A stretch of 64,000 nucleotides of DNA. Origin: Patescibacteria group bacterium (GTDB taxonomy: Bacteria; Patescibacteriota; Microgenomatia; Levybacterales; GWA1-39-11). The translations under genes and the position numbers were made by a program. The stretch covers positions 13,324 to 77,323 of the forward strand of contig DASZRG010000036.1 of assembly GCA_035549295.1 (NCBI GenBank), given 5' to 3'. Of this stretch, positions 1-64,000 are shown piece by piece (positions within the stretch are counted from its first letter, which is position 1; each line of letters begins with the position of its first letter). Under the pieces are notes generated by a model. The model was given only the letters and a program-made list of their open reading frames with translations. It did not search any database and had not been told where the DNA came from.

Positions 1-182
1 AAAATACTTTTGACTTCATCAGTATTTGCAATAGAATTTTTATATGAAAATTCAAGTCTTGAACCGCCCGTAAAATCAATTCCAGGTTTTAGACCAAATA
101 ATATAGTCGATATAAGACCGGGAATGATGACAATTCCGGACAAAATAAAGAATAGATTTTTTTTACCAATGACGTTTATCAT
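1..182 (-). CDS. secF: Protein-export membrane protein SecF, N-terminal ~60 codons only; the gene runs off the window start
   Basis: Minus-strand translation from the ATG at 182-180 gives MINVIGKKNLFFILSGIVIIPGLISTILFGLKPGIDFTGGSRLEFSYKN, which has the classic SecF GIDFTGG motif. It makes an ATGA overlap with the secD stop. Confidence 0.75.
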   Translation of the reverse strand, partial: MINVIGKKNLFFILSGIVIIPGLISTILFGLKPGIDFTGGSRLEFSYKNSIANTDEVKSI

Positions 183-1510
183 AGATCTTTTTCAAATACT
201 CTCAAAAGATTTCGAGTTACAAGAATTGCTGAAAACATAGAAACAGCGATACCAATTCCAAGCGCAACCGCAAATCCGCGAATTTGTCCTGACCCAAAAT
301 AAAACAATATAAATGTCGTTATAAGACTTGATATGTTTGAGTCACGAATTGATGGCCATGCTCGAGAAAAGCCGAGCTTTAGGGCAATATTATTTGGCTT
401 ACCGGCTCTTATTTCCTCTCTCATACGTTCAAAAATAAGAATATTTGCATCAACCGCCATACCAATTGATAGTATAAGTCCTGCAATACCTGCAAGAGTT
501 AGCGTTATTGGAATTACTTTAAAGATAAAAAGCACTATAACTGTATATATTAAAAGTGCTGTCCCCGCAATGGCGCCTTCACGTCTATATAGAAAGACCA
601 TAAATATAAGAACTGAAACAAGACCTATGACTCCACCAACCAAACTCTTTTTAAGTGAAGATATACCAAGCGAAGGCCCAACCGTTGTCTGACCTATCAA
701 TTTAAGTGGCGCAGGGAGTGCTCCAGCGTTAAGTTGAATTGCTAAGTTTTTGGCTGTTTGATCAGTGAAATTACCCGAAATAACAGCGCTTCCATTGAGA
801 ATTGCTTGCTGCACAACTGGCGCTGATACAACTGAATTATCAAGCACGATTGCAACAGGCTTTCCAACATTTCTCTGCGTAATATCGGCAAAGTACTTTG
901 ACCCTGCAGATGAAAAATTAAGCTGAACTTGTGGCGTCCCATTTTGCGAACCATAAACTACTTGTGCTTTTTGCAAGTCTTTTCCTGTTAATTTTGTTGC
1001 GATAGGTTTTGTGCCATAGACGCTTGTCATACCAATTGGCAGGAGAAACGCGTCAGATGTTGCAATTTTTTGTGTGCCGCCCTCCCAAAAGGTAAGCTGG
1101 GCTGTTGCACCTATCAAAGAGAGTGCTTCATCGACATTTGTCGCACCAGGAAGGTCTATCACGATTCTATATTCACCTGGGAGCTTTAAAGATTGAATAG
1201 TCGGTTCAGATACGCCAAAGAAGTTAATTCTTCGATCTATTACGGTTCTTGCACCGTCAAAAGCATCTGCTTGAGATGCTACAGGTATACCCTTCATGTC
1301 TACTTTGTATGTAAGACTTGTGCCTCCTTGTAGATCGAGTCCAAGACGGTAAGAAAAATCAGGTGCCAGGTGAACTGGTCCTGCATTGATAGTTGGATGC
1401 GCTGGATCAAGTGTCGTTTTTCCAATTTTTATAGGAACTGGAAAATCAAAAAATAGTAAGACTGCGGCCAACAAAAAAATTGAGTATACAAAGAGTGTGG
1501 GTTTTTTCAT
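179..1510 (-). CDS. secD: Protein-export membrane protein SecD
   Basis: 443 aa with an N-terminal TM anchor, an LGLDLQGG motif, a periplasmic domain and a C-terminal 6-TM bundle typical of SecD. Confidence 0.9.
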   Translation of the reverse strand: MKKPTLFVYSIFLLAAVLLFFDFPVPIKIGKTTLDPAHPTINAGPVHLAPDFSYRLGLDLQGGTSLTYKVDMKGIPVASQADAFDGARTVIDRRINFFGVSEPTIQSLKLPGEYRIVIDLPGATNVDEALSLIGATAQLTFWEGGTQKIATSDAFLLPIGMTSVYGTKPIATKLTGKDLQKAQVVYGSQNGTPQVQLNFSSAGSKYFADITQRNVGKPVAIVLDNSVVSAPVVQQAILNGSAVISGNFTDQTAKNLAIQLNAGALPAPLKLIGQTTVGPSLGISSLKKSLVGGVIGLVSVLIFMVFLYRREGAIAGTALLIYTVIVLFIFKVIPITLTLAGIAGLILSIGMAVDANILIFERMREEIRAGKPNNIALKLGFSRAWPSIRDSNISSLITTFILFYFGSGQIRGFAVALGIGIAVSMFSAILVTRNLLRVFEKDL

Positions 1511-1512
1511 AA

Positions 1513-2088
1513 TTATAGAAGGAGTGCTTCTTCATCACCAATCAGCATCACGCGAGATCCATAAATGATTGAGGTTATAAATGGATCGCGTCTTCTTTTT
1601 CTAAATAAAAACTCCTCTTCACTCATAACTGTATAATTTATCTCATGACTTCTTTTCACTTCTTCTGCACGAACTACAGCAGATAACTCAGGAACCACGA
1701 CTGTACCAACGACTAAAAGATCTACGTCCTCTGGATTTTCTCTTATACCTCGAGCAAATTTTCCAGAAAGCATCGCGTATTTTATTTTACCAAGTTTTAC
1801 TTTATTTTTTATGATATCCCCACCAAGACCAGATGTTTTAGCATTGATTCTTAGAAGATCAAAATAAAAGGGATAATTTTTGTCTAAAAAATAATATACT
1901 CGATTTGCGCGTGGCTCGCGATTAAGAATTCCTTTTTTCTCAAGATAAATTAATTCTCGACGTACAGCATTTATCTCCTCATCAACTTGCCTTACTATTT
2001 CTCGAACATGATACATTTCGGTGGGGTGACCCAAAAATAAAGTAATTATTTTAGTACGAGTTTTGCCAGTAATAAGATCTGAAAACAT
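1513..2088 (-). CDS. Predicted winged-HTH regulator with a C-terminal nucleotidyltransferase-like region
   Basis: The N-terminus has a wHTH-like pattern (ITLFLGHP...VREIVRQV...ELIYLEKKGIL). The C-terminal DVDLLVVG resembles an NTase acidic motif. It follows secD by 2 nt. Confidence 0.35.
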   Translation of the reverse strand: MFSDLITGKTRTKIITLFLGHPTEMYHVREIVRQVDEEINAVRRELIYLEKKGILNREPRANRVYYFLDKNYPFYFDLLRINAKTSGLGGDIIKNKVKLGKIKYAMLSGKFARGIRENPEDVDLLVVGTVVVPELSAVVRAEEVKRSHEINYTVMSEEEFLFRKRRRDPFITSIIYGSRVMLIGDEEALLL

Positions 2089-2166
2089 AAGGAAAAGCGT
2101 TAGTTTTGAGGTAATTATATACCCTAAAGCGAAGTTAGTAAATAACGTATGTGACTATCCTTTTTA

Positions 2167-3339
2167 CTATTTAACTGTAAGTGGAGTACCAATACCCAAG
2201 ACCTCAAACCAAATGTGACCCCTTGTGAATTTTACCTCTTGACCACTTGAGTCTGTAAGAATGGTTCTTGCGGTTCTACTCTTTTTACTCCATGATCCCG
2301 AAACCTGTTTGCCATCCATAAATATAGTTGCCTTTCCTGTACCTTTTGTTCCATATAGCATATGCTCATTATCTGTATACCCATCATTCGCATGTTGTTC
2401 GGTCATAAATAGGACTACAACATCTGATGCCGTCATTTGTTTTTTTGTATCGCGATCCATGTGAGCTTGACCACCATTGAATCTCAAGTATTGGTTTGTT
2501 TTGGGATCATAAACCCATTTTACAGAATAATCAGTGTATCCTCCGGAGAAGTCAAAGCTTACTGTTTGAGACGCTGGTCGCGCGCTTGATGCTGCATCAT
2601 CTTTAAATTTGTAAGGTACAAAATTTGTGTCCCATGAAGTTCCATCTTTATCAACATTTGTTAATTTACGTGTTGCTCCAACGTCCCAAAGTTTTTGAGT
2701 TGAAGAATACATAGTGTGTTCTGTTGCGACTTCATGACCAGCACGATCATAATCTCTCCAATATGTCGGAAAGCCGATCGAGAATTGATTTAGATCGTTG
2801 TATGACTGCCAACCATAATCATCAATTTGACCGAGAGCATCGGCTGGACCGGGAGTATTTGCTCCACCAACGTGGGCATATAGCGGATAATCTGCATACT
2901 CTGAAACGAAATCAAGAAAGTAAGTTCTCGCCGATCTAACAGGACCAACAATCCCTGCATCCTGACAATAGAAAATATTTAAAAATCTTGTAATTCCACC
3001 CTCTGCAACTGCTTCATATGTAACGTCCGCGAAAGACATACCTGACTGTGGACGAGCGTCCGTGGAATTTTCAATCATTACTCCAAGAGGTCGGTGTTTT
3101 TCCCACCAAGCTTTTTGTTGCTTCGAGTACATAGCACCATTTATTGGACACTCCTCAGTTTTGGGAAGCGATGCGTCAAAAACTGCCTGCTGGTCTGCGC
3201 CGATTTTTGGGGAAACAATTGGCGCTGAAATACCAATCGAACCTGCACCTCCGAATCTCGCGAAGAAAACAAACGAAAGAGCTGACGATATAACGTATAT
3301 TAATATTGCGGTAACAAGATTTTTTGTTTTTGGATCCAT
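2167..3339 (-). CDS. Membrane-anchored DUF3048 (YerB-like) family protein
   Basis: 390 aa with an N-terminal TM helix followed by a large extracytoplasmic domain. Overall similarity to DUF3048 lipoproteins comes from recall only. Confidence 0.45.
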   Translation of the reverse strand: MDPKTKNLVTAILIYVISSALSFVFFARFGGAGSIGISAPIVSPKIGADQQAVFDASLPKTEECPINGAMYSKQQKAWWEKHRPLGVMIENSTDARPQSGMSFADVTYEAVAEGGITRFLNIFYCQDAGIVGPVRSARTYFLDFVSEYADYPLYAHVGGANTPGPADALGQIDDYGWQSYNDLNQFSIGFPTYWRDYDRAGHEVATEHTMYSSTQKLWDVGATRKLTNVDKDGTSWDTNFVPYKFKDDAASSARPASQTVSFDFSGGYTDYSVKWVYDPKTNQYLRFNGGQAHMDRDTKKQMTASDVVVLFMTEQHANDGYTDNEHMLYGTKGTGKATIFMDGKQVSGSWSKKSRTARTILTDSSGQEVKFTRGHIWFEVLGIGTPLTVK

Positions 3340-3341
3340 AT

Positions 3342-3833
3342 CTATTTCTTATGCGTCGCGGCGAGCAGCTTTGCTCCCTTAAGTGCTCTTTCTTCATCCT
3401 CAGAAAGATCATATTCTGCTCCTTTTCCAAGGACTACCCCTTTTGCATACCAACGTGTTCCCGTTCTCGTATGAAGACTAGAAATAATAACTCCAGTATT
3501 CTCAGCGTCAACTAAAGCAAGTATAAAACTTTGGTCACCACCCGTATCTTTAAACGGATTAAAACGAACTAGTCCTATCTTTTGAATATGCGAAAGACCG
3601 TCTCTGTTTATCTTATCATAGGAAGACACGAGCTGGTCAAGTGTCTTTTTGTTCTCTTCTTCTTTTGCTAAAACATCTTCCATAAGTCCCATTATTGATT
3701 CTTTTTTTCCATTCTTAGTCATTCTGGAATATGTCGAACGGAAGGTAATCAGGAAAAAAGTTAGGATTACGAGCCAGAGAAATGTGAGGAAAAAAGCAAC
3801 AAAATCAGGAGCCAAGTTCATACGGTAAACCAT
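3342..3833 (-). CDS. DUF4446-like membrane protein
   Basis: 163 aa with an N-terminal TM segment and a conserved C-terminal domain (GLVRFNPF...GGDQSFILALVD) reminiscent of DUF4446. Confidence 0.45.
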   Translation of the reverse strand: MVYRMNLAPDFVAFFLTFLWLVILTFFLITFRSTYSRMTKNGKKESIMGLMEDVLAKEEENKKTLDQLVSSYDKINRDGLSHIQKIGLVRFNPFKDTGGDQSFILALVDAENTGVIISSLHTRTGTRWYAKGVVLGKGAEYDLSEDEERALKGAKLLAATHKK

Positions 3834-3999
3834 TTTAGCCTGTCACATCTGGCAGTGTCAATACTATCAATTTACCCTTATGTGCCGGCCTAAATGTGAT
3901 TTAGCGATAGCACTCTAGCCTCGATTACCTCTTGACACGCACGCATTGAATGTGTTACTTTTTCACTCATCACGTAAATTGAGCGTAAATAATCGTAAA

Positions 4000-4329
4000 A
4001 TGAGCAAGAAAAGAAGAACCAAAAAAGAAAAAATTACAGCAAGCGTCAGACACGATTTTTCATCAGTTCTCATAACGCCTCGCATCTCGAATGATTCCGG
4101 TGAACGAGGTGAACAAAAACAATCTTTCGAAATTAAACTTAGCAATATCGCCCCTTCCCAAAAATCTCAAAATACTTCACCGGTCACATCCTATTCCAGA
4201 TCACATGCATACGTTTTAGGCGACATAAGAAAAACAGTTAATATAACTGCGGTTCTTCTTGCCCTCAACGTAGCAATTTATTTTCTTTTGAAACTTAAAT
4301 TCGTTAACATTCCAGGAATCGGATTTTAA
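4000..4329 (+). CDS. Hypothetical small protein: Lys/Arg-rich N-terminus plus a C-terminal TM helix
   Basis: ORF from the ATG at 4000 (MSKKRRTKKEK...) ending in a hydrophobic helix (ITAVLLALNVAIYFLLKL). There is a TTGACA-like box at 3922. No recognisable family. Confidence 0.25.
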   Translation: MSKKRRTKKEKITASVRHDFSSVLITPRISNDSGERGEQKQSFEIKLSNIAPSQKSQNTSPVTSYSRSHAYVLGDIRKTVNITAVLLALNVAIYFLLKLKFVNIPGIGF

Positions 4330-4360
4330 TTCGATTGTGTGAGAGGAGGTGAATTGAAAT

Positions 4361-4504
4361 ATGGCAAGTATGTATTGTGTAAAATGTCGCGCAAAGCGCG
4401 AAGATGACGCAGCAGTAAAAGTCACCATGAAAAATGGAAAACCTGCTATGAAAGGAAAATGCCCAGTTTGTGGAACAGCAATGTTTAAGATTGGAGCTGC
4501 ATAA
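4361..4504 (+). CDS. DUF5679-like zinc-ribbon mini-protein (47 aa), absent from the ORF track
   Basis: MASMYCVKCRAKREDDAAVKVTMKNGKPAMKGKCPVCGTAMFKIGAA has two CxxC pairs. A GGAGG Shine-Dalgarno sits 8 nt upstream and a rho-independent terminator lies downstream. Confidence 0.6.
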   Translation: MASMYCVKCRAKREDDAAVKVTMKNGKPAMKGKCPVCGTAMFKIGAA

Positions 4505-4528
4505 ATTTTCTTTTTCGCAAATAATAAA

Positions 4529-4574
4529 AGCCCGATTTAGTATTTGAATTTTTTCGGTACAAAATCGGGTTTTT
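4529..4574 (+). terminator. Rho-independent terminator after the mini zinc-ribbon gene
   Basis: An 8-bp stem CCCGATTT/AAATCGGG followed by TTTTTG. An adjacent perfect 10-bp palindrome GCCTTTTGAC/GTCAAAAGGC (4579-4600) lies in the convergent gap. Confidence 0.55.
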
Positions 4575-4694
4575 GTTGCCTTTTGACCTTGTCAAAAGGC
4601 AATCCTCATAAGCCTTAGAGGAGGATCATTGTTATTTTTAAAAATTAGAGGGGAGAGGAAGTAATTTGAAGTTTATTACTTTGCGAATTTCTCA

Positions 4695-6239
4695 CTATCT
4701 GTAGTGAACTAATTTATAGACCTTAAGAACTGAAACTGGCCACTCTCCTGCAATTTCCGCGCGGCCAAATCCTGCGACTTCCCACAAAGAATTACCAAGA
4801 GGTTGGCAGTTTAAATCTTCACAAACAATAAATAATTGATCTGTTACACTTTTCCTTTGCGGATCGACTCCTTCATACTGAATTGTCACAGGTGGTTTTC
4901 CTTCAACTTCAAAAATATATCTATACGCATGATCAGAATTTCCTCCTGTAATAAGAGCAAAATTAAATGGCTTATTACCCGCTTTATTCAAGATGAACTC
5001 CGAAATCTTTTTAACCTGAAGATACTGTTGATTACCAGGATATCTAAATGGGTAGCCTAGGAGATTTAGATAAATGAACAGAATAAAGAGAATAATAGTC
5101 GCATATCTCAGTGACTTTCTATCATAAAGATTGGACAGTAGATTACCAACGAGAAGGAACGGTAAAGGAAACATGAATTCAAAATAATAGTCATATATTG
5201 GCTTGTGATAAAACCCAAAAAGCACTACTCCAAAAAAAAGCCAAAACGAAAATAGAAGTTTTACTAATTTGTCTTTTATTTTTATTATTGAAAAGACGGA
5301 TGCTATCCCTAACACAACGGCCAAAACTCCCCAAAGGAATAATGCATTTTTTTCAACAGTGTAGGTCCTATCAGGTGGTGGATAATAAAGAACTAGTCGA
5401 GCGAAAATTCGGAAAAATACATCCTGGACTGTTTGAATAAAAGTCAAATGAGTTAGATCAGATGCGTGTGGATCACCATGCAATATGAAATTAAAAACCG
5501 TCCTCGTGTTAGGAAACCCGTGCTTTATTTCAAACAAAAGAAATGGCGACAAACCAATCAAAAAGCCAATGGCAAAACCTAGGTACTCTTTAGCAGTTTC
5601 ATAAACTATTTTTTTCTTGTTATTCAAAAAGTTTGCAGAAAGTATATAGACCGCTATGATTATTCCTACAAAAACCTCTATGTAATGGAGCTGAAAAGCT
5701 ATTCCGTAAATAAATCCTACCGATATGAATTTTCTAAAACTTGGCTTCTGAACATATTTGTATAAAAGATAAAGCATGACCATTGAAAAAAACGGCATAG
5801 GGTTTGGATTCCAAGATGATCTTGAGTATTCAATGACTAGAGGCGAAATGGAATATAAAAGTGCTGCAAATAAAGCTCCTTTTAAACCAATCCACTCTCT
5901 TCCAAATTTATAAATCAGAAAAACAGTTGCGACACTCAGAAGCGCGATCATTATTGCAGGACCAGTTGGATTGTAATTTGATAAAAGTAAAAAAGGGGCC
6001 ATCATGTAGTAATAGATGGGACCCGTAAAAAAGTCTGCCGCCGACGCGCGTGGACCCAAGAACGTTAGATGCCCATGAAGGATGTCTCTTACTATAAGAA
6101 CGTCTCGTCCTTCATCACCCAAAAAAGTTAAATAATCTTGAATTTTGTATATTCTAAAAAATGCAGCAATAAGGATGATTACACCGACAATAACAGCTAC
6201 ATAGTTCTTTGTAAAAAACTTGCGAATTTTAAGAAACAT
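4695..6239 (-). CDS. GT-C fold membrane glycosyltransferase (ArnT/PMT, GT39/GT83-like)
   Basis: 514 aa and polytopic. The N-terminal region (YLTFLGDEGRD, many TM helices) is typical of polyprenyl-phosphate-sugar dependent GT-C transferases. Confidence 0.65.
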   Translation of the reverse strand: MFLKIRKFFTKNYVAVIVGVIILIAAFFRIYKIQDYLTFLGDEGRDVLIVRDILHGHLTFLGPRASAADFFTGPIYYYMMAPFLLLSNYNPTGPAIMIALLSVATVFLIYKFGREWIGLKGALFAALLYSISPLVIEYSRSSWNPNPMPFFSMVMLYLLYKYVQKPSFRKFISVGFIYGIAFQLHYIEVFVGIIIAVYILSANFLNNKKKIVYETAKEYLGFAIGFLIGLSPFLLFEIKHGFPNTRTVFNFILHGDPHASDLTHLTFIQTVQDVFFRIFARLVLYYPPPDRTYTVEKNALFLWGVLAVVLGIASVFSIIKIKDKLVKLLFSFWLFFGVVLFGFYHKPIYDYYFEFMFPLPFLLVGNLLSNLYDRKSLRYATIILFILFIYLNLLGYPFRYPGNQQYLQVKKISEFILNKAGNKPFNFALITGGNSDHAYRYIFEVEGKPPVTIQYEGVDPQRKSVTDQLFIVCEDLNCQPLGNSLWEVAGFGRAEIAGEWPVSVLKVYKLVHYR

Positions 6240-6260
6240 AAAGAGGATTTATCCGACTCA

Positions 6261-7445
6261 TTATTTATCCTTCAAGTGATGCGTCTTCCAAATAATACGG
6301 TTGTAAATAAAATAATTTAACGGAATAACAAGTAAAATTATAGTTGGGAACAAGACTACAATTCGAGTCTTAAGCGACATTCCAAACAGCATTACATCTT
6401 CTCCCAAGAAATGGACGAATAAATAAACCGATAAAAATTGAATAAACACAGAAAGAAGAGTTGCTAAATTGAATTTTATCAATTTATGCATAAAATGCGA
6501 ATTCTGCTTAATGTGTTTTGTATCAGAGAATGTCCAAAAATTATTGAACATGAAGTTACATAGGATTGCCGCTTCGGCACCAAATCCTGCCGATAAACCG
6601 TCGCGAAGCGAAGCGATAACCGAAACAAAAAGAACATTGGCCGCAAACTCTTGGAAAACTAACTGAACGATAAAACCTGTTCCTCCTACAATTAGAAACT
6701 TTATGACTCTTTGCAATTCAGTAATCCTAGTAGTAATAACGAACGTAATAACTTGCATGATATACCCGATCGGAGCAATCTTTGAGTCGCCTAAACTTCT
6801 TTCCCCAAAATGGAAAGGAACTTCACCTATTTTGAATCCATCCCTGACAGCCTTATGCAGAAACGATATCTGAAAAATATACCCGCTAAATTTTGTGAGC
6901 TCATGTTTTTCCTTCAGAAATACTTCTTTTTTTAGAGCCCGATATCCACCAGTCCAATCGTGTATATAAAATCTCATAAAAACTGTTCTCACAAACAAAT
7001 TTGCAACGACTGAGAAAGCTTTTCTATGAAGCGGCCATTTAGCCGGAATTGATCCGCCATCACTATAGCGAGTACCGATTACCATATCGCATCCTTCATC
7101 AATTTTTTCCAAAAAATCAGGAATTTTTGCTGGGTCGTGCTGCAAATCAGCATCCATTTCAAAAACTACATCGGCGCCCATCTCTTCAATAGCAAAAGTC
7201 ATGGCGCGAATGTACGCTGCGCCCAACCCTTTTTTCTCTCCACTTGAAATCTCAATATTCTTGTACTTTTTAGCAAATGCCTCAACGGCTTCTGGAGTAC
7301 CATCCGGAGAATTATCATCTGCAACAAGGATGAACATCTGGTAGTTTTTTACCTGGGGGAAAACATCTTCTTCTATAATTGGAATTATTCTCTCGATATT
7401 CTCACGCTCTTTATACGTCGGTATGATAACAACTGCTTTGCTCAT
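6261..7445 (-). CDS. GT2 polyprenyl-phosphate glycosyltransferase (GtrB/DPM1/ArnC-like) fused to a GtrA-like C-terminal 4-TM domain
   Basis: IIPTYKE...DDNSPDGT...MDADLQHDP are GT2 family-2 DXD motifs. The C-terminal ~120 aa is hydrophobic and GtrA-like. It overlaps the uxs start by 1 nt. Confidence 0.75.
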   Translation of the reverse strand: MSKAVVIIPTYKERENIERIIPIIEEDVFPQVKNYQMFILVADDNSPDGTPEAVEAFAKKYKNIEISSGEKKGLGAAYIRAMTFAIEEMGADVVFEMDADLQHDPAKIPDFLEKIDEGCDMVIGTRYSDGGSIPAKWPLHRKAFSVVANLFVRTVFMRFYIHDWTGGYRALKKEVFLKEKHELTKFSGYIFQISFLHKAVRDGFKIGEVPFHFGERSLGDSKIAPIGYIMQVITFVITTRITELQRVIKFLIVGGTGFIVQLVFQEFAANVLFVSVIASLRDGLSAGFGAEAAILCNFMFNNFWTFSDTKHIKQNSHFMHKLIKFNLATLLSVFIQFLSVYLFVHFLGEDVMLFGMSLKTRIVVLFPTIILLVIPLNYFIYNRIIWKTHHLKDK

Positions 7446-8398
7446 TAGATTGAGGTCTTAAAGTATTCTATAGTTTTTGCCAACCCCGTATCAAGTTTTA
7501 TTTTAGGTTCAAAGCCAAATAACTCTTTTGCGTAAGCAATATCAGGTTTTCTTCTGTGTGGATCGTCCATAGGAAGATCTTCGTGAACAATCTTGGAAGA
7601 TGAGCCAACCATTTCTTTTATTTTACTTGCCAAATCAGCGATTGTATGCTCGTCAGGATTTCCCAAATTTATAACATAAAAGCCTGATTCCACATCAAGG
7701 CATCCTATCAATCCGGCAATTAAATCATCAACATAACAAAAACTTCTTGTCTGATCGCCATCTCCGTAGATTGTAATATCTTCATTTCTCAGCGCTTGGT
7801 TTATAAAATTTGAAACTACACGTCCATCGTCCTTTTGCATGCGTGTTCCATATGTATTGAATATTCTTATTACTCGAACATCTAATTTGTACTTTCTCGC
7901 GTATGCGGAACAGATAGCCTCGCCAAATCTTTTTCCCTCATCATAAACAGATCGCGGACCATTAGGATTGACATTTCCAAAATAATCTTCTTTCTGAGGT
8001 GAAACGGCGGGATCACCATAAATTTCCGAAGATGAAGCATAAACAAATTTAGCGTTTTTTTGATGTGCAAACTCTAAGGCATTCTTGGTCCCGACAGAAT
8101 TAACCATCAATGTCTCAATGGGATATGCAATATAACTCTTGGGGCTTTTTGCGTTCGGCGATGCAGGAGATGCCAAATGAAAAACAACATCCACCTGACC
8201 ATTTATACTAGGGAGCGAATGAATCAGGTCATGTTTTATAAATACAAAATTTGGATTTTCTAAAAATTTTTCAACGTTGCTTTCAGATCCTGTTAAAAAA
8301 TTGTCGATACATATTACTTTTTTACCTTCATTAAGAAGCCTTTCTACAAGATGCGATCCCACAAAACCAGCACCCCCCAATACCACTACGGTTGACAT
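7445..8398 (-). CDS. uxs: UDP-glucuronate decarboxylase (UDP-xylose synthase)
   Basis: It matches UXS motifs along its length (GGAGFVGSH, HLASPASP, YDEGKR, IFNTYGTRM, DGRVVSNFI.QAL) and is collinear with human UXS1 from memory. Confidence 0.85.
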   Translation of the reverse strand: MSTVVVLGGAGFVGSHLVERLLNEGKKVICIDNFLTGSESNVEKFLENPNFVFIKHDLIHSLPSINGQVDVVFHLASPASPNAKSPKSYIAYPIETLMVNSVGTKNALEFAHQKNAKFVYASSSEIYGDPAVSPQKEDYFGNVNPNGPRSVYDEGKRFGEAICSAYARKYKLDVRVIRIFNTYGTRMQKDDGRVVSNFINQALRNEDITIYGDGDQTRSFCYVDDLIAGLIGCLDVESGFYVINLGNPDEHTIADLASKIKEMVGSSSKIVHEDLPMDDPHRRKPDIAYAKELFGFEPKIKLDTGLAKTIEYFKTSI

Positions 8399-8456
8399 GG
8401 ATTAATTGTATCTAAAAAATGCCACAAATACTACGATAGGAAAAAGAAAATTGCAA

Positions 8457-8492
8457 GAAACTAGAGACTAGATATTAGATACTAGGAATTTC
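8457..8492. promoter_or_regulatory. CTAG-rich conserved ~33-bp motif, 59 nt upstream of the uxs start in the divergent uxs/gmd promoter region
   Basis: GAAACTAGAGACTAGATATTAGATACTAGGAATTTC, followed by AGTGATTAAG/AGTGATTAGG sub-motifs. Confidence 0.65.
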
Positions 8493-8580
8493 TAAGTGAT
8501 TAAGATTAAAGGAGTTAGTGATTAGGAGAATATCTTTTTACATATTAGATATTGCATATTACATATTATAAGGATGAACG

Positions 8581-8614
8581 TTTTTTATAATCTACAATTT
8601 TTTATAATCTACAA
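8581..8614. repeat. Perfect 17-bp tandem direct repeat (TTTTTTATAATCTACAA x2) in the uxs/gmd divergent promoter region
   Basis: Seen directly. Confidence 0.85.
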
Positions 8615-8731
8615 TATGTTATACATAATATCTAAGAAATAACTCTTGGATAACTACTTAATACAAGATACTCTTCACACTAATATCTCTATTGTTAAAG
8701 CACAAATCATTGTGTAAAATTAAATGAAATT

Positions 8732-9736
8732 ATGGCAAAGAAAGCTTTGATTATCGGTATTTCTTCACAAGATGGATCATATCTTGCTGATCTTCTTCTT
8801 GAAAAGGGGTACGATGTAACAGGAACTGTTCGACATACAACTAATTTTTATCAAGAGAATATTACTCACCTTTATGGAAAAGTAAAAATTGAAGCAGCGG
8901 ATCTTATTGATCTCGAAAGTCTTTCAAGTGTTGTTCGCAAATCAAAACCTGATGAGGTATACAATATCGCAGCCCAAAGCGTACCCGGTGACTCTTGGAC
9001 TCAACCTTTTTACACGGGTGAGGTAACTGCCCTTGGGCCAGTAAGAACACTTGAAGCAGTTCGCCATTTTGCACCTGATGCGCGTTTTTATCAAGCAACC
9101 TCGCGAGAAATATATGGAAATATTGAAGCAGACGCTGCTAATGAAACCACTTTAAGCGATGCCAACAATCCCTACGGTATAGCAAAAGCATATGCCCACA
9201 TGATGGTCCGTTGCTTTCGAGAATCCTACGGCATGTTCGCATGTGGAGGAATACTTTTTAACCACGAATCCCCCAGAAGAAGTCTTCATTTTGTCACGAG
9301 AAAAATTTCAGCTGGTGTTGCGTGTATAAAAAATAAAGTTAAAAATCCTCCTCTCAATGAACTTGGAGAACCTTTGGTCGATGCACAAGGAAAATTACAT
9401 CTTGGAAATCTTTCTGCAACTCGCGACTGGGGGTATGCAAAAGAATATGTCGAAGCCATGTGGCTTATGCTTCAAAATGATAAACCAAAAGATTATGTTA
9501 TAGGAACTAATACCTCATATACAGTTGAGGATGCATGCCGAATCGCATTCGAACATGTTGGACTGAATTACAAAGATCACGTTTACTCAAATGAAAAACT
9601 TCATAGGCCTACAGAAATCAAAGATTTGAAAGGCGACTATTCACTCGCTAAAAAAGAGCTCGGATGGGAACCTAAAACTAGTTTCAAAACACTCATGGAA
9701 TTAATGGTTGATGCTGACCTTGCAAGATTTAAATAA
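8732..9736 (+). CDS. gmd: GDP-mannose 4,6-dehydratase
   Basis: 334 aa with GISSQDGSYLA, ILFNHESPRR and the Gmd C-terminal pattern. Confidence 0.9.
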   Translation: MAKKALIIGISSQDGSYLADLLLEKGYDVTGTVRHTTNFYQENITHLYGKVKIEAADLIDLESLSSVVRKSKPDEVYNIAAQSVPGDSWTQPFYTGEVTALGPVRTLEAVRHFAPDARFYQATSREIYGNIEADAANETTLSDANNPYGIAKAYAHMMVRCFRESYGMFACGGILFNHESPRRSLHFVTRKISAGVACIKNKVKNPPLNELGEPLVDAQGKLHLGNLSATRDWGYAKEYVEAMWLMLQNDKPKDYVIGTNTSYTVEDACRIAFEHVGLNYKDHVYSNEKLHRPTEIKDLKGDYSLAKKELGWEPKTSFKTLMELMVDADLARFK

Positions 9737-9739
9737 GCA

Positions 9740-10699
9740 CTACTTCTGATTTCTCCAGTATTCGAGGGTTTCTTTTAGTGTTTGGTCTATTCCGAATTTT
9801 GTCTCCCATCCAGTCGTTTTTTTCATTTTTGAGTTATCACATAAAAGCTCAGGGACATCAATTGGCCTCATCAGACTTTCATCTTGCCTAATTTCAATTT
9901 TTGTGTCCGTGAAGGACAAAAGCTTATTAAGAACGTCTTCAATTTTATATGACTTCCCAGATCCAATATTGTATACCTCTCCTTCTTCACCTTTTTCCAA
10001 AATTTCGACATATGCAGATACCATATCACGAACATCTGTAAAATCACGCTTCGCAGTTAGATTTCCAACTTTCAAAACCGGCTCCATTTTGCCCTTTTCG
10101 ATGTCTGCAATTTTTTTTGCAAAGGCAGCAACGACAAATTGAGGCGATTGTCGTGGACCGATGTGATTGTATGGTCTAACTCTTATGATCGGAATTTTGT
10201 AAGATAGAAAGTACTGCAAGGCTAAAAAATCTTGGGCTAGCTTTGAAACGGCGTAAGGGTTGTTGGGCATAAGAGGAGCATTTTCATCGGTTGGAATATG
10301 ATCCGCATCTGTTGCCCCATACACTTCTGCCGAGGATACAACTAAAATTTTTGGGTTTATTTTTTGCGAGCGAACCTCCTCCAGTATATTTAAAAGAGAC
10401 GATACGTTACCATTTATATAACTTGCGGGATTTTCGAAACTTTGACCTGGCGATGCGAGTCCTGCAAGATGAAAAATTAAGTCAGGCGAAGATTCACTAA
10501 TAAAATTTTTGACGTCTGGTGAGTTAAGAAGATCTATTTTAGTTAAATTTATTTTGTCGGAAATTGAATCAACATTGATAAGACTATCATCAGTTAAATA
10601 ACTTCCAAAAATTTCAACTTCGGAAGAATTAAGTAAATGCTCTGCCAAAAAACTACCTGCAAAACCAGTAACTCCCGTTATGAGGACCTTCTTCTTCAT
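9740..10699 (-). CDS. rmd: GDP-4-keto-6-deoxy-D-mannose reductase (Rmd-like), producing GDP-D-rhamnose
   Basis: Strong block similarity to Pseudomonas Rmd (NPYAVSKLA, RPYNHIGPRQSPQFVVAAFAKKIADIEKG versus RPFNHIGPGQKDSFVIASAARQIARMKQG). It is convergent with gmd. Confidence 0.7.
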   Translation of the reverse strand: MKKKVLITGVTGFAGSFLAEHLLNSSEVEIFGSYLTDDSLINVDSISDKINLTKIDLLNSPDVKNFISESSPDLIFHLAGLASPGQSFENPASYINGNVSSLLNILEEVRSQKINPKILVVSSAEVYGATDADHIPTDENAPLMPNNPYAVSKLAQDFLALQYFLSYKIPIIRVRPYNHIGPRQSPQFVVAAFAKKIADIEKGKMEPVLKVGNLTAKRDFTDVRDMVSAYVEILEKGEEGEVYNIGSGKSYKIEDVLNKLLSFTDTKIEIRQDESLMRPIDVPELLCDNSKMKKTTGWETKFGIDQTLKETLEYWRNQK

Positions 10700-11994
10700 C
10701 TTCCAACACCAATGTATTCAAAACCTATTTCGCGCATAAAAGTTGGATTATATATGTTTCTAGCATCGATAATTTTGGGGCTTTTCATTTCTGACTTTAC
10801 TTTTTTCATATCGAGCTCACGAAACTCATTCCACTCCGTTAAAACAATCAAAAGATCAATTCCATTGACGACTTCATCGGCGGTATTTTTATAATTAATG
10901 CCATCAATAACTTTTTTTGCTTTTTCCATTGATTCGGGATCATATGCTTTGACACTAGCCCCTTTTTTGACAAGCGCACCAATGATTTCAATAGATGGAG
11001 CAAAACGCATATCGTCAGTGTTTGGCTTAAAAGCAAGACCTAGAACTCCGATTGATTTATCTTTTACCTCACCCAATAACTTTTCTGCTTTACGCACTAT
11101 TGCCTGCTTTGCTTCATTATTAACATTTTCAACCTCTTTAAGTAGCTTGAAATCATAATCGTATCCATGTGCGATTGAGATGAGAGCTTTTACATCTTTT
11201 GGAAAGCAACTTCCCCCATATCCAGGCCCAGGGGCCAGAAAATCTTTACCTATCCGATGATCAAAACCAATACCTGCAAGCGCAGCTAAAGCATCAGCGC
11301 CACATTTTTCTGACAACTGTGCTATTGAATTTGCAAACGAGATTTTTGTTGAAAGAAATGCATTCGCTGCATACTTTATCATTTCCGCTGTTTCAAGATT
11401 TGTAAGAACATAAGGAGCGTTTGTGTTTTGCTGTAAGGGTCTATGTAACTCGATCAGGATCTCTTCTGCCCTCTTTGATTCTGTACCTATTACAATTCTG
11501 TCTGGATTAAGAGTGTCTGAAATCGCCGATCCTTGACGCAAAAACTCAGGACAAGAACCCATATCGAATTCTGCTTTCTCAGGCTTTACTTTTTCAATTA
11601 CCTCTTTGATTTTTTTATTGATTCCAATTGGAACAGTACTTTTCGTAACGACAACTGTGTAACCTGAAAGGTTTTCGCCTATCTTTTTTGCAACTTCAAG
11701 AACTGTTGAAAGATCGGCTTCGCCAGATTCTTTTGGGGGTGTTCCAACTGCTGTAAAAATAATTTCAGCCTCCGGAACAGAATCGTAGTCAAGTGAAAAT
11801 TTTAGTCTCCCAGCGTCGATATTTCTTTTGACTATTTCATCAAGTCCTGGTTCGTAGATGTGTACTTTTCCCTGATTAAGCTTTTCAACTGTCTCAGGTG
11901 TATGACCAATAACTGAAACTGTATTCCCTAAATCTGCAAAAATTGCCGCTGAGACAAGACCTACGTAACCATGCCCTACGAATGTTATTTTCAT
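10696..11994 (-). CDS. ugd: UDP-glucose 6-dehydrogenase
   Basis: It has an N-terminal Rossmann fold (KITFVGHGYVGL) and a GGSCFPKDVKAL active-site Cys. It makes an ATGA overlap with the rmd start. Confidence 0.85.
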   Translation of the reverse strand: MKITFVGHGYVGLVSAAIFADLGNTVSVIGHTPETVEKLNQGKVHIYEPGLDEIVKRNIDAGRLKFSLDYDSVPEAEIIFTAVGTPPKESGEADLSTVLEVAKKIGENLSGYTVVVTKSTVPIGINKKIKEVIEKVKPEKAEFDMGSCPEFLRQGSAISDTLNPDRIVIGTESKRAEEILIELHRPLQQNTNAPYVLTNLETAEMIKYAANAFLSTKISFANSIAQLSEKCGADALAALAGIGFDHRIGKDFLAPGPGYGGSCFPKDVKALISIAHGYDYDFKLLKEVENVNNEAKQAIVRKAEKLLGEVKDKSIGVLGLAFKPNTDDMRFAPSIEIIGALVKKGASVKAYDPESMEKAKKVIDGINYKNTADEVVNGIDLLIVLTEWNEFRELDMKKVKSEMKSPKIIDARNIYNPTFMREIGFEYIGVGR

Positions 11995-12004
11995 AAAATT
12001 ATAT

Positions 12005-12075
12005 TGTCATTCTGAACGTAGTGAAGAATCTTACTTGCCTAAACCCAATATCCTTCGTTCCACTCAGGATGACAT
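12005..12075. repeat. Degenerate family-1 hairpin repeat with TGTCATTCTGAACG / CACTCAGGATGACA inverted ends, between the ugd start and the rmlD-like stop
   Basis: Its ends are 10/14 inverted-complementary and it shares the GTCATTCTGAAC terminus. Confidence 0.6.
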
Positions 12076-12095
12076 TTTCAACCATAATATTATTC

Positions 12096-13025
12096 TCATT
12101 GTTTGATCTTTTTCAAGGCTTCAAAAAAATCGGTCATTTGAAAGCCGAGAGAGACTAGTTTATCATTTTTCATACTTACATTAAAGGGGCGGGCAGCACG
12201 ACCTTTATATAGTTTACCTCGCGTGGTCAATTCAATTTTTGTTTCTGGAATATTATACTCACGAGCTAAAGCGACTCCGATATCTCTTGGTGAGATAAAG
12301 TTATTTCCAACCAAATTAATAATTCCCGAAGTATCTTTGTTTATTAAAAAATCCAAACCATAAGCAATATCATCAATAAATGTTGGCGTAATTGTTTGAT
12401 CTGATACTAGCTCAACGATTTCTTTTGTTCTGAGAAGTTCAACTAAAGTCCAAATCAAATCCCGCTTCAGTGGACTTTTATAGCCAAAGGGGTAAGCTAT
12501 ACGAACTACTAAGTCATGCTCACCCAAAGTTTTTTCGCCCCATAATTTTGTCTGGCCATACCAATCAACTGGAGTTGGAATATCCTCCTCAGAATATGGA
12601 CTTTCTTTTTGTCCGTCAAAAATAAAATCGGTCGAAACATAAATTATTTTTCTGTCATTTTCAGCAACCCAGTCTGATAGGTTTTTCGTACCAACGACAT
12701 TTATTCCAAATGCAGAACTCGAATTTTTCCAGGCCTCCTTGTTTAAGTTTTCAAAATCTATATCTTTTCCTTCAAGCAATTTTGCTTTTTTAAGCTTCTT
12801 TAAATCATTTTCTCTATCATCTTCACATGCATCTACATTCGTCTTGGCTGCAAGATGAACAATAATATCAGGATTTTTATCTGACAAAAATTTGTTTGTT
12901 TTTTTTGCGTCAGTAATATCAATACCGTAAGAAGAAGATAGTGGGATTATCTCGTATTTGCTTTTGAGTAAATCAAAAAAACGCGACCCAACAAGTCCTG
13001 TCGCACCGGTCAGTACTATTTTCAT
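12096..13025 (-). CDS. RmlD-like dTDP-4-dehydro-6-deoxyhexose reductase
   Basis: MKIVLTGATGLVGS and YGQTK (YxxxK) match the RmlD substrate-binding-family layout. It carries a ~30-aa acidic insertion. Confidence 0.55.
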   Translation of the reverse strand: MKIVLTGATGLVGSRFFDLLKSKYEIIPLSSSYGIDITDAKKTNKFLSDKNPDIIVHLAAKTNVDACEDDRENDLKKLKKAKLLEGKDIDFENLNKEAWKNSSSAFGINVVGTKNLSDWVAENDRKIIYVSTDFIFDGQKESPYSEEDIPTPVDWYGQTKLWGEKTLGEHDLVVRIAYPFGYKSPLKRDLIWTLVELLRTKEIVELVSDQTITPTFIDDIAYGLDFLINKDTSGIINLVGNNFISPRDIGVALAREYNIPETKIELTTRGKLYKGRAARPFNVSMKNDKLVSLGFQMTDFFEALKKIKQ

Positions 13026-13085
13026 AAATTAACATACTACATGTGACATTTAACATGTGACCAAATCTCGGACAATTGTCAAATG

Positions 13086-14096
13086 TCAAATGTTTTTATA
13101 TTGTCGTTCATAATATTTCTGGTAATCGCCATTCTTAATATCCTTCCACCATTTTTCATTATTCTTGTACCAATCGACAGTCCTCTCAAGCCACTCATCA
13201 AAGCTATGCTGTGGTTCCCAGCCTAATTCATTTTTTATTTTTGACCAATCGACTGCGTACCTTCTGTCATGACCAGGCCTATCCTTAACATATTCAATAT
13301 TGTCTTCAGACTTTCCTAAAAGTTTTATTATTTTTTTTGCAACTTCAATATTTGGCATATCTTCTGTAAGTCCACCGACAACATAAGTCTCACCGATTTT
13401 TCCGCCTTCTAAAACTTTTTCTATCGCTCGAACATGATCATCCACATACAACCAATCACGAACATATAATCCATCCCCATAAACCGGAATTTTTTTTCCT
13501 TCCAGAAGATTGGTTATGGCAAGAGGAATAATTTTTTCTGGAAATTGATAAGGGCCGAAGTTATTGGAACAATTAGTAATAGTTATTGGAAGTTGGTATG
13601 TGTGATAATAAGCTCTTACTATATGGTCTGAACCGGCTTTACTGGCCGAATATGGACTTCTGGGATCATAAGGTGTTCGTTCACTGAATTTACCCGAATC
13701 AAGCGGAAGAGCTCCAAATACCTCATCGGTTGAGATGTGATGGAAGCGTTTGACGCCAACTTTTTGAGCCGCATCAAGAAGAATTTGCGTCCCTACCACG
13801 TTAGTTGTAAGAAATGGTGCGGGATCATCAATAGACCTATCGACATGAGACTCCGCTGCAAAATGCACGACAGTATCAATACCTTCCATTGCGGAAACTA
13901 CTTGATCGGGAGACGTTATATCCCCGTGAATAAATTTATAGCTTGGATTATTTTCGACAGAGAATAAATTTTCAAGATTCCCCGCGTAAGTAAGCTTATC
14001 GAAGTTTACTACAGTATCATCTGGATGATTTTTTATCCAGTAAAGTATGAAATTACTACCTATAAAACCCGCCCCACCAGTTACAAGTATCTTCAT
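13086..14096 (-). CDS. rmlB: dTDP-glucose 4,6-dehydratase
   Basis: MKILVTGGAGFIGSNF, HFAAESHVDRS and YSASKA are classic RmlB motifs. Confidence 0.9.
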   Translation of the reverse strand: MKILVTGGAGFIGSNFILYWIKNHPDDTVVNFDKLTYAGNLENLFSVENNPSYKFIHGDITSPDQVVSAMEGIDTVVHFAAESHVDRSIDDPAPFLTTNVVGTQILLDAAQKVGVKRFHHISTDEVFGALPLDSGKFSERTPYDPRSPYSASKAGSDHIVRAYYHTYQLPITITNCSNNFGPYQFPEKIIPLAITNLLEGKKIPVYGDGLYVRDWLYVDDHVRAIEKVLEGGKIGETYVVGGLTEDMPNIEVAKKIIKLLGKSEDNIEYVKDRPGHDRRYAVDWSKIKNELGWEPQHSFDEWLERTVDWYKNNEKWWKDIKNGDYQKYYERQYKNI

Positions 14097-14113
14097 AATT
14101 AATATCCAAAAAT

Positions 14114-14141
14114 AGAAATTAGAAATTAGAAATTAGAAATT
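14114..14141. repeat. Microsatellite (AGAAATT)x4
   Basis: Seen directly at 14114-14141 between the rmlB start and the Nudix stop. Confidence 0.8.
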
Positions 14142-14152
14142 TCATTTCAAGA

Positions 14153-14623
14153 TTATCCTATTATAGGCAATTGGAATGGCTGTTTCAAATACTCGAAGTA
14201 TTTAAGGATTGTTTCTCGATGGTCAAATGCGAACTCTTCATCGATTGGCAGTTCGGCTTCTGTAAACCATTTAATTTCAGACACTTCGTGATTTAGAGTG
14301 GGCTCACCACCTATTACTTTACAAACATAAAGAAAGTCTACATTTTGCCTATCTTCTTTTGGCCGCTCAGGATTATCATTTACTCGAAACAAAAAATCAA
14401 TCTTACCTTCGTAACCTGTCTCCTCTTTTAGCTCGCGAAGAGTTCCTTCTTGAGTATTTTCATCTCGATCCAAAAAACCACCAGGAATTGAATATTTTCC
14501 AAATCGATGTTCAACTGCACGCTTTACAAGAAGAATTTGATTTTGATCGTTTACAACGATTGAGCCAACAGTTACATGGCGAAGATTCGCGGGGGTATCG
14601 TTTTCGAATTTACAAGAGATCAT
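14153..14623 (-). CDS. NUDIX hydrolase
   Basis: The Nudix box GGFLDRDENTQEGTLRELKEETGY is present. Its position in the sugar-nucleotide operon suggests a nucleotide-sugar pyrophosphatase. Confidence 0.7.
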   Translation of the reverse strand: MISCKFENDTPANLRHVTVGSIVVNDQNQILLVKRAVEHRFGKYSIPGGFLDRDENTQEGTLRELKEETGYEGKIDFLFRVNDNPERPKEDRQNVDFLYVCKVIGGEPTLNHEVSEIKWFTEAELPIDEEFAFDHRETILKYFEYLKQPFQLPIIG

Positions 14624-15347
14624 TGGTCATTTCACCAGATTTTACTTTTTCAGCAACTAAATTATTAACTCTCAAAAGACTATCTATCGTCCCTGCATCC
14701 TCCCACATTCCCTCAATAACATTCACGTCAAGATCTCCGCTTTCAAGATATTTGTTATGAATATCAACTATCTCTATTTCGCCTCGAGCAGAAGGATTAA
14801 GACTTTTCGCGTAGCTTATAACCTTGTTGTCAAAAATGTAAAAACCAACGACAGCATAATCGCTCTTTGGATGCTCTGGTTTTTCAACGATTGAAATAAC
14901 CTTCATATTTTCATCAAATTCGACGACTCCCGAGCGCTCTGGATCTGGAACTTTTTTTGCAAAAATTCTCCCTCCCGATTTAAACGATGAAACGCTCTCC
15001 GTGAAATCGTGCTCGAATATATTGTCCCCCAAAATCATCGTAACACTGTCATTTCCAATAAAATTCTCACCAATTATAAAAGCGTCGGCCAGACCTCTTG
15101 CTTCAGGTTGAACTTCATAGGTAAAATTTAAACCCCATTCATTCCCCGAACCAAGAAGATTAAGGAAATGCCCTGAGTATTCAGGCGCAACAATAATTAA
15201 GATATCCTTAATTCCGGCTTTGGCCAGAGTATTGATCGGGTAGTAAATCATTGGCTTGTTGTAAACAGGAAGAAGTTGTTTTGAGGTAATCTTAGTCAAT
15301 GGACGCAATCTCGTAGCTTTACCACCAGCAAGTATAATTCCCTTCAT
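14610..15347 (-). CDS. rmlA: Glucose-1-phosphate thymidylyltransferase
   Basis: MKGIILAGGKATRLRPLT. The start was moved to the internal Met at 15347, because the upstream ORF extension lacks homology and the small membrane ORF ends at 15349. Confidence 0.85.
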   Translation of the reverse strand: MKGIILAGGKATRLRPLTKITSKQLLPVYNKPMIYYPINTLAKAGIKDILIIVAPEYSGHFLNLLGSGNEWGLNFTYEVQPEARGLADAFIIGENFIGNDSVTMILGDNIFEHDFTESVSSFKSGGRIFAKKVPDPERSGVVEFDENMKVISIVEKPEHPKSDYAVVGFYIFDNKVISYAKSLNPSARGEIEIVDIHNKYLESGDLDVNVIEGMWEDAGTIDSLLRVNNLVAEKVKSGEMTNDLL

Positions 15348-15348
15348 A

Positions 15349-15612
15349 TTAAAATTTGTTTGTGTTAATAAGCAAAAAGAATGCCATAACAATCAAACTT
15401 ATAAGTATATATTCTATCACAATCTTTTTTTTGAGTGTGTGGTGCATTTTGTGATGCAATATACCCCACACCGCATAGAAACATAAAAGCACCAATAATG
15501 CTGCAACTTGTCGATGGAAATCACCTGATAGAATAAATATTCCATAAAAACCACCTGTTAGAATAAGCAACTCTAACACGTAATAAATTTGATGAGGAAT
15601 TTTTTGTATCAT
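15349..15612 (-). CDS. Small 2-3 TM membrane protein
   Basis: 87 aa and hydrophobic (GGFYGIFILSGDF..., HHKMHH). It sits between the CAP-domain gene and rmlA. Confidence 0.35.
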   Translation of the reverse strand: MIQKIPHQIYYVLELLILTGGFYGIFILSGDFHRQVAALLVLLCFYAVWGILHHKMHHTLKKKIVIEYILISLIVMAFFLLINTNKF

Positions 15613-16508
15613 ACAATAACCCCGCTTGTTTTAAGAACCATAAACAACATAAAAAGCGCGATTAAAATTATGTGGTCAATATTGTGTCCAACTATTCTTG
15701 GAATTTTCTTTCGCTCTATTATTAGCAAATCCATAATTAACGCAAAACAAATAAGGCTTAGCACTACGGTTGTCGTGGCTTTAGAAGCAGATTTAGAATC
15801 GATAAGAGGACGAGACTCAATCACTTTTCCATTTGGAACGCTTGATCCATTAACTTGTGGGGCTGATGCAATATGCACTTGTGGCGCAACTGAGACGTTT
15901 GGAGCTGAGGCAGCCTGGTCTGGAAGTTTTTGGACTGTTGTATCAACAGTTGAACCAAACATTTGAACTACCAAAACTGTATCCTCTCCCTGCAATGTAC
16001 CAGGCACAATCGCAAACCCAATATCTCGATACCTATCAGATAATATATTGTCACGATGAGTCGGTGAATTCATCCAAGCAGTAACGATAGAATTTGCATC
16101 AGTAAAACCCTTTGCCAAATTTTCTCCTGCAAAAACATAATCATAACCCGAATCTTTTATAAACTGCCAAGGAGTTGTCTTGCCATCTGGCGCAAAATGA
16201 GCCCAATAGTCTTTAGCGAACATATCAGCAGCTTTTTTGCTTGCGGCCGCATCAAGTTCTGAATTTATTTTAAGTGGAGGCAAACCGTTGTCTTGTCTTT
16301 GTTGATTTACCAGATTTAAAAGATCATTTTCTGAAATTGAATAAGAAATACCCAAAACTTGAGGATGGGATGATGTAATAGAATGAGTAAACCAAACGGT
16401 TACCGAAAGTGCCAAAAAAATTATCAGAAGACTTGAGTTGTGGAGTATTTTTGATCTGTGATTATTTTTGTGATGAGGAAACAATAAATGCTTTAGAAAA
16501 CGTATCAT
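15609..16508 (-). CDS. CAP/SCP/PR-1 domain protein, membrane anchored
   Basis: YWAHFAPDG...GENLAKG...WMNSPTHRDNIL resembles a YkwD-like CAP domain. It has an N-terminal TM segment and a C-terminal hydrophobic tail. Confidence 0.6.
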   Translation of the reverse strand: MIRFLKHLLFPHHKNNHRSKILHNSSLLIIFLALSVTVWFTHSITSSHPQVLGISYSISENDLLNLVNQQRQDNGLPPLKINSELDAAASKKAADMFAKDYWAHFAPDGKTTPWQFIKDSGYDYVFAGENLAKGFTDANSIVTAWMNSPTHRDNILSDRYRDIGFAIVPGTLQGEDTVLVVQMFGSTVDTTVQKLPDQAASAPNVSVAPQVHIASAPQVNGSSVPNGKVIESRPLIDSKSASKATTTVVLSLICFALIMDLLIIERKKIPRIVGHNIDHIILIALFMLFMVLKTSGVIV

Positions 16509-16554
16509 AGTTTATGATAGCACGAGAGGCAATACGGATATCAAGTGGCATGTG

Positions 16555-16599
16555 GTAGTAAAGTATCAAAGGTATCAAAAGTATCAGAGGTATCACGAG
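16555..16599. repeat. Tandem 9-bp repeat array, (A/G)GTATCA(A/G)AG x4
   Basis: AGTATCAAAGGTATCAAAAGTATCAGAGGTATCACGAG lies in the promoter region of the CAP-domain gene. A near-identical array is at 31021-31058. Confidence 0.8.
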
Positions 16600-16717
16600 C
16601 TAATCTCAATCGTTTAACGCTATAAGGTAAAAAAGTCTGTATCGGTTAAGTTACACGCTTAACGTAACCGAGTAAACGACCCGGGCAGCGTATCTGAAAA
16701 ACTACTTTCGATGGAGA

Positions 16718-16750
16718 TTTCCTAGTATCTAATATCTAGTCTCTAGTTTC
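16718..16750. promoter_or_regulatory. CTAG-rich conserved ~33-bp motif (reverse complement of the copy at 8457-8492)
   Basis: TTTCCTAGTATCTAATATCTAGTCTCTAGTTTC is the reverse complement of GAAACTAGAGACTAGATATTAGATACTAGGAAA at 8457. Confidence 0.7.
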
Positions 16751-16757
16751 TCGCATG

Positions 16758-17069
16758 CTAATACTCTGGCAGTACTAGATCTCCCAGGTTTTTTTCATTC
16801 ACTTTTATACCCAATGCAAAGGATAGGGCGTTTGCAATTGCAATTCCTACTCGAAGTCCAGTAAAAGATCCGTCACTGCTCTCTACAAATATCTCATTTA
16901 TCTCATTAGCTTTTATTTTAGCTTTTTGCAAAACTTTTTGAATCAAAGGCAATGCAGCCTGGAACTTCTGTTCATATGCAGTCGAACTTTCAACGTACTC
17001 GCGACCACCACAACTTAGGCGAATTACAATCTTTTTGTTATCTCTGGTGTCTATAAATAGTTTGTTCAT
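16758..17069 (-). CDS. tsaB: tRNA t6A37 biosynthesis protein TsaB (YeaZ), short form
   Basis: SSDGSFTGLRVGIAIANAL matches the TsaB GSFTGLRIG motif. The protein is only 103 aa, so it is the N-terminal domain only. Confidence 0.6.
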   Translation of the reverse strand: MNKLFIDTRDNKKIVIRLSCGGREYVESSTAYEQKFQAALPLIQKVLQKAKIKANEINEIFVESSDGSFTGLRVGIAIANALSFALGIKVNEKNLGDLVLPEY

Positions 17070-17644
17070 ATTTTTACATCAACTGCCCCACGTCTCAAAA
17101 TTTTGGGTATTTTTGTTGAACAGTCAACAACAGTAGATGCTTTTTTTAAGCTGCATCTTCCCGACATGACAAAATCAACAATAGAAATTAATTCAGGACT
17201 AAGATCAGAATACGTATAAGGCGTATTTTCTCCAGAAAAATTTGCAGATGGTGCTAGGATAGGAACACCAATACCTCGTATCAGTTCTATCGTTGTTGTA
17301 TGTCCAGGCATTCTGACACCGATTGTATCACCACCACCTCTAACAAATTCCGGAATGAGTTCTTTTTTGCATGGAATAACTATTGTTAATCCGCCCGGCC
17401 AATAGCTTTTCATCAGTTTATATGCTTTCGAATTTATGCTTTCAGCAAATCTTTCAGCCATTTCAACTGATGAAACTAAAACAGGAACTGCTTTTTCAGG
17501 CGATCTGCGTCGAATTTTAAAAAGTTTTTTGACAGCGCGATCATCGTCAATTCGACAACCTATCCCAAATGCTGTATCTGTTGGAAAGATAATGATGCCA
17601 CCTTCTTTGGCAACTTTTATTGCTTTTTTTAAATTTTTATTCAT
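17066..17644 (-). CDS. tsaC: L-threonylcarbamoyladenylate synthase TsaC/YrdC
   Basis: IIIFPTDTAFGIGC and APSANFSG are YrdC/Sua5 signatures. The start was set at the internal Met (MNKNLKK) to avoid a 50-nt overlap with tsaE. Confidence 0.8.
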   Translation of the reverse strand: MNKNLKKAIKVAKEGGIIIFPTDTAFGIGCRIDDDRAVKKLFKIRRRSPEKAVPVLVSSVEMAERFAESINSKAYKLMKSYWPGGLTIVIPCKKELIPEFVRGGGDTIGVRMPGHTTTIELIRGIGVPILAPSANFSGENTPYTYSDLSPELISIVDFVMSGRCSLKKASTVVDCSTKIPKILRRGAVDVKI

Positions 17645-18077
17645 TTTTTGTAATTTGTATAAGCCTTTTGTTTTCACCAGAGTCATTTATATCAACGTTC
17701 CAATTTGAGACTAAATTTTCGTGTTTTTCGCCCCATTCAATAAGAAAAATGCCTGTAACATCTTCGAAAATATCATCAAGTCCAAGTGAATTTATATCCG
17801 ATACCCCTTCCATTCGATATAAATCAATATGATATAAATTGATTTTTTTTATACCAATTTTACCTCTATGTCTTCGAACCAAAACAAAAGTTGGCGAAAT
17901 AATTCTGCTTTTTATTGAAAGCGATTTAGCAACCCCCTGAACAAAAGTGGTTTTTCCGGCACCAAGTTGTCCATTAAGAATTACTAAATTGCCAGGGGCT
18001 AATTTTTTTCCAAAATTAAATCCTACCTCCTCAGTCTCGCGTGCTGAGGCAGTTACAAATTTTTGTTTTTCTTCCAT
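17637..18077 (-). CDS. tsaE: tRNA t6A37 ATPase TsaE (YjeE)
   Basis: The P-loop LNGQLGAGKTTF and the TsaE-typical ~147-aa length. The start was taken at MEEKQKF. Confidence 0.75.
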   Translation of the reverse strand: MEEKQKFVTASARETEEVGFNFGKKLAPGNLVILNGQLGAGKTTFVQGVAKSLSIKSRIISPTFVLVRRHRGKIGIKKINLYHIDLYRMEGVSDINSLGLDDIFEDVTGIFLIEWGEKHENLVSNWNVDINDSGENKRLIQITKNE

Positions 18078-18925
18078 GGTAATATTTTGTCTCCAAATTG
18101 AAAGTATGCAAGTATGCCACAAAATATCATCAATATCAAACCTAGAGCAATAAAAATAACTGATGAGTTAGTGGTTGAAAGGCCAAGAACCATACCCTTT
18201 GCAGGAGTCGGCGTCTCATCGTTCCCGAATACATCATCGCGTCCAACGTTTGATGCAAGTTTTAAATTTGAATCAGGATCGTCTGTTGGGGTTGGATAGT
18301 CAGTGGGCGATAGATTAAGAACAGGCGCCGCTGTCGACATAGGTGCCTTAGTCGGTGTCGCAGTTGGGCCAGAGGTTGGAGAAGGCGTAGGCGTTGGGGT
18401 TTTGGTGGGAGTAGGGGTAGGTGTGGGAGTAGGTGTATTTGTTGGAGCACTTGTGGCTGTCGGAACCGGCGTAGCTGAATTGTTTGAGGAGCCTTTACTG
18501 GAACTCGATAGAAGTACAATATTTGACGAGCCATCTGGACTCCGTCCTGCGGTCTGTCCTGAGGCTGGCGCGGCCACAGTACCACCAGATCCATACGTAA
18601 TTTGATCGACATTATTCTCAACTCCGCCCTCATTTAAAACAACGAGTCTGATAGTATCGCCATTATTATCAAGACGATTTGACCAATCAAAAGTTACGAA
18701 TCCATTACCCGGGATGCTACCTGTTAGATCTTGCTTATTTGCGTCGGTTGAGTCGCGAAGTAGATAATTTGAAAGATCGACCGATGAACTATCCGAATTG
18801 TAAATTTCAACCCAATCGGGATCACTATTTGACGAAAATTCATTTATATATAGAGCTGCAAAAGCATGTGCTGGCAGAAACAAAAAAAGGATTAAAAAAA
18901 GAAGGATAAAAGCGGGCTTTGTCAT
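18053..18925 (-). CDS. Surface protein with an N-terminal lamin-tail domain (LTD), a Pro-Thr linker and a C-terminal TM anchor
   Basis: It has a signal peptide, then LYINEF...DWVEIYN...DLSNYLL, which is LTD-like. PTPTPTPTPTKTPTPTP is a linker. There is a C-terminal hydrophobic helix. Confidence 0.6.
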   Translation of the reverse strand: MTKPAFILLFLILFLFLPAHAFAALYINEFSSNSDPDWVEIYNSDSSSVDLSNYLLRDSTDANKQDLTGSIPGNGFVTFDWSNRLDNNGDTIRLVVLNEGGVENNVDQITYGSGGTVAAPASGQTAGRSPDGSSNIVLLSSSSKGSSNNSATPVPTATSAPTNTPTPTPTPTPTKTPTPTPSPTSGPTATPTKAPMSTAAPVLNLSPTDYPTPTDDPDSNLKLASNVGRDDVFGNDETPTPAKGMVLGLSTTNSSVIFIALGLILMIFCGILAYFQFGDKILPWKKNKNL

Positions 18926-18980
18926 TTTGGATAATTGCTTCCCAAAGTCTACAGAAAAAGGATGCGAAGATCAATATTTG

Positions 18981-20225
18981 TTAGTTTACAATGACTTTAT
19001 CTATTTCGAATATACTTCCCACAGAATAATGGTCTGTGAAATTAATATCTTTTCCATTCGGTACATAGGGATCTCGCATAACATAATTTCCACCAGATCC
19101 GCTTTTAAGTACTACAAAATGAGTACCCCCGTAAGCATGCACACCAACTACAACTGGACTTCCATCGGATAATGTTGAGTCGATAGATGCACTAACTCTC
19201 TGAGCTGTTGCTCCATCTGCATGAATAGTATATAGAAGGTAGGCAGGATAGTAAGATGCGAAGTTATCAGAATTTGAATTTATAGATATTGGAGTTACAC
19301 CGCGATGTCCGTAGTGGGTCATAACCATCGCCATCGAAGTCACAAGACAACCATCAGATGCTATTGTATATTGAGTACCGTTAAGCGATAATCCTCCCCA
19401 CTGTGTATCACGCTGATTGTAATAACAACCCCAATCATCACAAGATGTTTGACCAGAAAGAAGGGATGCGCCACCCTGGCTTGATGTAAATCTTGAGAAT
19501 CCTGCAAGCTGGGCTTGCGCTTGTGCAAGAAGTTTTTGATAATTTGACTCACTACCCTGTGTCTGCGCAAGAAGCGTTTGCTTACTACTCTTTTCTTGAT
19601 CCAACTGATCTGTATAATCTGATAATTTTTTACTCAAAGCTTCTGCCTCTGTCTGTTTGTCTTCAAAAATTGCTTTTTGGTTGTTGTAATCATTTTTCGC
19701 CTGTTCCGCCGCATAAACCTGCTTTTTATCATATATCTGCACGATTCTCAGATATTTTAGGCGACTCAACACATCACCGATATTGTTGGCGGCGAGAAAA
19801 ATCTCCCATGGTGCGATACGACCTACTTGATAAACAGCTGCAATGCGTCCTATCAATACCTTTGTCGAGGAGTCAATATTAGACTGGAGATTTGTAACTT
19901 TTTTCTTTGTTATATCAATATCTTTTCCAAGATCGTCAATTTGTTCTTTTGTTGCATCTATCCGAAGCTCTGTTAGCTTTATTTGGTTATCCATAACACT
20001 TATCTGAGATGAGAAAGTCTTTTCTTGACCTTGTAAATCTGCTATTTTTGACTCGTAATCCTGAATTTGTTTTTGAAGATCAGCAATAGCTTGAGAATTA
20101 TTTGATGATGGGGTCGGCGTAGGAGTTGGGGTCGGGTCGTCGGCAAAAGCCGCACGATTTGAAACCGCAAACAGCATTAGTAAAATGACGCAAAATGCGA
20201 GCGCCAGTCGTTTGTGAATCCACAT
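18981..20225 (-). CDS. Coiled-coil peptidoglycan hydrolase (PcsB/CwlO-like architecture) with a C-terminal C39-like/CHAP-like cysteine peptidase domain
   Basis: It has a signal peptide, PTPTPTP, and ~200 aa of coiled coil (IADLQKQIQDYESKIADLQ...). The C-terminal DGCLVTSMAMVMTHYG and a downstream His suggest a Cys/His peptidase. It lies immediately downstream of ftsEX. The start was set at the Met that makes a 1-nt overlap with the ftsX stop. Confidence 0.5.
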   Translation of the reverse strand: MWIHKRLALAFCVILLMLFAVSNRAAFADDPTPTPTPTPSSNNSQAIADLQKQIQDYESKIADLQGQEKTFSSQISVMDNQIKLTELRIDATKEQIDDLGKDIDITKKKVTNLQSNIDSSTKVLIGRIAAVYQVGRIAPWEIFLAANNIGDVLSRLKYLRIVQIYDKKQVYAAEQAKNDYNNQKAIFEDKQTEAEALSKKLSDYTDQLDQEKSSKQTLLAQTQGSESNYQKLLAQAQAQLAGFSRFTSSQGGASLLSGQTSCDDWGCYYNQRDTQWGGLSLNGTQYTIASDGCLVTSMAMVMTHYGHRGVTPISINSNSDNFASYYPAYLLYTIHADGATAQRVSASIDSTLSDGSPVVVGVHAYGGTHFVVLKSGSGGNYVMRDPYVPNGKDINFTDHYSVGSIFEIDKVIVN

Positions 20226-21085
20226 TATTTCAAGTATCGAAGAACTGCCAAGTAACTTGCGAAGGCTCCAAGAGAGCACGCCGCAAGCATTTCTATCAAA
20301 ATCAATTCAAGAACAATTAGAGGCGATAAAGGAAATATTGGAACACCGCGCAAAAAGGACTCAAGAGCTGGCGAGAAGTAGTAGAAAATTCCTGCGGCAA
20401 AAAGGCCGCCAATAATAGATCCGATAAGTCCATACACTAAACCTTCGAGAAGAAATGGTGCGCGAATAAACCAGTTTGAAGCACCCAAAAGTCTCATGGT
20501 CTCAATTTCATCTCGACGAACAGTTATTTTAATACCTATTATAGTGATTATTACTAGTGTTGAAACCGTCACCAGAATCGCGATTACAGCAAGACCCACG
20601 CGGCGTGCAGCACCTGTCCAAGCGACAAGAGTATCAACGATATCTTTTTGAAATACTACTTGGTCAACATTTGGAGCCCCCTTGACGATTTGAGCAAGAC
20701 TTGATAGATCCTCTGCTTGATTTGCCTGAACTTCGATTGATGCGGGCAAAATGTCGGCTGTCACAAGATCAAGAAGTATTGGATCGCTTTTATTTTGCTG
20801 TTTGTAAATCTTTAGTGCGTCTTCTTTTGAAACGTATGAAATCGAAGACGTTTTTCCAGTATCGTTAAGCTGCTTCTCCAGAGTTTTGATATCGGCTGAC
20901 GATGCACTGTCTTTGAAGAACACTGTTAACTGAGGTCTTGATTCAAAATAAGATATAAATCTAATAGATACTATCGTCAATATCGCAAACACAGAAACTG
21001 CGAAAAAAGTAAGCCCCATAATAGCGGCTGCGGATAAAGCCTGGTACGGAGATCTTCTAATATATTTTGAAACAGTACTGACCAT
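20225..21085 (-). CDS. ftsX: Cell division permease FtsX
   Basis: 286 aa with 4 TM helices and a periplasmic loop. It is adjacent to ftsE. Confidence 0.8.
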   Translation of the reverse strand: MVSTVSKYIRRSPYQALSAAAIMGLTFFAVSVFAILTIVSIRFISYFESRPQLTVFFKDSASSADIKTLEKQLNDTGKTSSISYVSKEDALKIYKQQNKSDPILLDLVTADILPASIEVQANQAEDLSSLAQIVKGAPNVDQVVFQKDIVDTLVAWTGAARRVGLAVIAILVTVSTLVIITIIGIKITVRRDEIETMRLLGASNWFIRAPFLLEGLVYGLIGSIIGGLFAAGIFYYFSPALESFLRGVPIFPLSPLIVLELILIEMLAACSLGAFASYLAVLRYLK

Positions 21086-21086
21086 T

Positions 21087-21887
21087 TTATTTTTCTGCTA
21101 GCGTCTCAAGTTTTATTTTTGTGTCAGATCGTGCTTTTGGTGTTTCGCTCACCTTTTCTTCTTTTTTTTCGGGCGTGTGTTTTTCATGAGCTTTTTCCTT
21201 TTCGGCATGCTCATGAGGCTTGGCTTTTGCACGTCTATCCTCGACCACTTTTCCACTCTCAAGAACTATCACGCGATCCTCAGGATTTATCAGCTTATCA
21301 TTGTGGGTAGCCATAAAGATAGTGGTTCCTTTTTTATTAATGCTCTTTAGAAGATCAAGTATCTGAAACGATGTCTTCGAGTCAAGATTTCCTGTAGGCT
21401 CATCGGCAAGAATAATATCTGGATCAAAAATGAGAGCTCGCGCAATCGCTACTCTTTGGCGCTCTCCTCCTGATAACTGCGCTGGAAATTGGTCTTCTTT
21501 TCCACTCAAGCCGACCTCAGCTAAAAGTTCTTCTGCTTTTTTTCGTGCTTCTGGCTCACCCATGCCTGAGAACTCGAGTGGCAGCATGACGTTCTCAACA
21601 ACCGTTCTATCAAGCAGCAATTTTAAGTCTTGAAATATTACCCCAACTTTTCGTCGAAGCGTGGGAACTTTTTCTTTTGGCAAACTTGATAGATCAAGCT
21701 CTCCTAGAGTTATTTCGCCGTCTGATGGAAGAAGGTCTTTTATAATAAGGCGAAAAATTGTAGTTTTACCGGAGCCTGTTGGACCAATGAGATATGCAAA
21801 ACTACCTCTATCTATTATAAAGTTGATTTTATTAAGAACTGGGTCAGCTGACCCATACTGCTTGGTTACATCCTGGAAATTGATCAT
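21087..21887 (-). CDS. ftsE: Cell division ATP-binding protein FtsE
   Basis: Walker A GPTGSGKTT, LSGGERQRVAIARAL, and ILADEPTGNLD. It has a Lys/Glu-rich C-terminal tail. Confidence 0.85.
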   Translation of the reverse strand: MINFQDVTKQYGSADPVLNKINFIIDRGSFAYLIGPTGSGKTTIFRLIIKDLLPSDGEITLGELDLSSLPKEKVPTLRRKVGVIFQDLKLLLDRTVVENVMLPLEFSGMGEPEARKKAEELLAEVGLSGKEDQFPAQLSGGERQRVAIARALIFDPDIILADEPTGNLDSKTSFQILDLLKSINKKGTTIFMATHNDKLINPEDRVIVLESGKVVEDRRAKAKPHEHAEKEKAHEKHTPEKKEEKVSETPKARSDTKIKLETLAEK

Positions 21888-21952
21888 TTGAGATTAACAT
21901 GTGACATTTGACATCTGACCCCGATATTATCGGGGTTAATTGTCAATTGTAA

Positions 21953-22444
21953 TTATAATAACTGCAGGCGACCCACATCCATAAGCCAACCGGCTTTTTG
22001 GGCGGAATTTGTTTCACCCCAAACTTTGACTTTTTTTCCTACAAAAGTTGATAAATCAACTGATGACGAAGTCAAATAGACATTTTGAGAATCTCCCCCA
22101 GGTCGCTCCAAATGATACGCACCTTCACCATCAATTCCACCTACGCGAAGCGTTCCCTCAGCGCTATCTTTGAAATCTTTCGCATCCTGCGAGCCGTAGA
22201 TCTGGCCAGTTGTCGCTGTAGTCGTCTGAGTTTTACCATTGGGTCCGACAGTTGTAACCGTACTTGAGCCAACTGCTTTTGAAACCAAAAATCCGGTACC
22301 TATACCCAACAGGAGTAAAACGACAAAAAGGACAACTGGGGGTTTTTTGGAATTCATGCTGTGTAATTTTGGTTTTTCAGTGTTTGATTTATCAGGCTTG
22401 TTTGCCTCTGAAAAATCATGGATGATCTTGTCACCTTTCTCCAT
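21953..22444 (-). CDS. Hypothetical membrane-anchored protein
   Basis: A single TM helix after a basic N-terminus, with a Thr/Gly-rich extracellular region. Confidence 0.35.
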   Translation of the reverse strand: MEKGDKIIHDFSEANKPDKSNTEKPKLHSMNSKKPPVVLFVVLLLLGIGTGFLVSKAVGSSTVTTVGPNGKTQTTTATTGQIYGSQDAKDFKDSAEGTLRVGGIDGEGAYHLERPGGDSQNVYLTSSSVDLSTFVGKKVKVWGETNSAQKAGWLMDVGRLQLL

Positions 22445-22512
22445 AAACTAAGTAAAGCATATTCTCGAACTTTTGGCAAGCAAGGCTGGCGTTGAGTATT
22501 AAGTATTATGTA

Positions 22513-23259
22513 TTAAGTGGGTTGAGATGGAATATTAAATTTATGTAAAACTGTAGCCACATATGCTGCATGTCCCGCCACTCGTCTTTCTTGCTGATCA
22601 AATCTTGAATGAGGGGCTCTTATAGCCAGACCTAATGGTAATTCTGGCTCGAAAATTACTAAAGTCATGCCTTCACTTAGTGGGTACGCATATTTTGGTC
22701 GTTCATCGGCGCTAACCACACCCAAATTATCCGCCATATTTAAAACTGTTTTCCAAGCTAAAAGAGTGTCATCTGAAGTTGGCTCATAGGTTTGCCTGAG
22801 ATAGTCAGGAGCTTGATGATATGGATTTCCCAAATCATTTCTTATGGGCATACTGAGGATTGAGAGATTATTAATTGCACCAATAAAAAATTCCTCTCCA
22901 GCTATCTCATTATCTATTTCAAATTCGGTTGCTCCAAGCGCTAAGTTGAAGTTAATTTTCTTTTCTATATCGTTTAGGTCTATCTCTTCAGTCCAGGGAA
23001 GAAAATTTTTGTATGTCATTCTTACGGCATCTATACTAGGATCACCTTCAAAATGATCTATCAAGCCTTCATCTCTGGCAGTTGTTGCTAATGATGCCAA
23101 TAAATTCAATCCAGCAAATACAAATAACTGTCGGGGACGCAGATTCCTAGTAACACTTCCAAAACCTTGCCTTTTCGCCATTTTATATAGGTCAAATTTC
23201 TCCTGAATTGTTAAATCCGAGAAAGATTCCCATCCGGTTGAAAACTCATGTTCACTCAT
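22513..23259 (-). CDS. Hypothetical protein
   Basis: 248-aa ORF with no recognisable motif. Confidence 0.35.
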   Translation of the reverse strand: MSEHEFSTGWESFSDLTIQEKFDLYKMAKRQGFGSVTRNLRPRQLFVFAGLNLLASLATTARDEGLIDHFEGDPSIDAVRMTYKNFLPWTEEIDLNDIEKKINFNLALGATEFEIDNEIAGEEFFIGAINNLSILSMPIRNDLGNPYHQAPDYLRQTYEPTSDDTLLAWKTVLNMADNLGVVSADERPKYAYPLSEGMTLVIFEPELPLGLAIRAPHSRFDQQERRVAGHAAYVATVLHKFNIPSQPT

Positions 23260-23370
23260 AAACTCATTATTATAAGATTAAATTTTGCAAAATCAATCTA
23301 AAAGGCGAGATTGCTTCTATGCACTTACCTAAGTGGAACTTAGCTTGTTGCTCGTAATAATGAAATATTT

Positions 23371-23467
23371 GTCACTGCGAGCCCGAAGGGCGTGGCAGGC
23401 TCGCAGGCGAGATTGCTTCGTTTCACTGCACTTCGCTTCGCTCGTTTGTTCACTCGCAATGACAAGG
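23371..23467. repeat. Hairpin repeat of family 2 (GTCA[C/T]TGCGAG...CTCGCAATGAC termini)
   Basis: TGTCACTGCGAGCC...GGCTCGCAGGCGAGATTGCTTCG...CACTCGCAATGACAAGG. Its ends are inverted repeats, and it shares GAGATTGCTTC with the copies at 33922, 34236 and 50804. Confidence 0.75.
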
Positions 23468-23517
23468 ATTCTTAGATTACTTTTTCGAATTTGGTCTTGT
23501 CGTAAAAGTTGGAATTC

Positions 23518-23652
23518 GTCATTCTGAACCCCGATCCAATCGGGGAACCTTGTTTCAGAATCTCATACTTCGAGGTCCTGAATAACGAGCAATTTGTCAT
23601 GCTGAATTTATTTCAGCATCTCGTTGAGGTCCTGAAACAAGTTCAGGACGAC
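23518..23652. repeat. Composite hairpin repeat of family 1 (modules M1-M3), flanked by 32-bp imperfect direct repeats at 23481-23512 and 23669-23700
   Basis: GTCATTCTGAACCCCGATCCAATCGGGGAACCTTGTTTCAGAATCTC... is identical over ~58 nt to 33204-33261. The modules are xxCTGAA...TTCAGxx hairpins. Confidence 0.85.
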
Positions 23653-23659
23653 ATGATTT

Positions 23660-24283
23660 TTAAATTATTTTTTCGAATTTGGCGATGTCGTAGAAGTTGG
23701 GGTCGGATTCGAGAAATAGATCCGAAGGATTTTTTACTAGATCAATGTTAATTATTCCATCCATGTGATCCATCTCATGCTGAATCACTCGGTTCATCAT
23801 GCGATTTACATTAGACGTATCCTTCCCATTCCAAACTTGCACTACACCCTTCTCATCCAGATACTCAACCTCGACCCGAGCAGGACGAGCAACGGGGGCA
23901 ATAATAGGAAGAGCACTCATACACATTTCGGGGTAAATATACTTCTCTCCAGACGATTTTAGAACTCTTGGATTAATTATGACTCTGAATTCGTCAGAAA
24001 TGTACATAACAGAAATTCGCTCAGGAATACCAACCTGAACTCCGGTGATCCCTCGACCGTGACCAGTAATTCTGCGAAAATCCAATAGGCATTTTTTGAG
24101 ATAAGAAATTTTGGAATTTATCTCAACAGAACCAATCTTTTTCAGATCGACTTCGGGTGATGGACTGTGCAGCTCTTCATATTCACCTATCTGGTAAATA
24201 AATTGAGAAGTTTTTGCAGTTTCTTTAAATATTTTTGCTTTGTGGGCTGCAAACTTTGGTGGGGTCGGTTTCCAATTTTTCAT
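23660..24283 (-). CDS. def: Peptide deformylase (divergent)
   Basis: GHGRGITGVQVG is motif 1, EMCMSAL is the EGCLS-like Cys motif, and QHEMDHMDG is the HExxH motif. Confidence 0.65.
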   Translation of the reverse strand: MKNWKPTPPKFAAHKAKIFKETAKTSQFIYQIGEYEELHSPSPEVDLKKIGSVEINSKISYLKKCLLDFRRITGHGRGITGVQVGIPERISVMYISDEFRVIINPRVLKSSGEKYIYPEMCMSALPIIAPVARPARVEVEYLDEKGVVQVWNGKDTSNVNRMMNRVIQHEMDHMDGIINIDLVKNPSDLFLESDPNFYDIAKFEKII

Positions 24284-24748
24284 TTATTTCATTATCTTCT
24301 TAACTATCATTTGAGTATCTTGATGAGTATGTAACTTAATTACTTCTTCTCTCGTAAACCAACCTGCCTCGACTGATTCATGAGCGGCGGGTTGGATATC
24401 TTTTTCGTCGGCTTCGACACAATACATGAAATCTATATGAAAGTGAGGAGGTTCTTCTCTGTGAGGTGGAATCGGTTGCTCCATAATAAACATGGGCACC
24501 GGAAGAAATTTACCATCATGTCCCTGAGAAATTTCATCGGACAGAAAACTAATATCTACACCTGTCTCCTCGAAAGTTTCACGTATGACCGCTTCAATCG
24601 GGTTTTCAAATTTCTCAATATGACCTCCAGGCTGAAGCCATAAATTAAATTTCTTGTGCTTGATAAGCAACAATTTTTGAGGATTTGTTTTGGTCAAAAT
24701 CCATGCCGAGGCAGTGTAATGCTTCTCGCCTTCTTGTGTTTTTCTCAT
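24284..24748 (-). CDS. NUDIX hydrolase
   Basis: The Nudix box GGHIEKFENPIEAVIRETFEETGV is present. The start was moved to the internal Met so that it abuts the upstream gene. Confidence 0.65.
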   Translation of the reverse strand: MRKTQEGEKHYTASAWILTKTNPQKLLLIKHKKFNLWLQPGGHIEKFENPIEAVIRETFEETGVDISFLSDEISQGHDGKFLPVPMFIMEQPIPPHREEPPHFHIDFMYCVEADEKDIQPAAHESVEAGWFTREEVIKLHTHQDTQMIVKKIMK

Positions 24749-25005
24749 TTGAATGAAATTATTTGAAAGCCGTATTTTTTGATATCCTCCGGTTTCCAAA
24801 AAGGCATATCTTTTATTTTTCCAACGTACGTAACTTTCTTGACAACCTCACGGCCTGTATATTCATTTTTATCCTCATCCCATTCTTTTAAGATCAGAGT
24901 ATCGCCCTCACAACACTCAAAATCAGCAAGACGAAGATCATACGTTTTCTTACCTGACTTTATGAGTTCAAAATATTTCTTCCAAACCTTTTTCTCAATT
25001 CTCAT
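24745..25005 (-). CDS. DUF3850/ASCH-like small protein
   Basis: KVWKKYFELIKSGKKTYDLRLADF...GDTLILKEWDEDKNEYTGREVVKKVTYV matches the DUF3850 pattern. Confidence 0.55.
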   Translation of the reverse strand: MRIEKKVWKKYFELIKSGKKTYDLRLADFECCEGDTLILKEWDEDKNEYTGREVVKKVTYVGKIKDMPFWKPEDIKKYGFQIISFK

Positions 25006-25006
25006 A

Positions 25007-25042
25007 TTCTAGTCTCTAATATCTAGTATCTAGTTACTAGCT
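25007..25042. promoter_or_regulatory. CTAG-rich conserved motif copy, overlapping the last codons of prfB and abutting the DUF3850 start
   Basis: ATTCTAGTCTCTAATATCTAGTATCTAGTTACTAGC is related to the copies at 8457, 16718, 49325 and 53429. Confidence 0.65.
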
Positions 25043-26034
25043 TTCAATTCGGCGTCGATAAAAATGTCTATTTCACCATCGAGAACGGCTTCGGTATTGC
25101 TTGTTTCGGCACGCGTCCTGAGATCTTTTACCATTTGGTATGGATGCAAGACGTATGAACGAATCTGATTGCCCCAAGATGCGGGTTTGTAAACTCCCTT
25201 TAATTCTTTCTCTTGTTCGGCTGCTTTTTGCTGCTCAAGAGCCCAAAGCTTCGCTTTCAAGAGTTTCAATGCATACTCGCGATTTTGTCCCTGAAAGCGT
25301 TCAGTTTGACATGTTACGACAATACCAGTCGGTTTGTGTTTAAGCCTAACCGCAGATGAGACTTTCTGGACATTTTGCCCTCCATGAGATGAGGCGCGAT
25401 AAAAATCCCACTCCAAATCGTCTTCTTTTATTTCAGTATCCGTAGTTTCAATATCGGGAAGCACCTCAACTAAGGCAAAGGAGGTATGTCTCAAATTATC
25501 AGAATTAAAAGGCGATAATCTAACTAGGCGATGAGTACCTTGTTCACCCTTCATATATCCATAGACAAATTGGCCATCGACTGAAATTGTTGAACTTTTT
25601 ATACCAGCCTCTTCACCCTGTGTTTCATCGACTATTTCATACGACCAACCTTTTCTATCAAAAAATCGTAGATACATTCGCTTCAACATAGCGGCCCAGT
25701 CCATAGCATCGGCTCCTCCTTGACCAGCGTGAATTGTGACAAGCGCATTGTTTTTGTCATATGGTCCTGCCAAATAAAGATACATTTCCATATCACGCAA
25801 AAGCGTTTCGAGCCCAGTCGTGCTGTTTGAGTCGATATACTCCTGAAGCTTGGCTGCATCATCCACTTCTTTTTGTAGAAGTGCCATGAGTTTCATTTTG
25901 CGAGTAGCAGCTTGTGTATCTTTCCAAAAGTCAGGTCTCATGGACTCTGCTTCGATCTCTCGGATCTGAGTTTTTTTTGCTTCGATGTCGAGTTTGCCTA
26001 TCAAAATTTTGGCGCGCTCGATAAGATCGTTCAT
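25030..26034 (-). CDS. prfB: Peptide chain release factor 2
   Basis: The GGQ motif (SSHGGQNVQK) and the RF2-specific SPF motif (RLSPFNSDN) are present. The 334-aa frame is uninterrupted, so no programmed frameshift is used here. Confidence 0.9.
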   Translation of the reverse strand: MNDLIERAKILIGKLDIEAKKTQIREIEAESMRPDFWKDTQAATRKMKLMALLQKEVDDAAKLQEYIDSNSTTGLETLLRDMEMYLYLAGPYDKNNALVTIHAGQGGADAMDWAAMLKRMYLRFFDRKGWSYEIVDETQGEEAGIKSSTISVDGQFVYGYMKGEQGTHRLVRLSPFNSDNLRHTSFALVEVLPDIETTDTEIKEDDLEWDFYRASSHGGQNVQKVSSAVRLKHKPTGIVVTCQTERFQGQNREYALKLLKAKLWALEQQKAAEQEKELKGVYKPASWGNQIRSYVLHPYQMVKDLRTRAETSNTEAVLDGEIDIFIDAELKASN

Positions 26035-26368
26035 TTCAAATTGATTTTAACAGAAAAGATGGAATACGCATACTTTTGTTCAGTCAAAATTAACAAAACC
26101 AGGTTCTTTTCTGCCGAAAAAAGAACCAAAAGCTCTCACTCCAGTTTTGCTTCATGCTTTCGAGTTTCACTCACTCGTCGGGTGATTTCACCCCCTCCTC
26201 GATCCAAGTCGTTGCTTGGCCGAGGAATCCCCCTGACTTCGTTCGTTCAACTCTCAAGAATTCAGCAAAAGGGAGTGATCGTGTCGCTAAAAGAAAATTT
26301 TTCTCATACTACTTGCAATGTTTTCACACTTCTGGAATACTATTATTTATATATAGCGTTTTGCGCTT

Positions 26369-29300
26369 ATGAGTTTTATTAATCGATTTAAAGAAACGAA
26401 ATTTCTAGACCTTGAACACAAAATAGGTATTGCTGTTTTTGTACTCCTTACACTTGTCGCAATCCCCGTAACAGTTGTCAGCGTCAAAAAGACTCAAGAT
26501 GACCGCTCACATGCAGCTGAGCCCCAGAATAATTTGCAACTTGGATATTTCGACCCTTCATATTTTGGGGTCATGTCCTCAGTCGCTCACGTGGACAACG
26601 AAGTACTTGTCCGATACAACAATTCAGTAAATATCAAGACAAGAACTGGAGTTAACCCTTCAACGGACACGTTTCAGGTTGCCGACATAACTGGCGGGTT
26701 GCCAAACAATACTTTGAACAATCTAAAATCACTTTCAGTCGCATCAATTGAAAGCGCTTACAAAGAACCAACGGCTCAAAATACTCAGTGGGGGAAAACA
26801 TATATATCAAATACTTACCGTGTGAAGCTTAATCAAGGACAAGACCTGGTTGCAGCGATGAATAAGCTTTGCAGTGATGGGAAAGTCACAATGTACTGTG
26901 AGCCAAATTATAAATTTACTCCAGCAACAAATCCAAATGGAGGTCAAACTTCACCAACAAGTGGAAAAGTTCTTGCCGCAACAACTACCAATCAGTCACG
27001 ACCATCAGCGCTTATCGCAATCGTTGATACTCCACTGCCAGTCAACTACAACGATATTGCGAACGCTTTTGGCTTCTCCATATCAAACAGTCAAATACAA
27101 CCAGCAATTGAAGGCACGCGAGATGACAATTACAAATATCACGCAATCTTTGCAGCAGCAGCCGGATATGCTACCAACCCTGGAGTTAAATATATTTTTG
27201 AAGGCGCTTGCGGAACGACATGCTCCAATTCAAGTCTTGCACAAGGCATAATAGATGCAGTCAATAAAAATGCAAAAGTTATATATATAGGTGAAGCCAA
27301 CACTTTTCCAAAAGGCGTTGTCCCAATGAGTATCGCATCAGCCGTCGGATATGCCGTCGCAAACGGCGCAAAAGTTGTAGCCCCTATAGTCAACCCAAGC
27401 TCCCCAACAAGCATGAATTCTTTACCTAATACAACAAGTTTTATTGACAAAGTTCTAACATTCGCACACAAAATAACCGGCTTCCCACCTATCGCAGCCG
27501 CACAGGGACTTCTTCAACCAGTGCCTTCGAGTGTACAAAATTCAATTAATACATATGCACCAAAATCGTCATCTCAATTACAGAATGCTCTTAGCCAATA
27601 TGCAACCGGAAATACTGGTGCCGGAATAGCACAAAACAATCCAAATACAATTCTTATTAGTCCCCAAGATACTGGCATAATAACCCAACTCGTAAAAGCA
27701 GTAAATCCAAATGCATCGGCCCAGGATGTTCAGAATTTAATAAAAAACAGTCAAACGGCTGATGCAAATGGCAGAATTGATGCTTCCACAATTCTTCAAG
27801 AAGCCAGTCAACTCTCGAGTGCAAGTAACGGAACTAATACATCAAATAAGCAGACGTCCCCAGCCCCATCATCAGCTCCTACTCAAAATGCAAATGGGGC
27901 AAAGCCTAGCACCACAACCCCCCCTTGTACATCTCAACCAAGCTGCTCACCCGGCGTAAACGCTGTAACTGGAAATACTACTCAGGCGGCGACTGGAGCA
28001 ATAACAATGCCTCAAGCAATACAGTCAATCCAAACAAATTCTACTGGAGCCCTCCAACAGTTGGGCATCAACTCGTCACAGCTCCAGTCTGGAATCAATG
28101 GGAATTCTATAGCAACAGGAAATGGTGCAGCGGCTTACGGAATACTACTGTCTGCAAATCCCAAGCTAACCAACGCGCAAGCAAATGATATTATTGCAGC
28201 AAATACCAAAGTTCAGAACTGTGGTGGCGGTGGAAGCCAACCAGCTTGCGGTATTCAACTTGGTCAAGCTGTTCAGGATGCATTAGGTACAGCTTACAAT
28301 CCTCCTACCCTTCCCCCAACTGCACCTGCTGCCTCTACTTCCAATCCACCGAGCACTGACCCAATCATAACAGTACCGACAGCAGCTGCACAAACAGCTT
28401 ACCAAACCGCAGTAAACAACGGAGACAACTTAATTTGCCAAGCATGCGGTAAAAATGGCGAGGATTTAACTTTCAACCAAATGACCGGACAACCATATTA
28501 CACGGATGATGCACGAACTTGGTATCTAGCACAAATAGGCCTAACACCAACAGGAGCGAATGCAACATCTGCAACCGCAAACCCTGTCGTACAACCTATA
28601 GCAGCTGTTTCTGTTCCGCTGGGAAGCGCAGTAACTGGAAATCCTCCAGCTGCAGATTCTAATACACAACCACCAAAATCACAATCCTCTACCGCTCAGA
28701 GCGTAAGTGATCTTAATCAACTTGCAAGTGACATAGCTGCAGGTAAGTATGATAATTTAAGTGCAGTTCAGAAGGAAACAATGTTTGTAAATGCATTTAA
28801 TGCAAATAATATTGACGTAAAGGACTTAACACCAGCTCAAGCACAACAACTTCAAGCCGATCTCAACACATATCATGATCAAATCACATCAGCGCAAGAT
28901 GCACAGGCTTCATGTGTTGTAAATTGTAGTACGTACGACAGTAATGCTACTGACCAAGCATATCAAAATTGGAATTCTCTTTCTAACCAACTTACACAAA
29001 CTGGACTTACAGATCCATGTGCAGGGTTACCTGCAAATATGCCTTGTGGAGATGGTGGTAGTAGCAGTAATCTTACTCAAAATAGCTCAGGCGTAAGTAC
29101 ATGCGGAAGCGTTGAAGCAAAGCTAAGTGGAACATGCGATCAAGCAGCAAATGGAACAGTAAGTACTGCACCAACAGGGGACCAATTAAGATCTGGCTGC
29201 GTCAGAGTGGGAAGCGGAATCAGCAATGATTGTGTTGATACGTGGGTTGGAAATCAAGTAAATGGGCTAATAAATGGCATAGGCACACTTACGACTGATA

Positions 29301-29965
29301 ATTCTTCTCAGAAAACTTATGCTTCTAAATTTGATACATTATCAACACCTAACCCAGATACCGTAGCCCCTCTCCCCCAAAGTTCAACATCTGACAATAT
29401 ACTCTACTCTTACTTATCACCATATGATTCGAGTACTTCCAATTCGGACACCACAAATATTAGCCAAGAACAAAATGAACTATTAGCCCAAGGACAATTG
29501 AACTACTCTGACATATCAACTCCCGGCCAAACAGATCTTACAAACGGAGCGAATGGGGCATGCTCTGATGGCTGCATTTCCAATTCAGACGGTACAATTT
29601 ATGATCCAACAACAGATCAACTTTTGGGTCTAGATCAGACAGGAGTTTATGTACCTGTTGCTGGACCACCAACGCCTGAGGATATTCCTTATTCTGACCA
29701 GACAACTGCCGTCTCAAATGATGCATCTGGTATCTTCTCTGGAATAACAAATATTGCAGACCAGGCAACTCAAATGGCGCAAGGAGCAACTGATCAAACA
29801 GCAGATGCTGCTCAAAATCTTATAGATGCAGGTTTTCCTCCTGATGGATCGCCGAACTATGCTGATAATGGTCAGCCGATATATGACGTAGCGATGCCGG
29901 ATCCTGGTACGTTTATACCAACAGATCAAGGAGGATGTGACCCGACATATGGGTGCGCGTACTAA
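26369..29965 (+). CDS. Large secreted/surface protein (1198 aa): N-terminal signal anchor, a subtilase-propeptide-like (I9-like) segment with a possibly degenerate S8-like region, then ~800 aa of Gln/Asn/Thr/Ser/Gly-rich low-complexity sequence with Cys pairs
   Basis: The N-terminal TM segment is followed by VLVRYNNS...VTMYCEPNYKF, which resembles a subtilase propeptide ending in V.Y.EPNY. IAIVDT resembles the catalytic-Asp motif. No clear GTSxxAP serine motif was found. The long C-terminal region is polar and low in complexity. Confidence 0.55.
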   Translation: MSFINRFKETKFLDLEHKIGIAVFVLLTLVAIPVTVVSVKKTQDDRSHAAEPQNNLQLGYFDPSYFGVMSSVAHVDNEVLVRYNNSVNIKTRTGVNPSTDTFQVADITGGLPNNTLNNLKSLSVASIESAYKEPTAQNTQWGKTYISNTYRVKLNQGQDLVAAMNKLCSDGKVTMYCEPNYKFTPATNPNGGQTSPTSGKVLAATTTNQSRPSALIAIVDTPLPVNYNDIANAFGFSISNSQIQPAIEGTRDDNYKYHAIFAAAAGYATNPGVKYIFEGACGTTCSNSSLAQGIIDAVNKNAKVIYIGEANTFPKGVVPMSIASAVGYAVANGAKVVAPIVNPSSPTSMNSLPNTTSFIDKVLTFAHKITGFPPIAAAQGLLQPVPSSVQNSINTYAPKSSSQLQNALSQYATGNTGAGIAQNNPNTILISPQDTGIITQLVKAVNPNASAQDVQNLIKNSQTADANGRIDASTILQEASQLSSASNGTNTSNKQTSPAPSSAPTQNANGAKPSTTTPPCTSQPSCSPGVNAVTGNTTQAATGAITMPQAIQSIQTNSTGALQQLGINSSQLQSGINGNSIATGNGAAAYGILLSANPKLTNAQANDIIAANTKVQNCGGGGSQPACGIQLGQAVQDALGTAYNPPTLPPTAPAASTSNPPSTDPIITVPTAAAQTAYQTAVNNGDNLICQACGKNGEDLTFNQMTGQPYYTDDARTWYLAQIGLTPTGANATSATANPVVQPIAAVSVPLGSAVTGNPPAADSNTQPPKSQSSTAQSVSDLNQLASDIAAGKYDNLSAVQKETMFVNAFNANNIDVKDLTPAQAQQLQADLNTYHDQITSAQDAQASCVVNCSTYDSNATDQAYQNWNSLSNQLTQTGLTDPCAGLPANMPCGDGGSSSNLTQNSSGVSTCGSVEAKLSGTCDQAANGTVSTAPTGDQLRSGCVRVGSGISNDCVDTWVGNQVNGLINGIGTLTTDNSSQKTYASKFDTLSTPNPDTVAPLPQSSTSDNILYSYLSPYDSSTSNSDTTNISQEQNELLAQGQLNYSDISTPGQTDLTNGANGACSDGCISNSDGTIYDPTTDQLLGLDQTGVYVPVAGPPTPEDIPYSDQTTAVSNDASGIFSGITNIADQATQMAQGATDQTADAAQNLIDAGFPPDGSPNYADNGQPIYDVAMPDPGTFIPTDQGGCDPTYGCAY

Positions 29966-30999
29966 ATGCTATGAATTCGAAGAATTATATAAAAGGAACA
30001 TTTTGGCAAAGACTTGCAGCATTTATTATTGATGCATTAATTCTTTTTGTTCCCATCTTCATATGGCTAATCTCAAGTCTTTACTTAAAGGTCAGAACTC
30101 AATTGATAATTGGTATCGTAAACTACGTTATTATTGCCTCTTACAATGTTTTTTTTCTTACACGGACTAGCTCCACAATTGGTAAAAAAATACTTAGACT
30201 TAAAGTAGTTAACTCAAATTACGAAAAAGCAAATATCAAAACTATTTTACTCCGAGAGGTAGTCGGAAAATTTATCTCACAAGCGATATTTAGCCTTGGA
30301 TACATTTGGGCGCTTGGCAATCCTAAGCGACAAACATGGCATGACAAAATTGCCAAGACTTACGTTGTCAGACTAGACAAGGAACACAACCTTACAGAAG
30401 GCGAAGATAAACAACCAACGAAGGTAGAAAAAATCCTATTCTATGCCTATACTTTATTCGTCATTATCTCAGTCATAATCGGACTTTTCTTTGGGATCGT
30501 AGGCCGCCCCGTCAGAAATATTTCAAGCTCTATGGAGCCAAACTATAAGCAGGGAGCTTATTACCTCACTACTCCACCGAGGAACATTAAACGCGCTGAT
30601 GTCGTAGTCTATACAGTCTTCATAAAAGGTCGACCAGTACAATTCATAAAGCGCGTCATAGGTCTACCGGGTGAAAAAATAGCGCTATATGAAGGGCGAG
30701 TATATATAAATGGAAAAGTTCTCTATCAGCTTAAATATCTATCAAAATCAGTGACTACTTCTGGCGGCGCGTTTTTGAAAGACAAATCTCAAATTATTAT
30801 TCCAAAAGGAACATATTTTGTGATGGGAGATAATAGATCCGCAAGTCTTGACTCTCGAGATATGGGATATCTACCCGGAAAAAACATCACTGGGAAAATA
30901 TGGTTCTGTTACTGGAATTGTCAGGGAAGTAAGGGGCCGAAGATAATTGGGAAGAGAACGGTTCCGACTCCGAAAGTAACTCCGGCGAAAGGGAAATAA
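29953..30999 (+). CDS. lepB: RDD-domain / signal peptidase I (LepB, S26) fusion
   Basis: The N-terminal RDD-like membrane domain reads WQRLAAFIIDALI. The SPase I boxes are SSSMEPN (catalytic Ser), KRVIGLPGE (catalytic Lys) and GDNRSASLDSR. It overlaps the upstream large-protein gene by 13 nt. Confidence 0.8.
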   Translation: MRVLNAMNSKNYIKGTFWQRLAAFIIDALILFVPIFIWLISSLYLKVRTQLIIGIVNYVIIASYNVFFLTRTSSTIGKKILRLKVVNSNYEKANIKTILLREVVGKFISQAIFSLGYIWALGNPKRQTWHDKIAKTYVVRLDKEHNLTEGEDKQPTKVEKILFYAYTLFVIISVIIGLFFGIVGRPVRNISSSMEPNYKQGAYYLTTPPRNIKRADVVVYTVFIKGRPVQFIKRVIGLPGEKIALYEGRVYINGKVLYQLKYLSKSVTTSGGAFLKDKSQIIIPKGTYFVMGDNRSASLDSRDMGYLPGKNITGKIWFCYWNCQGSKGPKIIGKRTVPTPKVTPAKGK

Positions 31000-31020
31000 C
31001 TGAAATATCCCCGAGAGAAA

Positions 31021-31058
31021 AGTATCAAAGGTATCAAAAGTATCAAGAGTATCAAAGG
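31021..31058. repeat. Tandem 9-bp repeat array (second locus), AGTATCAAAGGTATCAAAAGTATCAAGAGTATCAAAGG
   Basis: Seen directly. It lies ~60 nt upstream of the ion-channel gene and matches the array at 16555-16599. Confidence 0.8.
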
Positions 31059-31116
31059 CTAATTTCTTTGTGTAAGATTGACTTGATTGGTCGTTTTCAT
31101 CAATAATTAAACTAAT

Positions 31117-31914
31117 ATGAAAGTGCAGTCTAAGAGGCGAAGCCGCGACTTTGTTGATAAAATATCTTACTTCCTTATAATTATTGCTCTTCCACTCGTT
31201 CTAGTTGATTATCTATTTCATCCTGCACCCGAACTTCGGGCTCTTTTTGATGAATATTTTATCTTTATATATTGTCTTTTCGTTGTTGAGCTTCTTATTA
31301 GGTTCTTAAGAACACGCAACAAAAAAGATTACATAAAAAACAATTGGGTAGAGTTTGTTATCGTCATATTTCCATTCTTCAGACTTCTGGGACTCGTCCC
31401 TATACTTGAGGAGGCATTTATCATAGGTATTGATCGTGTTACCAAAAAACTCGCTCACCCACATCACATAGCAGTTATAAACACTGTTATATTTATGTTT
31501 ATTGCAGTACTGGTTGCAAGCGAGGCAATATTATTTTTTGAGAAGCCATATGGCGGAAGCACAATACGAACTTTTTCTGATGGTCTTTGGTGGTCAACTG
31601 TTGGAGTTTCAAATATTGGATTTGCAGGCAATTTAATTCCTGAATCGATTGGCGGTAAGATTCTCAATCTCTTATTAGTCTTTATTGGTATGTTTTCGCT
31701 TAGCATGATAACGGCAAATATTGCGGCATTTTTTACAGAAGAAGATGTAAAGGCTGATATCGATCGAGAACTAGTTGAGATAGAACTTGATCTTTCAAAA
31801 GTTAAACGTGAAATGAAAACTGAAATTGACCATGATGACACTGAAATAAAAGATGAGCTCAAAAAGATTGAAGACAGGATAGACGAGCTGAAAGATAGCA
31901 AGAACAATGGATAA
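31117..31914 (+). CDS. 6-TM ion channel of the voltage-gated/Ion_trans type with a non-canonical pore sequence
   Basis: Multiple TM helices. The pore-helix-like DGLWWSTVGVSNIGFAGN carries TVGVSN instead of TVGYGD. The C-terminal tail is an acidic coiled coil. Confidence 0.5.
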   Translation: MKVQSKRRSRDFVDKISYFLIIIALPLVLVDYLFHPAPELRALFDEYFIFIYCLFVVELLIRFLRTRNKKDYIKNNWVEFVIVIFPFFRLLGLVPILEEAFIIGIDRVTKKLAHPHHIAVINTVIFMFIAVLVASEAILFFEKPYGGSTIRTFSDGLWWSTVGVSNIGFAGNLIPESIGGKILNLLLVFIGMFSLSMITANIAAFFTEEDVKADIDRELVEIELDLSKVKREMKTEIDHDDTEIKDELKKIEDRIDELKDSKNNG

Positions 31915-32785
31915 CTCTCAAGTCTATAAAAAACTTCGCGACAAATGGATCACGCGCCATATAGAGTCACAAAAATCACTGTTTGAAAAACACGGCGCAA
32001 CAATCAATAATTTTGTCAATAATACACGCAACTTTGCTGTTGGCTCAGCATCTGCACTAATGCTTTTATCGAGTCCCGCAACCAATTTCCTTCCGCCACC
32101 TCACACCATTGTCCATGAAGCCAAAATACCTGTTGAGAAAAGTGTTTTTGTCGCATCAGACCTATCAAGTCTTGTCCCTGATGAAGTCAGGGAACTTACG
32201 CCAAGCGAGGAGAGTTCAATATCGGGAGTTCTCACTCGCGATTTTGGCATAAAAGTCGTTCCCGAGTTGAATGGCATAAGACTCAATCGTACATATGGAC
32301 TAATTGGTGCGGAGCAACACCTGATGCGATATCCAGGAGATACTATGGATTCGCATTTTGACAAAGTTTCAGATGATTTAGAATATCGTGGATCTGGCAT
32401 GGCACCAGGACTTGGCGGGTGGGGATACTTTGCAAAATCAAAAGAAGAAATGACTCAAAAAGATGCTGATCGCGAGAAATATTATATTGCGGTACAGAGT
32501 TTTCTAGCACCAGGATTTGCCGAAAATACTCGCGAATATATAAGCTTTTTTAAGTTCCGCAAAATGCTAGTAGTCAATCCTGACAATGGCCACGCAATAG
32601 TTGCTGATATTGGAGACGCAGGCCCCGGGATTCATACAGGAAAACATCTAGGTGGGTCGCCTGAGGTTATGAGATATCTTGAACGCGTTGATGGTGCACA
32701 AAAAGGTGGTGTACTTTATTTTTTTATCGACGACCCGAAGGACGAAATCCCGCTCGGGCCGATAGAGACGAAGCAAGAAATATAG
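31907..32785 (+). CDS. Hypothetical protein with a possible RlpA-like double-psi beta-barrel near the C-terminus
   Basis: MLVVNPDNGHAIVADIGDAGP resembles the RlpA/expansin V.V.N..NG..v.vrv.DRGP segment. It overlaps the channel gene by 8 nt. Confidence 0.3.
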   Translation: MDNSQVYKKLRDKWITRHIESQKSLFEKHGATINNFVNNTRNFAVGSASALMLLSSPATNFLPPPHTIVHEAKIPVEKSVFVASDLSSLVPDEVRELTPSEESSISGVLTRDFGIKVVPELNGIRLNRTYGLIGAEQHLMRYPGDTMDSHFDKVSDDLEYRGSGMAPGLGGWGYFAKSKEEMTQKDADREKYYIAVQSFLAPGFAENTREYISFFKFRKMLVVNPDNGHAIVADIGDAGPGIHTGKHLGGSPEVMRYLERVDGAQKGGVLYFFIDDPKDEIPLGPIETKQEI

Positions 32786-32869
32786 ATTATAAATTAGATA
32801 TTATAGATTATAAAAATAAATTCTATGTAAAAATATAATATGTTATCTATAATATTTAATATCTAAAAC

Positions 32870-33196
32870 ATGGTAAAACACTTTTATTCATTTATAGTTG
32901 AGACTGATACTCTATTTATGGAGATTGATTCACTTGAGATTTCAGATCATGAAAAAGAGCATCTCAAATCTCTTGCTGAGTCAAATATTCATCATGCCGT
33001 TCTCGATTCAGTTTTATCGAAACTGTCTGAATTGGACAAAGATATATTTTTGGAATTCATAAATTCGAAAAATCATGAACGTACTTGGAAATTTTTAAAC
33101 ACAAAAATAAGAAATGCAGAAGATCATATCAAGAATGCCGCAGCTGAAATAAAAAAAGAGCTCTTCAAAGATATCCACGAAGCCAAAAAATCATAA
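32870..33196 (+). CDS. Hypothetical small helical protein
   Basis: 108-aa ORF after a very AT-rich promoter-like spacer. No family recognised. Confidence 0.3.
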   Translation: MVKHFYSFIVETDTLFMEIDSLEISDHEKEHLKSLAESNIHHAVLDSVLSKLSELDKDIFLEFINSKNHERTWKFLNTKIRNAEDHIKNAAAEIKKELFKDIHEAKKS

Positions 33197-33203
33197 TAAT
33201 TTC

Positions 33204-33320
33204 GTCATTCTGAACCCCGATCCAATCGGGGAACCTTGTTTCAGAATCTCATACTTCGAGGTCCTGAAACAAGTTCAGGACGACAATTGGAAATAGTCAT
33301 GCTGAATTTATTTCAGCATC
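33204..33320. repeat. Hairpin repeat of family 1 (modules M1-M2-M3)
   Basis: GTCATTCTGAACCCCGATCCAATCGGGGAACCTTGTTTCAGAATCTC + GTCCTGAAACAAGTTCAGGACGAC + GTCATGCTGAATTTATTTCAGCATC. Near-identical to 23518-23575. Confidence 0.85.
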
Positions 33321-33326
33321 TTTAGT

Positions 33327-33884
33327 GTGTATAATCAATGGATGTCAAAATCTCAACAACTTGAGAAGATCGCTGAAGAAATTGCAAAATGCAAAATTTG
33401 CCAAAAGAACAAGCATGGACTACCCGTTCCTGGGGAGGGAAACCCTGATGCAGATGTAATGTTTATTGGTGAAGCACCAGGTCGCAACGAAGCTGAAACT
33501 GGTCGCCCCTTCATTGGGAGATCTGGAAAACTTCTTCGAGAAGCAATTAGAGGTTTAGGTTTGACTGAAGAAGAAGTCTATATAACAAGCCCCGTTAAAT
33601 ACCTACCTGATTATGTGACTCCAACTGATGAAGATATCGCCCATGGAATGACTCATCTTTCAAAGCAAATGGAAGTTATAAATCCAAAAGTTATGGTTCT
33701 TCTGGGAAGCGTTGCCGTCCGCGGAGTGCTTGGCGAAAAGCAAATGATAAGTAAAGTTCACGGAACGGTTATCAAAAAGGATGAAAGGTCATACTTTATC
33801 TCTTACCACCCTGCAGCAGCAATACGATTCCAAAAATTCAGGAAAACATTTCTTGATGACTTTCAAAAAATCCCCCTAAAATAA
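33327..33884 (+). CDS. udg: Uracil-DNA glycosylase, family 4
   Basis: It has the N-terminal Cys pair CKICQ and the GEGNPDADVMFIGEAPGRNE...GRPFIGRSGKLL motif of family-4 UDGs. Confidence 0.85.
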   Translation: MYNQWMSKSQQLEKIAEEIAKCKICQKNKHGLPVPGEGNPDADVMFIGEAPGRNEAETGRPFIGRSGKLLREAIRGLGLTEEEVYITSPVKYLPDYVTPTDEDIAHGMTHLSKQMEVINPKVMVLLGSVAVRGVLGEKQMISKVHGTVIKKDERSYFISYHPAAAIRFQKFRKTFLDDFQKIPLK

Positions 33885-33892
33885 TTCCACCT

Positions 33893-33932
33893 CCTCGTCA
33901 TTGCGAGGGTTTGAAAAACCCGAAGCAATCTC
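33893..33932. repeat. Family-2 hairpin repeat, left inverted copy bracketing the GIY-YIG gene
   Basis: CCTCGTCATTGCGAGGGTTTGAAAAACCCGAAGCAATCTC. Its reverse-complement partner is at 34236-34280. Confidence 0.8.
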
Positions 33933-33944
33933 TATAATAAATTC

Positions 33945-34237
33945 GTGAATTCAAAACAATACTATGTATATATTTTGACGAATAAACTAAATACGGTTTT
34001 ATATACTGGTATAACAAACGACTTAATTAAGAGAGTTTATGAACACAAAAATAAATTAGTTTCGGGATTTACTGAAAGATATAATGTTAACAAGCTCGTT
34101 TACTATGAAATCGCCGAGGACGCATAGGAGCAATAAAACGAGAGAAACAAATCAAAGGTGGTTCAAGGGGTAAGAAAAACGATTTGATTACAAAATTTAA
34201 TCCCGATTGGAAAGATTTATATGATGACCTTGCATGA
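33945..34237 (+). pseudogene. GIY-YIG nuclease family (UPF0213/YhbQ-like, ~97 aa), interrupted by a frameshift near 34122-34129
   Basis: Frame A reads MNSKQYYVYILTNKLNTVLYTGITNDLIKRVYEHK...YYEIAEDA*. In the -1 frame it continues GAIKREKQIKGGSRGKKNDLITKFNPDWKDLYDDLA*, which matches the conserved C-terminal half of this family. Confidence 0.6.
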
Positions 34238-34280
34238 GATTGCTTCGTCAGTCGCAAGCTCCTTCCTCGCAATGACAAAG
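34236..34280. repeat. Family-2 hairpin repeat, right inverted copy (GAGATTGCTTCG...CCTCGCAATGACAAAG)
   Basis: It is the reverse complement of the termini of the copy at 33893-33932. It starts at the GIY-YIG stop and ends 8 nt before the mazG-like stop. Confidence 0.8.
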
Positions 34281-34288
34281 AATGTATA

Positions 34289-34630
34289 TTAATCTTTGCG
34301 ATTTTTCTCTTTCTCTATTCTATCGGATATCGTTACTAATTTATCTCGAACGGCGCGGTCGAGATCAACATTTGATGATATAGCAAGCTGCATGAGGGTG
34401 ATGAGGACATCTGCGAACTCCTGATAAATATTTCTTCTATCAAAACGTTCTAATTTTGCGCGTCTTTGAAGCTTGAGAATCGATAGAATATCATTGCACA
34501 ATTCTCCTACTTCCTCATTTAACTTCACAGTTCGAGCCAATATCTCCTTCTCTCGCGGGGTATTGAGAGTATACTCTACACTCGGTGTGCTAAGAGCTTT
34601 AATTTTTTCTTCTAACTGCTTCAGATCCAT
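34289..34630 (-). CDS. MazG-like nucleotide pyrophosphohydrolase (small all-alpha NTP-PPase)
   Basis: 113 aa, with LNEEVGEL and EFADVLITLMQLA matching the MazG/NTP-PPase EExxE..D motif layout. Confidence 0.55.
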   Translation of the reverse strand: MDLKQLEEKIKALSTPSVEYTLNTPREKEILARTVKLNEEVGELCNDILSILKLQRRAKLERFDRRNIYQEFADVLITLMQLAISSNVDLDRAVRDKLVTISDRIEKEKNRKD

Positions 34631-34798
34631 GAATTCAATTCAAGTGTACAATCAAATAATCGATTTAGCAACATAGTAGTTTAAGTCATTAAGATTAAAA
34701 GACTAAAATGATTAGCCAACACTATCCTTCCCAGGTTCTCTTGATCACTAATTCCTTTAGTCTTAATCACTATTATCCTGCCGTAGTATAATCTATCT

Positions 34799-35203
34799 AT
34801 GCCGAAATTAAAGATTGAGAGAGATGAAGAAGTACAAGAAGGTGAGATCGTTGAAACCCAATGGGATTTTAAAAAGATTGCAATTGGACTCGTTGTTTTG
34901 GTCGTAATTTTTATAGGAATTTCTTATTTTTTCCTTCCGAAAAGCGGTGAGGATACAGCCCTGACTGCAACCCTAGGTGCATCGACTTCAAGCGAAGACT
35001 TGTCTCCAACTCCTCCTCTTCCAAAAAAAGAAGACGTTCAAAAAGTGATAACAAACGTTCGCGATACTTTATCAAAAATCACTTCTGATAACATAACATC
35101 ATCACAAGCAGCTATTCAGAAAATAATTACTGATCTGCAAGGTCTCCAAGGGAAAAATGGTGCAGCCGAGACATTCTGTAAGCTTGTATGTAATAATAAA
35201 TAA
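34799..35203 (+). CDS. Hypothetical single-pass membrane protein
   Basis: 134 aa with one TM helix and a Ser/Thr-rich extracytoplasmic region. It is co-directional with the NRAMP gene and 9 nt upstream of it. Confidence 0.35.
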   Translation: MPKLKIERDEEVQEGEIVETQWDFKKIAIGLVVLVVIFIGISYFFLPKSGEDTALTATLGASTSSEDLSPTPPLPKKEDVQKVITNVRDTLSKITSDNITSSQAAIQKIITDLQGLQGKNGAAETFCKLVCNNK

Positions 35204-35212
35204 TACCTGTCA

Positions 35213-36481
35213 ATGTACAAGAAAATTAAGAATTTATTAAAGTCACTTGGGCCTGGATTTATAACGGGTGCATCAGATGATGACCCGTCTGGTATTGCAA
35301 CCTACTCTCAGACCGGAGCTCAATTCGGATATACACAGCTCTGGACTTCACTTTTTTCATTTCCCTTTATGGCTATTATCCAGGAAATGTGTGGCAGAAT
35401 AGGGCTAGTTACGGGTCGAGGTATTGCAGTTATTGCTCGCGAACACTACGCCAAATCCATCCTTTATATCGCAGTATTTCTTCTTCTTGTGGCTAACACA
35501 ATCAACATTGGTGCCGATTTAGGCGCTATGGCATCTGCAACTGGCCTCCTGATCGGACTTCCATTCGTCGTTATACTAATATTCTTTACAGTTCTTACTC
35601 TTCTTCTTGAGGTTCTCGTGCCATATCCTGCTTACTCAAAAATTTTAAAGTATTTAACAGTTTCGTTATTTGCATACGTATTTACGGCAATAATCATTAA
35701 GCAGGACTGGCGCTCGATAACTCTTGCGACTCTAATTCCAACAATATCATTTAAAGAAGACTATATTTTCAACATTGTTGCAATTCTCGGAACAACTATC
35801 TCACCATATCTTTTCTTCTGGCAGGCAGATGAGGAGGTAGAAGAAGAAATAGAAGATGGAAAATTAAATTATATGGGTCACGGAACACCACAGATCACAA
35901 AGCGTGATATTAAGAAGATGAGAGCAGATACTCTTGTTGGTATGTTTTTTTCAAATATTGTTATGTTTTTCATAATCGTTGTTGCGGCATCAACTCTCCA
36001 CCTTCATGATATAACTACTATTCAGACAGCTGATCAAGCGGCCTCAGCTCTCAAGCCATTTGCGGGTGAATTTGCATTTCTACTTTTTGCTCTAGGCATC
36101 ATAGGGACAGGGCTGCTTGCAGTACCCGTTCTTGCGGGTTCTGCCGCATACGCAATTGCTGAGACTTTTCGTTGGAAAGCAGGTCTGGGACTTAAGTTCA
36201 GACGTGCGCATGGATTTTATGGCGTTATTACTATTGCAACCATAGTGGGTCTACTGGTAAATTTCACGCCCGTAAAACCATTTCAGATGCTTTATTATGC
36301 GGCAATTCTAAATGGAGTTGTTGCTCCGCCACTCATTGTTCTTCTTTTGTTTATTGCAAACAACAAAAAGATTATGGGAGACCATACCAACTCACTTCTT
36401 TCAAATGTCTTTGGTATTGCAATAGCGTTGATTATGGGTATCGCCTCGGTCCTTCTTTTCGCAAATTTAATAAAGCTATAG
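35213..36481 (+). CDS. mntH: NRAMP-family divalent metal transporter
   Basis: GPGFITGASDDDPSGIATYSQTGAQFGY is the DPGN-type NRAMP signature. About 11 TM helices. Confidence 0.8.
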   Translation: MYKKIKNLLKSLGPGFITGASDDDPSGIATYSQTGAQFGYTQLWTSLFSFPFMAIIQEMCGRIGLVTGRGIAVIAREHYAKSILYIAVFLLLVANTINIGADLGAMASATGLLIGLPFVVILIFFTVLTLLLEVLVPYPAYSKILKYLTVSLFAYVFTAIIIKQDWRSITLATLIPTISFKEDYIFNIVAILGTTISPYLFFWQADEEVEEEIEDGKLNYMGHGTPQITKRDIKKMRADTLVGMFFSNIVMFFIIVVAASTLHLHDITTIQTADQAASALKPFAGEFAFLLFALGIIGTGLLAVPVLAGSAAYAIAETFRWKAGLGLKFRRAHGFYGVITIATIVGLLVNFTPVKPFQMLYYAAILNGVVAPPLIVLLLFIANNKKIMGDHTNSLLSNVFGIAIALIMGIASVLLFANLIKL

Positions 36482-36542
36482 AAATTGCTTATACTTACTA
36501 GCTAGATTACTCCCCACGTTCAACTTCGCGATATTAGAAAAT

Positions 36543-36630
36543 CGTCGTCCTGATACTCGCTTCAGGACCTCGACGAGATGCTGAAACACGTGAAAGCTGC
36601 TGCTTCCAGTGCAAGCAAGTTCAGCATGAC
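36543..36630. repeat. Hairpin repeat of family 1, inverted orientation (M2 then M3 with an insertion)
   Basis: GTCGTCCTGATACTCGCTTCAGGACCTCGAC + GAGATGCTGAAACACG...GTTCAGCATGAC. Confidence 0.75.
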
Positions 36631-36639
36631 AAAAGGGGA

Positions 36640-37281
36640 TTAATTGAATAGTCCCTTGAGGATATTGAACGTGCGGCCTGTGTCGTGGTCTTCGACAATC
36701 AGGATAAATTCATGAGGATTTGTAATAACTTCCAGTATATTTATACCATCCCATGCAAGAGATTTGAGAAAGAAATAGTAAATACCCGGCGTTTTTATCG
36801 TATTTGGTGGAAGATATATAGTAACTGCCGATACTTTATGCTGTAAAAGAATGGGCCTTTTACCATCGATTGTCTCTTTATACTTTTCGTAAAGATCCTG
36901 GCTTAAAATGAGAGTCGTCTCTCGTCTGCCCTCATTTCTAAAGTAAAGTGATCCCGAATCCATCTCTTGGGAAAGCAGTAGCGACAAACCACGGTCTTCG
37001 TTTTTGTTAAGCGTTACAAGAGTAAAGCCCGAACGAACACTTATTTCTGGGGCGACTTTAAAAAGATTGGAAGTCTTGTATTTTGGTTGGAAATCAGGCT
37101 CAAGACGATTCAGAGCCATAACAATAGATGCCTGACTCACCTTTTTCAAAAGCATCTCCTCTATCTCAGGCTTTATATAACGGGCAAGCGATGAATAGTT
37201 AATAATTCCCTTTGAAATAGCCTCCGATAAATATCGGCTGCGCTCAATAATCTTTTTGGTTGCTTCCGGAACGGTTATCAT
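36640..37281 (-). CDS. Hypothetical protein, possibly with an ACT-like C-terminal region
   Basis: 213-aa ORF with weak ACT-like beta-alpha-beta character. It is not assignable. Confidence 0.3.
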   Translation of the reverse strand: MITVPEATKKIIERSRYLSEAISKGIINYSSLARYIKPEIEEMLLKKVSQASIVMALNRLEPDFQPKYKTSNLFKVAPEISVRSGFTLVTLNKNEDRGLSLLLSQEMDSGSLYFRNEGRRETTLILSQDLYEKYKETIDGKRPILLQHKVSAVTIYLPPNTIKTPGIYYFFLKSLAWDGINILEVITNPHEFILIVEDHDTGRTFNILKGLFN

Positions 37282-37289
37282 AAGATCAC

Positions 37290-37470
37290 GAATGTATCCA
37301 AATGGTTAGCCCGCCTTGCCGGCGAGGCAGGTCTGAATGATCCAAATTCTAATTTGAAATTATGTGTCAATTTTGAAACCCAATCTATACAAACTTATAA
37401 GCATTCGGGTTATTCGGATTGCAAATCTGAATAATTTAGCCTGTCATTCGGATACATTTGTGTTAATATT
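37290..37470. repeat. Hairpin repeat cluster related to families 2 and 3, bounded by imperfect inverted ends (GAATGTATCC...GGATACATTTG)
   Basis: Its GGTTATTCGGATTGCAAATCTGAATAA stem-loop shares TTCGGGTTATTCGGA with 53648-53662. GCCTTGCCGGCGAGGCAGG resembles the core at 23392-23412. Confidence 0.6.
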
Positions 37471-37545
37471 TTAACATTTTTTATAAATTTGTAAAGATTT
37501 GTATAAAATTTGACTACTATATATTTTTTATATTATTATTTCCCC

Positions 37546-38307
37546 ATGGCGAAAAATTACAAAAAGATAGCACAAGAAGTTCGCAAAAAGGCACTATCCA
37601 TGATACATAAGGGTCAAACAGCCCACATAGCAAGTAACTTTAGCGTAGCCGACCTCGCTGTTACACTTTATGAAAATTTAGGCAAAAACGACCGTGTGGT
37701 CTGGAGTAAGGGCTGGGCCGCTGCAACGACTTATGTACTACTTGCTCGCAGAGGATACTTCCCAGAAAAAGATCTAGATAAATTTCCTAATCCGCCGTAC
37801 ATAAATCTCGTTGAATTTGGAGTCCCTGGCGTTGAGACAACTGCTGGCTCGATGGGTCATGGACTGCCAGTCGCGCTAGGAATCGCCTTGGGACAAAAAA
37901 AATTAGGAAATAAAGCTCGAGTTTTTTGCATCATGTCAGATGGTGAGCTAAATGAAGGCACAACATGGGAAAGCGTTATGATAGCCGCTCATCAAGAACT
38001 TGATAATTTGACAGTTCTTGTCGACCGGAATGGTTGGCAAGCAATGGGAAGGACTGAGGACGTTCTAAAGCTTGAGCCGATTGAGGATAAATTTAGAGCT
38101 TTTGGTTGGAACGCTGCTCGAGTTGGCGGCCATGACTATGAAGCAATGGAAAAGGAAATTTTGAAAAAAAACTCTCCTAAAAAACCGAATGTTATTATCT
38201 GCGACACCCTAAAAGGAAAAGGCGTTTCATTTATGGAAGATTCACTGGTATTTCACTATAAATATGTAGATGATGAAGTCTTTAGAAAGGCGATGGAAGA
38301 ACTATGA
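37546..38307 (+). CDS. tkt: Transketolase, N-terminal (thiamine-diphosphate-binding) subunit
   Basis: GHGLPVALGIALG, SDGELNEG and the TPP-binding fold. The start was taken at MAKNYKK. Confidence 0.8.
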   Translation: MAKNYKKIAQEVRKKALSMIHKGQTAHIASNFSVADLAVTLYENLGKNDRVVWSKGWAAATTYVLLARRGYFPEKDLDKFPNPPYINLVEFGVPGVETTAGSMGHGLPVALGIALGQKKLGNKARVFCIMSDGELNEGTTWESVMIAAHQELDNLTVLVDRNGWQAMGRTEDVLKLEPIEDKFRAFGWNAARVGGHDYEAMEKEILKKNSPKKPNVIICDTLKGKGVSFMEDSLVFHYKYVDDEVFRKAMEEL

Positions 38308-38783
38308 TGCGACGACCCTTTATTGAAAAAATGACTGAGCTTGCCAAACGCGATGAACGAGTAATCCTTGTTATAGGAGACATGGGATTCACTTATATGC
38401 AAGACTATATTAAAGAATTTCCAAATCAGTTCCTAAACCCTGGAGTTGCAGAACAAACTATGATGGGTATGGTTTTTGGGCTTTCGAGAGCCGGATGGAA
38501 ACCGTATGTCTATACAATGCTTAACTTCATCATCTTTAGACCTTACGAACAATTGAGAAATGACATTTGCCATCAAAATGCAAACGTAAAACTCTTTGGC
38601 GTCGGGGGAAGTGCAGGTTATAATTTTGACGGAATGGGTCACAACGTTGAAAAGGGTGAGACAGAACAACTATTGTCACATTTACCAAATCTTAAGAGAT
38701 ATTATCCCAAAACGGATGCTGAAACGAAAAGGTTTATGGAAGAAGAATACAACCGCGAAGGCCCCTCCTTTATGGAGCTTTAA
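38304..38783 (+). CDS. Transketolase C-terminal-section protein, unusually short (159 aa, pyrimidine-binding domain only)
   Basis: FLNPGVAEQTMMGMVFGLSRAGWKPYVYTM is the Pyr domain. There is no recognisable C-terminal TKC domain. It makes an ATGA overlap with the N-terminal subunit. Confidence 0.65.
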   Translation: MMRRPFIEKMTELAKRDERVILVIGDMGFTYMQDYIKEFPNQFLNPGVAEQTMMGMVFGLSRAGWKPYVYTMLNFIIFRPYEQLRNDICHQNANVKLFGVGGSAGYNFDGMGHNVEKGETEQLLSHLPNLKRYYPKTDAETKRFMEEEYNREGPSFMEL

Positions 38784-38786
38784 TTT

Positions 38787-41246
38787 TTAAATCCCCATCG
38801 AGTCTTCGACTTGTTTTATTTTCATTGCCATTTTAAGAACACTATCCGCATTAAGAGAAATGGAATCAATCCCCTCTTTTACTAAAAATTCAGCAAGCTC
38901 CGGAAAGTCTGATGGACCCTGTCCGCATATTCCCACTTTAAGACCTACGCTATGCGCTCTTTTTATAAGATCAGAAATTTGCTTATGAACTGCTCGATCA
39001 TTTTCATTACCAATATGGGCTATTAATTTGGAGTCACGGTCAAGGCCCAGAGTCAACTGGGTCAAATCATTTGATCCTATCGAAAAACCATCAAATATAT
39101 CAGCAAAATCTTCAACCAACAGAATGTTTGAAGGGACTTCTGCCATAACCCATACATGTAAATTCTCATCCAATTCCTCTTTGTTCTGCATGTTTTTTTC
39201 TTTATCATGCGTCAGTCCATTTTTGGCCATTTCTTGTATAACTTTTTCTCCCTCTTCAGGAGTTCTACAGAATGGAACCATGACTTGAAGATTGATAAGG
39301 CCCATTTCAGTCCTAACTTTTTTGACGGCTCGACACTCAAGCGCGAAAGCTTCTGCAAATTGGGGATCAGTATAACGCGACGCACCACGAAAACCTATCA
39401 TGGGATTGTCTTCAAATGGCTCAAATTGTTTACCTCCTATAAGTCCCGCATACTCATTGGATTTAAAATCTGAAAATCTAAGAAGAACTTCATGTGGATA
39501 GAAAGCAGAAGCCATGATTGCTATTCCATAAGAAAGCTTGTCTACATAATAATCAACCCTATTTGAATATCCAACCGTAAGAACATCTATTTGGCGTTTT
39601 ACCTCTGGGTCATTTAGAGAATCGTATTTTATGAGTGCATTAGGATGAATTTTTATAAAGTTTGAAATAATAAATTCCTCACGAGCAAGCCCTACGCCAT
39701 TATTTGGAATAAATGAATAGTTAAAAGCCAGTTCAGGATCTGCTGCGATCATCTTAATCTTTGTCTTCGGAAGATGAAAATTGTGGAGATCTATCTTGTC
39801 TATCCTGAACTGCAATATACCTTCATAAACATTCCCCAATTCTCCCTCTGCGCATGAAACCGTGATATCTTCACCATCGAGAATAACTTTTGTGGCTTCT
39901 CCACATCCAACAATCGCAGGAATCCCCAGTTCGCGAGAAACAATTGCAGCATGACTTGTTCGGCCACCCGAATTAGTAACTATTGCAGATGCAATTTTCA
40001 TAATTGGCTCCCAGTCAGGATCTGTGATTTCAGCAATTAAAACCTCTCCTTTTTGAAATTTACTAAGCTCTGATGGATCTTTTATGTATCGCGCCTTACC
40101 CTGACCAATTTTTTTACCAACTGCAGCACCTTGGATTAAAACTCTGCTTTTTTCAATGAGTACATATTCTTCAAGAGATGCATTATCTCGCCTCGCCTGA
40201 ACTGTCTCGGGCCTTGCCTGCACGATATAAAGCTCATTTTCACTTGCGTCATAGGCCCATTCGATATCCATTGGCTTACCGTAATGAGCCTCTATCATCG
40301 TTCCCCATTTGGCGAGTTTTAAAACTAAGTCATCTGATAATACAAAAATCTGTCTTTCATTCAAAGCAACTGGAACATCTTTCGTTGGGGAATTTGTCCC
40401 TTCGTTTGCATATATAAGCTTTTTTTCTTTTGAACCGAGTTTTTTGTCTATAATTGCATGAAATCCTTTCTTAAGAGTTGGTTTGAAAACCATAAATTCA
40501 TCGGGTGTTACTATACCCTTAACCACATACTCTCCGAGACCCCAAGACCCATTGATAAGAACTACGTTTCTAAATCCACTTTCTGTATCGAGAGTAAACA
40601 TGACACCACTTGCTCCACGGTCAGACCTTGCCATCTTTTGAACTGCGACAGATAAGGCAATCTTAAAATGATCAAATTTTTGATCAACGCGATACGATAT
40701 CGCGCGATTTGTAAAAAGTGATGCTATAGCTTTCCTGATAGCATCGAGAAGTGCTCGCTCACCCCGAATATTAAGATATGATTCTTGTTGGCCGGCAAAC
40801 GATGCATCAGGTAGATCTTCTGCCGTTGCAGATGACCTGACTGCAACATCAAGATCTGAAGCGTTTATGTTGAGATGCTTTGCGAGTGAATTATACGCAT
40901 CAATTATCGCTATAGTCATCTCCTCTGGAAACTCAGATGAAATAATCAACTCGCGAATTTTCCGACCAGCCTCTTCAAGCTGCTTTATTTCCTGAATGTT
41001 CAGGCTATCTAATATATCTTGAATTTTACGATCTAATTCATTCTTTTCGATAAAGAATTTATAGGCATATGCAGTTACAGCAAATCCAAACGGAACATTT
41101 ATTTTTTCATCTGGAAACATCTCGCTTGAAGCCTGAGTAAGATTGCGGTACATCTCACCTAAATTAGCATTCTTTCCACCGACAAGTGTAATATCGTTTT
41201 TGTCAATCTCATCAAACCACAAAATAAACTTCTTATCGCGATCCAT
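38787..41246 (-). CDS. ppsA: Phosphoenolpyruvate synthase (pyruvate, water dikinase)
   Basis: 819 aa, with GGRTSHAAIVSRELGIPAIVGC (phospho-His domain) and a C-terminal PEP-utilising domain. Confidence 0.85.
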   Translation of the reverse strand: MDRDKKFILWFDEIDKNDITLVGGKNANLGEMYRNLTQASSEMFPDEKINVPFGFAVTAYAYKFFIEKNELDRKIQDILDSLNIQEIKQLEEAGRKIRELIISSEFPEEMTIAIIDAYNSLAKHLNINASDLDVAVRSSATAEDLPDASFAGQQESYLNIRGERALLDAIRKAIASLFTNRAISYRVDQKFDHFKIALSVAVQKMARSDRGASGVMFTLDTESGFRNVVLINGSWGLGEYVVKGIVTPDEFMVFKPTLKKGFHAIIDKKLGSKEKKLIYANEGTNSPTKDVPVALNERQIFVLSDDLVLKLAKWGTMIEAHYGKPMDIEWAYDASENELYIVQARPETVQARRDNASLEEYVLIEKSRVLIQGAAVGKKIGQGKARYIKDPSELSKFQKGEVLIAEITDPDWEPIMKIASAIVTNSGGRTSHAAIVSRELGIPAIVGCGEATKVILDGEDITVSCAEGELGNVYEGILQFRIDKIDLHNFHLPKTKIKMIAADPELAFNYSFIPNNGVGLAREEFIISNFIKIHPNALIKYDSLNDPEVKRQIDVLTVGYSNRVDYYVDKLSYGIAIMASAFYPHEVLLRFSDFKSNEYAGLIGGKQFEPFEDNPMIGFRGASRYTDPQFAEAFALECRAVKKVRTEMGLINLQVMVPFCRTPEEGEKVIQEMAKNGLTHDKEKNMQNKEELDENLHVWVMAEVPSNILLVEDFADIFDGFSIGSNDLTQLTLGLDRDSKLIAHIGNENDRAVHKQISDLIKRAHSVGLKVGICGQGPSDFPELAEFLVKEGIDSISLNADSVLKMAMKIKQVEDSMGI

Positions 41247-41293
41247 ATATTAATCGTATATCATTTAAAAACTTGCGTAAATAGGTAAATAAA

Positions 41294-43081
41294 ATGATAG
41301 AATTACAAAATCTTATTAGGCGCGATTTTATGAAAAATAAATGGGTTTTATTTGTACTTATATTTGCATTGGCTGCATTTTTTAGACTATACAAACTCGA
41401 CTCAGTACCTCCAGGCCTACATATCGATGAGCTACCATTTGGCTATAACGCATATTCCATCCTTACGACTGGAAAAGATGAATTTGGGGTAAAAATGCCG
41501 ATGGTACTCCGAGCTTATGACGACTTCAGACCCGCACTACTATCTTATCTAATAATACCCTTTATAAAACTTTTTGGATTGAATATTTTAAGTATTAGAC
41601 TTCCAAATGTTATTCTTTCACTTATCTCAATATATGCTTTATATGAACTAACATATTTATTTGTACTTCTTGCATCCGAAAAAACGAAAACCAAACTACT
41701 AAAAGAAAAAGCTAAATATATTGCGCTATCAACCATTTTTCTTTTTGCAATTTCGCCATGGAATATATATCTGTCAAGAATCGCAATTGATACAAACGTA
41801 AGTTTTTCCCTATTTCTTTTTGGTCTTTTATTTTTATTTAAGTTCTTAAATAGTAAATTGACAAAACACTTATTATTTTCACTTTTATTTTTGTTTGCAA
41901 CATTTTTCTCATACAACGGGATTAAGTTGTTCCTTCCTGAGTTTTTAATTGCAACTTTTTTTGTTTTCTACAAACCTCTTACCCTAAAAAAAATAAATAT
42001 TACTCTGTTAATTTCATTTATTGTCATCATTTCGATGTTTTACCTTTTGGTTAACAAAAATTCAAATGGGCTTATGCGGCTGAATTCTATAAATTACGTT
42101 GCGCAAAGTCGTGATTATATACAAAATACGACATCGAAAAGAATAGTTTATGACGATCAAAATAAAGATATCATTGGCTCAATTTTTGATAATAGAAGGC
42201 TTTCATGGATTCCATACTTGGCCACAAATTATTTTGTGAACATTAATCCGTCATGGCTATATACAGACGATGGCACTCACTATACATACCGAATACCAGG
42301 CGTAGGTTTGTTTAATTTTTTTGAAATATCAATTCTTGTTGCAGGATTATTTTTTATCATTAAGTCAATAAAAACAAAGTTTTTAGTATTTATTTTTTTA
42401 TGGATTGGTGTTTCTATAATTCCCGCAGCACTCACAACAGATGCACCTAATGCATCCAGAATTTATCAATTACTTCCGCCATTACTCATGATTGAGGGAT
42501 ATGGGGCGTATGGGATTTTGGGGTGGTTAGGTAATTTGCAAAATAGTCAAATAAAAGCGCTATTATATTCTAGTTTTTGTTTGGTGTTATTAATATCTAT
42601 TCTGTGGCTTTATCATTCATACTTTACCCTTCTTCCCTATGAGAAATCATCAACTTATAACTACGGCGCTTCAAGCGCAATGATTTACGCAAAGGAAAGT
42701 GCCGGAAAATATAAAAATATTATTGTTTCAAGAAATGGCAATTTGAACTTTTCTTATATGTATTTTCTTTTCTTCAACAAATATAATCCAGGAAAATACA
42801 TAAGTTCTGGCGGAACAAAATCGGGAGGATTTTTAGTAGACCACAAGATTGAAAAATACTTGTTTACCAATCCAGGTTTAGTATTTAAAAATGTTAGCCA
42901 AAAATTTGATACTCCACTAGATTATAAAACCAACAAACAAACGCTCTACGTAGTGGATGCTTCGGATTTACCAGTTGATGAAACTGCAAAAAGGAAATAT
43001 TTGGATAAATTTAAAACGCTGAGAGTTTTTAATCTGTTAAATGGGGATCCCGCGATATACGCTCTGACCGGAAAAAACTAG
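41294..43081 (+). CDS. GT-C fold membrane glycosyltransferase (ArnT/PMT-like), second copy
   Basis: LYKLDSVPPGLHIDELPFGYNAY and ~12 TM helices. It is a paralogue-like of 4695-6239. Confidence 0.6.
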   Translation: MIELQNLIRRDFMKNKWVLFVLIFALAAFFRLYKLDSVPPGLHIDELPFGYNAYSILTTGKDEFGVKMPMVLRAYDDFRPALLSYLIIPFIKLFGLNILSIRLPNVILSLISIYALYELTYLFVLLASEKTKTKLLKEKAKYIALSTIFLFAISPWNIYLSRIAIDTNVSFSLFLFGLLFLFKFLNSKLTKHLLFSLLFLFATFFSYNGIKLFLPEFLIATFFVFYKPLTLKKINITLLISFIVIISMFYLLVNKNSNGLMRLNSINYVAQSRDYIQNTTSKRIVYDDQNKDIIGSIFDNRRLSWIPYLATNYFVNINPSWLYTDDGTHYTYRIPGVGLFNFFEISILVAGLFFIIKSIKTKFLVFIFLWIGVSIIPAALTTDAPNASRIYQLLPPLLMIEGYGAYGILGWLGNLQNSQIKALLYSSFCLVLLISILWLYHSYFTLLPYEKSSTYNYGASSAMIYAKESAGKYKNIIVSRNGNLNFSYMYFLFFNKYNPGKYISSGGTKSGGFLVDHKIEKYLFTNPGLVFKNVSQKFDTPLDYKTNKQTLYVVDASDLPVDETAKRKYLDKFKTLRVFNLLNGDPAIYALTGKN

Positions 43082-43095
43082 GACTAGGAGTTAAA

Positions 43096-43767
43096 TTAGT
43101 TAATAACAACAGCAGCAGGTAAAACTACACCTTGAATATCATCAGATGTTGAGTAGATGTGAACGTCATATGTACCCTTTTTAAGGTTATAAAAGTCGGT
43201 TAATATTTTTGTTGAGAAATCTCCGCCGACATAATTTCCACCAATGCTTGGAACGAGCTCTACTCGAGTATTTTGAGTAAATCCTGATCCATCAACTTCA
43301 ATATTTGTAATGAAGTTACAACTTGATGAAGTACATGGGTGAACAATTACTGCTGTAACTGTTGGCTTTGGTTTGTTGGAATTATCGTTGTTTCCTCCAC
43401 CATTATTGTTGCCTCCTCCGGAATTTCCGCCACCACCGCTTGATGAACCTCCACCTGAACCAGGATTTGAAGGTTTGTGAGAATTCCAAAAAGCTGTAAC
43501 CGCATCACAATCTTTTTTAGGAACGCGGATTGTCTTTCCATCAGGCATTGAACAACTTACGATACTATTGGCAGGATTAAAGAAGAATGAGATGATTTGA
43601 TTTACTTTTGCACCAAGAACTTTTTTCTTTGGGGGTACAACCTTTTTTGGTTGAACTTTTTTTACAACTACAGGTTTTTTAGGTGCTTTTGCACTAACGT
43701 GTGAGAACACAACCGGAACGGCTATGAAATAAGTGAGCAAAAGGGCTGCAAATAAAGCCTTTTTCAT
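43096..43767 (-). CDS. Secreted hypothetical protein with a Gly/Asn-rich linker
   Basis: A signal peptide, a Lys/Pro/Val-rich segment, then GSGGGSSSGGGGNSGGGNNNGGGNN, then a beta-rich C-terminal domain. Confidence 0.4.
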   Translation of the reverse strand: MKKALFAALLLTYFIAVPVVFSHVSAKAPKKPVVVKKVQPKKVVPPKKKVLGAKVNQIISFFFNPANSIVSCSMPDGKTIRVPKKDCDAVTAFWNSHKPSNPGSGGGSSSGGGGNSGGGNNNGGGNNDNSNKPKPTVTAVIVHPCTSSSCNFITNIEVDGSGFTQNTRVELVPSIGGNYVGGDFSTKILTDFYNLKKGTYDVHIYSTSDDIQGVVLPAAVVIN

Positions 43768-43903
43768 ACAACCACCGGATTATAACAGAAATACCTTAAT
43801 TTGTCAACTATAGGATAGTAACTTAGGCGTTTAAGGCTATTCCAGGACCGATTTCGCAGTTTGGATTGTTCATGTTAGAAATAATTTTGCTATAATCGTC
43901 AAA

Positions 43904-44359
43904 ATGCAACAATATGAGAGAGGCGAAGGCATCATCCCTTCTCGCCAAGAAAGATTTGCCGATGTACTAAGCCACCTTGCAACATTACCTGCAGCACACT
44001 CGTCTCTCGAGGCTTATGGACAACTTTCAGAAGCGATAAATGCAGCAGAAGACAGAATGTTTGGAGTAGATTCTTGGGCGCCTCCAAGAACATTTCTTGA
44101 CGGACAAAGAAGCGAACGACTATATACGATCTATACGGAAAGTTTTCATCACGTCGATGGATTTGCAGGAGTTACATTGATGATTGCTAAACGTGAACTT
44201 GTATTTGTAAGTCGATTTGGCGCGATACAAGTACAGAGCAAGATACCAGACGATCCATACGGTAGAAGCAAACATTTTTCCGACAGACCAGAAACTGTCA
44301 TTTGGAATAAAGAAGATGCCTATGGCGATGACGTATGGCACGATAAAAACAAAGCCTAG
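43904..44359 (+). CDS. Hypothetical protein
   Basis: 151-aa ORF with a TATAAT box 7 nt upstream. Its GC content is higher than that of neighbouring CPR-like genes. Confidence 0.35.
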   Translation: MQQYERGEGIIPSRQERFADVLSHLATLPAAHSSLEAYGQLSEAINAAEDRMFGVDSWAPPRTFLDGQRSERLYTIYTESFHHVDGFAGVTLMIAKRELVFVSRFGAIQVQSKIPDDPYGRSKHFSDRPETVIWNKEDAYGDDVWHDKNKA

Positions 44360-44363
44360 AACG

Positions 44364-45341
44364 TTATTTTATAGATTCGAATGAAGTCTCAATCTCACCA
44401 ATTTTTGCTTGAAGCGTTTTGACCATTTCTGGATTGCTGCGCGAATCATAATATCCGAGGATTGATTGGGCAAAAAACAACTCATAAAGATACATTTTCT
44501 TCATAAAATCACCCTCAAAAATTTCCTTATTATCGTAACCTTCTTTTAAGGCGCTGAAGAATGGCTCTGCGCCTTGTGTCCAGAAATGATGCCACGCAAT
44601 ATCTTGCACCGGATCGCCTACCATGCAATTCTCCATATCAACAATTCCAACAATCCTTCTATCTTTCACGATAGTATTTTTAAGTGACGCATCTCCATGA
44701 AGAAGACTAGCATGAGGTAGATCAAACAATTTCTTATTTTCGTCAAACAGTCTTCTATACTTTTGCACTTTTTCGTCAGATAATAGTCCTTTTCCCACCA
44801 AAACTTCTTCCCGCCATGGTGCGTCAAGATCTGAAACCAAGGATTCCCACTGACTATTAAATTTGCCAACTAATTGACCATTTTTAACTTGTGGTTCGCG
44901 GCCAAAACCATCAAGCTTAATACCATGAATTAAAGATAGAAAATGTCCGAGCTGTTTTATAAGTGATGCGCCTTCTGCGTCTGTTGACCAAGACTGATGC
45001 CCGGCAGTTCCGTCAATCTTTTTTGTTATCATAAATGCTTCAGGAAAAATCTCCAGTGAATCATCTAATGCAATTACCTCAGGCGTTGGAACACCCACCT
45101 TGCGACACATATTGAAAGCGAGTGTTTCGATTCTAAAAGAATTTCCACCACGTTCTTCAGGCGCGACACGCACTACGCATTCTTGCCCGTCTTCAGTTTT
45201 TATAAAATAAACAGCGTTTACTTCACCTAAATCTTGTCTTTCTAAGAGGCGTACTTTAGACTTAACTATTTTCTCAACAAGACCTTTAACATCATCATCT
45301 ACATGTGATGGCTTGTATGACTTAAAACCACTGTTACTCAC
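44364..45341 (-). CDS. Aminoglycoside/choline-kinase-like phosphotransferase (APH family)
   Basis: LLHGDASLKNTIV...IVDMENCMVGDPVQDIA gives the Brenner HGDxxxxN catalytic motif plus the DxE/D motif. Confidence 0.65.
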   Translation of the reverse strand: MSNSGFKSYKPSHVDDDVKGLVEKIVKSKVRLLERQDLGEVNAVYFIKTEDGQECVVRVAPEERGGNSFRIETLAFNMCRKVGVPTPEVIALDDSLEIFPEAFMITKKIDGTAGHQSWSTDAEGASLIKQLGHFLSLIHGIKLDGFGREPQVKNGQLVGKFNSQWESLVSDLDAPWREEVLVGKGLLSDEKVQKYRRLFDENKKLFDLPHASLLHGDASLKNTIVKDRRIVGIVDMENCMVGDPVQDIAWHHFWTQGAEPFFSALKEGYDNKEIFEGDFMKKMYLYELFFAQSILGYYDSRSNPEMVKTLQAKIGEIETSFESIK

Positions 45342-45421
45342 CCGAAAATTATATCACCAGCAAGTAAGAATACTGATAGATAAACGGTAGGACCTATCTA
45401 AGTGATCGCTAGAACTATAAT

Positions 45422-45916
45422 CTACTTAGCGTGCTTTGAGGATCTTGCCTGAGATAATTGTTTTGTTGACACGGACTTTTCAACTCTCGACCCTATATTT
45501 ATAAGGAAAACTGCTAGTACCCCCAAAATTATTCCCAATATTTGAATCGCGTTTAATTTATCTCTAAAAATAAAAAATGCAATTATTGCTACAACTGCTG
45601 ATTGCATACCAGCCGCAATCGCAAGAGCTAGACCAGGATTCGGTGCGTCATTTGCAGCCTGGAAAATAGTTACATTACCAATAGTACTCAGTATTCCTAT
45701 AGCAATGATTATTAAAAGCACAGTTAAATTAAGCTCAATCTTCGTGTGCGAAAAAATAAATGTTTGTGAAATATAATAAATTGCCGGAATTATTCCTAAA
45801 CCAATCAGAACAAAATAAACCGGAAGTCCTCTTCTGGTTAGATATGTAATAAGGATCGACATCAGTGAAAGTGAAAACAAAGAGATAATTGCAAGACCAA
45901 ACCAATTTAATTTCAT
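45422..45916 (-). CDS. Small multi-TM membrane protein (EamA/DMT-half-like)
   Basis: 164 aa with ~5 TM helices. Confidence 0.35.
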   Translation of the reverse strand: MKLNWFGLAIISLFSLSLMSILITYLTRRGLPVYFVLIGLGIIPAIYYISQTFIFSHTKIELNLTVLLIIIAIGILSTIGNVTIFQAANDAPNPGLALAIAAGMQSAVVAIIAFFIFRDKLNAIQILGIILGVLAVFLINIGSRVEKSVSTKQLSQARSSKHAK

Positions 45917-45925
45917 ATATTCATT

Positions 45926-47296
45926 TTACAATATTCCTCTTGCAGACAAATTACTTCTTAACATATCCGCCGATGCATATTGAACTCCTTCGATTCCAAC
46001 CTCTTTTGCTGATTCAACATAACTCGCAATATCATCAATGAAAAAGCATGCTTGAGGGGGCACCCACATTTTAAGAGCGGCGATTCTAAACATCTCATGA
46101 TCTGTTGATCTTTTCTTGCTAGCACCAACTTCGGGCGACAGTATAACCTGATCAAAATCCTGATATAACCCTGCTGCTGACAGCACTCTTGCGTGTGAGG
46201 GAATAGTATCTGATACAGCGGCTAATTTATATCCATGAGACTTTAAGTCTTTGATGATTGCGCGAACTTCAGGGTCCTCGGTGGTCCTGAGTCTTCTCCA
46301 TGATAAATCCAGGTAATTTGGAGGTAGGGGTTTATTAACTTTTCTAGAAAACAATTCCCACATTTCGTCCTCAGATATCTGTCCGATTTGCAATGAAGGC
46401 GTTGAGGAAGGCCACGCAGCAGCAGCATCTTCGGTCGAGATACCAAAAGAGGCTGCAATATCAGGAATAAGCTCTGTTTCAGGATCAGGCAAAAGAACAT
46501 TGCCAATGTCAAATATTATGCTAGAAATCGGTGACTCAAATTCTTCCGCAGCGATCTCTTCTTTTATGTCCTTCATGTCTGCGCCATTTTCGCTTGACCA
46601 TGTTCTCAATCTTTCATAAACACGCTCACAATAATCAATAAATTGCTGACTCTTTTTTCGCTCGCTGGGATACAGCTCGTCACCTGTCACAAGTCTTGAT
46701 GTACGATGATAGACCATAACCTCATCATAAGTTGTTACTGTTCCATCATCTCGCCTTTTACCATGTATATCTGCAAGCTCTATAATTCGCTGATACGGAG
46801 TAAGTTGGGAAAAAGTTTCGGCAACCTCATCCACGTCTTGAGGGTCTTTATTCATATAGACCGATAAACTGGGCAATTTATCAAGTACATCCCTTCTTAC
46901 GCCCATGTTCTTAAACTCCAGGTTTTCGATGATGTCGTTTCTGAAAAAACGGTTCGTTGTGAATCTTCCAAAATCATGCAAAAGCGCCAATGATTCAAGT
47001 TCATCCAAATTGAGATATTGATATTCCTCAGAGCCTGAGGCTTTTAAGTGTTGGCCTATTTTTCTCGCAAATTTCGCGGTCAACTGAAGATGCTCATGTA
47101 ATTTATAATTTTCAACAGTAACTGGTGCAACTGCTTGGACCAATTTCCTAGTGGTTTCAACATCCGTTGACCCAAAAGATTTTCCTTCGACTACTAATGC
47201 GCTTCCTGCAATAATTGGAATACCAATTTCAACAACCTGCTCCATCCGTTGTCTAGTCGCCATTCTATCTTGAAATCTTTTATCTTGCTCTGACAT
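45926..47296 (-). CDS. HD-domain phosphohydrolase fused to a HAD-like hydrolase
   Basis: N-terminal LHDFGRF (HD motif). The C-terminal IIFDIGNVLL (HAD motif I DxG) and FFIDD (motif IV) are HAD signatures. Confidence 0.55.
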   Translation of the reverse strand: MSEQDKRFQDRMATRQRMEQVVEIGIPIIAGSALVVEGKSFGSTDVETTRKLVQAVAPVTVENYKLHEHLQLTAKFARKIGQHLKASGSEEYQYLNLDELESLALLHDFGRFTTNRFFRNDIIENLEFKNMGVRRDVLDKLPSLSVYMNKDPQDVDEVAETFSQLTPYQRIIELADIHGKRRDDGTVTTYDEVMVYHRTSRLVTGDELYPSERKKSQQFIDYCERVYERLRTWSSENGADMKDIKEEIAAEEFESPISSIIFDIGNVLLPDPETELIPDIAASFGISTEDAAAAWPSSTPSLQIGQISEDEMWELFSRKVNKPLPPNYLDLSWRRLRTTEDPEVRAIIKDLKSHGYKLAAVSDTIPSHARVLSAAGLYQDFDQVILSPEVGASKKRSTDHEMFRIAALKMWVPPQACFFIDDIASYVESAKEVGIEGVQYASADMLRSNLSARGIL

Positions 47297-47334
47297 GATG
47301 CTATTATACAGTTTTTATTAAGTATTCTTAAAAA

Positions 47335-48333
47335 CTAAGGGATAAAGCTTTTGATTGCTGAAGAATCTAGGGTGTAGGCGCGGACGAATGAGTCATCGAC
47401 GTGTGCATAGAGAATACCTTGACCTTGAGTAGTCTCAATGAATTGACTTGCGAATGTTATAGTACGAGCTTCTGTATCTTGAATAATAGGTCTTTCTGAA
47501 ACCCACTCTATTTTTCCTTCTTCATAGTTGTAAATCATAAGTCCAACAGAAAATATTCCGCGTGTTACTCGATCCGCAGCATCGCGCTCTCGACCATTTA
47601 TGATACCGACGAGTCGATCTTCACCAATATCTATAAAAGTTCTCGGAAGCAATGGACCAGGTGACGCATGACCACCTATCCAAGCGTATTCACTTTTGAT
47701 TGGATGAAAAACAACATCTCCATATTTCCAGTCACTTCTTGGATTTGGGGCCTTTGCAACCATGATAGTAGAATAATATGTATCTCCAATCGATTCTTGA
47801 GACTCTATTAAATTTAGCCGAATGCCATCTCGATTGATGGGCGCAATAGATAACTCTTTTGCGCCGCGTTTATTTGTTGGTGTTGGTGAAAGGAGAGCTC
47901 CTGTCATACGAAGTGAATCAAGACCTGATCCCTCAGCATGCCCTAAATGGACGTGGGTGTACTTTTTATAATTATCTCGAAGCGGAATTGTAAAATAAAC
48001 GTGGGTTTTGCCGTCATCTGGATCGATCCAAATATCCGGATCCTCAAGTCCCATAAATTCAAGGTCTGACCCAAGCGACTTAACAATCTCAATTTCGTCT
48101 TGAACGTTTATTTTTCCTAAAATTTTAAATTGCTCAAGACTATCACCTCTCACTAAGTGGAGTTCGGAACGATCAACATTTCCTAACTTTGTTATATCTC
48201 CACTTCTTCCAACAACACATCTGACAAGTCCTTCGTGATAATTTGTTGTGGGATCAAGCGACAGAGCCATAACATGGTTAAATTTACCCCGCTCAACGAC
48301 CATCCCATCATGCTGTATAAACCCCTCTTTCAT
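47335..48333 (-). CDS. Hypothetical protein, possibly a beta-propeller glycosidase/phosphorylase-like fold
   Basis: 332 aa with weak resemblance to GH130/DUF377-type proteins. Not assignable from sequence alone. Confidence 0.3.
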   Translation of the reverse strand: MKEGFIQHDGMVVERGKFNHVMALSLDPTTNYHEGLVRCVVGRSGDITKLGNVDRSELHLVRGDSLEQFKILGKINVQDEIEIVKSLGSDLEFMGLEDPDIWIDPDDGKTHVYFTIPLRDNYKKYTHVHLGHAEGSGLDSLRMTGALLSPTPTNKRGAKELSIAPINRDGIRLNLIESQESIGDTYYSTIMVAKAPNPRSDWKYGDVVFHPIKSEYAWIGGHASPGPLLPRTFIDIGEDRLVGIINGRERDAADRVTRGIFSVGLMIYNYEEGKIEWVSERPIIQDTEARTITFASQFIETTQGQGILYAHVDDSFVRAYTLDSSAIKSFIP

Positions 48334-48387
48334 GAGAAATAATTATATCACTCAATCAATATTCAGAATTTAAAAGTTTATGGAGGA

Positions 48388-49263
48388 TTATGTGAGGGTT
48401 AATATATGACCACTTTCTTTTTGAGTTGCTAAGTATGCAATTCCACGAGCCGCTTCAGGTGGAGTGATAAGCCGCCCCATCGGTGATCGCCTACCCATTA
48501 GCTCTACCGCGCGCTGACCCTTGGTATCCAAAGCATCAACCATTTCTGTGCGAATCGGGCCTGGCCTAAATATTCCAAAATGAATCGCTTTTGTGCTCCC
48601 AGATCTTGCGAATGACTTAATCATCGCTTCTCCTCCAGCTTTTACAAATGAGTAGTTGGGCTGGTCTTGATTACCTACCATAGATATACTACTTACGTAT
48701 ACCATGTTTAGATCTTCTGAATTGTTTTGTGTAAGCATTTGTCGAGCAATTGCTTGAGCCGGAAAAAAAGTCAAATCGGCATTTCCATGTACGGCATACC
48801 ATTGCTCAGGAGTCATTTCTATTGGATTCGACTCATCAAGAACAGCAGCATTTAAAACGCCAATATCTATGCGACCAAATCTTTCGGTCGTTTCGCGAAC
48901 CGCTTTTGCAGCAGCCTCTGGATCTCTCAAATCTCCAATTACGGCAATTGCATCTCCACCTGCTGCTATAATCTCGTCAACTACTTGATTAGTTCTCGCA
49001 ACATCGCGACCATTCACTGCTACTCTTGATCCAAGCTCTGAAAGAAGAAGGGCGGTTGCCTTTCCAACACCAGAACTTGCACCAGTAATTATAGACACCC
49101 TATCTTTAATTCTTGCTGGATCTACAACGATTTTGTCTGGATCGCTCAATATTTCTGGGCCAAATTCGTCGCGGAAGGCATCGCGTCCAATGGTTGGTAC
49201 AAATCGTGAGGTTACTCCATCGAATTGATGTCTATAAACGGGGTCAAGATCAACGTCTGACAT
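48388..49263 (-). CDS. Short-chain dehydrogenase/reductase (SDR)
   Basis: ITGASSGVGKATA (TGxxxGxG), NAAV, and YSFVKAG (YxxxK). Confidence 0.75.
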   Translation of the reverse strand: MSDVDLDPVYRHQFDGVTSRFVPTIGRDAFRDEFGPEILSDPDKIVVDPARIKDRVSIITGASSGVGKATALLLSELGSRVAVNGRDVARTNQVVDEIIAAGGDAIAVIGDLRDPEAAAKAVRETTERFGRIDIGVLNAAVLDESNPIEMTPEQWYAVHGNADLTFFPAQAIARQMLTQNNSEDLNMVYVSSISMVGNQDQPNYSFVKAGGEAMIKSFARSGSTKAIHFGIFRPGPIRTEMVDALDTKGQRAVELMGRRSPMGRLITPPEAARGIAYLATQKESGHILTLT

Positions 49264-49324
49264 ATTATTTATTCAAAAGATGATACTATCCACATTCAAT
49301 TCAGTCAAGGGGCATGTTGTGAAA

Positions 49325-49358
49325 TAGTGATTAGAAACTAGATATTAGTGACTAGGAG
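49325..49358. promoter_or_regulatory. CTAG-rich conserved motif copy upstream of the SDR gene
   Basis: TAGTGATTAGAAACTAGATATTAGTGACTAGGAGAAA. Confidence 0.6.
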
Positions 49359-49463
49359 AAATAAATAGAGATAAAAGATATGAGATATAAGACTAAAGAT
49401 AAGTGATGAAAAAAAATTTGATTTTGGATTATTTTAAAAAAAGGATTTATTTACGAATATCTT

Positions 49464-50588
49464 TTATTTAGTCTCTGAAGGAGTTGATTCGTCAGAAGCA
49501 CTCATGTGAAGATCGGATGTAACTTTCTGCCATGCTTTTTTGTATGCTTCAGGTTCTGCTTTCTTAAACTCTTTAAAAACTTCTGTAAACGTTTTTAGTG
49601 TATTCTGCCTCTCGGTGATTACTTGATTTGCTGCTTGAAGCCTATTTGACAACCAATCAATCGCGATAATATCTGACGGGGCATCTGCTGCCATGTCTCT
49701 TGAAACCTCAGAGTCTCTTTTGTAATTTGCATATTGGTCAACGTTCATATCAAGCACTACCCCCATAAGCCCTTCGTGTTGAAACTGATCTTTTCTTCTT
49801 TGAAATTCTTCTTCTGATATAACATTGTTACCTTGCGTAAAGCTCTCATAATCTACTTCAACACCAAAAAGTGCACTTTTTGAAGTAACAAAACTTGCAT
49901 TGACCCGTGGAGCTCCAAGATAAACTATTCGTTTTATATCAAGCAATTTTTTACCAGCCTCTTCCCCAATAATTCGCTTCATATTACCTTCTACTCTCGC
50001 GCCGGCTCCGTCCACGTCATACATTTGCTGCCCTGACTCTAATGCTCGTGCGTCTGCAAATCCGCGAGGTGTATCGACAGATGCTTCGCCTGTTCTGTAT
50101 TGAATAGTTCTAAAAAAGTGTAGTTTTCCTTCCCGATCTGTGGCATACGGAGCAAGTATCATATGTGGACCTTCTGCAACCGTGGGTCGCTCAAACCCTG
50201 ATTGAATATTATCTGAGTTAACACCCTGCACCATCGCAGTAACTTTTTGGTTGGAATTTCCAATAGAAGCAACTCCTAGTAACTCAGTGGTCACACCTTG
50301 ACCTGCCAGTTGATCCTGTAATTCCGCTAGACTCAAAACTTTAAGGTTACCATCTTCTCGTACAATAAACTCTTCAAAGTGAGAATTTAAATCAACACTT
50401 CCTCCCAAAGTTCCACGCGGCTTTCCCGCGATACCCTCCATATATTTAGCAAGTGGTACAATATCCAGTTTGCCTGCCATCATCTCATTTACTTTATCAA
50501 GAGCACCTTGGTTAGCAAGTTCGTGCTGTTCACCTACTGGCTTACTGTGCTCTATTGCCGGAAGTACGTCTGCCCCTATTTCGGTCAT
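49464..50588 (-). CDS. Hypothetical protein
   Basis: 374-aa ORF with no recognised family and higher GC than CPR-like neighbours. Confidence 0.35.
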   Translation of the reverse strand: MTEIGADVLPAIEHSKPVGEQHELANQGALDKVNEMMAGKLDIVPLAKYMEGIAGKPRGTLGGSVDLNSHFEEFIVREDGNLKVLSLAELQDQLAGQGVTTELLGVASIGNSNQKVTAMVQGVNSDNIQSGFERPTVAEGPHMILAPYATDREGKLHFFRTIQYRTGEASVDTPRGFADARALESGQQMYDVDGAGARVEGNMKRIIGEEAGKKLLDIKRIVYLGAPRVNASFVTSKSALFGVEVDYESFTQGNNVISEEEFQRRKDQFQHEGLMGVVLDMNVDQYANYKRDSEVSRDMAADAPSDIIAIDWLSNRLQAANQVITERQNTLKTFTEVFKEFKKAEPEAYKKAWQKVTSDLHMSASDESTPSETK

Positions 50589-50674
50589 AATTTTAATATT
50601 CTAACACAGAAATTCGTTTTTAAATGGAGTCACAGATTATATAAAATCTTAAATGATTCACCGTGAAGGACTTT

Positions 50675-53425
50675 TTATGGAATTATAGGGTAGTGGCATT
50701 TCTTCCATTTTTTACCAGAACCACAAGGACAGGGGTCGTTGCGGCCGAGTTTTCTGGCGGAGCCAGATCCAGCTTCGCTGGATTTTTCCTTTGAATCGTT
50801 GCTGAGATTGCTTTGTCGCTTCGCTCCTCGCAATGACGAGGGTTTTTTTTCTTCTCCTACCTCTGATTCGGGGGTGTTGACTGATACGTTTTGGCGGACT
50901 TCGACTTGTGGAACAATTTCTGCGAGATTTACTCTAAATGCGCGGTGAGATATCTCATCGTCGATTGAATCTACAAGTCGTTCAAACATATTGAACGATT
51001 CATTTTTATACTCGATAAGCGGATCACGCTGTCCATAACCACGAAGTCCTATACCAGTCCTGAGATCTTCCATAGCTGTTAGGTGGTCCATCCAGAGATT
51101 ATCTATAGTTGATAGGGATATTGCTTTATAAACTTGGGCCAAATGTTCTCGACTAAACTGCTTCTCCCAAGTATCGACAAGCTGTTTGGCAAGACCAACC
51201 AAGAAATCTGTTACCTCCTCAGCAGAATGGAATTGCTCTGATTGTTCATATAGATGTTTTCTAGAGTGCTCATCGAATGGAATGATGTTTGCAAACTCTT
51301 CGATCATATTTTTTCTACCATCTTCGACCATTTCAGAGTACAAATTCATTTGGACAATACTTGCAATTGATGCCTCGACCTTACTAAGAGTTGAGTCAAT
51401 AATATCTTCTTTGTTGGCAACTATCGCGCGGCGATTATCGTAAATTATTTCTCTTTGTTTGTTGAGAACATCGTCGTAGTCAAGAAGATTTTTTCGAATT
51501 TCAAAATTGTATCCTTCGACTTTTACTTGAGCCTGTTCAATAACTCTTGAAACGAGACCATGAGCCAAAGGTTGGTCTTCTGGGAAATTAAATCGCGTCA
51601 TAAGACCTGAAATCTGATCTCCTCCAAAAACGCGCATGAGATCATCTTCAAGAGATACAATAAACACAGATCGTCCCGGATCTCCTTGACGACCTGCACG
51701 CCCACGAAGCTGATTGTCGATCCTTCGAGACTCGTGCTTTTCAGTACCAATAACACATAGTCCGCCCTTTTTAAGAACTTCATCGTGCTCTTTTTCCCAT
51801 TTTTTCATGTGTTCGGCAAATCTTTTCTCGCCAGCTTTTCCTGAATACTCGACATCGAATTTGGATGGAGGTTGACCACCAAGAATAATATCAACTCCAC
51901 GACCTGCCATGTTGGTCGCAACTGTGACGGCATTGACTCGGCCCGCTTCACGAATAATAGCAGCTTCTTTTACATGGTTTTTCGCATTTAGGACTTCGTG
52001 TTTTATTCCGCGACGCTTTAGAGCTTCCGAAATAGTTTCGTTCTTATCAATTGATGTTGTACCAACAAGAACTGGTTGACCTTTTTTGTGAGCCTCCTCA
52101 ATCTGGTCAACAACGGCTTTTACTTTTGCATGATTTGTTTTGTAAATTTGGTCTCCCTGATCGTCACGAACCATCTCGCGGTGTGTCGGAATAACTATGA
52201 CGTCGAGTTTGTAAATTTTCTGGAACTCCTCTGCCTCTGTTACAGCAGTTCCTGTCATACCACCAAGTTTTTCATACATTCTGAAGTAATTCTGCAGAGA
52301 GACTGTTGCGAGAGTTTTGGACTCTTGTTGAATCGGTACATTTTCTTTTGCTTCAATCGCTTGGTGAAGACCCTCAGACAGTCTTCTACCTTCAAGAAGA
52401 CGTCCTGTAAATTCATCAACTAAAATAACTTGATTATCACGAACTATATAGTCTCGGTCTTTGTGAAAAAGCGTGTTTGCTTTGAGCGCTGCCTCGATGT
52501 GATAGACTGTGTCAAAATCTTTTTCATAAATATCTTTTACACCATAAAGCTTTTCAACTTTTTCAATTCCTTGATCTGTAAGATGAGCCGTACGGGACTT
52601 CTCATCTATTTTATAATCGGTCTCGGACGTCAAGCGATCGACCATATTGGCATATTCGTAATATTTTTGAGATGGCGTTGCATCAGGCATGGAGATAATA
52701 TGAGGAGTACGTGCCTCATCGATAAGAACTGAGTCCACCTCATCGATAACCGCGAAGTAATGATCGGTCTGCACCATCTGAGACTCTTCAGAAACCATAT
52801 TGTCGCGAAGATAATCAAATCCGAATTCTGAATTTATCCCATAAACAATATTGGCTTGATAGGCTTCACGACGCGATATCGGCTTCAAGTGGACGAGTCG
52901 ATAGTCAGATGCTTGATTGTCAGTAAATGTAGGATCGTAAAGAAATGAAGTCTCTGAAATAATAGATGAAACTGTCATTCCCAAGAAACTAAAAACAGCA
53001 CCCATCCATCCAGCATCACGACGAGCGAGATAATCGTTAACAGTAACGAGATGAACCGTGGCACCAGTCAAAGCATTGAGATACAGTGCAGGAACTGCTG
53101 ACAGCGTCTTTCCTTCTCCCGTCTTTTGCTCCGCAACTGCACCTCTTGCAAGAGCTGTTGCCGCCATGAGCTGAACATCATATGGCCTCATACCAACGCT
53201 TCTATGAGCTGCCTCACGAACGAGAGCAAATGCTTCTGGTAAAATTAGGAATATGCTTTCGCCTTCAGCAATTCTCTTTTTGAATTCTTCAGTTTTTTTG
53301 GGGAAGTCAGAATCTTTTAGTTTCTTTGTTTTTTCCTCCAGCGCATTTATTTGATCAACAATAGGAGCAAGTTTTTTTACTTCGCGGTCATTTGAGTCAA
53401 ATAGTTTTGTGAGACTTCCAAACAT
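50675..53425 (-). CDS. secA: Preprotein translocase ATPase SecA
   Basis: 916 aa with DEAD motor motifs (MATGEGKT-like GEGKTL, DEVDS), a C-terminal zinc finger CPCGSGKKWKKCH, and a repeat-derived insertion in the C-terminal linker. Confidence 0.95.
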   Translation of the reverse strand: MFGSLTKLFDSNDREVKKLAPIVDQINALEEKTKKLKDSDFPKKTEEFKKRIAEGESIFLILPEAFALVREAAHRSVGMRPYDVQLMAATALARGAVAEQKTGEGKTLSAVPALYLNALTGATVHLVTVNDYLARRDAGWMGAVFSFLGMTVSSIISETSFLYDPTFTDNQASDYRLVHLKPISRREAYQANIVYGINSEFGFDYLRDNMVSEESQMVQTDHYFAVIDEVDSVLIDEARTPHIISMPDATPSQKYYEYANMVDRLTSETDYKIDEKSRTAHLTDQGIEKVEKLYGVKDIYEKDFDTVYHIEAALKANTLFHKDRDYIVRDNQVILVDEFTGRLLEGRRLSEGLHQAIEAKENVPIQQESKTLATVSLQNYFRMYEKLGGMTGTAVTEAEEFQKIYKLDVIVIPTHREMVRDDQGDQIYKTNHAKVKAVVDQIEEAHKKGQPVLVGTTSIDKNETISEALKRRGIKHEVLNAKNHVKEAAIIREAGRVNAVTVATNMAGRGVDIILGGQPPSKFDVEYSGKAGEKRFAEHMKKWEKEHDEVLKKGGLCVIGTEKHESRRIDNQLRGRAGRQGDPGRSVFIVSLEDDLMRVFGGDQISGLMTRFNFPEDQPLAHGLVSRVIEQAQVKVEGYNFEIRKNLLDYDDVLNKQREIIYDNRRAIVANKEDIIDSTLSKVEASIASIVQMNLYSEMVEDGRKNMIEEFANIIPFDEHSRKHLYEQSEQFHSAEEVTDFLVGLAKQLVDTWEKQFSREHLAQVYKAISLSTIDNLWMDHLTAMEDLRTGIGLRGYGQRDPLIEYKNESFNMFERLVDSIDDEISHRAFRVNLAEIVPQVEVRQNVSVNTPESEVGEEKKPSSLRGAKRQSNLSNDSKEKSSEAGSGSARKLGRNDPCPCGSGKKWKKCHYPIIP
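50804..50847. repeat. Family-2 hairpin repeat embedded in-frame in the secA C-terminal linker
   Basis: GAGATTGCTTTGTCGCTTCGCTCCTCGCAATGACGAGGG encodes PSSLRGAKRQSNL. An adjacent ATCCAGCTTCGCTGGAT hairpin sits at 50772-50788. Confidence 0.7.
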
Positions 53426-53428
53426 AAG

Positions 53429-53466
53429 TTAGTGACTAGATACTAGATATTAGTAACTAGGAATTG
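53429..53466. promoter_or_regulatory. CTAG-rich conserved motif copy, 3 nt upstream of the secA start codon
   Basis: TTAGTGACTAGATACTAGATATTAGTAACTAGGAATTG. Confidence 0.65.
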
Positions 53467-53536
53467 AGGTTATATTTTAGCACATCCCAGGCTCAAATAC
53501 TAAATGCGAATTGCTAGTTTAAATTCTTACTAAAGA

Positions 53537-53790
53537 GTGTCATTCTGAACCCCCATTTAATCGGGGGAACCTTGATTCAGAATCTCTAATCGAGACCCCG
53601 GATCCCGTGAGCTTCGCTCATGGTAAACAAGTCTGGAGTGACAAGTTTCTATTCGGGTTATTCGGAGTAAACATTCGGATAAATTCGCGTCTAAATGAAT
53701 TCGCCCCCCACTAATTACTCAGTGAGGGGCAGAATACCATTTGATCAATTGGTATTCCGAATTAAATCGGAATCCAACCGTAAACTAGTT
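53537..53790. repeat. String of family-1 and family-3 hairpin modules in the 650-bp secA-serS spacer
   Basis: It contains GTCATTCTGAACCCCCATTTAATCGGGGGAACCTTGATTCAGAATCTC, GAGACCCCGGA...TCTGGAGTGACAAG, TTCGGGTTATTCGGA, CCCCCCACTAATTACTCAGTGAGGGG, GAATACCATTTGATCAATTGGTATTC, and ATTCCGAATTAAATCGGAAT. Confidence 0.8.
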
Positions 53791-54075
53791 AAATTCTAGC
53801 TTATTTCTTCTTCTTCTTTTTTTTAGCAGCCATTATAAACACCTCCCGTCGCTTCTGAAAAAAATTCAGAAATTAGGATAATTTAATCGTGAATAATTAG
53901 TATCGATTTGTCAAGAAAAATACGTTGCTTCAAAAGTAATAATTTGGATTGATATATCAGTCAAAATCAAAAAATAAAATATGCATTTTTGTAGGCACAA
54001 AAATGGAAAAATAATTTAGATTTTTTTGGCCGCAATTAGGAAACATTTGTATTGTTTTAATGCGGCACAAAGGAT

Positions 54076-55311
54076 CTATTTCTTAGGCGAGATTTTTTCG
54101 AGGTTTATGTAGTTTCTTAAAACTTCGGGAATAACAACAGATCCATCCTCTTGCTGGTAGTTCTCGAGAATCGCAATAAGCGTACGCCCTATCGCAAATC
54201 CCGTCGCATTAAGAGTATGCACAAATTCTTTTTCAGCACCTTTCTGGTACTTTATATTGAGTCCTCTCGCTTGAAAATCAGTAAGAGTTGATGCAGATGT
54301 CATTTCTCGATATTTATTCTGCGTTGGAATCCATGCTTCAATATCAAATTTACGGGCCTGGACAAAACCCAGGTCCCCCGTACACATTTTCACTATTTGA
54401 TATGGGACATCAAGTGCCTGGAACAGTTTTTCCTCAATCGCAAGCAAATGCTTCTGCTCAGCGTCGCTATTTTCTGGAGTTGTATAAGAGACTAACTCAA
54501 CTTTGTCGAATTGATGGACTCTCAAAATTCCCTTCGTATCTTTTCCATAACTTCCTGCCTCACGACGAAATGCTGATGAGAAAGCAACGTAACGACGTGG
54601 AAGATCTCGTTCAAGAAATGTTTCATCCATATGCATTGCAACGGTTGAATGCTCGGCTGTTCCAACAAGTGTCAGACCATCTTTTTCAAGATGGAACATA
54701 TCCCCTGCCCCACCATTCTCCATATATCCAACCCTCTTCATAGTCTCGGTCTTAATAATTTCAGGTGGAATAATCGGAATAAATCCGTCCTTTATAAGCA
54801 TGTCGAACACCAACTGAACAAGTGCAAATTCTAGAAGTACTCCTTCGTTTTTGAGGTATGCAAATCGAGCGCCTGATACTTTTGCGGCTCGATCAATATC
54901 TATAATGTCGAGAAGTTGACCAAGTTCTACATGATCACGTGGCTCGAACGAAAATTGAGTTGGTTCCTTGTGAGTTCTTATGACTTCATTATCGTTTTCA
55001 TCAGGACCGACTTTGACGTCATCGGCTGGCATATTTGGAATCGCCCAAACAAGTGCTTCTAGTTGTTCTTGTAATTCTCTTAACTTTGCTTCATGAGTTC
55101 CAACCTCTGCTTTTAGTTCTCGTCCACCCTCGATATCTCTTTCTTTTGCTGCTCGGTTACGCTGAGTATATAGTTCCTGCAGGGCGCGAGATAATTCACG
55201 CACTTCTTCATCGAGCCTTAATATCTCCTCAACAGGAACGATTATATTTTTGGCGGCAGCGCCCTCTGCAACTTTTTCGGGATTCTCTCTGATGAATTTA
55301 AGATCTAACAT
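54076..55311 (-). CDS. serS: Seryl-tRNA synthetase
   Basis: 411 aa with an N-terminal coiled-coil arm and class II motifs in the catalytic core. Confidence 0.9.
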   Translation of the reverse strand: MLDLKFIRENPEKVAEGAAAKNIIVPVEEILRLDEEVRELSRALQELYTQRNRAAKERDIEGGRELKAEVGTHEAKLRELQEQLEALVWAIPNMPADDVKVGPDENDNEVIRTHKEPTQFSFEPRDHVELGQLLDIIDIDRAAKVSGARFAYLKNEGVLLEFALVQLVFDMLIKDGFIPIIPPEIIKTETMKRVGYMENGGAGDMFHLEKDGLTLVGTAEHSTVAMHMDETFLERDLPRRYVAFSSAFRREAGSYGKDTKGILRVHQFDKVELVSYTTPENSDAEQKHLLAIEEKLFQALDVPYQIVKMCTGDLGFVQARKFDIEAWIPTQNKYREMTSASTLTDFQARGLNIKYQKGAEKEFVHTLNATGFAIGRTLIAILENYQQEDGSVVIPEVLRNYINLEKISPKK

Positions 55312-55366
55312 GTTGATAAGTTAATGTGTTAACGAGTTAAAGGGTTAACGGGTTCAATTATATCTC

Positions 55367-55918
55367 TTATTTTGATTTTTGACTACCGTCTAGGAAATTT
55401 TTAAACTTTGCGAGGGCTCGACCCCGATGAGAAATTTTGTGTTTGTCTGCCGGGTCCATTTCAGCAAACGTCATACTATATCCATCCGGCATTACAATAG
55501 GATCAAAACCAAAACCATTTTCCCCTCGCCTCTCGACTATTGTTCCATTAAATTCTCCAATAAATGTATGGATCTTTTTTCCGTCGTGATATGAAATAGC
55601 ATCAACTGCTCGCATTTTTTTTGACACACTATCAAGCATTCGCGAAATTCCGTCGTAGCCAACAGACTCATTTAAAAATTTTATAAAGGGTCCAGGAAAT
55701 CCATTCCATGCTTCAAAATAAACACCAACGTCGTCAACTATTACGGGTTTTTTAACTTTTTCGAATGCTGCTTCAGCTTTTTTGCGGGAAACATACTCAA
55801 GATCCATACTCTGCACCTCATCAACGTCAATATTCACCGCAACAAGCGGCAAATCAAGAATCTCCGAAAATTCCTTTAATTTTCCTTTATTCGTAGTTGA
55901 AAGATATATCTTTTTCAC
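55367..55918 (-). CDS. rdgB: Non-canonical purine NTP pyrophosphatase (RdgB/HAM1)
   Basis: TTNKGKLKEF, GFGFDPIV, and SHRGRA. Confidence 0.85.
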   Translation of the reverse strand: MKKIYLSTTNKGKLKEFSEILDLPLVAVNIDVDEVQSMDLEYVSRKKAEAAFEKVKKPVIVDDVGVYFEAWNGFPGPFIKFLNESVGYDGISRMLDSVSKKMRAVDAISYHDGKKIHTFIGEFNGTIVERRGENGFGFDPIVMPDGYSMTFAEMDPADKHKISHRGRALAKFKNFLDGSQKSK

Positions 55919-55969
55919 TTTCAGCAGTATATCAAAGTTGTAAGCTTTTTATCATGATATAATTACGCC

Positions 55970-56596
55970 ATGATTAAGGCTGTTATTTTCGACGTTGACG
56001 GTGTGTTAATTGATTCTTTTGAAGCAAATTTAAGATTTTTCGAAAACTTAATGGTAAAAGCGGGCTATCCAAAACCTAAGCGTGAGGAATTTCATGAGTT
56101 ATTCCATCTGAGTATGATGGATACAATAAAAGCGCTAACGAAATTAAATTCGGAAGAAGAATTACGAAAAATTTGGAATATGGGAAAAAGTAGAGAGGTC
56201 AACTACCCCGTCGATCTATTAGCTACGCCTGAGGGAATGGAAAAAACAATACTTGATCTCAATAAAAATTATACGCTTGGAATTGTATCCAACAGAGTCA
56301 AAGAAAGTGTTTATGAGGCACCAAGGCTTGCAAAACTAAAAGATCATTTTAAATCAACAATTACATATGAGGATACGATAAATCATAAACCAAACCCTGA
56401 ACCACTTTTACTTGCAGCGAGCGAACTAGATATTGAACCACGAAGTATCGTTTATGTTGGAGATGCGGAAAATGATCTGATAGCAGGAAAAGCAGCTGGA
56501 ATGAAAGTCATAGCATATTCACCCAACAAATATAAAAACACGGACGCTCAAGCTTTGTTATTCACCGATCTTCCTGCAATAATTAGAACATTATGA
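55970..56596 (+). CDS. HAD-superfamily hydrolase (beta-phosphoglucomutase/phosphatase-like)
   Basis: IKAVIFDVDGVLIDS (motif I), VSNR, and GDAENDLIAGKAAG (motif IV). Confidence 0.75.
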   Translation: MIKAVIFDVDGVLIDSFEANLRFFENLMVKAGYPKPKREEFHELFHLSMMDTIKALTKLNSEEELRKIWNMGKSREVNYPVDLLATPEGMEKTILDLNKNYTLGIVSNRVKESVYEAPRLAKLKDHFKSTITYEDTINHKPNPEPLLLAASELDIEPRSIVYVGDAENDLIAGKAAGMKVIAYSPNKYKNTDAQALLFTDLPAIIRTL

Positions 56597-57537
56597 TAAA
56601 CATTCAAATACCAAATTGGCAAGAACATGAACTACTCGACACCGGAAACGGCCGAAAGCTTGAGCGTTTTGGAAAATATATTCTAAATCGCATTGAACCA
56701 CAAGCAACGTGGCATCAAACTCTGAGCGAGTCAGAATGGCACAAAGCAGATGCTGTTTTTCGAAAAGCTAGTGACCGCGGTGGAAATTGGGAACTAAAAA
56801 AACAAATCCCAGGGAAGTGGACAATGTCATATGAAAGTCTGAAACTTGAACTTCGACTTACACCATTTGGACATGTGGGAGTTTTTCCGGACCAGTCAAA
56901 TCAGTGGGAATGGATTTCAAATAAAATCAAACAAAGAAGTCATCCTGAACCCCGATTGAATCGGGGGAACCTTGTTTCAGGATCTCAAGCTGAGACCCCG
57001 GAACAAGTCCGGGGTGACAAAGCTGTAAATGTTTTGAGTTTGTTTACTTATACTGGTGCTTCGACTCTAGAGGCGGCGGCGGCGGGCGCTCATGTAACTC
57101 ATGTTGATGCATCAAAACCAGCTATAACTTGGGCACGAGAAAACCAGAGAATATCAGGACTAACTGACAAACCTATTCGCTGGATCCCTGAGGATGCTTT
57201 AAAGTTTGTAAAACGAGAAGTAAGACGAAATTCACGCTACGACGCGATCATAATGGACCCTCCGAAATTTGGACGAGGAACTCAAGGAGAAGTTTGGAAA
57301 TTTGAAGAATCATTTCCAGAACTTATAGACTATTGTCGACAGATACTTTCAGATAACCCACTGTTCATACTTACGACTGCATATGCGATCCCTGTCTCGT
57401 CAATTTCTCTTGCAAATATGATCTCAGATGCAACTCGTAAGCTAAAAGGGAATATTGAGTATGGAGAACTAGCACTTAAACAAACATCAAACGAAAAACT
57501 TTTACCAACCGCCATTTTCTGTAAATGGGAGCGTTAA
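56593..57537 (+). CDS. SAM-dependent methyltransferase of the RlmI/YccW type, carrying an in-frame hairpin-repeat insertion
   Basis: VLSLFTYTGASTLEAA is motif I-like. IIMDPPKFGRG is the DPPxF motif. It makes an ATGA overlap with the upstream HAD gene. Confidence 0.5.
   Translation: MINIQIPNWQEHELLDTGNGRKLERFGKYILNRIEPQATWHQTLSESEWHKADAVFRKASDRGGNWELKKQIPGKWTMSYESLKLELRLTPFGHVGVFPDQSNQWEWISNKIKQRSHPEPRLNRGNLVSGSQAETPEQVRGDKAVNVLSLFTYTGASTLEAAAAGAHVTHVDASKPAITWARENQRISGLTDKPIRWIPEDALKFVKREVRRNSRYDAIIMDPPKFGRGTQGEVWKFEESFPELIDYCRQILSDNPLFILTTAYAIPVSSISLANMISDATRKLKGNIEYGELALKQTSNEKLLPTAIFCKWER
56941..57024. repeat. Family-1 hairpin repeat (M1 + GACCCCGGAACAAGTCCGGGGTGAC hairpin) inserted in-frame within the methyltransferase CDS
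   Basis: CATCCTGAACCCCGATTGAATCGGGGGAACCTTGTTTCAGGATCTC... is 84 nt with no stop codon and encodes HPEPRLNRGNLVSGSQAETPEQVRGDKA. It is near-identical in reverse complement to 61664-61714. Confidence 0.8.
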
Positions 57538-57538
57538 T

Positions 57539-59719
57539 TTAGGAGGCTCTTACTACACCAAATTCTTCAACTTTACCGCCGCAATATTTCACAATAATAT
57601 CGCATGTTTCTTGCAAAACTTGAGCGACCTTTTCGGGTGTTACATCATAAACTCCATCAACATTTATATATAAATTTTTTGTATCAAGTTGCACTGCGGT
57701 TCTCACTGAGTCTCGATAATTAAAGTCCATATTTATTCCTCCTATTTGATCAAAATAAGCTATCTCACCATTTTTGTAATAAACTTCTGACTCATCTCCG
57801 AGTAAATGAATTTTATCTTGATCAGTCGAAAAACGAAGAGCCGTTGGGAATTCAATCTTATCCAAATCAAAAGCACCAACTGAAATTTTGTTTTTTATAA
57901 CTACTAGATTGTAAGCATCAACACATGTGTTAACCTTGTATAAATCTTTTTTTGCAATAATTCTCCTAAGTAACGCCTCAGGACTTGGACGACGAGAGTG
58001 CCAATCAATTCCAGTTTCTTTATAGAGTTTTCTGTAGCTTAATATTTCAGGGGACGCTGAGATATCATCGTTAGTCATATTCCTAAGGCTTGAGACAGCC
58101 TCTTTAATCTCTCCATCTAGCTGATCGTTCCCCTTCTCAATTGAAACACCACGAATTATTGCTACGCCGCATGAAACAGACGCGAATTTTTCAGAAATAG
58201 CTTTATCAATAAAAAAAATGTTTGGATTATTAAATACTTTGACTTTAACTTCCTTTTTATTTTCGACTTTTGTTGCGGGCTTTAGAGTCGGGAAAATAAC
58301 AACTTCTTTTATTGCCCAGGTATTAGTAAGGAACATAGTAAGACGATCTATGCCAACACCAATTCCACCAAAGGGTGGCATTCCAAACTCCATTGCGGCC
58401 AAAAAATCTTCATCGACGTGCTGCGCTTCGTCTTTATTTACACGTGCAGCTGATGAATCTTTTGTCAGCCTCTCGCGCTGGATAACTGGATCTGTTAATT
58501 CGCTCCATCCGTCATAAATTTCTTTTCCACCAATGTAAGCTTCGAACCTCTCGACCCAGCCAGGTTTATTTCTGTGATTTTTAGACAGAGGGCTTACGTC
58601 CTCCGGGTAATCTATAATATATGTAGGCTCATCTAAAGTTTGCGGAATTAAATGCTCAAAAATTAGGTATATAAGTTGTCCTTTTGTCTCTCCGCCAACA
58701 ATTTGTGCATCGTGACAATTTTCTTTTGCGTATTTAAGGAGTGTTTCGGCACTTTCTTTTTCAACATCAAGTCCCAGCTTATCGAGCAGTATTTGAGACA
58801 TCTCGATTCTAGGCCATTTTTTACCAACATCGATATCTCGATCTCCAACTTTTATTACAGTTGTTCCATATATCTTTTTTGCTAAATGTTTGATAAGACC
58901 CTCTGCAACATCCATGACTCTATGATAATCGGCATACGCCTCGTACCACTCAATCATTGTAAATTCGGGAAAGTGGGTGTGATCTATGCCTTCATTCCTA
59001 AAGTCTTTTGCAATTTCGTAAACCTTCTCGTATCCTCCAACAATCAACCTCTTAAGATACAATTCGTCAGCAATTCGCAAGTACATTTCCTGGCCAAATG
59101 CATTAACATGCGTTTTAAAAGGTCTCGCATTTGCCCCGCCGTATAAAGGCTGCAATGTTGGAGTCTCAACTTCCCAAAAACCTACACTATCTAGATATTC
59201 ACGTGTTCCGCTAACAATTTTGGTTCTAATATTGAATCTCTCGCGAACTTCAGGATTTAGGAGCAGATCTAAATATCTTTGACGAAATCTCGTCTCAACG
59301 TCTTTTACGCCAAACCACTCACTTGGAAGGGTCGCGATGGATTTAGTAAGTAGTGTATAAGACGTAGGTGCGATTGAAATTTCACCTGCAATTGTTTTGA
59401 CAATTTCACCCTCAACTCCAATAAAATCGCCAATGTCGAGAAGTTTTACATTTTTAAAATCATCACCAAGTAATTTTTTCTGGAAAAAAACTTGTACGCT
59501 ACCTGTCTCATCTTTAAGATCTGCAAAAGCAATATTACCGTGCTCGCGAAATGAATAAAGTCTTCCAGCAGTTTTTACAACTTTTCCAAGATCCGATTCA
59601 GACGCTTCTTTGATGGTATTTTTTTTATCATATGAGGCAGCATAAGGATTCCATCCTAGTTCTCGAATTTTCTCAAGCTTTTCAAGTTTTATTTTTTTAT
59701 ATTGATTATCGTCTTGCAT
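57539..59719 (-). CDS. lysS: Lysyl-tRNA synthetase (class II) with a ~230-aa C-terminal extension
   Basis: The N-terminal ~495 aa has an OB anticodon-binding domain and class II motifs (FRNEGID, GGIGVGIDRL). The extra C-terminal domain (FIDKAISEKF...VRAS) may be B3/B4-like. Confidence 0.8.
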   Translation of the reverse strand: MQDDNQYKKIKLEKLEKIRELGWNPYAASYDKKNTIKEASESDLGKVVKTAGRLYSFREHGNIAFADLKDETGSVQVFFQKKLLGDDFKNVKLLDIGDFIGVEGEIVKTIAGEISIAPTSYTLLTKSIATLPSEWFGVKDVETRFRQRYLDLLLNPEVRERFNIRTKIVSGTREYLDSVGFWEVETPTLQPLYGGANARPFKTHVNAFGQEMYLRIADELYLKRLIVGGYEKVYEIAKDFRNEGIDHTHFPEFTMIEWYEAYADYHRVMDVAEGLIKHLAKKIYGTTVIKVGDRDIDVGKKWPRIEMSQILLDKLGLDVEKESAETLLKYAKENCHDAQIVGGETKGQLIYLIFEHLIPQTLDEPTYIIDYPEDVSPLSKNHRNKPGWVERFEAYIGGKEIYDGWSELTDPVIQRERLTKDSSAARVNKDEAQHVDEDFLAAMEFGMPPFGGIGVGIDRLTMFLTNTWAIKEVVIFPTLKPATKVENKKEVKVKVFNNPNIFFIDKAISEKFASVSCGVAIIRGVSIEKGNDQLDGEIKEAVSSLRNMTNDDISASPEILSYRKLYKETGIDWHSRRPSPEALLRRIIAKKDLYKVNTCVDAYNLVVIKNKISVGAFDLDKIEFPTALRFSTDQDKIHLLGDESEVYYKNGEIAYFDQIGGINMDFNYRDSVRTAVQLDTKNLYINVDGVYDVTPEKVAQVLQETCDIIVKYCGGKVEEFGVVRAS

Positions 59720-59734
59720 TTTTTTATTTTAACC

Positions 59735-60808
59735 TTAAACCGTGCTTAATGAAAGAATTAAATTTGAAATCTTTACCATATCGGATATGCTAAATTCCTC
59801 ACGAGTCGTATGAGGATTTTTTACTCCATTCCCAAGATTTAAAACTTTTATACCTTTTTTAATAAATACATTTGCATCAGAACATCCACCTGACCACCGA
59901 AGGACCGGTTTTATTTTAATTTTTTCCATCTTTAATTCTGTATCTTTAATGAATGGATAACTTTTAGAATATAAGTATCCTTCGTTTTCGCGGAGATTTT
60001 TCCAATTTATTTTAGCGCCATATTTGACCGCTGCATCTCTGAAAGTTTTTTCGATCTTATCAACATGTTTTCGCTGCTTTTCACCAGAAAAGCTTCTGAC
60101 TTCACCAGAAATTATCATTTTCTCAGGAACTGTATTTATTGCATCTCCCGCCTTAACTAGCCCTATATTTACGTAACTTTCACTGTCAACTTTACCAAGC
60201 TTTATATGTTTTAACGCCTCATAAAAAACGGATACTACATTTATTCCATCTTCGGGTATCGAAGCGTGAGAGGCTTTTCCAAGAATCTCCAAGTCGAACC
60301 TATCATAGAATGGTGAAGCTGTAATAATAGTTCCAATAGGAAGCGAGACATCAAATAGATATCCATTTTTTGATTTGAGCTTTTTATAATCAAGACCTTC
60401 GACACCATAACTTCCACTCTCTTCATACGAGGTAAAAACTATTTCAAGTGGCCTACTCTTTTGCCCCGACTCAATGATGCATTCTACTGCTTCGAGAATT
60501 GCGGCAAGCGCCATCTTGTTGTCGCCGGCAATTATCGTAGTTCCATCCGATCTTATTTTTCCATTTTTTATTATTGGCTTAATAGATCGACCCGGCTCGA
60601 CAGTATCCATATGAGCAGATATCAATAGTGGCTCACCACTTCCAGGTAGATATCCTACGACATTATTGAATTTGTCTGTAGTATAAGAAACTTTCATTTT
60701 CTTGAGAAGATTTACTATATGTATCGATATATCTTTTTCAAAACCAGTTGGACTATCAATTTTTGCAATTTCTATAAATGTTCTAACTAATCTATCTTGA
60801 TTAACCAT
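59735..60808 (-). CDS. M20-family metallopeptidase (PepT/DapE/ArgE-like)
   Basis: ISAHMDTV, GDNKMALA and SYEESGSYG are the metal-binding and catalytic motifs of the M20 family. Confidence 0.6.
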   Translation of the reverse strand: MVNQDRLVRTFIEIAKIDSPTGFEKDISIHIVNLLKKMKVSYTTDKFNNVVGYLPGSGEPLLISAHMDTVEPGRSIKPIIKNGKIRSDGTTIIAGDNKMALAAILEAVECIIESGQKSRPLEIVFTSYEESGSYGVEGLDYKKLKSKNGYLFDVSLPIGTIITASPFYDRFDLEILGKASHASIPEDGINVVSVFYEALKHIKLGKVDSESYVNIGLVKAGDAINTVPEKMIISGEVRSFSGEKQRKHVDKIEKTFRDAAVKYGAKINWKNLRENEGYLYSKSYPFIKDTELKMEKIKIKPVLRWSGGCSDANVFIKKGIKVLNLGNGVKNPHTTREEFSISDMVKISNLILSLSTV

Positions 60809-61547
60809 AATATCCTACTCCTTTTAGTCTGTTTACTAAAGCTGCCTGAGGGCTGTCTAAACCTTCTGAGAATTTTAACATAAGATCATCATCTATTTGA
60901 CTCGCAAGATTTTTGCTTGATACAAACATTGTACATGGGATTTTTGTTTTATCATAAGACGATTCTGCAATTTCATCTAGACTTATTAGCTGAGACCCCG
61001 CAACTCTTTGAGGACAATCCTTAGTCAGCTGGAAACCACATCCAAAGTCAGGAGTACAAACACAAGTAAATGGCGCTATCATTGGGAATTCGGTATGTTC
61101 TCCAATATGAAAATCCAGGCCTAGTTCTTCTGTTTTACGAAGCGCTTTTAATACTGCAATTGTCTTTGTTGTTCCCAAAACTAAAAGCCTACCCTGACTC
61201 ATTTCATCTTTAAAACTTTCAAGTAAACCATTTTGTAACTTATTATAGAGTCCTTTTCCTCTATGCTCCGCCGCAACTATTGCTGTACCCAATTCCCAAA
61301 TACTGGGAAAATCCGGAATTCCAATAGCTTGCTTTAACTCTTCATCAAGAAGTGGCGTAAACCTTACAAGTCCCACTGTTTCGTCTCCAAGATTAAGAGC
61401 CACAGCAAGACCCTGGTCAAAACTTCTCTCAAGAGATGCTAGGTCTGGATGAAGCAAATTAGATTCTGCGCTAATAATAGTCTGTATATGTGCAAAATTC
61501 GGCTGCATGTCTGTTTCACTTTTTTTTAACAATCTATAGTTTTCCAT
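60801..61547 (-). CDS. GNAT-like acetyltransferase domain protein with a Cys-rich C-terminal region
   Basis: GTAIVAAEHRGKGLYNKL resembles GNAT motif A. The C-terminus has CVCTPDFGCG...C. Confidence 0.4.
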   Translation of the reverse strand: MENYRLLKKSETDMQPNFAHIQTIISAESNLLHPDLASLERSFDQGLAVALNLGDETVGLVRFTPLLDEELKQAIGIPDFPSIWELGTAIVAAEHRGKGLYNKLQNGLLESFKDEMSQGRLLVLGTTKTIAVLKALRKTEELGLDFHIGEHTEFPMIAPFTCVCTPDFGCGFQLTKDCPQRVAGSQLISLDEIAESSYDKTKIPCTMFVSSKNLASQIDDDLMLKFSEGLDSPQAALVNRLKGVGYYG

Positions 61548-61550
61548 ATT

Positions 61551-61582
61551 TTTACCACAAAAAAACCCCGCTAAGCGGGGTT
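61551..61582 (-). terminator. Rho-independent terminator downstream of greA
   Basis: CCCCGCTTAGCGGGG with a flanking A-run and T-run. It reads as hairpin + TTTTTTT in the minus-strand sense. Confidence 0.7.
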
Positions 61583-61663
61583 ATATTTTTTCCAACAAAA
61601 AAATAACCCCTTCTACGGAGTCTGCTTCTTTGCTGATTTAGAAATTATTATTACATTCATATT

Positions 61664-61714
61664 GAGATCCTGAAACAAGGTTCCCCCGATTCAATCGGGG
61701 TTCAGGATGGCGAC
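61664..61714. repeat. Family-1 hairpin repeat (M1, inverted orientation), abutting the greA stop
   Basis: GAGATCCTGAAACAAGGTTCCCCCGATTCAATCGGGGTTCAGGATGGCGAC. Confidence 0.85.
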
Positions 61715-61717
61715 TTA

Positions 61718-62191
61718 TTATTTTATCCCAACAACAGTATATATTACTTTTCCTGCTGGGGCTTCTACTTCGACTTTTTCACCAATTGAGCGCCCTATCA
61801 AAGCTTTTCCAAGCGGTGACTCATGTGAGATTTTTTTGTTCTTTGGGTCTGCCTCCCACTCACCAACGAGACTAAATTCTTCTTTTTTACCATTTATAGA
61901 AAGAGTTATTGCTGAGCCAAGCTCAACAGTCGCACCTTTTCCTGACTTGTGGTTGTCATCAATCAGATTTGCTGTTTTTATAATTTCAGCAAGTTCCTCA
62001 ATTCTTCCATCGATTAGATTTAACTCTTCGCGTGCAGCGGTATACTCAGAATTTTCTGAGAGATCACCCATCTGTCGTGCAGCAGAAACCCTCTCAATAA
62101 CCTGAGCCCTTTTTACATTTGTCAACTCGTCGAGTTCTTTTTTTAACTCTTCAAGACCTTCTTTTGTAACAAACACTTTTTTGCGATCCAT
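61718..62191 (-). CDS. greA: Transcription elongation factor GreA
   Basis: 157 aa with an N-terminal coiled coil (LTKEGLEELKKELDEL) and a C-terminal FKBP-like domain. Confidence 0.9.
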   Translation of the reverse strand: MDRKKVFVTKEGLEELKKELDELTNVKRAQVIERVSAARQMGDLSENSEYTAAREELNLIDGRIEELAEIIKTANLIDDNHKSGKGATVELGSAITLSINGKKEEFSLVGEWEADPKNKKISHESPLGKALIGRSIGEKVEVEAPAGKVIYTVVGIK

Positions 62192-62271
62192 TTCTTTTAA
62201 AAAATCCCCACGCGCATTTTTTTGGGTGGGGAATAATTACCGTTTATATATACAGGATCAATAAATTTATG

Positions 62272-63288
62272 TCAATATCCTGGAGTAACGATCGTGCCTA
62301 GCCAAAATTCATTTTGAGGCTGGGGAAAAGATTTTTCCTCAAACCGCTTTTTGTAGGTTTTATACCGTTTTTTGTATAAATCAGTGACAAATTTTGTTTT
62401 ATCTTTGGGGTGAAATTTAGCAGAATTTTGGGATATTTTTTCAATAGTTATGTGTCTTCTCATATATAGATATTGAATAACGAAAAATATTCTATCGATA
62501 AAACCTAAACAATTCGAAATCACTAAATTCTCTCTTTTATCTTTAGTCTTAAATCTTATATCAAACGCATTCGGCAACAGATCTTTAACCCAACGATTTT
62601 CATTTAAAAATTTTTCGTAGGTCAAATTACGATTTAAAACTGGAGCAAGCTGTGCTATTTCATGCGCTGTAAAAATATTTCTTTCTATCGCAAGATTTGA
62701 TTCACTTAAAAACATGTTTGGACAAATTTTATCTATACCAATTGTTTCAGACTTATTTCTTTTGATTCCTTTTAAAAATAAAATTAGACAAACCAACGCT
62801 CGACTCATCCACAAAGTGTTTTCGGCAGTTATAAAAAACAAATCTATATCATCATGTTTGCCCGCATTATTCATCGATAAACTTCCACTCACACCAATAA
62901 ACTTAAGCGTTGGTATAAATTTTAAAAGCCTTACAGCCTCGCGTGCTTTATCCCATTTTTTAATAGATTCTTTTTTTCTATTTTTATATATATGAAGATT
63001 TTTCTCTCGGCCATTTAAAAAAAATAAATTCGACTTTTCGACAATCATTCCATCCCGAACAAGCTTCATTAGTTGATCAGAAATTTTTTTATAAGAATAT
63101 TTAGCACCAATTTGATACTTAACTATTTGGTTGAGTGTTAAGGGATAGTCGAAAATATCAGAATAAGTAAGCGCTCTTAATATCGGATCAGTTATTTTAT
63201 TGTTGTTTTGTTGCCCCATTTGGATTAAGTTTTTGCGCAACACCTGAAACAAGTGTTTCAATTGCTGATTGTGGTGATTTACTACCAC
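62272..63288 (-). CDS. Predicted Pol-beta-superfamily nucleotidyltransferase-fold protein with an N-terminal wHTH-like region
   Basis: GVSGSLSMNNAGKHDDIDLFFIT fits the GS-x(9-13)-DxD NTase signature. The N-terminal ~120 aa is helical and HTH-like. The true start is uncertain because the ORF overlaps the upstream SBP gene. Confidence 0.4.
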   Translation of the reverse strand: MVVNHHNQQLKHLFQVLRKNLIQMGQQNNNKITDPILRALTYSDIFDYPLTLNQIVKYQIGAKYSYKKISDQLMKLVRDGMIVEKSNLFFLNGREKNLHIYKNRKKESIKKWDKAREAVRLLKFIPTLKFIGVSGSLSMNNAGKHDDIDLFFITAENTLWMSRALVCLILFLKGIKRNKSETIGIDKICPNMFLSESNLAIERNIFTAHEIAQLAPVLNRNLTYEKFLNENRWVKDLLPNAFDIRFKTKDKRENLVISNCLGFIDRIFFVIQYLYMRRHITIEKISQNSAKFHPKDKTKFVTDLYKKRYKTYKKRFEEKSFPQPQNEFWLGTIVTPGY

Positions 63289-64000
63289 TTATAACACCCC
63301 GAACAGCATCTCCCATGTAACCGACTAAGGCATCCACATTTGCGTCGTCGTGTGTATCCGATGAAAAGATTGTGGATTTTGCATCAGGACCCTGTTGAAC
63401 AAATGGGTATATGAGTGGATTGTCTTTCAAAAGAGGTGCTAAATCCGATCTCGGGTAAAGATCACCAAATCCTCGGGCTTTTGCCTCTTGCGCATATAAT
63501 TTCTCCATATTTTCCTTCGAAGCTAAAAACTGTAAAAACTCAAATGCTTCTTTGGGATGAGGCGTTTTCGCTGAAACCCCTTCAACCCAATAGCTTGCTA
63601 TAGAACTTCTTCTTTCCTGTTCATGCGGAACAGACATAACAATAAATGAAAGATTGGGGTTGATCGCTTTCAGTTGAAATATATCCCATGAATACCCTAT
63701 GTACATTGCTAGATTTCCTTTTCCAAACGCTAGAGTTGAATTATCAAGCGAATCATCCCATACTTTTGAATCCCCTTTTGCAAATGATGTATAGAAATCA
63801 AGTGCGTCTGATGCCTGTTTTTCTGAGTTGGCAAGATCATTGATATCTGCTCCATTCTGGATAAATAACATGGACAAAATATCTGAAGCGTGCGTGATGT
63901 TATCAAAGGTTCCAAGCGCTGCACCTGATTGAGTAATTTTTCCTGTTGAATCTTTAACAGTTAATTTAAGTGCTGTTGGGTAAAAATCCTCCCATGTCGA
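63197..64000 (-). CDS. ABC transporter extracellular solute-binding protein (sugar-type family 1), C-terminal part; the gene continues beyond the window end
   Basis: MalE-like C-terminal lobe features (GYSWDIF, WVEGVSAKTPHPKEAFEFLQFLAS). The reading frame is open through position 64000. Confidence 0.5.
   Translation of the reverse strand, partial: STWEDFYPTALKLTVKDSTGKITQSGAALGTFDNITHASDILSMLFIQNGADINDLANSEKQASDALDFYTSFAKGDSKVWDDSLDNSTLAFGKGNLAMYIGYSWDIFQLKAINPNLSFIVMSVPHEQERRSSIASYWVEGVSAKTPHPKEAFEFLQFLASKENMEKLYAQEAKARGFGDLYPRSDLAPLLKDNPLIYPFVQQGPDAKSTIFSSDTHDDANVDALVGYMGDAVRGVISGSKSPQSAIETLVSGVAQKLNPNGATKQQ

Follow-up and report, generated by a model that had tools for sequence, protein, structure and literature searches.

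The closest described relatives of the locus studied here are the NTS-ssnA-NTS units reported by Chenal et al. (Nat Commun 2025; PMC11893778), together with the widely distributed Ssn nucleases and Ssn-related motifs (SRMs). Ssn proteins are single-domain GIY-YIG nucleases that bind the hairpin of the repeat in single-stranded DNA, which they cleave immediately 5' to the repeat. The characterized enzymes are both sequence- and structure-specific, a change in the stem sequence abolishing SsnA activity, and SsnA binds neither double-stranded DNA nor RNA in vitro (PMC11893778). Repeats of comparable structure, the CGTC-tagged REPs, were catalogued by Di Nocera et al. (BMC Genomics 2013; PMC3733652). 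They comprise families CGTC-1 to -4, dRS3 and RPE-4/6, with stems of 8–9 bp, loops of 4–5 nt and a CCA tail; no associated enzyme was found for them and they “apparently lack a dedicated transposase” (PMC3733652). The REP/REPIN-RAYT systems (REPtrons) and the IS200/IS605 family are also similar in that a single-copy nuclease gene is bracketed by inverted hairpins that populate the genome, the hairpin is recognized in single-stranded DNA and cut beside it, and the repeats often form inverted doublets, an analogy already drawn for Ssn in PMC11893778. By contrast, the enzymes have unrelated folds, Ssn being a GIY-YIG hydrolase and the RAYT and IS200/IS605 proteins HUH-Y1 transesterases with a covalent 5'-phosphotyrosine intermediate, and the tag is GTC in Ssn systems as opposed to GTAG in RAYT systems. 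Since no strand-joining activity is known for Ssn, its mechanism of propagation would differ from that of RAYT and IS200/IS605.

Here we describe a locus, in a 64-kb window (the whole stretch of DNA analyzed) from a Patescibacteria-like MAG, that is very probably an SRM-ssn-SRM cassette, namely an Ssn nuclease gene placed between inverted copies of its cognate hairpin repeat. It shares with the Ssn/NTS units a GIY-YIG protein of ~95 aa with no further domain, which has 46% identity to SsnA and the same catalytic Tyr, Tyr and Glu, as well as inverted hairpin flanks with a 5' (C/T)GTC tag, an A-T stem start and a C right after the stem, numerous intergenic solo copies, and a spread over many phyla. 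It differs from them in the repeat itself (GTCATTGCGAG...GAAGCAATCTC, with a GA/GAA loop and an inner hairpin of 8–68 nt, whereas NTS have a GC-rich stem of 8–9 bp and a loop of 4–5 nt), in its tighter layout (a putative promoter and a start codon of leaderless type follow the left SRM, and the right one contains the stop codon), in its host, which belongs to a group unmentioned in the main text of PMC11893778, and in that the copy in the window is a pseudogene. The gene-repeat association is real but already published: a first-pass annotation of this DNA took the family for an undescribed one, although the gene-plus-repeat system is contained in PMC11893778 and the repeats in PMC3733652. Its comparison with REP/RAYT was apt and is also made in PMC11893778. 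What is new here is modest and consists of the candidate-phyla host, a repeat variant missed by the published pattern, and comparative evidence of cassette movement.

Organization of the cassette

The nuclease gene, ssn, extends on the forward strand from a GTG start at 33945 to a TGA stop at 34235-34237 (33945..34237) and comprises 97 codons after repair of its frame. In agreement with the first-pass annotation, which had read a frameshifted GIY-YIG gene of ~97 codons in this interval, the repaired product matches the Pfam GIY-YIG family (E 1.8e-15), and a 1-nt deletion at ~34122-34124 makes the first frame end at a TAG (34125-34127), the last 37 codons running on in the -1 frame up to the TGA at 34235-34237. 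The same frameshift was seen in an independent Logan assembly. In the repaired protein, residues 5-76 form the GIY-YIG domain, and Pfam revealed no second domain or DNA-binding extension. We also considered a programmed frameshift and rejected it, as 80 of 80 homologs are encoded in one frame and the site has no slippery or homopolymer run.

The left SRM (a CGTC-tagged REP), CGTCATTGCGAGGGTTTGAAAAACCCGAAGCAATCTC, occupies 33896..33932 on the forward strand, 3 nt downstream of the start at 33893 first assigned to this otherwise real element. It consists of a CGTC tag, an outer stem ATTGC/GCAAT, a GA/GAA internal loop, an inner stem GGGTTT/AAACCC and a CTC tail, and folds as single-stranded DNA with -7.5 kcal/mol (z -2.97). 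The right SRM, GAGATTGCTTCG...CCTCGCAATGACA, is inverted (34236..34277, reverse strand; reverse complement TGTCATTGCGAGG...CGAAGCAATCTC) and has a degenerate inner stem and a poor fold (z -0.69). The description of the two flanks as reverse complements of each other applies to their terminal blocks GTCATTGCGAGG and CGAAGCAATCTC, which are present at 0 mismatches on opposite strands and constitute their only common part; the inner segments differ. The stop TGA of ssn is contributed by the CTCA tail of the right SRM. The catalytic residue E67 is encoded downstream of the frameshift and hence out of the translated frame; because the 1-nt deletion drops this Glu and the right hairpin lacks an inner stem, the window copy is dead or dying.

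A promoter-like site, TTGAAA-16 nt-TATAAT (33911..33938, forward strand), with 11 of 12 consensus matches, lies partly in the left SRM, and the GTG start of ssn follows its -10 box after 6 nt in a leaderless-type layout. The succession of SRM, TATAAT and a start 6 or 7 nt further on was also found at seven homologous loci. We consider this site a putative promoter.

The whole cassette measures 382 bp (33896-34277) within a 404-bp spacer and ends 11 nt from the stop codon of udg (33882-33884) on one side and 11 nt from that of a mazG-like gene (34289-34291) on the other. Its placement between these two convergent genes had been correctly perceived, with a size of 388 bp that needs to be corrected to the present one. 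Both neighbors lie outside the cassette: udg (33342..33884, forward strand) encodes a protein of the uracil-DNA glycosylase family (Pfam PF03167, E 8e-33), and the MazG-like pyrophosphohydrolase gene (34289..34630, reverse strand) shows weak PRA-PH and MazG matches.

Affiliation of the nuclease

In pairwise BLASTP, the repaired protein aligns with N. gonorrhoeae SsnA over 92 aa at 46% identity and without gaps (E 2e-30), and its tblastn match to Neisseria SsnA, with 7.3 Gb searched, has an E value of 3e-21, the Ssn family being defined by SsnA homology at E < 1e-10 (PMC11893778). As reference SsnA we used the 94-aa orthologue taken from a gonococcal chromosome filed among plasmid sequences, which carries Y6, Y17 and E64, the residues mutated in PMC11893778; Y9, Y20 and E67 of the window protein align with them. 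Together with R30, H34 and N86, these three residues are invariant in alignments of the homologs, which are 94–98 aa long, close to the ~94 aa of single-domain Ssn. Identity to three GIY-YIG genes with canonical NTS flanks is 39–47%. Judged from its sequence, the gene encodes an Ssn-family, single-domain GIY-YIG nuclease, probably of the cd10448 clade. GIY-YIG being its sole domain, it is not an HUH-Y1 tyrosine transposase.

The initial label of UPF0213/YhbQ-like was right as to a small GIY-YIG protein, UPF0213 proteins such as BH0048 (PDB 1ZG2) being stand-alone enzymes of ~100 aa as well; their similarity to the window protein is distant (profile E 5.6e-6), with 29 bits for BH0048 versus 90 bits for SsnA. 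We know of no repeat association for UPF0213. The PDB contains no Ssn structure, the distant UPF0213 entry 1ZG2 being the sole related one.

The gene might also be imagined to encode a stand-alone GIY-YIG homing endonuclease that would cleave alleles devoid of the cassette and spread into them through repair, which would agree with the insertion-like presence/absence described below and with a weak similarity to the homing-endonuclease profile TIGR01453 (18 bits) and to PHROG 314 and 7168 (E ~1e-3). However, all these profile scores are sub-threshold (the cut-off of TIGR01453 is 56 bits), the protein has no DNA-binding extension, and phage records contain no homologs of it. Moreover, the conserved recognition sequence belongs to the cassette itself rather than to the empty site, insertion sites at different loci bear no relation to each other, and no Rfam family, introns and ribozymes included, reached the gathering threshold in the whole window. 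We regard homing as very improbable.

Identity of the repeats and their association with ssn

The window repeats follow the grammar of CGTC REPs and NTS: a GTC tag, a stem that begins with A-T, and a C following it. Of 238 instances, 214 have T or C at position -1 (T/C-GTC tag), and the tail consensus is C-T/C-C-A; the stems of SRM instances start with AT (or GT, AC). An inner stem of at least 4 bp occurs in 29% of the instances versus 0.6% of shuffles, with 23 different stem sequences, so it is the hairpin that is conserved rather than the sequence of the inner stem. As in CGTC REPs, these are short palindromes with an unpaired CGTC/TGTC end tag, an A-T stem start and a few unpaired nucleotides at the 3' end. 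They frequently form head-to-head pairs where neighboring genes are convergent or co-directional, and some copies are found inside genes; they differ from the published families by their CTC(A) tail and, in many copies, by bipartite stems with long inserts. The published SRM pattern, HGTCWYN(0-2)YYVSBRHN(0-5)WNVSBRGN(0-2)RNCYNB, does find the NTS consensus but has 0 matches in the window, which places the window repeats outside the operational definition of that paper: the HGTC tag, the W-Y stem start and the post-stem C are kept, and the departures concern stem composition and loop length. By their grammar, we identify them as Ssn-related motifs and CGTC-tagged REPs.

The bracketing of the gene by inverted hairpins, noticed initially at this single locus, proved general when homologous genes were inspected. 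The set comprised 80 loci from more than 15 phyla. A GTCATTGCGAG element occurs upstream of the gene in forward orientation at 58 of them, inverted downstream at 65, and on both sides at 52, as compared with ~3 of the 80 loci expected from a background of 0.25 per kb per strand. These counts are based on half-site matches with at most 2 mismatches, which replaced a strict hairpin detector that undercounted; a loose detector (6-bp stem, one mismatch, G-T allowed) was discarded, its 7.6 matches per kb being the same as in shuffled sequence. The downstream inverted SRM is found at the stop codon or close to it, commonly 0–1 nt past it. A GIY-YIG gene could have come to lie by chance beside abundant intergenic terminator hairpins, the window being rich in hairpins and these favoring gene 3' ends, but the fixed positions and orientations at 58 and 65 of 80 independent loci, with ~3 expected, refute such a juxtaposition, and a stop codon built into the repeat tail also speaks against it; we give this explanation practically no credit.

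Orientation of the SRMs relative to ssn is not universal: the NTS copies nearest to gonococcal ssnA face inward, three of the homologous loci have the SRM orientation reversed relative to the gene, and cyanobacterial loci possess a downstream SRM pair with the upstream copy absent. The proteins retain 60–76% identity across Cyanobacteria, Nitrospirota, Chloroflexota, Planctomycetota, Patescibacteria, Bacillota and others (>15 phyla), and only 36 of 3160 locus pairs have any neighboring gene in common. This gene and thousands of similar ones annotated as “GIY-YIG nuclease family protein” can be labeled as Ssn cassettes, and the flanking “RHCEE/DCFVPRNDK”-type pseudo-ORFs as SRM repeats.

Dispersed hairpins in the window

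Some 17 further elements in the window have the structure GTC-stem-loop-stem-CTC. A strict scan detected 10 elements versus 0.37 in shuffles, and a looser one 23 versus 6.8, ~16 of them with the full tail. The first-pass annotation had reported the same terminal sequences in at least ten places devoid of ORFs; the elements are indeed that numerous, although the TTGCGAG subtype that flanks ssn is represented by only four solo copies, two good and two degenerate, and the remainder are CTGAA-type variants. Short CTGAA-type copies have an 8-bp stem and a 5-nt loop, within the dimensions of families CGTC-1 to -4. In TTGCGAG-type and long CTGAA-type copies the stem is bipartite, with an insert of 8–68 nt. 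We conclude that the dispersed hairpins are solo SRMs of several subtypes; the Rfam search yielded no RNA motif, ribozyme or intron that would account for them.

Scans placed about seven of them, on mixed strands, in a cluster at 23307..23652, with two degenerate copies (23307-23350, reverse; 23371-23402, forward), one of TTGCGAG type (23411-23463, reverse) and others of CTGAA types (23518-23564 and 23596-23622, forward; 23626-23652, reverse). Three solo CTGAA-type SRMs (33204-33250, forward; 33258-33284, reverse; 33296-33320, forward) are located between an upstream 108-aa gene and udg and fold with z -3.4 to -4.9; 83 nt of this region (33204..33320) are 100% identical to 23515-23582 plus 23626-23653. 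Two pairs were also found, one with convergent genes on either side (36544-36571, forward; 36575-36630, reverse) and one with a methyltransferase gene downstream (56939-56986, forward; 56992-57018, reverse). Long CTGAA-type copies are present at 53539..53586 (forward) and at 61664..61713 (reverse), the latter detected among inverted repeats and bearing a GTCGCC variant tag, and a TTGCGAG-type SRM lies in frame within secA (50804..50837, reverse). The short SRM GTCATTCTGAACGTAGTGAAGAATCT at 12006..12030 (forward) is near-identical to an SRM that flanks ssn at one of the homologous loci. Most solo SRMs in the window are at 3' ends of genes, and one appears to be nested inside another, between 11-nt direct repeats.

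Presence, absence and possible movement of the cassette

At the orthologous junction of two relatives (L086 and L087), the stop codons of udg and the mazG-like gene overlap and the cassette is absent, whereas in the closest relative (L085, Udg 80% identical) the cassette is on the other side of udg and in the other orientation. The comparison bears out the impression of an insertion-like unit gained from the window itself and indicates that the cassette was inserted as a whole between udg and the mazG-like gene. The empty-site relatives are only 62% identical in Udg, the junction is not mappable to the nucleotide, and a deletion in their lineages is formally compatible with the same pattern.

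How the enzyme might act can be proposed by homology with the characterized Neisseria and Wolbachia proteins. An intact Ssn protein would bind the hairpin only in single-stranded DNA. Recognition would involve the sequence of the stem together with the GTC tag on its 5' side and the C that immediately follows it at the 3' side, and cleavage would occur on the same strand, a few nucleotides before the tag in the 5' direction. For inverted SRMs whose GTC ends point outward, this would leave one cleavable site per strand, at the 5' boundary of the cassette. For the TTGCGAG-SRM clade, such specificity and strandedness are extrapolated from enzymes ~46% identical. This clade also brings one more enzyme, with a distinct site of its own, into the proposed toolbox of single-stranded DNA cutters.

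The cassette may be an autonomous transposon with the GIY-YIG protein as transposase and the solo hairpins as MITE- or REPIN-like non-autonomous derivatives copied by the same enzyme, a hypothesis already raised in PMC11893778. The empty orthologous site and the different position in the closest relative are consistent with it, as are the lack of a conserved gene neighborhood, the high protein identity between phyla, the position of the recognition hairpins at the very ends of the cassette with the sides to be cleaved pointing away from it, and, in the window, the 83-nt SRM dimer module shared by two loci and the nested SRM with its direct repeats. Nevertheless, GIY-YIG enzymes hydrolyze DNA without a covalent intermediate and no strand transfer is known for Ssn, and a single cleavable site per strand per cassette makes the “peel and paste” of single strands practiced by IS200/IS605 unavailable. 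In addition, only one copy of ssn is present at each of the 80 loci (+/-3 kb) and in the whole 64-kb window, its syntenic position in Nostocales looks like vertical descent, no target-site duplication could be read at the cassette ends, and 13 of the ~17 solo SRMs differ in subtype from the ssn flanks; altering the stem sequence abolishes SsnA activity. We regard this reading as a doubtful one.

A host-serving (“domesticated”) function is similarly tentative. Ssn would then be an enzyme of single-stranded-DNA restriction or of recombination control, as demonstrated in Neisseria, the adjacent SRMs acting mainly as its promoter, operator and terminator and less as transposon ends. SsnA reduces transformation by NTS-bearing DNA ~5-fold (PMC11893778), the near-consensus promoter overlaps the left SRM with a start 6–7 nt after the -10 box at many loci, and the right SRM extends over the stop codon, the place expected for a hairpin that acts as terminator or stabilizer; the preference of solo SRMs for gene 3' ends and the synteny in Nostocales are in line with such a role. 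On the other hand, an enzyme that binds neither double-stranded DNA nor RNA in vitro is unlikely to serve a classical operator, PADLOC defense-system models gave no match, and presence/absence and relocation among close relatives better fit a selfish or transferable unit than a core function. Furthermore, the window copy is a pseudogene, and ssn is therefore dispensable in this genome.

Returning to the SRM-ssn-SRM cassette as the preferred description of the locus, it is conceivable, though rather unlikely, that such cassettes are autonomously mobile and seed solo hairpins by an undescribed mechanism combining a hydrolytic GIY-YIG single-strand nickase with host replication and repair. If each strand were nicked 5' to the cassette, two ends could result, each with a full single-stranded copy, that would then be filled in. 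If so, autonomous cassettes would provide the CGTC-REP superfamily with its “missing transposase”, and the comparative signs listed below would be the first sequence-level support for this reading. A very widespread and strongly conserved clade, with a repeat that escapes the published motif and with presence/absence between related genomes, is a good place to ask whether Ssn proteins propagate CGTC-type repeats, a question raised by the papers of 2013 and 2025.

The comparative signs of movement are the site found empty twice, the relocation in L085 and the 60–76% identity maintained across phyla. To these can be added the identical SRM modules at two loci and the SRM nested between 11-nt direct repeats.

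A decayed ssn cassette between udg and a mazG-like gene

Direct reading of positions 33850-34300 shows that the small GIY-YIG nuclease gene ssn is bracketed by two inverted copies of a hairpin repeat, the Ssn-related motif (SRM), in agreement with the first-pass annotation. The left copy (CGTCATTGCGAGGGTTTGAAAAACCCGAAGCAATCTC, 33896-33932, plus strand) starts 11 nt past the end of its left neighbour udg (stop end 33884). The right copy (GAGATTGCTTCG...CCTCGCAATGACA, 34236-34277, minus strand), which is the reverse complement of TGTCATTGCGAGG...CGAAGCAATCTC, overlaps the ssn stop codon; the convergent mazG-like gene (34289-34630, minus strand) has its stop 11 nt beyond. The terminal blocks GTCATTGCGAGG and CGAAGCAATCTC occur with 0 mismatches at both cassette ends, on opposite strands, and no target duplication is visible at these ends in the sequence of the locus. 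No GIY-YIG gene other than ssn was found in the 64-kb window, which was traced to contig CAZMXU010000060.1 of MAG GCA_964570355.1.

The cassette also seems to bring its own promoter for a leaderless-type mRNA, judging from its sequence. TATAAT (33933-33938) directly follows the left SRM, 6 nt ahead of the GTG start codon (33945), and the corresponding -35 box, TTGAAA, sits inside the loop of that SRM, together giving a promoter-like TTGAAA-16-TATAAT (span 33911-33947) with 11 of 12 consensus matches. The same succession of SRM and TATAAT, with the start 6-7 nt further on, is found at the homologous loci L005, L054, L058, L045, L061, L064 and L072; this -10-to-start spacing, common to many loci, suggests a leaderless transcript.

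The first reading frame of ssn is closed by a TAG (34125-34127); the -1 frame carries the remaining conserved C-terminal part (..AIKREKQIKGGSR..NPDWKDLY..) up to the TGA at 34235-34237, a break that comparison with homologues explains by one missing base. The frame-repaired product (97 aa) matches the Pfam GIY-YIG family (E 1.8e-15). An independent assembly from run SRR12170510 contains the same 404-nt spacer, identical and with the frameshift, which the first-pass annotation had already recognized. The window copy is a pseudogene, a decayed member of the Ssn family.

Relationship to published Ssn and REP systems

The repeat family had been thought undescribed, but both the repeats and the gene-repeat system are already in the literature. 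The CGTC-tagged REPs (PMC3733652, Di Nocera et al. 2013), which include Neisseria dRS3 and Rickettsia RPE-4/6, carry a CGTC or TGTC tag, stems starting with A-T and a short tail, frequently form head-to-head dimers and, according to their authors, "apparently lack a dedicated transposase". The Neisseria version of the SRM, NTS (CGTCATTCCCGCGMAVGCGGGAATCYRG), is an oriented form of dRS3 (PMC11893778, Chenal et al. 2025). In many phyla, NTS and related SRMs flank ssnA, whose 94-aa product is a single-domain GIY-YIG protein; at least one SRM lies near 71% of SsnA homologues, and 42% are flanked on both sides (PMC11893778). SsnA binds the hairpin only in single-stranded DNA, reading the stem sequence beyond structure alone, and cleaves a few nt to its 5' side; cutting depends on the three nucleotides before the palindrome and binding on the C after it (PMC11893778). 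It reduces transformation by NTS-bearing DNA, and the discussion of the same study likens NTS-ssnA-NTS to an insertion sequence, compares it with IS200/IS605, RAYTs and REPs, and puts forward domestication as a hypothesis (PMC11893778).

The window protein is 46% identical to gonococcal SsnA over 92 residues without gaps (E 2e-30), whereas its sole solved relative, the UPF0213 protein BH0048, matches at only E 5.6e-6; the earlier label "UPF0213/YhbQ-like" was thus only approximately right. The gonococcal orthologue (94 aa), taken from a chromosome mis-filed in the plasmid collection, has NTS copies around it, and its Y6, Y17 and E64 exactly match the residues mutated in PMC11893778. The catalytic residues are conserved in the window protein; in the alignments Y9, Y20, R30, H34, E67 and N86 are invariant. 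The window protein is also 39-47% identical to the products of GIY-YIG genes that lie between canonical NTS repeats in IMG/VR contigs; one example, L217, consists of NTS (plus, 7785-7809), the gene (7850-8119) and NTS (minus, 8141-8165). At gonococcal ssnA, the nearest NTS copies turn their GTC ends toward the gene, opposite to the window and L217. This gonococcal locus is L283 (N. gonorrhoeae NZ_CP119140.1, 1881857-1882953); two complete gonococcal chromosomes in the plasmid collection are filed as plasmids. The published degenerate SRM pattern (PMC11893778) has 0 matches in the window and does match the NTS consensus; the window repeats are a variant of the SRM motif outside that search pattern. 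The locus is a decayed Ssn family member in a Patescibacteria-like genome, and the gene-repeat association recognized here is an independent rediscovery of Ssn/SRM (2025) and the CGTC REPs (2013).

By analogy with its homologues, Ssn would bind the SRM in single-stranded DNA and cut 5' of the GTC tag. Each strand of the cassette holds one cleavable site, and the outward-facing tags would place one cut at the 5' cassette boundary of each strand.

Association of gene and repeats across phyla

Close relatives of the ssn protein number in the thousands (7999 of 8000 scored candidates at E <= 1e-5), the top matches being 65-76% identical. A scan of one genome per species gave 587 relatives, the best 80 of which were analysed; they come from Cyanobacteria, Nitrospirota, Patescibacteria, Planctomycetota, Elusimicrobiota, Chloroflexota, Pseudomonadota, Bacillota, Bacteroidota and others. 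Read by eye, nearly all are preceded, by a few tens of nt, by GTCATTGCGAG...GAAGCAATC(TC) and carry (GA)GATTGCTTCG...CTCGCAATGAC at or just past the stop codon. When only the 11-nt half-site GTCATTGCGAG is scored, allowing up to 2 mismatches, 58/80 loci have it upstream (within 170 nt, plus orientation), 65/80 downstream (within 150 nt, minus orientation) and 52/80 on both sides, against about 3 loci expected per side from the background density beyond 300 nt (0.25 per kb per strand). The association of ssn with flanking SRMs, in fixed positions and orientations, is real and strong. The exceptions mostly have a different SRM subtype built on the same grammar (GTCACCCCGAG.. in L003 and L014, ATTCTG.. 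in L067, L078 and L079); others have an altered arrangement, such as Cyanobacteria with a head-to-head SRM pair downstream and no upstream copy, and orientation is reversed in L042, L043 and L050. With a strict detector, the commonest stop-to-repeat distance is 0-1 nt, the TGA coming from the CTCA tail of the repeat.

Among 238 instances of the TTGCGAG type, the subtype flanking ssn in the window, GTC is preceded by T or C in 214 and the 3' tail reads C-(T/C)-C-A; next to the outer stem ATTGC/GCAAT comes a GA/GAA (or GTG) internal loop, and then an inner segment of 8 to 68 nt. In 29% of instances, versus 0.6% of shuffles, this segment forms a perfect stem of at least 4 bp immediately adjoining the internal loop, with 23 different sequences in use. 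The hairpin is thus conserved, and its inner sequence can vary freely.

Insertion polymorphism and probable vertical inheritance

Relatives found by a metagenome scan with Udg reveal an insertion polymorphism. In L086 and L087 (Udg 62% identical) the mazG-like orthologue converges on udg with overlapping stop codons (..ccTTAttTAGc..) and no cassette; in L088 the site is taken up by an unrelated 280-bp insert. The closest relative, L085, whose Udg is 80% identical, has an ssn cassette upstream of udg, on the other strand and within a group of six clustered SRMs; its layout is again SRM-TATAAT-start, and there is nothing on the downstream side of udg. Of the 3160 pairs formed by the 80 loci, only 36 have any neighbouring gene in common within 2 kb, nearly all of them within Nostocales. 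The Nostocales ssn genes (L013, L016, L018, L023, L028, L034, L057) have a conserved neighbourhood, no upstream SRM and a head-to-head SRM pair downstream, an arrangement that, in contrast to the scattered contexts elsewhere, looks vertically inherited and is possibly domesticated. These comparative facts, which leave aside the route of movement, are consistent with a cassette that enters a site whole and moves between lineages, and that can also settle and then pass on vertically. They give some support to the mobile-element hypothesis, which is neither new nor proven.

Dispersed repeats in the window

The recurrence of the terminal sequences without an ORF holds in part: the window has ~17 solo SRMs, mostly intergenic (including degenerate copies at 23307-23402 and one at 61664-61713), but only two (23411-23463 and 50804-50837), plus two decayed, belong to the flanking TTGCGAG subtype, the remainder being ATTCTGAA.., ATGCTGAA.., GTCCTGAA.. 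and ACCCCGGA.. variants. What they share is a grammar and not a sequence: the (C/T)GTC tag runs straight into a stem, usually opening with A-T, after which come a loop or inner hairpin, the complementary stem arm and C-T-C(-A). A strict scan that requires GTC, a stem of 7 bp or more and CTC finds 10 copies versus 0.37 in shuffles, and a 5-bp-stem scan 23 versus 6.8, ~16 with the full tail. The expected hairpins form when the left flanking SRM and the CTGAA types are folded as single-stranded DNA (z -3.0 to -4.9), but not with the right flanking SRM (z -0.7). The 64-kb window has no match to Rfam families.

The copy at 50804-50837 (minus) lies in frame within secA (50675-53425, minus), in the linker that joins the Wing/Scaffold domain to the C-terminal SEC-C zinc motif, where it encodes ..SSLRGAKRQSNLS..; this essential gene tolerates an intragenic hairpin repeat. 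An SRM dimer module (long CTGAA-type plus, then short type minus) occurs at 23515-23653 and 33201-33320 with 83 nt 100% identical. At 23.5 kb its short SRM is split by a 43-nt piece that holds a third SRM and is bounded by an 11-nt direct repeat, GAGGTCCTGAA, and may be a nested insertion with target duplication. A long ORF (56593-57537, plus) runs across two SRMs (56939-57018), its methyltransferase domain starting only at residue 143; the gene start probably lies past the SRMs, the 5' extension being a read-through artefact. A second dispersed repeat, AT-rich, TAGTGAYTAGAWACTAGATATTAG..-like and unrelated to the SRM, is intergenic in both orientations (8455-8487, 16717-16755, 25001-25043, 32781-32816, 49325-49375 and 53426-53468).

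Follow-up and report, generated by a model that had tools for sequence, protein, structure and literature searches.

Does the gene for SecA in this patescibacterial genome carry copies of a dispersed hairpin repeat within its own reading frame? The window, meaning the whole 64,000-nt stretch of DNA analyzed here, contains an intact secA on the minus strand (50675..53425, 916 aa), and the initial annotation had placed two hairpin modules in the region that encodes the linker between the SecA motor and its C-terminal zinc finger. Both sequences were indeed found in this region. Pfam matches on the protein (SecA_SW, residues 619-832, and SEC-C, residues 895-913) leave between them a variable, flexible linker of residues 833-894 (50744..50929, minus strand) that hosts both modules. 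This linker cannot be aligned among relatives and, being variable and of low complexity, is presumably disordered.

The first module, located between the two Pfam domains, is a Ssn-related motif, or CGTC-tagged palindromic repeat (50804..50838, minus strand), as identified by its ends, by a family model and by a cross-phylum match. Its 34 bases read GAGATTGCTTTGTCGCTTCGCTCCTCGCAATGAC on the plus strand (50804-50837) and cGTCATTGCGAGGAGCGAAGCGACAAAGCAATCTC on the coding strand, where they give the in-frame peptide PSSLRGAKRQSNL (residues 862-874); the peptide of the repeat proper is SSLRGAKRQSNL, with P862 encoded immediately upstream. On the coding strand, the copy can be parsed as C-GTC / ATTGC GAGGA GCGAAGC GACAA GCAAT / CTC. 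Downstream of the insert, the frame continues unbroken and the zinc finger CPCGSGKKWKKCH is intact. The thermodynamic hairpin is weak (DNA fold z = -0.35), and in the minimum-energy fold the 5′ flank CCTCG pairs with CGAGG. The frame used by the repeat (SLRGAKRRSNL) has a mean hydropathy of -1.23 and a charge of +4, where the SecA linker averages -1.53 and +2.9. The proposal that the linker had absorbed a repeat copy was borne out for this module, which is a family copy lying in frame in a low-complexity linker.

Several lines of evidence place this copy in the repeat family. The pattern GTCATTGCGAG-N(4-34)-RAAGCAATCTC was found four times in the window compared to 0.00 times in shuffled sequences (n = 100), and the 11-mer GTCATTGCGAG with at most one mismatch was found five times compared to 0.71 expected. 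The ends of the secA copy are identical to those of three intergenic copies in the window, with 0 pattern matches expected. A covariance model was built from 63 repeats from other genomes, all of them flanking ssn genes in other phyla and none of them from the window; its best match in the window was the secA copy (44.5 bits, E ~1.3e-9). The copy also matches GTCATTGCGAGGAGCGAAGCGACGAAGCAATC, which adjoins ssn in loci recorded as Anaerolineaceae, Nitrospiraceae and Alphaproteobacteria, at 33 of 34 bases. The single mismatch is an A in place of G24 in the sequence most often found for the 32-nt length class beside ssn genes of other phyla, and 33 of the 34 family members of the same length class have G there. 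The inner helix of the family covaries: across the 63 copies, all five pairs change on both sides (covariation score of 0.143 vs 0.062 in shuffles), and 85.7% of the cells are paired vs 21-52% with the partner slid, while the outer stem was fixed by the collecting pattern and so carries no covariation information.

Judged by its sequence, the secA segment is a true member of a dispersed family that Di Nocera 2013 (PMC3733652) described as CGTC-tagged palindromic repeats and that Chenal 2025 (PMC11893778) renamed Ssn-related motifs (SRM). As in SRM, including the Neisseria NTS/dRS3 repeats, there is a (C/T)GTC tag, an AT(T) stem start and a C after the palindrome (PMC11893778). In the secA copy, the tag lies directly 5′ of the palindrome (C-GTC-ATTGC...), and the A-T stem start, the C directly 3′ of the palindrome and the short tail are all present (ATTGC...GCAAT-CTC); a pyrimidine precedes GTC in 13 of the 19 window copies. 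The CGTC-tagged REP superfamily, which includes dRS3 and the Rickettsia RPE-4 and RPE-6, likewise has a CGTC/TGTC tag, a complementary A-T stem start, a 3-nt unpaired tail and frequent inverted dimers, and its occasional intragenic units give short peptides, of 20-30 aa for dimers (PMC3733652). Its stems measure 8-9 bp, its loops 4-5 nt, and its tail is CCA (PMC3733652). The short CTGAA-type copies of the window (8-bp stem, 5-nt loop) fit this stem and loop but have a CTC tail, and the secA-type variant has a composite stem: its outer part is short (5 bp), the internal loop is rich in purines and the inner hairpin varies. The degenerate SRM string HGTCWYN(0-2)YYVSBRHN(0-5)WNVSBRGN(0-2)RNCYNB, a search aid built from 29 genomes and not a definition, had no match in the window, the secA copy included, and Rfam, applied to the whole window with its gathering thresholds, returned no match. 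In the accessible part of the supplementary files of PMC3733652, secA does not figure among the intragenic targets.

About 19 copies of the repeat lie in the 64 kb of the window, 16 of them within the 9.4% of its length outside long ORFs. Each copy consists of one hairpin, 27-56 nt long. The secA-type ends recur in a fourth copy at 23409..23464 (minus strand, 36.2 bits), which is intergenic and sits in a repeat array at 23371-23653. Inverted doublets are found at 33203-33285, 53538-53646 and 56938-57019; the second of these (53538..53646, plus strand) is intergenic, lies 113-221 nt upstream of the secA start codon, and shows that the family is active around secA. Neither a target-site duplication nor a shared target motif is visible at the 16 copies displayed with their flanks.

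The window also carries a putative partner nuclease gene of the family. A single-domain GIY-YIG gene of the ssn type and a candidate member of cd10448 (33945..34237, plus strand; Pfam PF01541, E = 7e-16) has a forward repeat just upstream (33896..33932, plus strand, 41.6 bits) and a reverse repeat overlapping its stop codon (34236..34277, minus strand, 42.4 bits), both with the tag facing outward. This is the only ssn copy in the window, and it is frameshifted near 34122-34130, with tblastn matches split over two frames; it is probably a pseudogene. Its homologues are 60-73% identical and come from many phyla, and its nearest solved structure is 1zg2 (UPF0213 protein), a weak match (E = 0.009). 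The association with the repeat is widespread: among 80 homologous ssn loci, a forward copy was found at most 200 nt upstream in 49, a reverse copy downstream in 38, and both in 35. Repeats within open frames of at least 250 aa at these 80 loci were counted for frame preference, a count in which GC-rich genomes contribute spurious long frames across arrays.

When the CGTC-tagged REPs were described, no partner enzyme was yet known for them (Di Nocera 2013, PMC3733652). SsnA of the SRM system is a GIY-YIG single-stranded-DNA nuclease, and the window copies are putative targets of such an enzyme. The Ssn of Neisseria and Wolbachia binds the folded repeat solely in single-stranded form and cleaves it a few nucleotides 5′ to the GTC tag, the C directly 3′ of the palindrome being the most important base for SsnA binding; in Neisseria, Ssn and the repeats together lower transformation by repeat-bearing DNA (PMC11893778). 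The window resembles this system in the many, mostly intergenic copies per genome and in the ~95-aa single-GIY-YIG nuclease gene between inverted copies (PMC11893778). It differs in its host, Patescibacteria, a word absent from the main text of that paper, in the share of intragenic copies (3 of 19 vs 2% in N. meningitidis), in the frameshift of its ssn gene and in a repeat variant that escapes the degenerate search string (PMC11893778).

The second module, ATCCAGCTTCGCTGGAT, could not be placed in this family. It is a perfect hairpin of 7 bp closed by a GAA loop (50767..50783, no strand assigned; DNA fold z = -4.1). Its coding-strand sequence, ATCCAGC-GAA-GCTGGAT, specifies part of the peptide SSEAGSGS (residues 882-889). 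Perfect hairpins with stems of 7 bp or more number 45 in the window vs ~25 in shuffles, with ~0.05 expected per linker of this size, and the second hairpin alone is not clearly beyond chance. It has no GTC tag, and the family covariance model did not report it even at E = 10. In a scan of metagenomes, its 18-mer was found in several unrelated conserved contexts, with GTC upstream in 1 of 120 occurrences, which is the chance rate. The variant status of this hairpin was thus rejected for want of a tag and of a model match and on this count of 1/120. The stem-loop that the initial annotation had seen at SEAGSGS is a real and perfect hairpin with no sign of belonging to the family; most likely, it is a local palindrome with no relation to the repeats, in a linker free of constraint.

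The SecA tail was compared with those of relatives, a check that the initial annotation had itself suggested and whose outcome agrees with it. The three closest relatives (P0002-P0004, ~80% identical) have SecA proteins of 905-909 aa, against 916 aa in the window, and lack the repeat, the linker being otherwise unalignable and the family ends identical. Four-fold degenerate sites between the compared genomes are saturated (33-45% identity); given this saturation and the perfectly conserved repeat ends, the repeat cannot be old native linker sequence. Since the linker is unalignable between relatives, the secA copy has no definable target-site duplication or exact insertion boundary. The odd linkers of P0003 and P0021 yielded 12-mers that were not found elsewhere in their own contigs. 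The LGRNDPC codons CTCGGnCGCAATGAC, ~75 nt downstream of the secA repeat, resemble the reverse repeat end CTCGCAATGAC; as a targeting cue, this resemblance did not correlate with the presence of the insert in the DNA of five genomes, and we left it as a coincidence.

The repeat recurs in SecA linkers of relatives more distant than these three. P0005, P0026 and P0104 carry other repeat variants there, which match the window copy in strand and frame, and parsimony on a neighbour-joining tree gives at least three gains. The repeat is present in 4 of the 120 closest SecA homologues and in none of the other 116. A protein search with the 90-aa SecA tail and an exhaustive HMMER search (1.84 billion representatives) returned mainly short SEC-C fragments and no further repeat-bearing tail, so that the frequency estimate rests on these 4/120 closest homologues. 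A purely neutral model would not predict the single frame common to the four SecA copies. The window and P0005 copies lie at the same codon offset in sister SecAs and are identical at 28 of 34 positions, vs 41% at four-fold sites. They may be one old insertion, in which case this identity would point to constraint or gene conversion rather than neutrality.

secA is not the only gene concerned. A repeat doublet lies in frame (56938..57019, plus strand) in a gene for a SAM-dependent RNA methyltransferase (56593..57537), with a forward copy GTCATCCTGAAC...CAGGATCTC followed by a reverse copy GAGACCCCGG...GGGGTGAC. It encodes ~27 aa at the catalytic-domain junction and ends just before the catalytic domain match (residue 143), with the domain intact. 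The orthologue of a close relative (L003) shows a 26-aa gap exactly at the doublet, and that of L207 carries a different repeat variant at the same loop, so that across three relatives this loop carries no repeat, one copy or a doublet. The earlier view that coding regions beyond secA had been colonized was thus confirmed by a doublet that is absent from a close-relative orthologue.

In Rickettsia, palindromic elements reportedly lie in frame within protein-coding genes, as Ogata et al. in Science in 2000 and Claverie and Ogata in 2003 are said to have described. RPE-1 has a length of ~100-150 bp. The secA and methyltransferase inserts share with these elements a frame and domains that are kept, orthologues without the insert and a location in a linker or at a junction. 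The likeness to the Rickettsia elements extends to an in-frame insert that leaves the gene intact, essential genes included, and to insertion in tolerant loops or linkers. The differences are the 34-nt length of the secA copy, the phylum, and the fact that here different variants repeatedly hit the same linker or loop in related lineages. In-frame insertion of palindromic repeats into Rickettsia genes is summarized in PMC3733652. There are also similarities with REP/REPIN sequences and their RAYT partners (IS200/IS605-like tyrosine transposases), namely short hairpin repeats, inverted doublets that resemble the two flanks of the enzyme gene minus the gene, and an enzyme that recognizes folded single-stranded DNA. 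However, the tag is GTC and not GTAG, and the partner is a GIY-YIG hydrolase and not a HUH/Y1 transposase. On this tag and this flanked gene, we did not count the repeats among the GTAG-tagged REP/RAYT elements, nor did we class them as MITEs, as the 16 copies with flanks show no duplication and the element is a single hairpin.

Taken together, these results make it probable that the secA segment represents a hairpin repeat of selfish or semi-domesticated nature, present there as a singleton and persisting as a tolerated passenger of the linker. The family would have expanded in this Patescibacteria lineage to ~19 copies per 64 kb, nearly all of them intergenic, and a genic copy would survive only if its length keeps the frame, if the frame is free of stops and if the protein tolerates the peptide. 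The SecA linker, which joins motor and zinc finger, would be such a permissive site, with an inserted frame that is hydrophilic, has a net charge of +4 and resembles the linker. The copy would then remain as 12-13 additional residues that SecA does not require. Ssn, or the host repair that it triggers, may have moved the copy into secA; because Ssn is hydrolytic and has no known repeat-copying mechanism, this movement step is one that we infer. To our knowledge, no transposition or copying mechanism has been described for CGTC-tagged repeats, Ssn being a hydrolytic nuclease and not a transposase, and we know of no cut-and-paste chemistry for a GIY-YIG partner. We likewise infer neutrality of the insert for SecA and a choice of frame that reflects selection.

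We consider it unlikely that the secA repeat is instead kept by selection as a functional Ssn site or was targeted to the linker as a hot spot. In the selective version, it would be a binding or cutting site for Ssn that limits, for example, the replacement of secA by incoming single-stranded DNA, in keeping with the reduced transformation by repeat-bearing DNA that Ssn and the repeats cause in Neisseria (PMC11893778). Selection or targeting could also account for the sense strand and frame common to the four SecA copies, for the codon offset and identity shared by the window and P0005 sister lineages (28/34 vs 41% at four-fold sites) and for a methyltransferase loop colonized twice by different variants. 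But 116 of the 120 closest SecA homologues do without a copy, the window copy is substituted where 33/34 members of the same length have a G, and the local ssn is broken. Moreover, filtering for a peptide that is hydrophilic and basic would also lead to a shared frame, and gene conversion could keep the ends identical without any function. We find it quite unlikely that the repeats are recurrently targeted to, or selectively kept in, one strand and frame of the SecA linker and one loop of the methyltransferase as Ssn cutting sites in essential genes, held near consensus by selection or gene conversion. If this were true, Ssn sites could block the replacement of essential genes by single-stranded DNA in a bacterium dependent on DNA uptake.

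The remaining explanations concern the nature of the segment itself. A T run follows each hairpin on the plus strand, as would be the case if the hairpins were intrinsic terminators for antisense transcription into the secA 3′ end, and a plus-strand scan of 50300-51300 gave six sites vs 1.1 expected, including 50765-50785 followed by TTCCTTTGAA and 50825-50842 followed by TTTTTTTTCT. However, these T runs are the complement of the Lys-rich (AAA/AAG) linker codons and are therefore expected as a by-product. In addition, no gene or significant promoter drives the plus strand (one promoter-like site vs 1.8 expected) and relatives without the modules share the gene order, making terminators very unlikely. 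An assembly artefact, with a chimeric join at a repeat, would be conceivable in a metagenome-assembled genome, where dispersed short repeats can mislead assemblers. It is highly improbable here, as a read is longer than the 34-nt insert, both the frame and the zinc finger beyond the insert are undisturbed, the same SecA protein is recorded on two contigs, and three other assemblies from different samples have a comparable insert in the same linker. Finally, that the stretch is native linker resembling the repeat by chance or convergence, the refuting case named in the initial annotation, seems to us next to impossible. The LGRNDPC codons do indicate that short resemblances to a repeat end occur in secA, but the segment matches a cross-phylum sequence at 33 of 34 bases where 0 pattern matches are expected (model E ~1e-9), and it is lacking in the closest relatives, whose linkers are otherwise unalignable.

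The repeat copy in secA is a further example of a known phenomenon, with no new kind of element and no new mechanism. It extends the Ssn repeat system, characterized in 2025 in Neisseria and Wolbachia, to Patescibacteria, in a variant that escapes the published SRM string, so that surveys based on this string may miss such repeats. It also accounts for the unusual SLRGAKRRSNL-type peptides found repeatedly in metagenome-predicted proteins, a point of use in annotation. The secA and methyltransferase inserts are natural examples of a selfish hairpin repeat becoming protein sequence, useful for studying how permissive sites are filtered.

The secA gene (50675..53425, minus strand, a 916-codon ORF) encodes a protein 100% identical to the annotated SecA of a Patescibacteria metagenome-assembled genome, and its closest relatives carry a Levybacteria annotation. 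In the Pfam match the Wing/Scaffold domain covers residues 619-832 and the zinc-binding SEC-C motif residues 895-913, which leaves residues 833-894 (50744-50929) as the flexible linker. Both hairpin modules reported there in the initial annotation were confirmed within these limits. The first, GAGATTGCTTTGTCGCTTCGCTCCTCGCAATGAC at 50804-50837 (coding strand cGTCATTGCGAGGAGCGAAGCGACAAAGCAATCTC), encodes PSSLRGAKRQSNL, residues 862-874, and the second, ATCCAGCTTCGCTGGAT at 50767-50783, lies within SSEAGSGS, residues 882-889. The conserved codons of LGRNDPC (CTCGGnCGCAATGAC, 50701-50722), about 75 nt downstream of the secA insert, resemble the reverse repeat end (CTCGCAATGAC), as do the same codons in L001 and L005, two loci of related genomes; the comparison covered DNA from five genomes, a small sample for judging any link with insertion.

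The first module clearly exceeds chance. The pattern GTCATTGCGAG-N(4-34)-RAAGCAATCTC has four matches in the window, at 23409, 33897, 34236 and in secA, where none is expected, and the 11-mer at the end of the module has five against 0.71 expected. As a hairpin the module is weak (nearest-neighbour z = -0.35), its best fold pairing the 5′ flank with the repeat. The window repeats share a C/T-GTC tag and an AT-initial stem, with a C following the palindrome and CTC as the tail.

Two of these copies flank a gene. At 33896-34277, a forward copy (33896-33932), a gene and a reverse copy overlapping its stop codon (34236-34277) form a unit, and the gene, the only one of its kind in the window, encodes a single-domain GIY-YIG nuclease when two frames are combined across a frameshift near 34122-34130. 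Among 80 retrieved loci encoding homologues 60-73% identical to this nuclease, 49 carry a forward GTCATTGCGA...AGCAATC copy no more than 200 nt upstream and 38 a reverse copy at most 200 nt downstream; 35 carry both, exactly matching the layout in the window. These loci span many phyla, among them Cyanobacteria, Chloroflexi, Nitrospirae, Elusimicrobia, Firmicutes, Proteobacteria and several Patescibacteria. The occurrence of these homologues with the same flanks in very many phyla suggests that the repeat-ssn-repeat unit has spread horizontally.

This arrangement is that of a published family. In Neisseria, the repeat CGTCATTCCCGCG...GCGGGAATCY and its relatives, the Ssn-related motifs (SRMs), flank ssnA, whose product is a 94-aa GIY-YIG protein that recognizes the folded repeat exclusively in single-stranded form, binding it and cleaving a few nucleotides upstream; in assays, cutting depended most on the three bases preceding the palindrome and binding on the C following it (Chenal et al. 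2025, PMC11893778). The family had earlier been defined as CGTC-tagged REPs, which include dRS3 and Rickettsia RPE-4 and RPE-6, and in which inverted dimers are frequent and intragenic units occasional (Di Nocera et al. 2013, PMC3733652). The window repeats have the same anatomy (tag, AT-start stem, C after the palindrome), but the published degenerate SRM search string matches none of them, making them a variant outside its coverage.

A covariance model was built from 63 ssn-flanking copies of other genomes, excluding the window sequence; the inner helix covaries across these copies. Under this model the secA copy obtained the top score in the window (44.5 bits, E ~1.3e-9), followed by the two ssn-flanking copies and the one at 23409. 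The two commonest length classes of ssn-locus repeats are 26 nt and 32 nt. One base separates the secA copy from GTCATTGCGAGGAGCGAAGCGACGAAGCAATC, which recurs in the 32-nt class; that base is a G in 33 of the 34 copies of this class.

The refuting case posed in the initial annotation, a conserved native linker that resembles the repeat only by chance, fails. The linker is hypervariable across the 120 closest SecA homologues, and the three closest (P0002-P0004, ~80% identity) lack the segment, the window SecA being 7-11 residues longer. Four-fold degenerate sites are only 33-45% identical between these genomes, that is, saturated, so an old neutral stretch could not have kept repeat ends with 11/11 and 8/9 identical bases. 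The analysis shows an Ssn-type repeat located at a permissive, frame-preserving position of secA.

The same linker was hit repeatedly. Copies scoring 40-45 bits under the family model were found in the SecA homologues P0005 (locus L001, GTCATTGCGAGGAGTATCGCGACGAAGCAATCC), P0026 (L002, GTCATTGCGAGCGAAGCGAAGCAATCTT) and P0104 (L005, GTCATTGCGAGGAGCATCGCGACGAAGCAATCC). For each SRM-bearing SecA, the closest full-length SecAs have no copy, the exception being P0005, which pairs with the window SecA as its sister in the neighbour-joining tree; on this tree parsimony requires at least three gains. The window and P0005 copies have an identical codon offset and different inner loops, and may represent either two independent insertions or a single older one that has stayed near the family sequence. 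All four linker copies lie on the sense strand in one common frame, giving a hydrophilic peptide of net charge +4, near the linker average. Repeat-like low-complexity peptides also occur in the linkers of P0003, P0019, P0013 and P0028 (EDRKQKTENRKQKTED, KTEDRRQK...KQKTEDG, KADSPLAEK and NRKSQIANRN); no linker 12-mer of P0003 (L207 gene 7372-10089) was found elsewhere in its 11.9-kb contig.

The second hairpin (SEAGSGS), also proposed as a repeat copy, is not supported as a family member. It folds well (z = -4.1) and has a GCGAAGC core and an AT-initial stem, but it lacks the GTC tag and is not reported by the covariance model even at E = 10; its 18-mer occurs in several unrelated metagenome contexts, with GTC upstream in 1 of 120. 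Perfect hairpins with stems of 7 bp or more are common, numbering 45 in the window against ~25 in shuffles. Perfect hairpins are also enriched in SecA linkers: across seven relatives, 684 nt of linker hold three, whereas the remaining 18,015 nt of the gene hold six (P ~0.002). Non-family examples, besides 50767-50783, are ATTCAAATGGGAATTTGAAT in L002, ~10 nt past the repeat copy, and CCTGCCTGCCGGCAGGCAGG and TCCGCCAGCCGGCGGA in L208 (gene 5453-8200). Unconstrained linkers may therefore accumulate palindromes generally, which does not link the second hairpin to the family. Antisense to secA (plus strand, 50753-50852), both modules score as terminator-like, a hairpin with a T run, which is most simply explained as a side effect of Lys-rich codons; six such sites lie within 1 kb, where 1.1 would be expected.

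The claim of a second colonized coding region held. A forward and reverse doublet (56938-57019), made of two variants other than the secA type, lies inside a SAM-dependent RNA methyltransferase ORF (56593..57537), and the orthologue in the syntenic region of a close relative (L003, 5599-6468) lacks exactly these 26 residues. A third relative (L207) carries in the same loop one secA-type copy, read in another frame as VIANAVKQS (4691-4719), so that this inter-domain loop is seen empty, with one copy and with two.

Of the 19 repeat copies in the window, 16 fall within the 9.4% of it that long ORFs do not cover. The syntenic L003 stretch (22.7 kb) has no copy, and the sequenced stretches of L003, L207 (11.9 kb) and L208 (18.2 kb) have almost no intergenic ones, L207 retaining one within a gene. 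Copies in coding sequence may thus persist longer than those between genes. Other dispersed motifs were also observed. A second dispersed family, with abundant CTAG and stop codons (TAGTGACTAGATACTAGATATTAGT...; 8452-8488, 16719-16755, 25001-25043, 49325-49375 and 53426-53468), sits upstream of genes, one copy adjoining the secA start codon, and might act as a promoter or leader. At 16557-16607 and 31016-31066, two arrays that are 84% identical each contain four GTATCA motifs with 9-nt spacing; they lie 50-100 nt from gene starts and look like binding-site arrays.

Ssn would have aided the spread of the family in this lineage, possibly by nicking single-stranded DNA 5′ of the tag, after which the host would repair or copy it, or by some other route, with genic copies surviving solely in linkers and loops. 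Inverted doublets would correspond to the two flanks of an ssn unit that lost its gene, a relation similar to that of REPINs to RAYT units. As the local ssn is broken and the conserved G is mutated in the secA copy, this copy may now be decaying. Both the repeat family and in-frame insertion have been described before; what is new is the host phylum, a variant beyond the search string, the finding of SecA among the targets, and the fact that the same permissive sites were hit more than once.

Follow-up and report, generated by a model that had tools for sequence, protein, structure and literature searches.

We consider it very likely that a dispersed palindromic repeat, a heterodimer of the CGTC-2 family, inserted into a methyltransferase gene of this Patescibacteria genome after its lineage had split from the nearest sampled relatives, and that the copy has survived in-frame within a linker of the protein. 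Its letters place the inserted segment among the dispersed palindromic repeats known as CGTC-tagged REPs (family CGTC-2), an already known kind of element whose superfamily was treated by Di Nocera, De Gregorio & Rocco (2013, BMC Genomics 14:522; PMC3733652). All positions below refer to the window, that is, the whole 64-kb stretch of DNA analysed, which derives from a metagenome assembly (MAG).

The inserted element and its host gene

The gene, the element and its parts are as follows.

56593..57537, plus strand: host gene, a class I SAM-dependent methyltransferase of 2igt type (open reading frame of 314 aa, Pfam PF10672)
56939..57019, plus strand: inserted element, a head-to-head heterodimer (tags outward) of two CGTC-type REP units (unit census, orthologue absence, folding)
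56939..56986, plus strand: unit A, GTC followed by stem ATCCTGAA, an expanded loop, stem TTCAGGAT and tail CTC (copies, unit census)
56950..56966, plus strand: inner hairpin CCCCGAT-TGA-ATCGGGG, nested in the loop of unit A (sequence, fold)
56987..56991, plus strand: 5-nt spacer AAGCT between units A and B (sequence)
56992..57018, minus strand: unit B, inverted, (T)GTC ACCCCGGA CTTGT TCCGGGGT CTC (unit census)

The host protein consists of an N-terminal beta domain followed by a Rossmann domain, and PDB entry 2igt is its solved homologue (E=1.5e-72), to which Foldseek aligned it with a TM score of 0.87 versus 0.64 for RlmI (3c0k). An earlier note had described the protein as RlmI-like; this kinship holds through the catalytic domain, to which the RlmI match is confined, but the protein itself is of the 2igt type. 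Its identification as RlmI, the 23S rRNA m5C1962 methyltransferase, was rejected, since it scores 37 and 48 bits against the NCBIfam RlmI models (equivalog cutoffs 712 and 575) and does not have the full-length RlmI architecture. All family-invariant residues, taken from the columns of a 119-sequence alignment, are retained, and with its reading frame open as well the host gene is intact at the level of sequence. The element has a GC content of 55.6%, against 40.9% for the remainder of the gene.

By repeat homology, the element runs from GTC to GAC (56939-57018, 80 nt), with one ambiguous A bringing it to 81 nt, and encodes approximately residues 116-142. In-frame removal of these 81 nt (56939-57019) would give back K-Q-R-K-A-V-N, and in such a hypothetical empty allele the flanks ...AAACAAAGA and AAAGCTGTA... 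would abut; a tryptic peptide such as GNLVSGSQAETPEQVR would span the insert, and SHPEPR would likewise be a junction peptide. The earlier note had quoted 84 nt at 56941-57024 as a stop-free, in-frame insertion of 28 amino acids. These letters lie as quoted within the 56593..57537 frame, are free of stops and translate to HPEPRLNRGNLVSGSQAETPEQVRGDKA, and the element does sit inside the coding sequence, but its limits are those given above and the net surplus over orthologues is 26-27 codons rather than 28. The nearest empty allele, at only 70% nucleotide identity, is too distant to pin down the exact boundaries; upon scoring in-frame deletions against close orthologues, any deletion of 78-81 nt in the stretch performed about equally. 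No target-site duplication is evident at the element, and flanking ACAAAG was rejected as a candidate because ...GACAA is a conserved element tail in other copies. Two of the six frames of the element are open and a surviving copy must use one of them, so the absence of stop codons is weaker evidence than it may seem.

Unit B is 27 nt long, with an 8-bp stem and a 5-nt loop. Folded as RNA, the element reaches -41.1 kcal/mol (z -5.1; z -5.2 when folded as DNA), with unit A pairing with unit B. An Rfam search of the whole window returned 0 hits; the insert is thus neither an intron nor a member of a known RNA family, and a terminator scan at the insert found nothing.

Copies of the repeat in and beyond the window

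The window holds 11 canonical units at six loci, and only in the methyltransferase gene are they intragenic. The five intergenic loci lie downstream of def, of the open reading frame 32870-33196, of the Nramp gene (convergent) and of greA, and between secA and serS.

61662..61709, minus strand: intergenic copy of unit A, 6 nt past the greA stop codon (48/48 identity, blastn)
53539..53642, plus strand: intergenic doublet of units A and B between secA and serS (blastn, unit census)
33204..33319, plus strand: intergenic cluster of a composite unit A, an inverted simple unit and a third unit (GTCATGCTGAATTTATTTCAGCATCT) (blastn, unit census)
23518..23652, plus strand: intergenic cluster 3' of the peptide deformylase gene, with a composite unit A, a GTCATGCTGAA unit and an inverted GTCGTCCTGAA unit
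36544..36630, plus strand: intergenic head-to-head doublet between convergent genes (unit census)

The 46-nt first part of the element has its exact reverse complement at 61664-61709 (0 expected in 100 shuffles); the earlier note had rightly matched it to this intergenic copy, but had extended the copy to 61714, whereas the match stops at 61709. The 100% identity covers unit A only, and gene conversion could be an alternative source of it. The similarity proposed to the repeats at 23518, 33204 and 53537 is borne out by blastn, which matches unit A to 53539-53602 (86%) and to 23518-23565 and 33204-33251 (90%). With its nested hairpin, composite unit A propagates as such (five copies in the window), and simple units of the family (23626-23652, 33258-33284) carry only CTTGT at the place of that hairpin. 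For the second part of the element (GAGACCCC...GTGACAAAG), no other copy within 3 mismatches was found in the window; it nevertheless belongs to the family as a canonical inverted unit, with the partner unit at 53592-53642 as nearest relative. Among full-length relatives, the doublet at 53539-53642, which has a nested hairpin in its unit B, comes closest to the intragenic element, and the doublet at 36544-36630 has the same architecture as the insert of orthologue P0010. A split Pfam match in an RmlD-like protein of the window was considered as a second in-frame REP and rejected, being a charged low-complexity insert with no hairpin.

Beyond this genome, the 27-mer unit recurs nearly identical across many phyla and on viral contigs, some of which carry multiple copies (e.g. 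IMGVR_UViG_3300028845_000195); the pattern scan used a fixed 5-nt loop and under-counts units with 4-nt or expanded loops. Open reading frame analysis of the loci from this genome scan placed the unit in-frame also in a Treponema GltB-like protein, a Lacinutrix HsdM, a gammaproteobacterial AsnB-like protein and a Roizmanbacteria glycosyltransferase. The way its copies are spread leads us to infer, on sequence grounds, that the repeat is mobile. Among the open reading frames of the 64-kb window, which is part of a genome and in which several frames have no Pfam match, no Pfam hit to a transposase or HUH gene was obtained.

As the contig is a MAG product and short repeats can mislead assemblers, we also weighed whether the in-gene copy might be a repeat-induced chimera. 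This we regard as extremely improbable: on either side of the element the gene runs on without a change of frame, the protein is present under two contig records, and comparable in-frame units are carried by the genome of a cultured isolate, Lacinutrix venerupis DSM 28755, and by many independent assemblies.

The insertion site in orthologues and in the structure model

The earlier note had reasoned that a homologous segment in orthologues would point to a conserved linker, and the comparison speaks against such a linker. The syntenic positional orthologue, P0002, is empty at the site and 26 codons shorter, all other close orthologues (72-78% identity outside the linker) likewise do not have the segment, and the alignment to 2igt consists of two blocks abutting exactly at the insert site. 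Orthologue length has its mode at 286-290 aa. The protein search returned no relative closer than ~78% identity, and on a neighbour-joining tree (unbootstrapped) the window protein clusters with empty-site orthologues, the nearest being P0002, P0004, P0007 and P0013, all of them empty. The relative's syntenic 14 kb contain no REP units, compared to three REP loci in the matching span of the window.

The AlphaFold (AF2) model of the host protein is confident overall (pLDDT 94.3, pTM 0.90). Residues 117-145 form its only low-confidence loop, a coil (pLDDT 56-67) between helix 99-116 and the strand at 146-150, and the insert ends ~3 residues ahead of this first Rossmann strand. The position suggested previously, between the N-terminal domain and motif I and in a surface loop, is thus upheld by the model.

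Taken together, these observations suggest a sequence of events in which the element would have been copied in a transposition-like manner, presumably by a trans-acting enzyme, into the methyltransferase gene after the lineage had diverged from its nearest sampled relatives. Survival of the copy would be owed to its landing in one of only two stop-free frames and in the linker that joins the N-terminal domain to the first Rossmann strand. The insert would be translated, the 26-27 extra residues, probably disordered, would leave the fold undisturbed in a linker predicted to be solvent-exposed, and the methyltransferase would probably still work. Were the insertion very recent, an intact-looking gene could be non-functional all the same. 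On that account the insertion would have inactivated the gene, leaving a young pseudogene in which decay has not yet begun; the 48/48 match gives the insertion a recent look, which makes the intact frame weak evidence for function, and the insert's nearness to the first Rossmann strand points the same way. We nevertheless rate inactivation as highly improbable, given that the insertion keeps the frame, using one of just two that are open, that no invariant residue has been lost, that many orthologues with junction insertions of up to 45 aa are otherwise conserved, and that the AF2 model folds confidently around the insert.

The same linker has been expanded repeatedly. Internal insertions of at least 5 aa in the 119 homologues fall at this junction in 28 of 33 cases, and the expanded linkers (n=32) require at least 21 state changes (gain or loss) on the tree under parsimony. 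DNA of P0010, P0060, P0044, P0033 and P0094 revealed other CGTC-type dimers at the junction, with differing entry points and codon phases: entry is after residue 115/116 in phase 1 in the window, at helix position 8 in P0010, and at position 7 in phase 0 in a group whose inserts begin with V-I. Many junction inserts start at this V-I position with a conserved GTCAT head, which in many lineages is read as V-I completing the preceding helix. Across homologues the junction inserts measure 5-45 aa and are mutually unrelated; among them are a simple tandem repeat and a further palindrome family. When the inserts of orthologues were searched for further copies (blastn-short, within their own short loci), only self hits were recovered. 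By these sequence comparisons, independent hits on the same junction have recurred in other lineages, and we infer that their clustering mainly reflects purifying selection purging insertions elsewhere. That the junction is instead favoured by CGTC-type REPs for integration or replacement, and not merely a tolerant spot, appears unlikely to us; the structure of the local DNA or transcript could create such a preference, as could REP-to-REP replacement in which the GTCAT head acts as primer. If it were real, this protein family would offer a natural assay for the machinery mobilising CGTC REPs.

A related account dispenses with a recent de novo insertion and posits a single ancient insertion at the junction, after which REPs replaced one another (by gene conversion or template switching among units with shared GTCAT/ATGAC ends) and many precise losses took place. 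Such turnover would accommodate the common junction and the shared V-I start with its GTCAT head, the near-identical short REP-derived linkers of P0006 and P0022, which stand apart on the tree, and the 100% identity to the copy at 61.7 kb, which fits conversion too. It is, in our judgement, distinctly unlikely, as the four nearest relatives are all empty, entry points and codon phases differ between lineages, parsimony demands at least 21 changes either way, and the relative's syntenic region holds no REPs at all.

Retention of the insert for a function, either as an mRNA hairpin tuning translation or decay between the domains or as a tether altering substrate recognition, would be in keeping with its very stable structure (z about -5), with the expansion of about one quarter of homologues exactly at the junction, and with the view that REPs act as RNA elements (PMC3733652). 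The inserts at the junction are unrelated in sequence and length, however, disorder is predicted for the added residues, unit A matches its intergenic copy exactly and so bears no sign of adaptation, and the insert carries no terminator-like signal; a function is therefore very unlikely.

Read as a recent insertion of a dispersed element, the case would extend REP- or RPE-style selfish DNA inside protein genes to the ultra-small, streamlined genomes of Patescibacteria. It is a clean example in that it combines a syntenic empty site with an identical donor-like copy (of unit A) 4.7 kb away. In-frame REP inserts lengthen proteins and break Pfam and NCBIfam matches in CPR annotation, and for several of the homologues that carry an insert no precomputed Pfam hit exists. 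What moves CGTC-tagged repeats may be approached through the recurrent hits on a single linker and through a 27-mer found across phyla and on viral contigs.

Relation to known repeat systems

Rickettsia palindromic elements (RPEs), a parallel drawn in the earlier note, were reportedly described by Ogata et al. in 2000 as palindromic repeats lying in-frame in seemingly functional Rickettsia genes. RPE inserts occupy surface positions off the catalytic core, lengthening the protein by a few tens of residues, and for R. conorii guanylate kinase a comparison of insert-bearing and insert-deleted forms is said to have been done. For the window protein, too, the model predicts that the in-frame insert sits at the surface of a protein that is otherwise conserved. 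RPE hosts are intracellular alphaproteobacteria, unlike the host here, and RPE-1, at ~100-150 bp, is longer than the window element. The parallel proves closer than analogy, since the window units fit the CGTC REPs, to which Di Nocera et al. (2013) tie RPE-4 (CGTC-4) and RPE-6 (CGTC-1); the link thus runs through that class assignment, as given in PMC3733652.

REPINs and BIMEs, built from GTAG-tagged REPs mobilised by RAYT (Nunvar 2010; Bertels & Rainey 2011, both as cited in PMC3733652), share with the window element two inverted hairpins and a short spacer that can fold as one long hairpin, and are likewise dispersed and mostly extragenic. A REPIN/RAYT system was rejected because the tag is (C/T)GTC and not GTAG, and because no Y1_Tnp Pfam hit was found among the window's open reading frames. 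Bacterial MITEs that insert in-frame, such as the Coxiella QMITEs (PMC5896051) and Nezha (reviewed in PMC10969869), resemble it as small non-autonomous structured repeats that extend or interrupt open reading frames non-destructively. MITEs measure 70-300 bp, with 15-30 bp terminal inverted repeats from an IS and target-site duplications, whereas the units here are 27-nt hairpins. Assignment to MITEs was also rejected, as the ends comprise only the inverted GTCA/TGAC heads, a parent IS is not evident and there is no convincing duplication.

The Neisseria repeat dRS3, an integration target for phage or IS, has the stem ATTCCC...GGGAAT, unlike the stems of the window units, and has in common with them the head-stem-loop-stem format and clustering. 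Di Nocera et al. class the dRS3/NIME repeats as CGTC-1 (PMC3733652).

The closest comparison is with CGTC-2 itself, as set out in PMC3733652. CGTC REPs carry a terminal CGTC, with TGTC or CCTC in its place in many copies; in the window, CGTC stands at 23517 and 33203, and TGTC at 53538 and in all five inverted units including in-gene unit B, whereas in-gene unit A deviates with AGTC. In 50 of 62 viral and genomic matches, GTC is preceded by T or C. Families 1 and 2 have an 8-bp stem that nearly always begins with A-T, and family 2 a 5-nt loop (PMC3733652). Window units show 8-bp stems (ATCCTGAA/TTCAGGAT, ATTCTGAA, ATGCTGAA) and a CTTGT or TTTAT loop, with the exceptions that unit B starts with A-C and some units with G-T, and that the loop of unit A is expanded. 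The short unpaired tail, CCA in the published consensus, is always 3 nt here and reads CTC. Most CGTC REPs form head-to-head dimers, heterodimers prevailing in CGTC-2 (PMC3733652), and head-to-head doublets with outward tags and unlike stems are found at 56939-57018, 53539-53642, 33204-33284 and 36544-36630. CGTC REPs lie mainly between unidirectional or convergent genes, with occasional in-frame intragenic copies in which dimers amount to 20-30 aa (PMC3733652); the elements here are also dispersed and multi-copy, five of the six loci in 64 kb being intergenic. The supplement lists Sulfurovum SUN_0512, in which an in-frame CGTC-2 unit encodes the peptide RHSELVSGS. This peptide is the +2 frame of GTCATTCTGAACTTGTTTCAGGATCTC, in which the window reads S-HPE...LVSGS, so that SUN_0512 and the methyltransferase insert share both unit and frame. 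A dedicated transposase is not known for CGTC REPs, and our literature search found no relevant report on REPs in CPR/Patescibacteria.

Several features set the window elements apart. The loop of unit A holds a nested hairpin that has spread as a composite, the Patescibacteria host falls outside the five phyla surveyed in PMC3733652, and repeated use of one linker in one protein family is not described in that paper. What goes beyond the original observation is the recurrence at the linker (28/33), the cross-phylum and viral 27-mer, and the occurrence in Patescibacteria, for which no earlier report was found.

Anatomy and copies of the in-frame repeat

The 84 nt that the earlier note described as an in-frame, stop-free stretch of the methyltransferase coding sequence (ORF 56593..57537 (+), 314 aa) read as claimed, and the element they carry, composed of units A and B, belongs to a dispersed family of repeats. 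The first 46 nt of the 84 recur as an exact reverse complement at 61664-61709 (0 expected in shuffled sequence), and blastn identity is 48/48 over 61662-61709; the copy proposed at 61664-61714 thus stands up to position 61709, where identity ends. The likeness proposed for copies at 23518, 33204 and 53537 was recovered by blastn at 53539-53602 (86%) and at 23518-23565 and 33204-33251 (90%). No near-identical copy of the element's second half was found in the window, but this half has the family's canonical unit form, in inverted orientation. When the 64-kb window was scanned for the pattern GTC-stem-loop-stem-CTC, units were found to occupy six loci.

Repeat loci from the unit scan
23518-23652, outside long ORFs
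33204-33319, outside long ORFs
36544-36630, outside long ORFs
53539-53642, outside long ORFs
61662-61709, outside long ORFs
56939-57018, the only one of the six inside a long ORF

Parts of the inserted element
56939-56986, unit A, GTC ATCCTGAA ... TTCAGGAT CTC
5-nt spacer between units A and B
56992-57018, unit B, inverted

The simple unit is 27 nt long, e.g. (T)GTC GTCCTGAA CTTGT TTCAGGAC CTC, and the loop of unit A encloses a further, nested hairpin, CCCCGAT-TGA-ATCGGGG. Since the GTC heads of both units point outward (unit A, spacer, inverted B), the element is a head-to-head dimer. Its fold is very stable, with two hairpins as DNA (z -5.2) and a single long hairpin pairing A with B as RNA (-41.1 kcal/mol, z -5.1). 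The GC content of the element is 55.6% vs 40.9% in the remainder of the gene, and two of its six frames are stop-free, one of which the gene reads.

Elsewhere in the window, another CGTC-like subfamily is represented at 23300-23470 by palindromic units (GTCACTGCGAGCC...GGCTCGCAG, GAGATTGCTTC...CTCGCAATGAC) resembling inserts in orthologues P0033 and P0006. The unusually long secA-serS gap (53426-54075, 650 nt) contains the REP doublet of 53539-53642 and several other hairpins (e.g. GCCCCCCACT...AGTGAGGGGC, about 53700-53730) and has no Rfam match; at gathering thresholds, Rfam likewise returned no tRNA, rRNA, riboswitch or other known RNA across the whole 64 kb. Pfam (E <= 1e-4) gave no match for two large ORFs, 26369-29965 (+) (1198 aa) and 41294-43081 (+) (595 aa). 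For ORF 16758-17069 (-) (102 aa), adjoining Sua5/TsaC and TsaE genes, the match is confined to positions 31-84 of the TsaD profile, and the product may be a fragment or a TsaB-like protein of very small size.

Empty sites and the host protein

Orthologue alignments showed that the segment is an insertion, present here and absent from relatives, as the earlier note had proposed, with a conserved linker as the alternative. All close orthologues (72-78% identical outside the linker) continue through the site without it, and most of 7600 homologues are 286-292 aa long. At the insertion point the positional orthologue P0002, whose locus is syntenic with the window (serS, Ham1, MTase, lysS, greA, ..., tsaD), is 26 codons shorter. 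Against 2igt (E = 1.5e-72), the best homologue of solved structure, the protein aligns in two blocks (residues 12-116 on chain 45-152 and 141-313 on chain 151-328) that are contiguous in the chain and split in the query. Excision of 81 nt (56939-57019) gives ...K-I-K-Q-R-K-A-V-N-V-L-S-L-F, regaining the R-K-x-N motif of empty sites; because alignment scoring does not distinguish this excision from neighbouring 78-81-nt deletions, the boundaries were taken from repeat homology. No target-site duplication is evident at the element. No perfect-stem units were found in the relative's syntenic 14 kb, the equivalent window span holding three REP loci; an ancient insertion combined with REP turnover is, in our judgement, an unlikely account of the site.

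A HAD-family hydrolase gene (55970-56596 (+)) shares 4 nt (ATGA) with the beginning of the methyltransferase gene and is missing from the relative's locus, where Ham1 directly adjoins the methyltransferase. The adjoining lysyl-tRNA synthetase is class II in the window (57539-59719 (-), tRNA-synt_2 plus anticodon domain) and class I in the relative (L002 4151-6400 (-), tRNA-synt_1f), both with a fused C-terminal B3_4 domain, which looks like non-orthologous replacement at one position between fairly close genomes.

The host is a 2igt-type class I methyltransferase. The name RlmI-like, given earlier, holds loosely, as the RlmI match covers the catalytic domain only (NCBIfam 37 bits vs a cutoff of 712; structural TM 0.64). 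AlphaFold2, run on an alignment of 119 sequences, models the protein with confidence (pLDDT 94.3, pTM 0.90; TM 0.87 on 2igt), and the model's only weak stretch is coil 117-145 (pLDDT about 56-67), between helix 99-116 and Rossmann strand 1 (146-150). The insert sits in a tolerant loop; the earlier note had expected a surface loop. In Rossmann folds the cofactor site is on the opposite side from the N-terminal end of strand 1, so a loop before that strand is plausibly harmless. Family-invariant residues are all retained; a young pseudogene appears quite improbable, and retention of the insert for a functional role scarcely less so.

The linker as a recurrent target

This junction takes 28 of the 33 internal insertions (>=5 aa) seen across the 119 aligned sequences, and the linker is expanded in 32 widely scattered sequences, with at least 21 changes of state by parsimony on an unbootstrapped NJ tree. 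The DNA of five expanded-linker orthologues holds other CGTC-type dimers or clusters.

Inserts in expanded-linker orthologues
P0010, GTCGTCCTGAAC..CTC + GAGATGCTGAA[nested]..GAC
P0060, P0044 and P0033, CGTC-type dimers
P0094, CGTC-type cluster
P0037, P0050 and P0081, a different palindrome family
P0086, simple tandem repeat

Entry points vary by lineage: after residue 115/116 in phase 1 here, and four residues earlier in P0010. In a large orthologue group the insert begins with GTC-AT(T/C), and the V-I it encodes stands in place of the helix-terminal K-I of empty-site proteins. Because P0010 belongs to a different clade and its nested hairpin lies in the other unit of the dimer, neither insert derives from the other. 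We infer that a trans-acting activity put this copy in place and that its frame and location account for its retention, and the hotspot would mainly be a product of selection; Pfam hit no transposase or HUH gene within the 64-kb window, which is part of the genome.

In the RmlD-like reductase at 12096-13025 (-), about 27-30 extra charged residues (EDDRENDLKKLKKAKLLEGKDIDFENLNKEAWK..., about 12729-12812) split the Pfam match in two; there is no hairpin, so the insertion is of another kind.

Distribution and relation to CGTC-tagged REPs

An exact-pattern scan (one genome per species, five loop positions free) placed the 27-mer at >=119 loci, and the matches listed span many phyla (Bacteroidota, Alphaproteobacteria, Nitrospirota, Treponema, Elusimicrobiota, Dehalococcoidia and several CPR groups). 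Among them the loops CTTGT, CTTGA and TTTAT dominate despite the free positions, so the full 27-mer is conserved, beyond the stem alone. Six of 134 units among the matches listed lie in long stop-free stretches, four of them in frame in real proteins by inspection and Pfam.

In-frame units in other proteins
Treponema glutamate-synthase-like protein, CHPELVSGSH
Lacinutrix venerupis DSM 28755 HsdM (L043, NZ_RCCH01000001.1, about 3750-3776), adds RHSELVSESH
Gammaproteobacterial AsnB-like protein
Roizmanbacteria glycosyltransferase, dimer

As the Lacinutrix host, a type I restriction-modification methylase (N6_Mtase, E=2e-112), comes from a cultured isolate, in-frame copies are no effect of metagenome assembly, and an assembly artefact in the window is very improbable. 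The 27-mer also occurs on 52 viral-contig stretches vs an estimated 0.4 or so expected by chance. On some contigs there are 4-6 copies, which share one strand, are mostly single units and adjoin other GTCATTTCGAG-type units (IMGVR_UViG_3300028845_000195, L147 and L138; IMGVR_UViG_3300010223_000008, L145 and L152), and viral contigs are a possible vehicle for cross-phylum spread.

By sequence, the window units fit the definition of CGTC-tagged REPs (Di Nocera et al. 2013, PMC3733652), namely a head of CGTC or TGTC, an 8-9 bp stem starting A-T, a 4-5 nt loop and a short unpaired tail, mainly in head-to-head dimers (heterodimers predominating in family CGTC-2), with no dedicated transposase. Some intragenic copies are in frame, dimers encoding 20-30 aa, and Rickettsia RPE-4/-6 and Neisseria dRS3 are equated with members of the class (PMC3733652), which bears out the Rickettsia parallel drawn earlier; the repeat insertion is real and that first interpretation essentially correct. 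A supplement entry in PMC3733652 gives a CGTC-2 unit in Sulfurovum SUN_0512 encoding RHSELVSGS, which is the +2 frame of the window's 27-mer; the window gene reads S-HPE...LVSGS. The window units differ in their tail (CTC, whereas the published definition has CCA), in the AGTC head of in-gene unit A and in its nested hairpin. Both the phenomenon and this class of repeat have been published before, whereas the host phylum (no report of REPs in Patescibacteria was found in the literature searched), the propagation of a composite nested unit as a whole and the way a single inter-domain linker has been used repeatedly and independently may be new.
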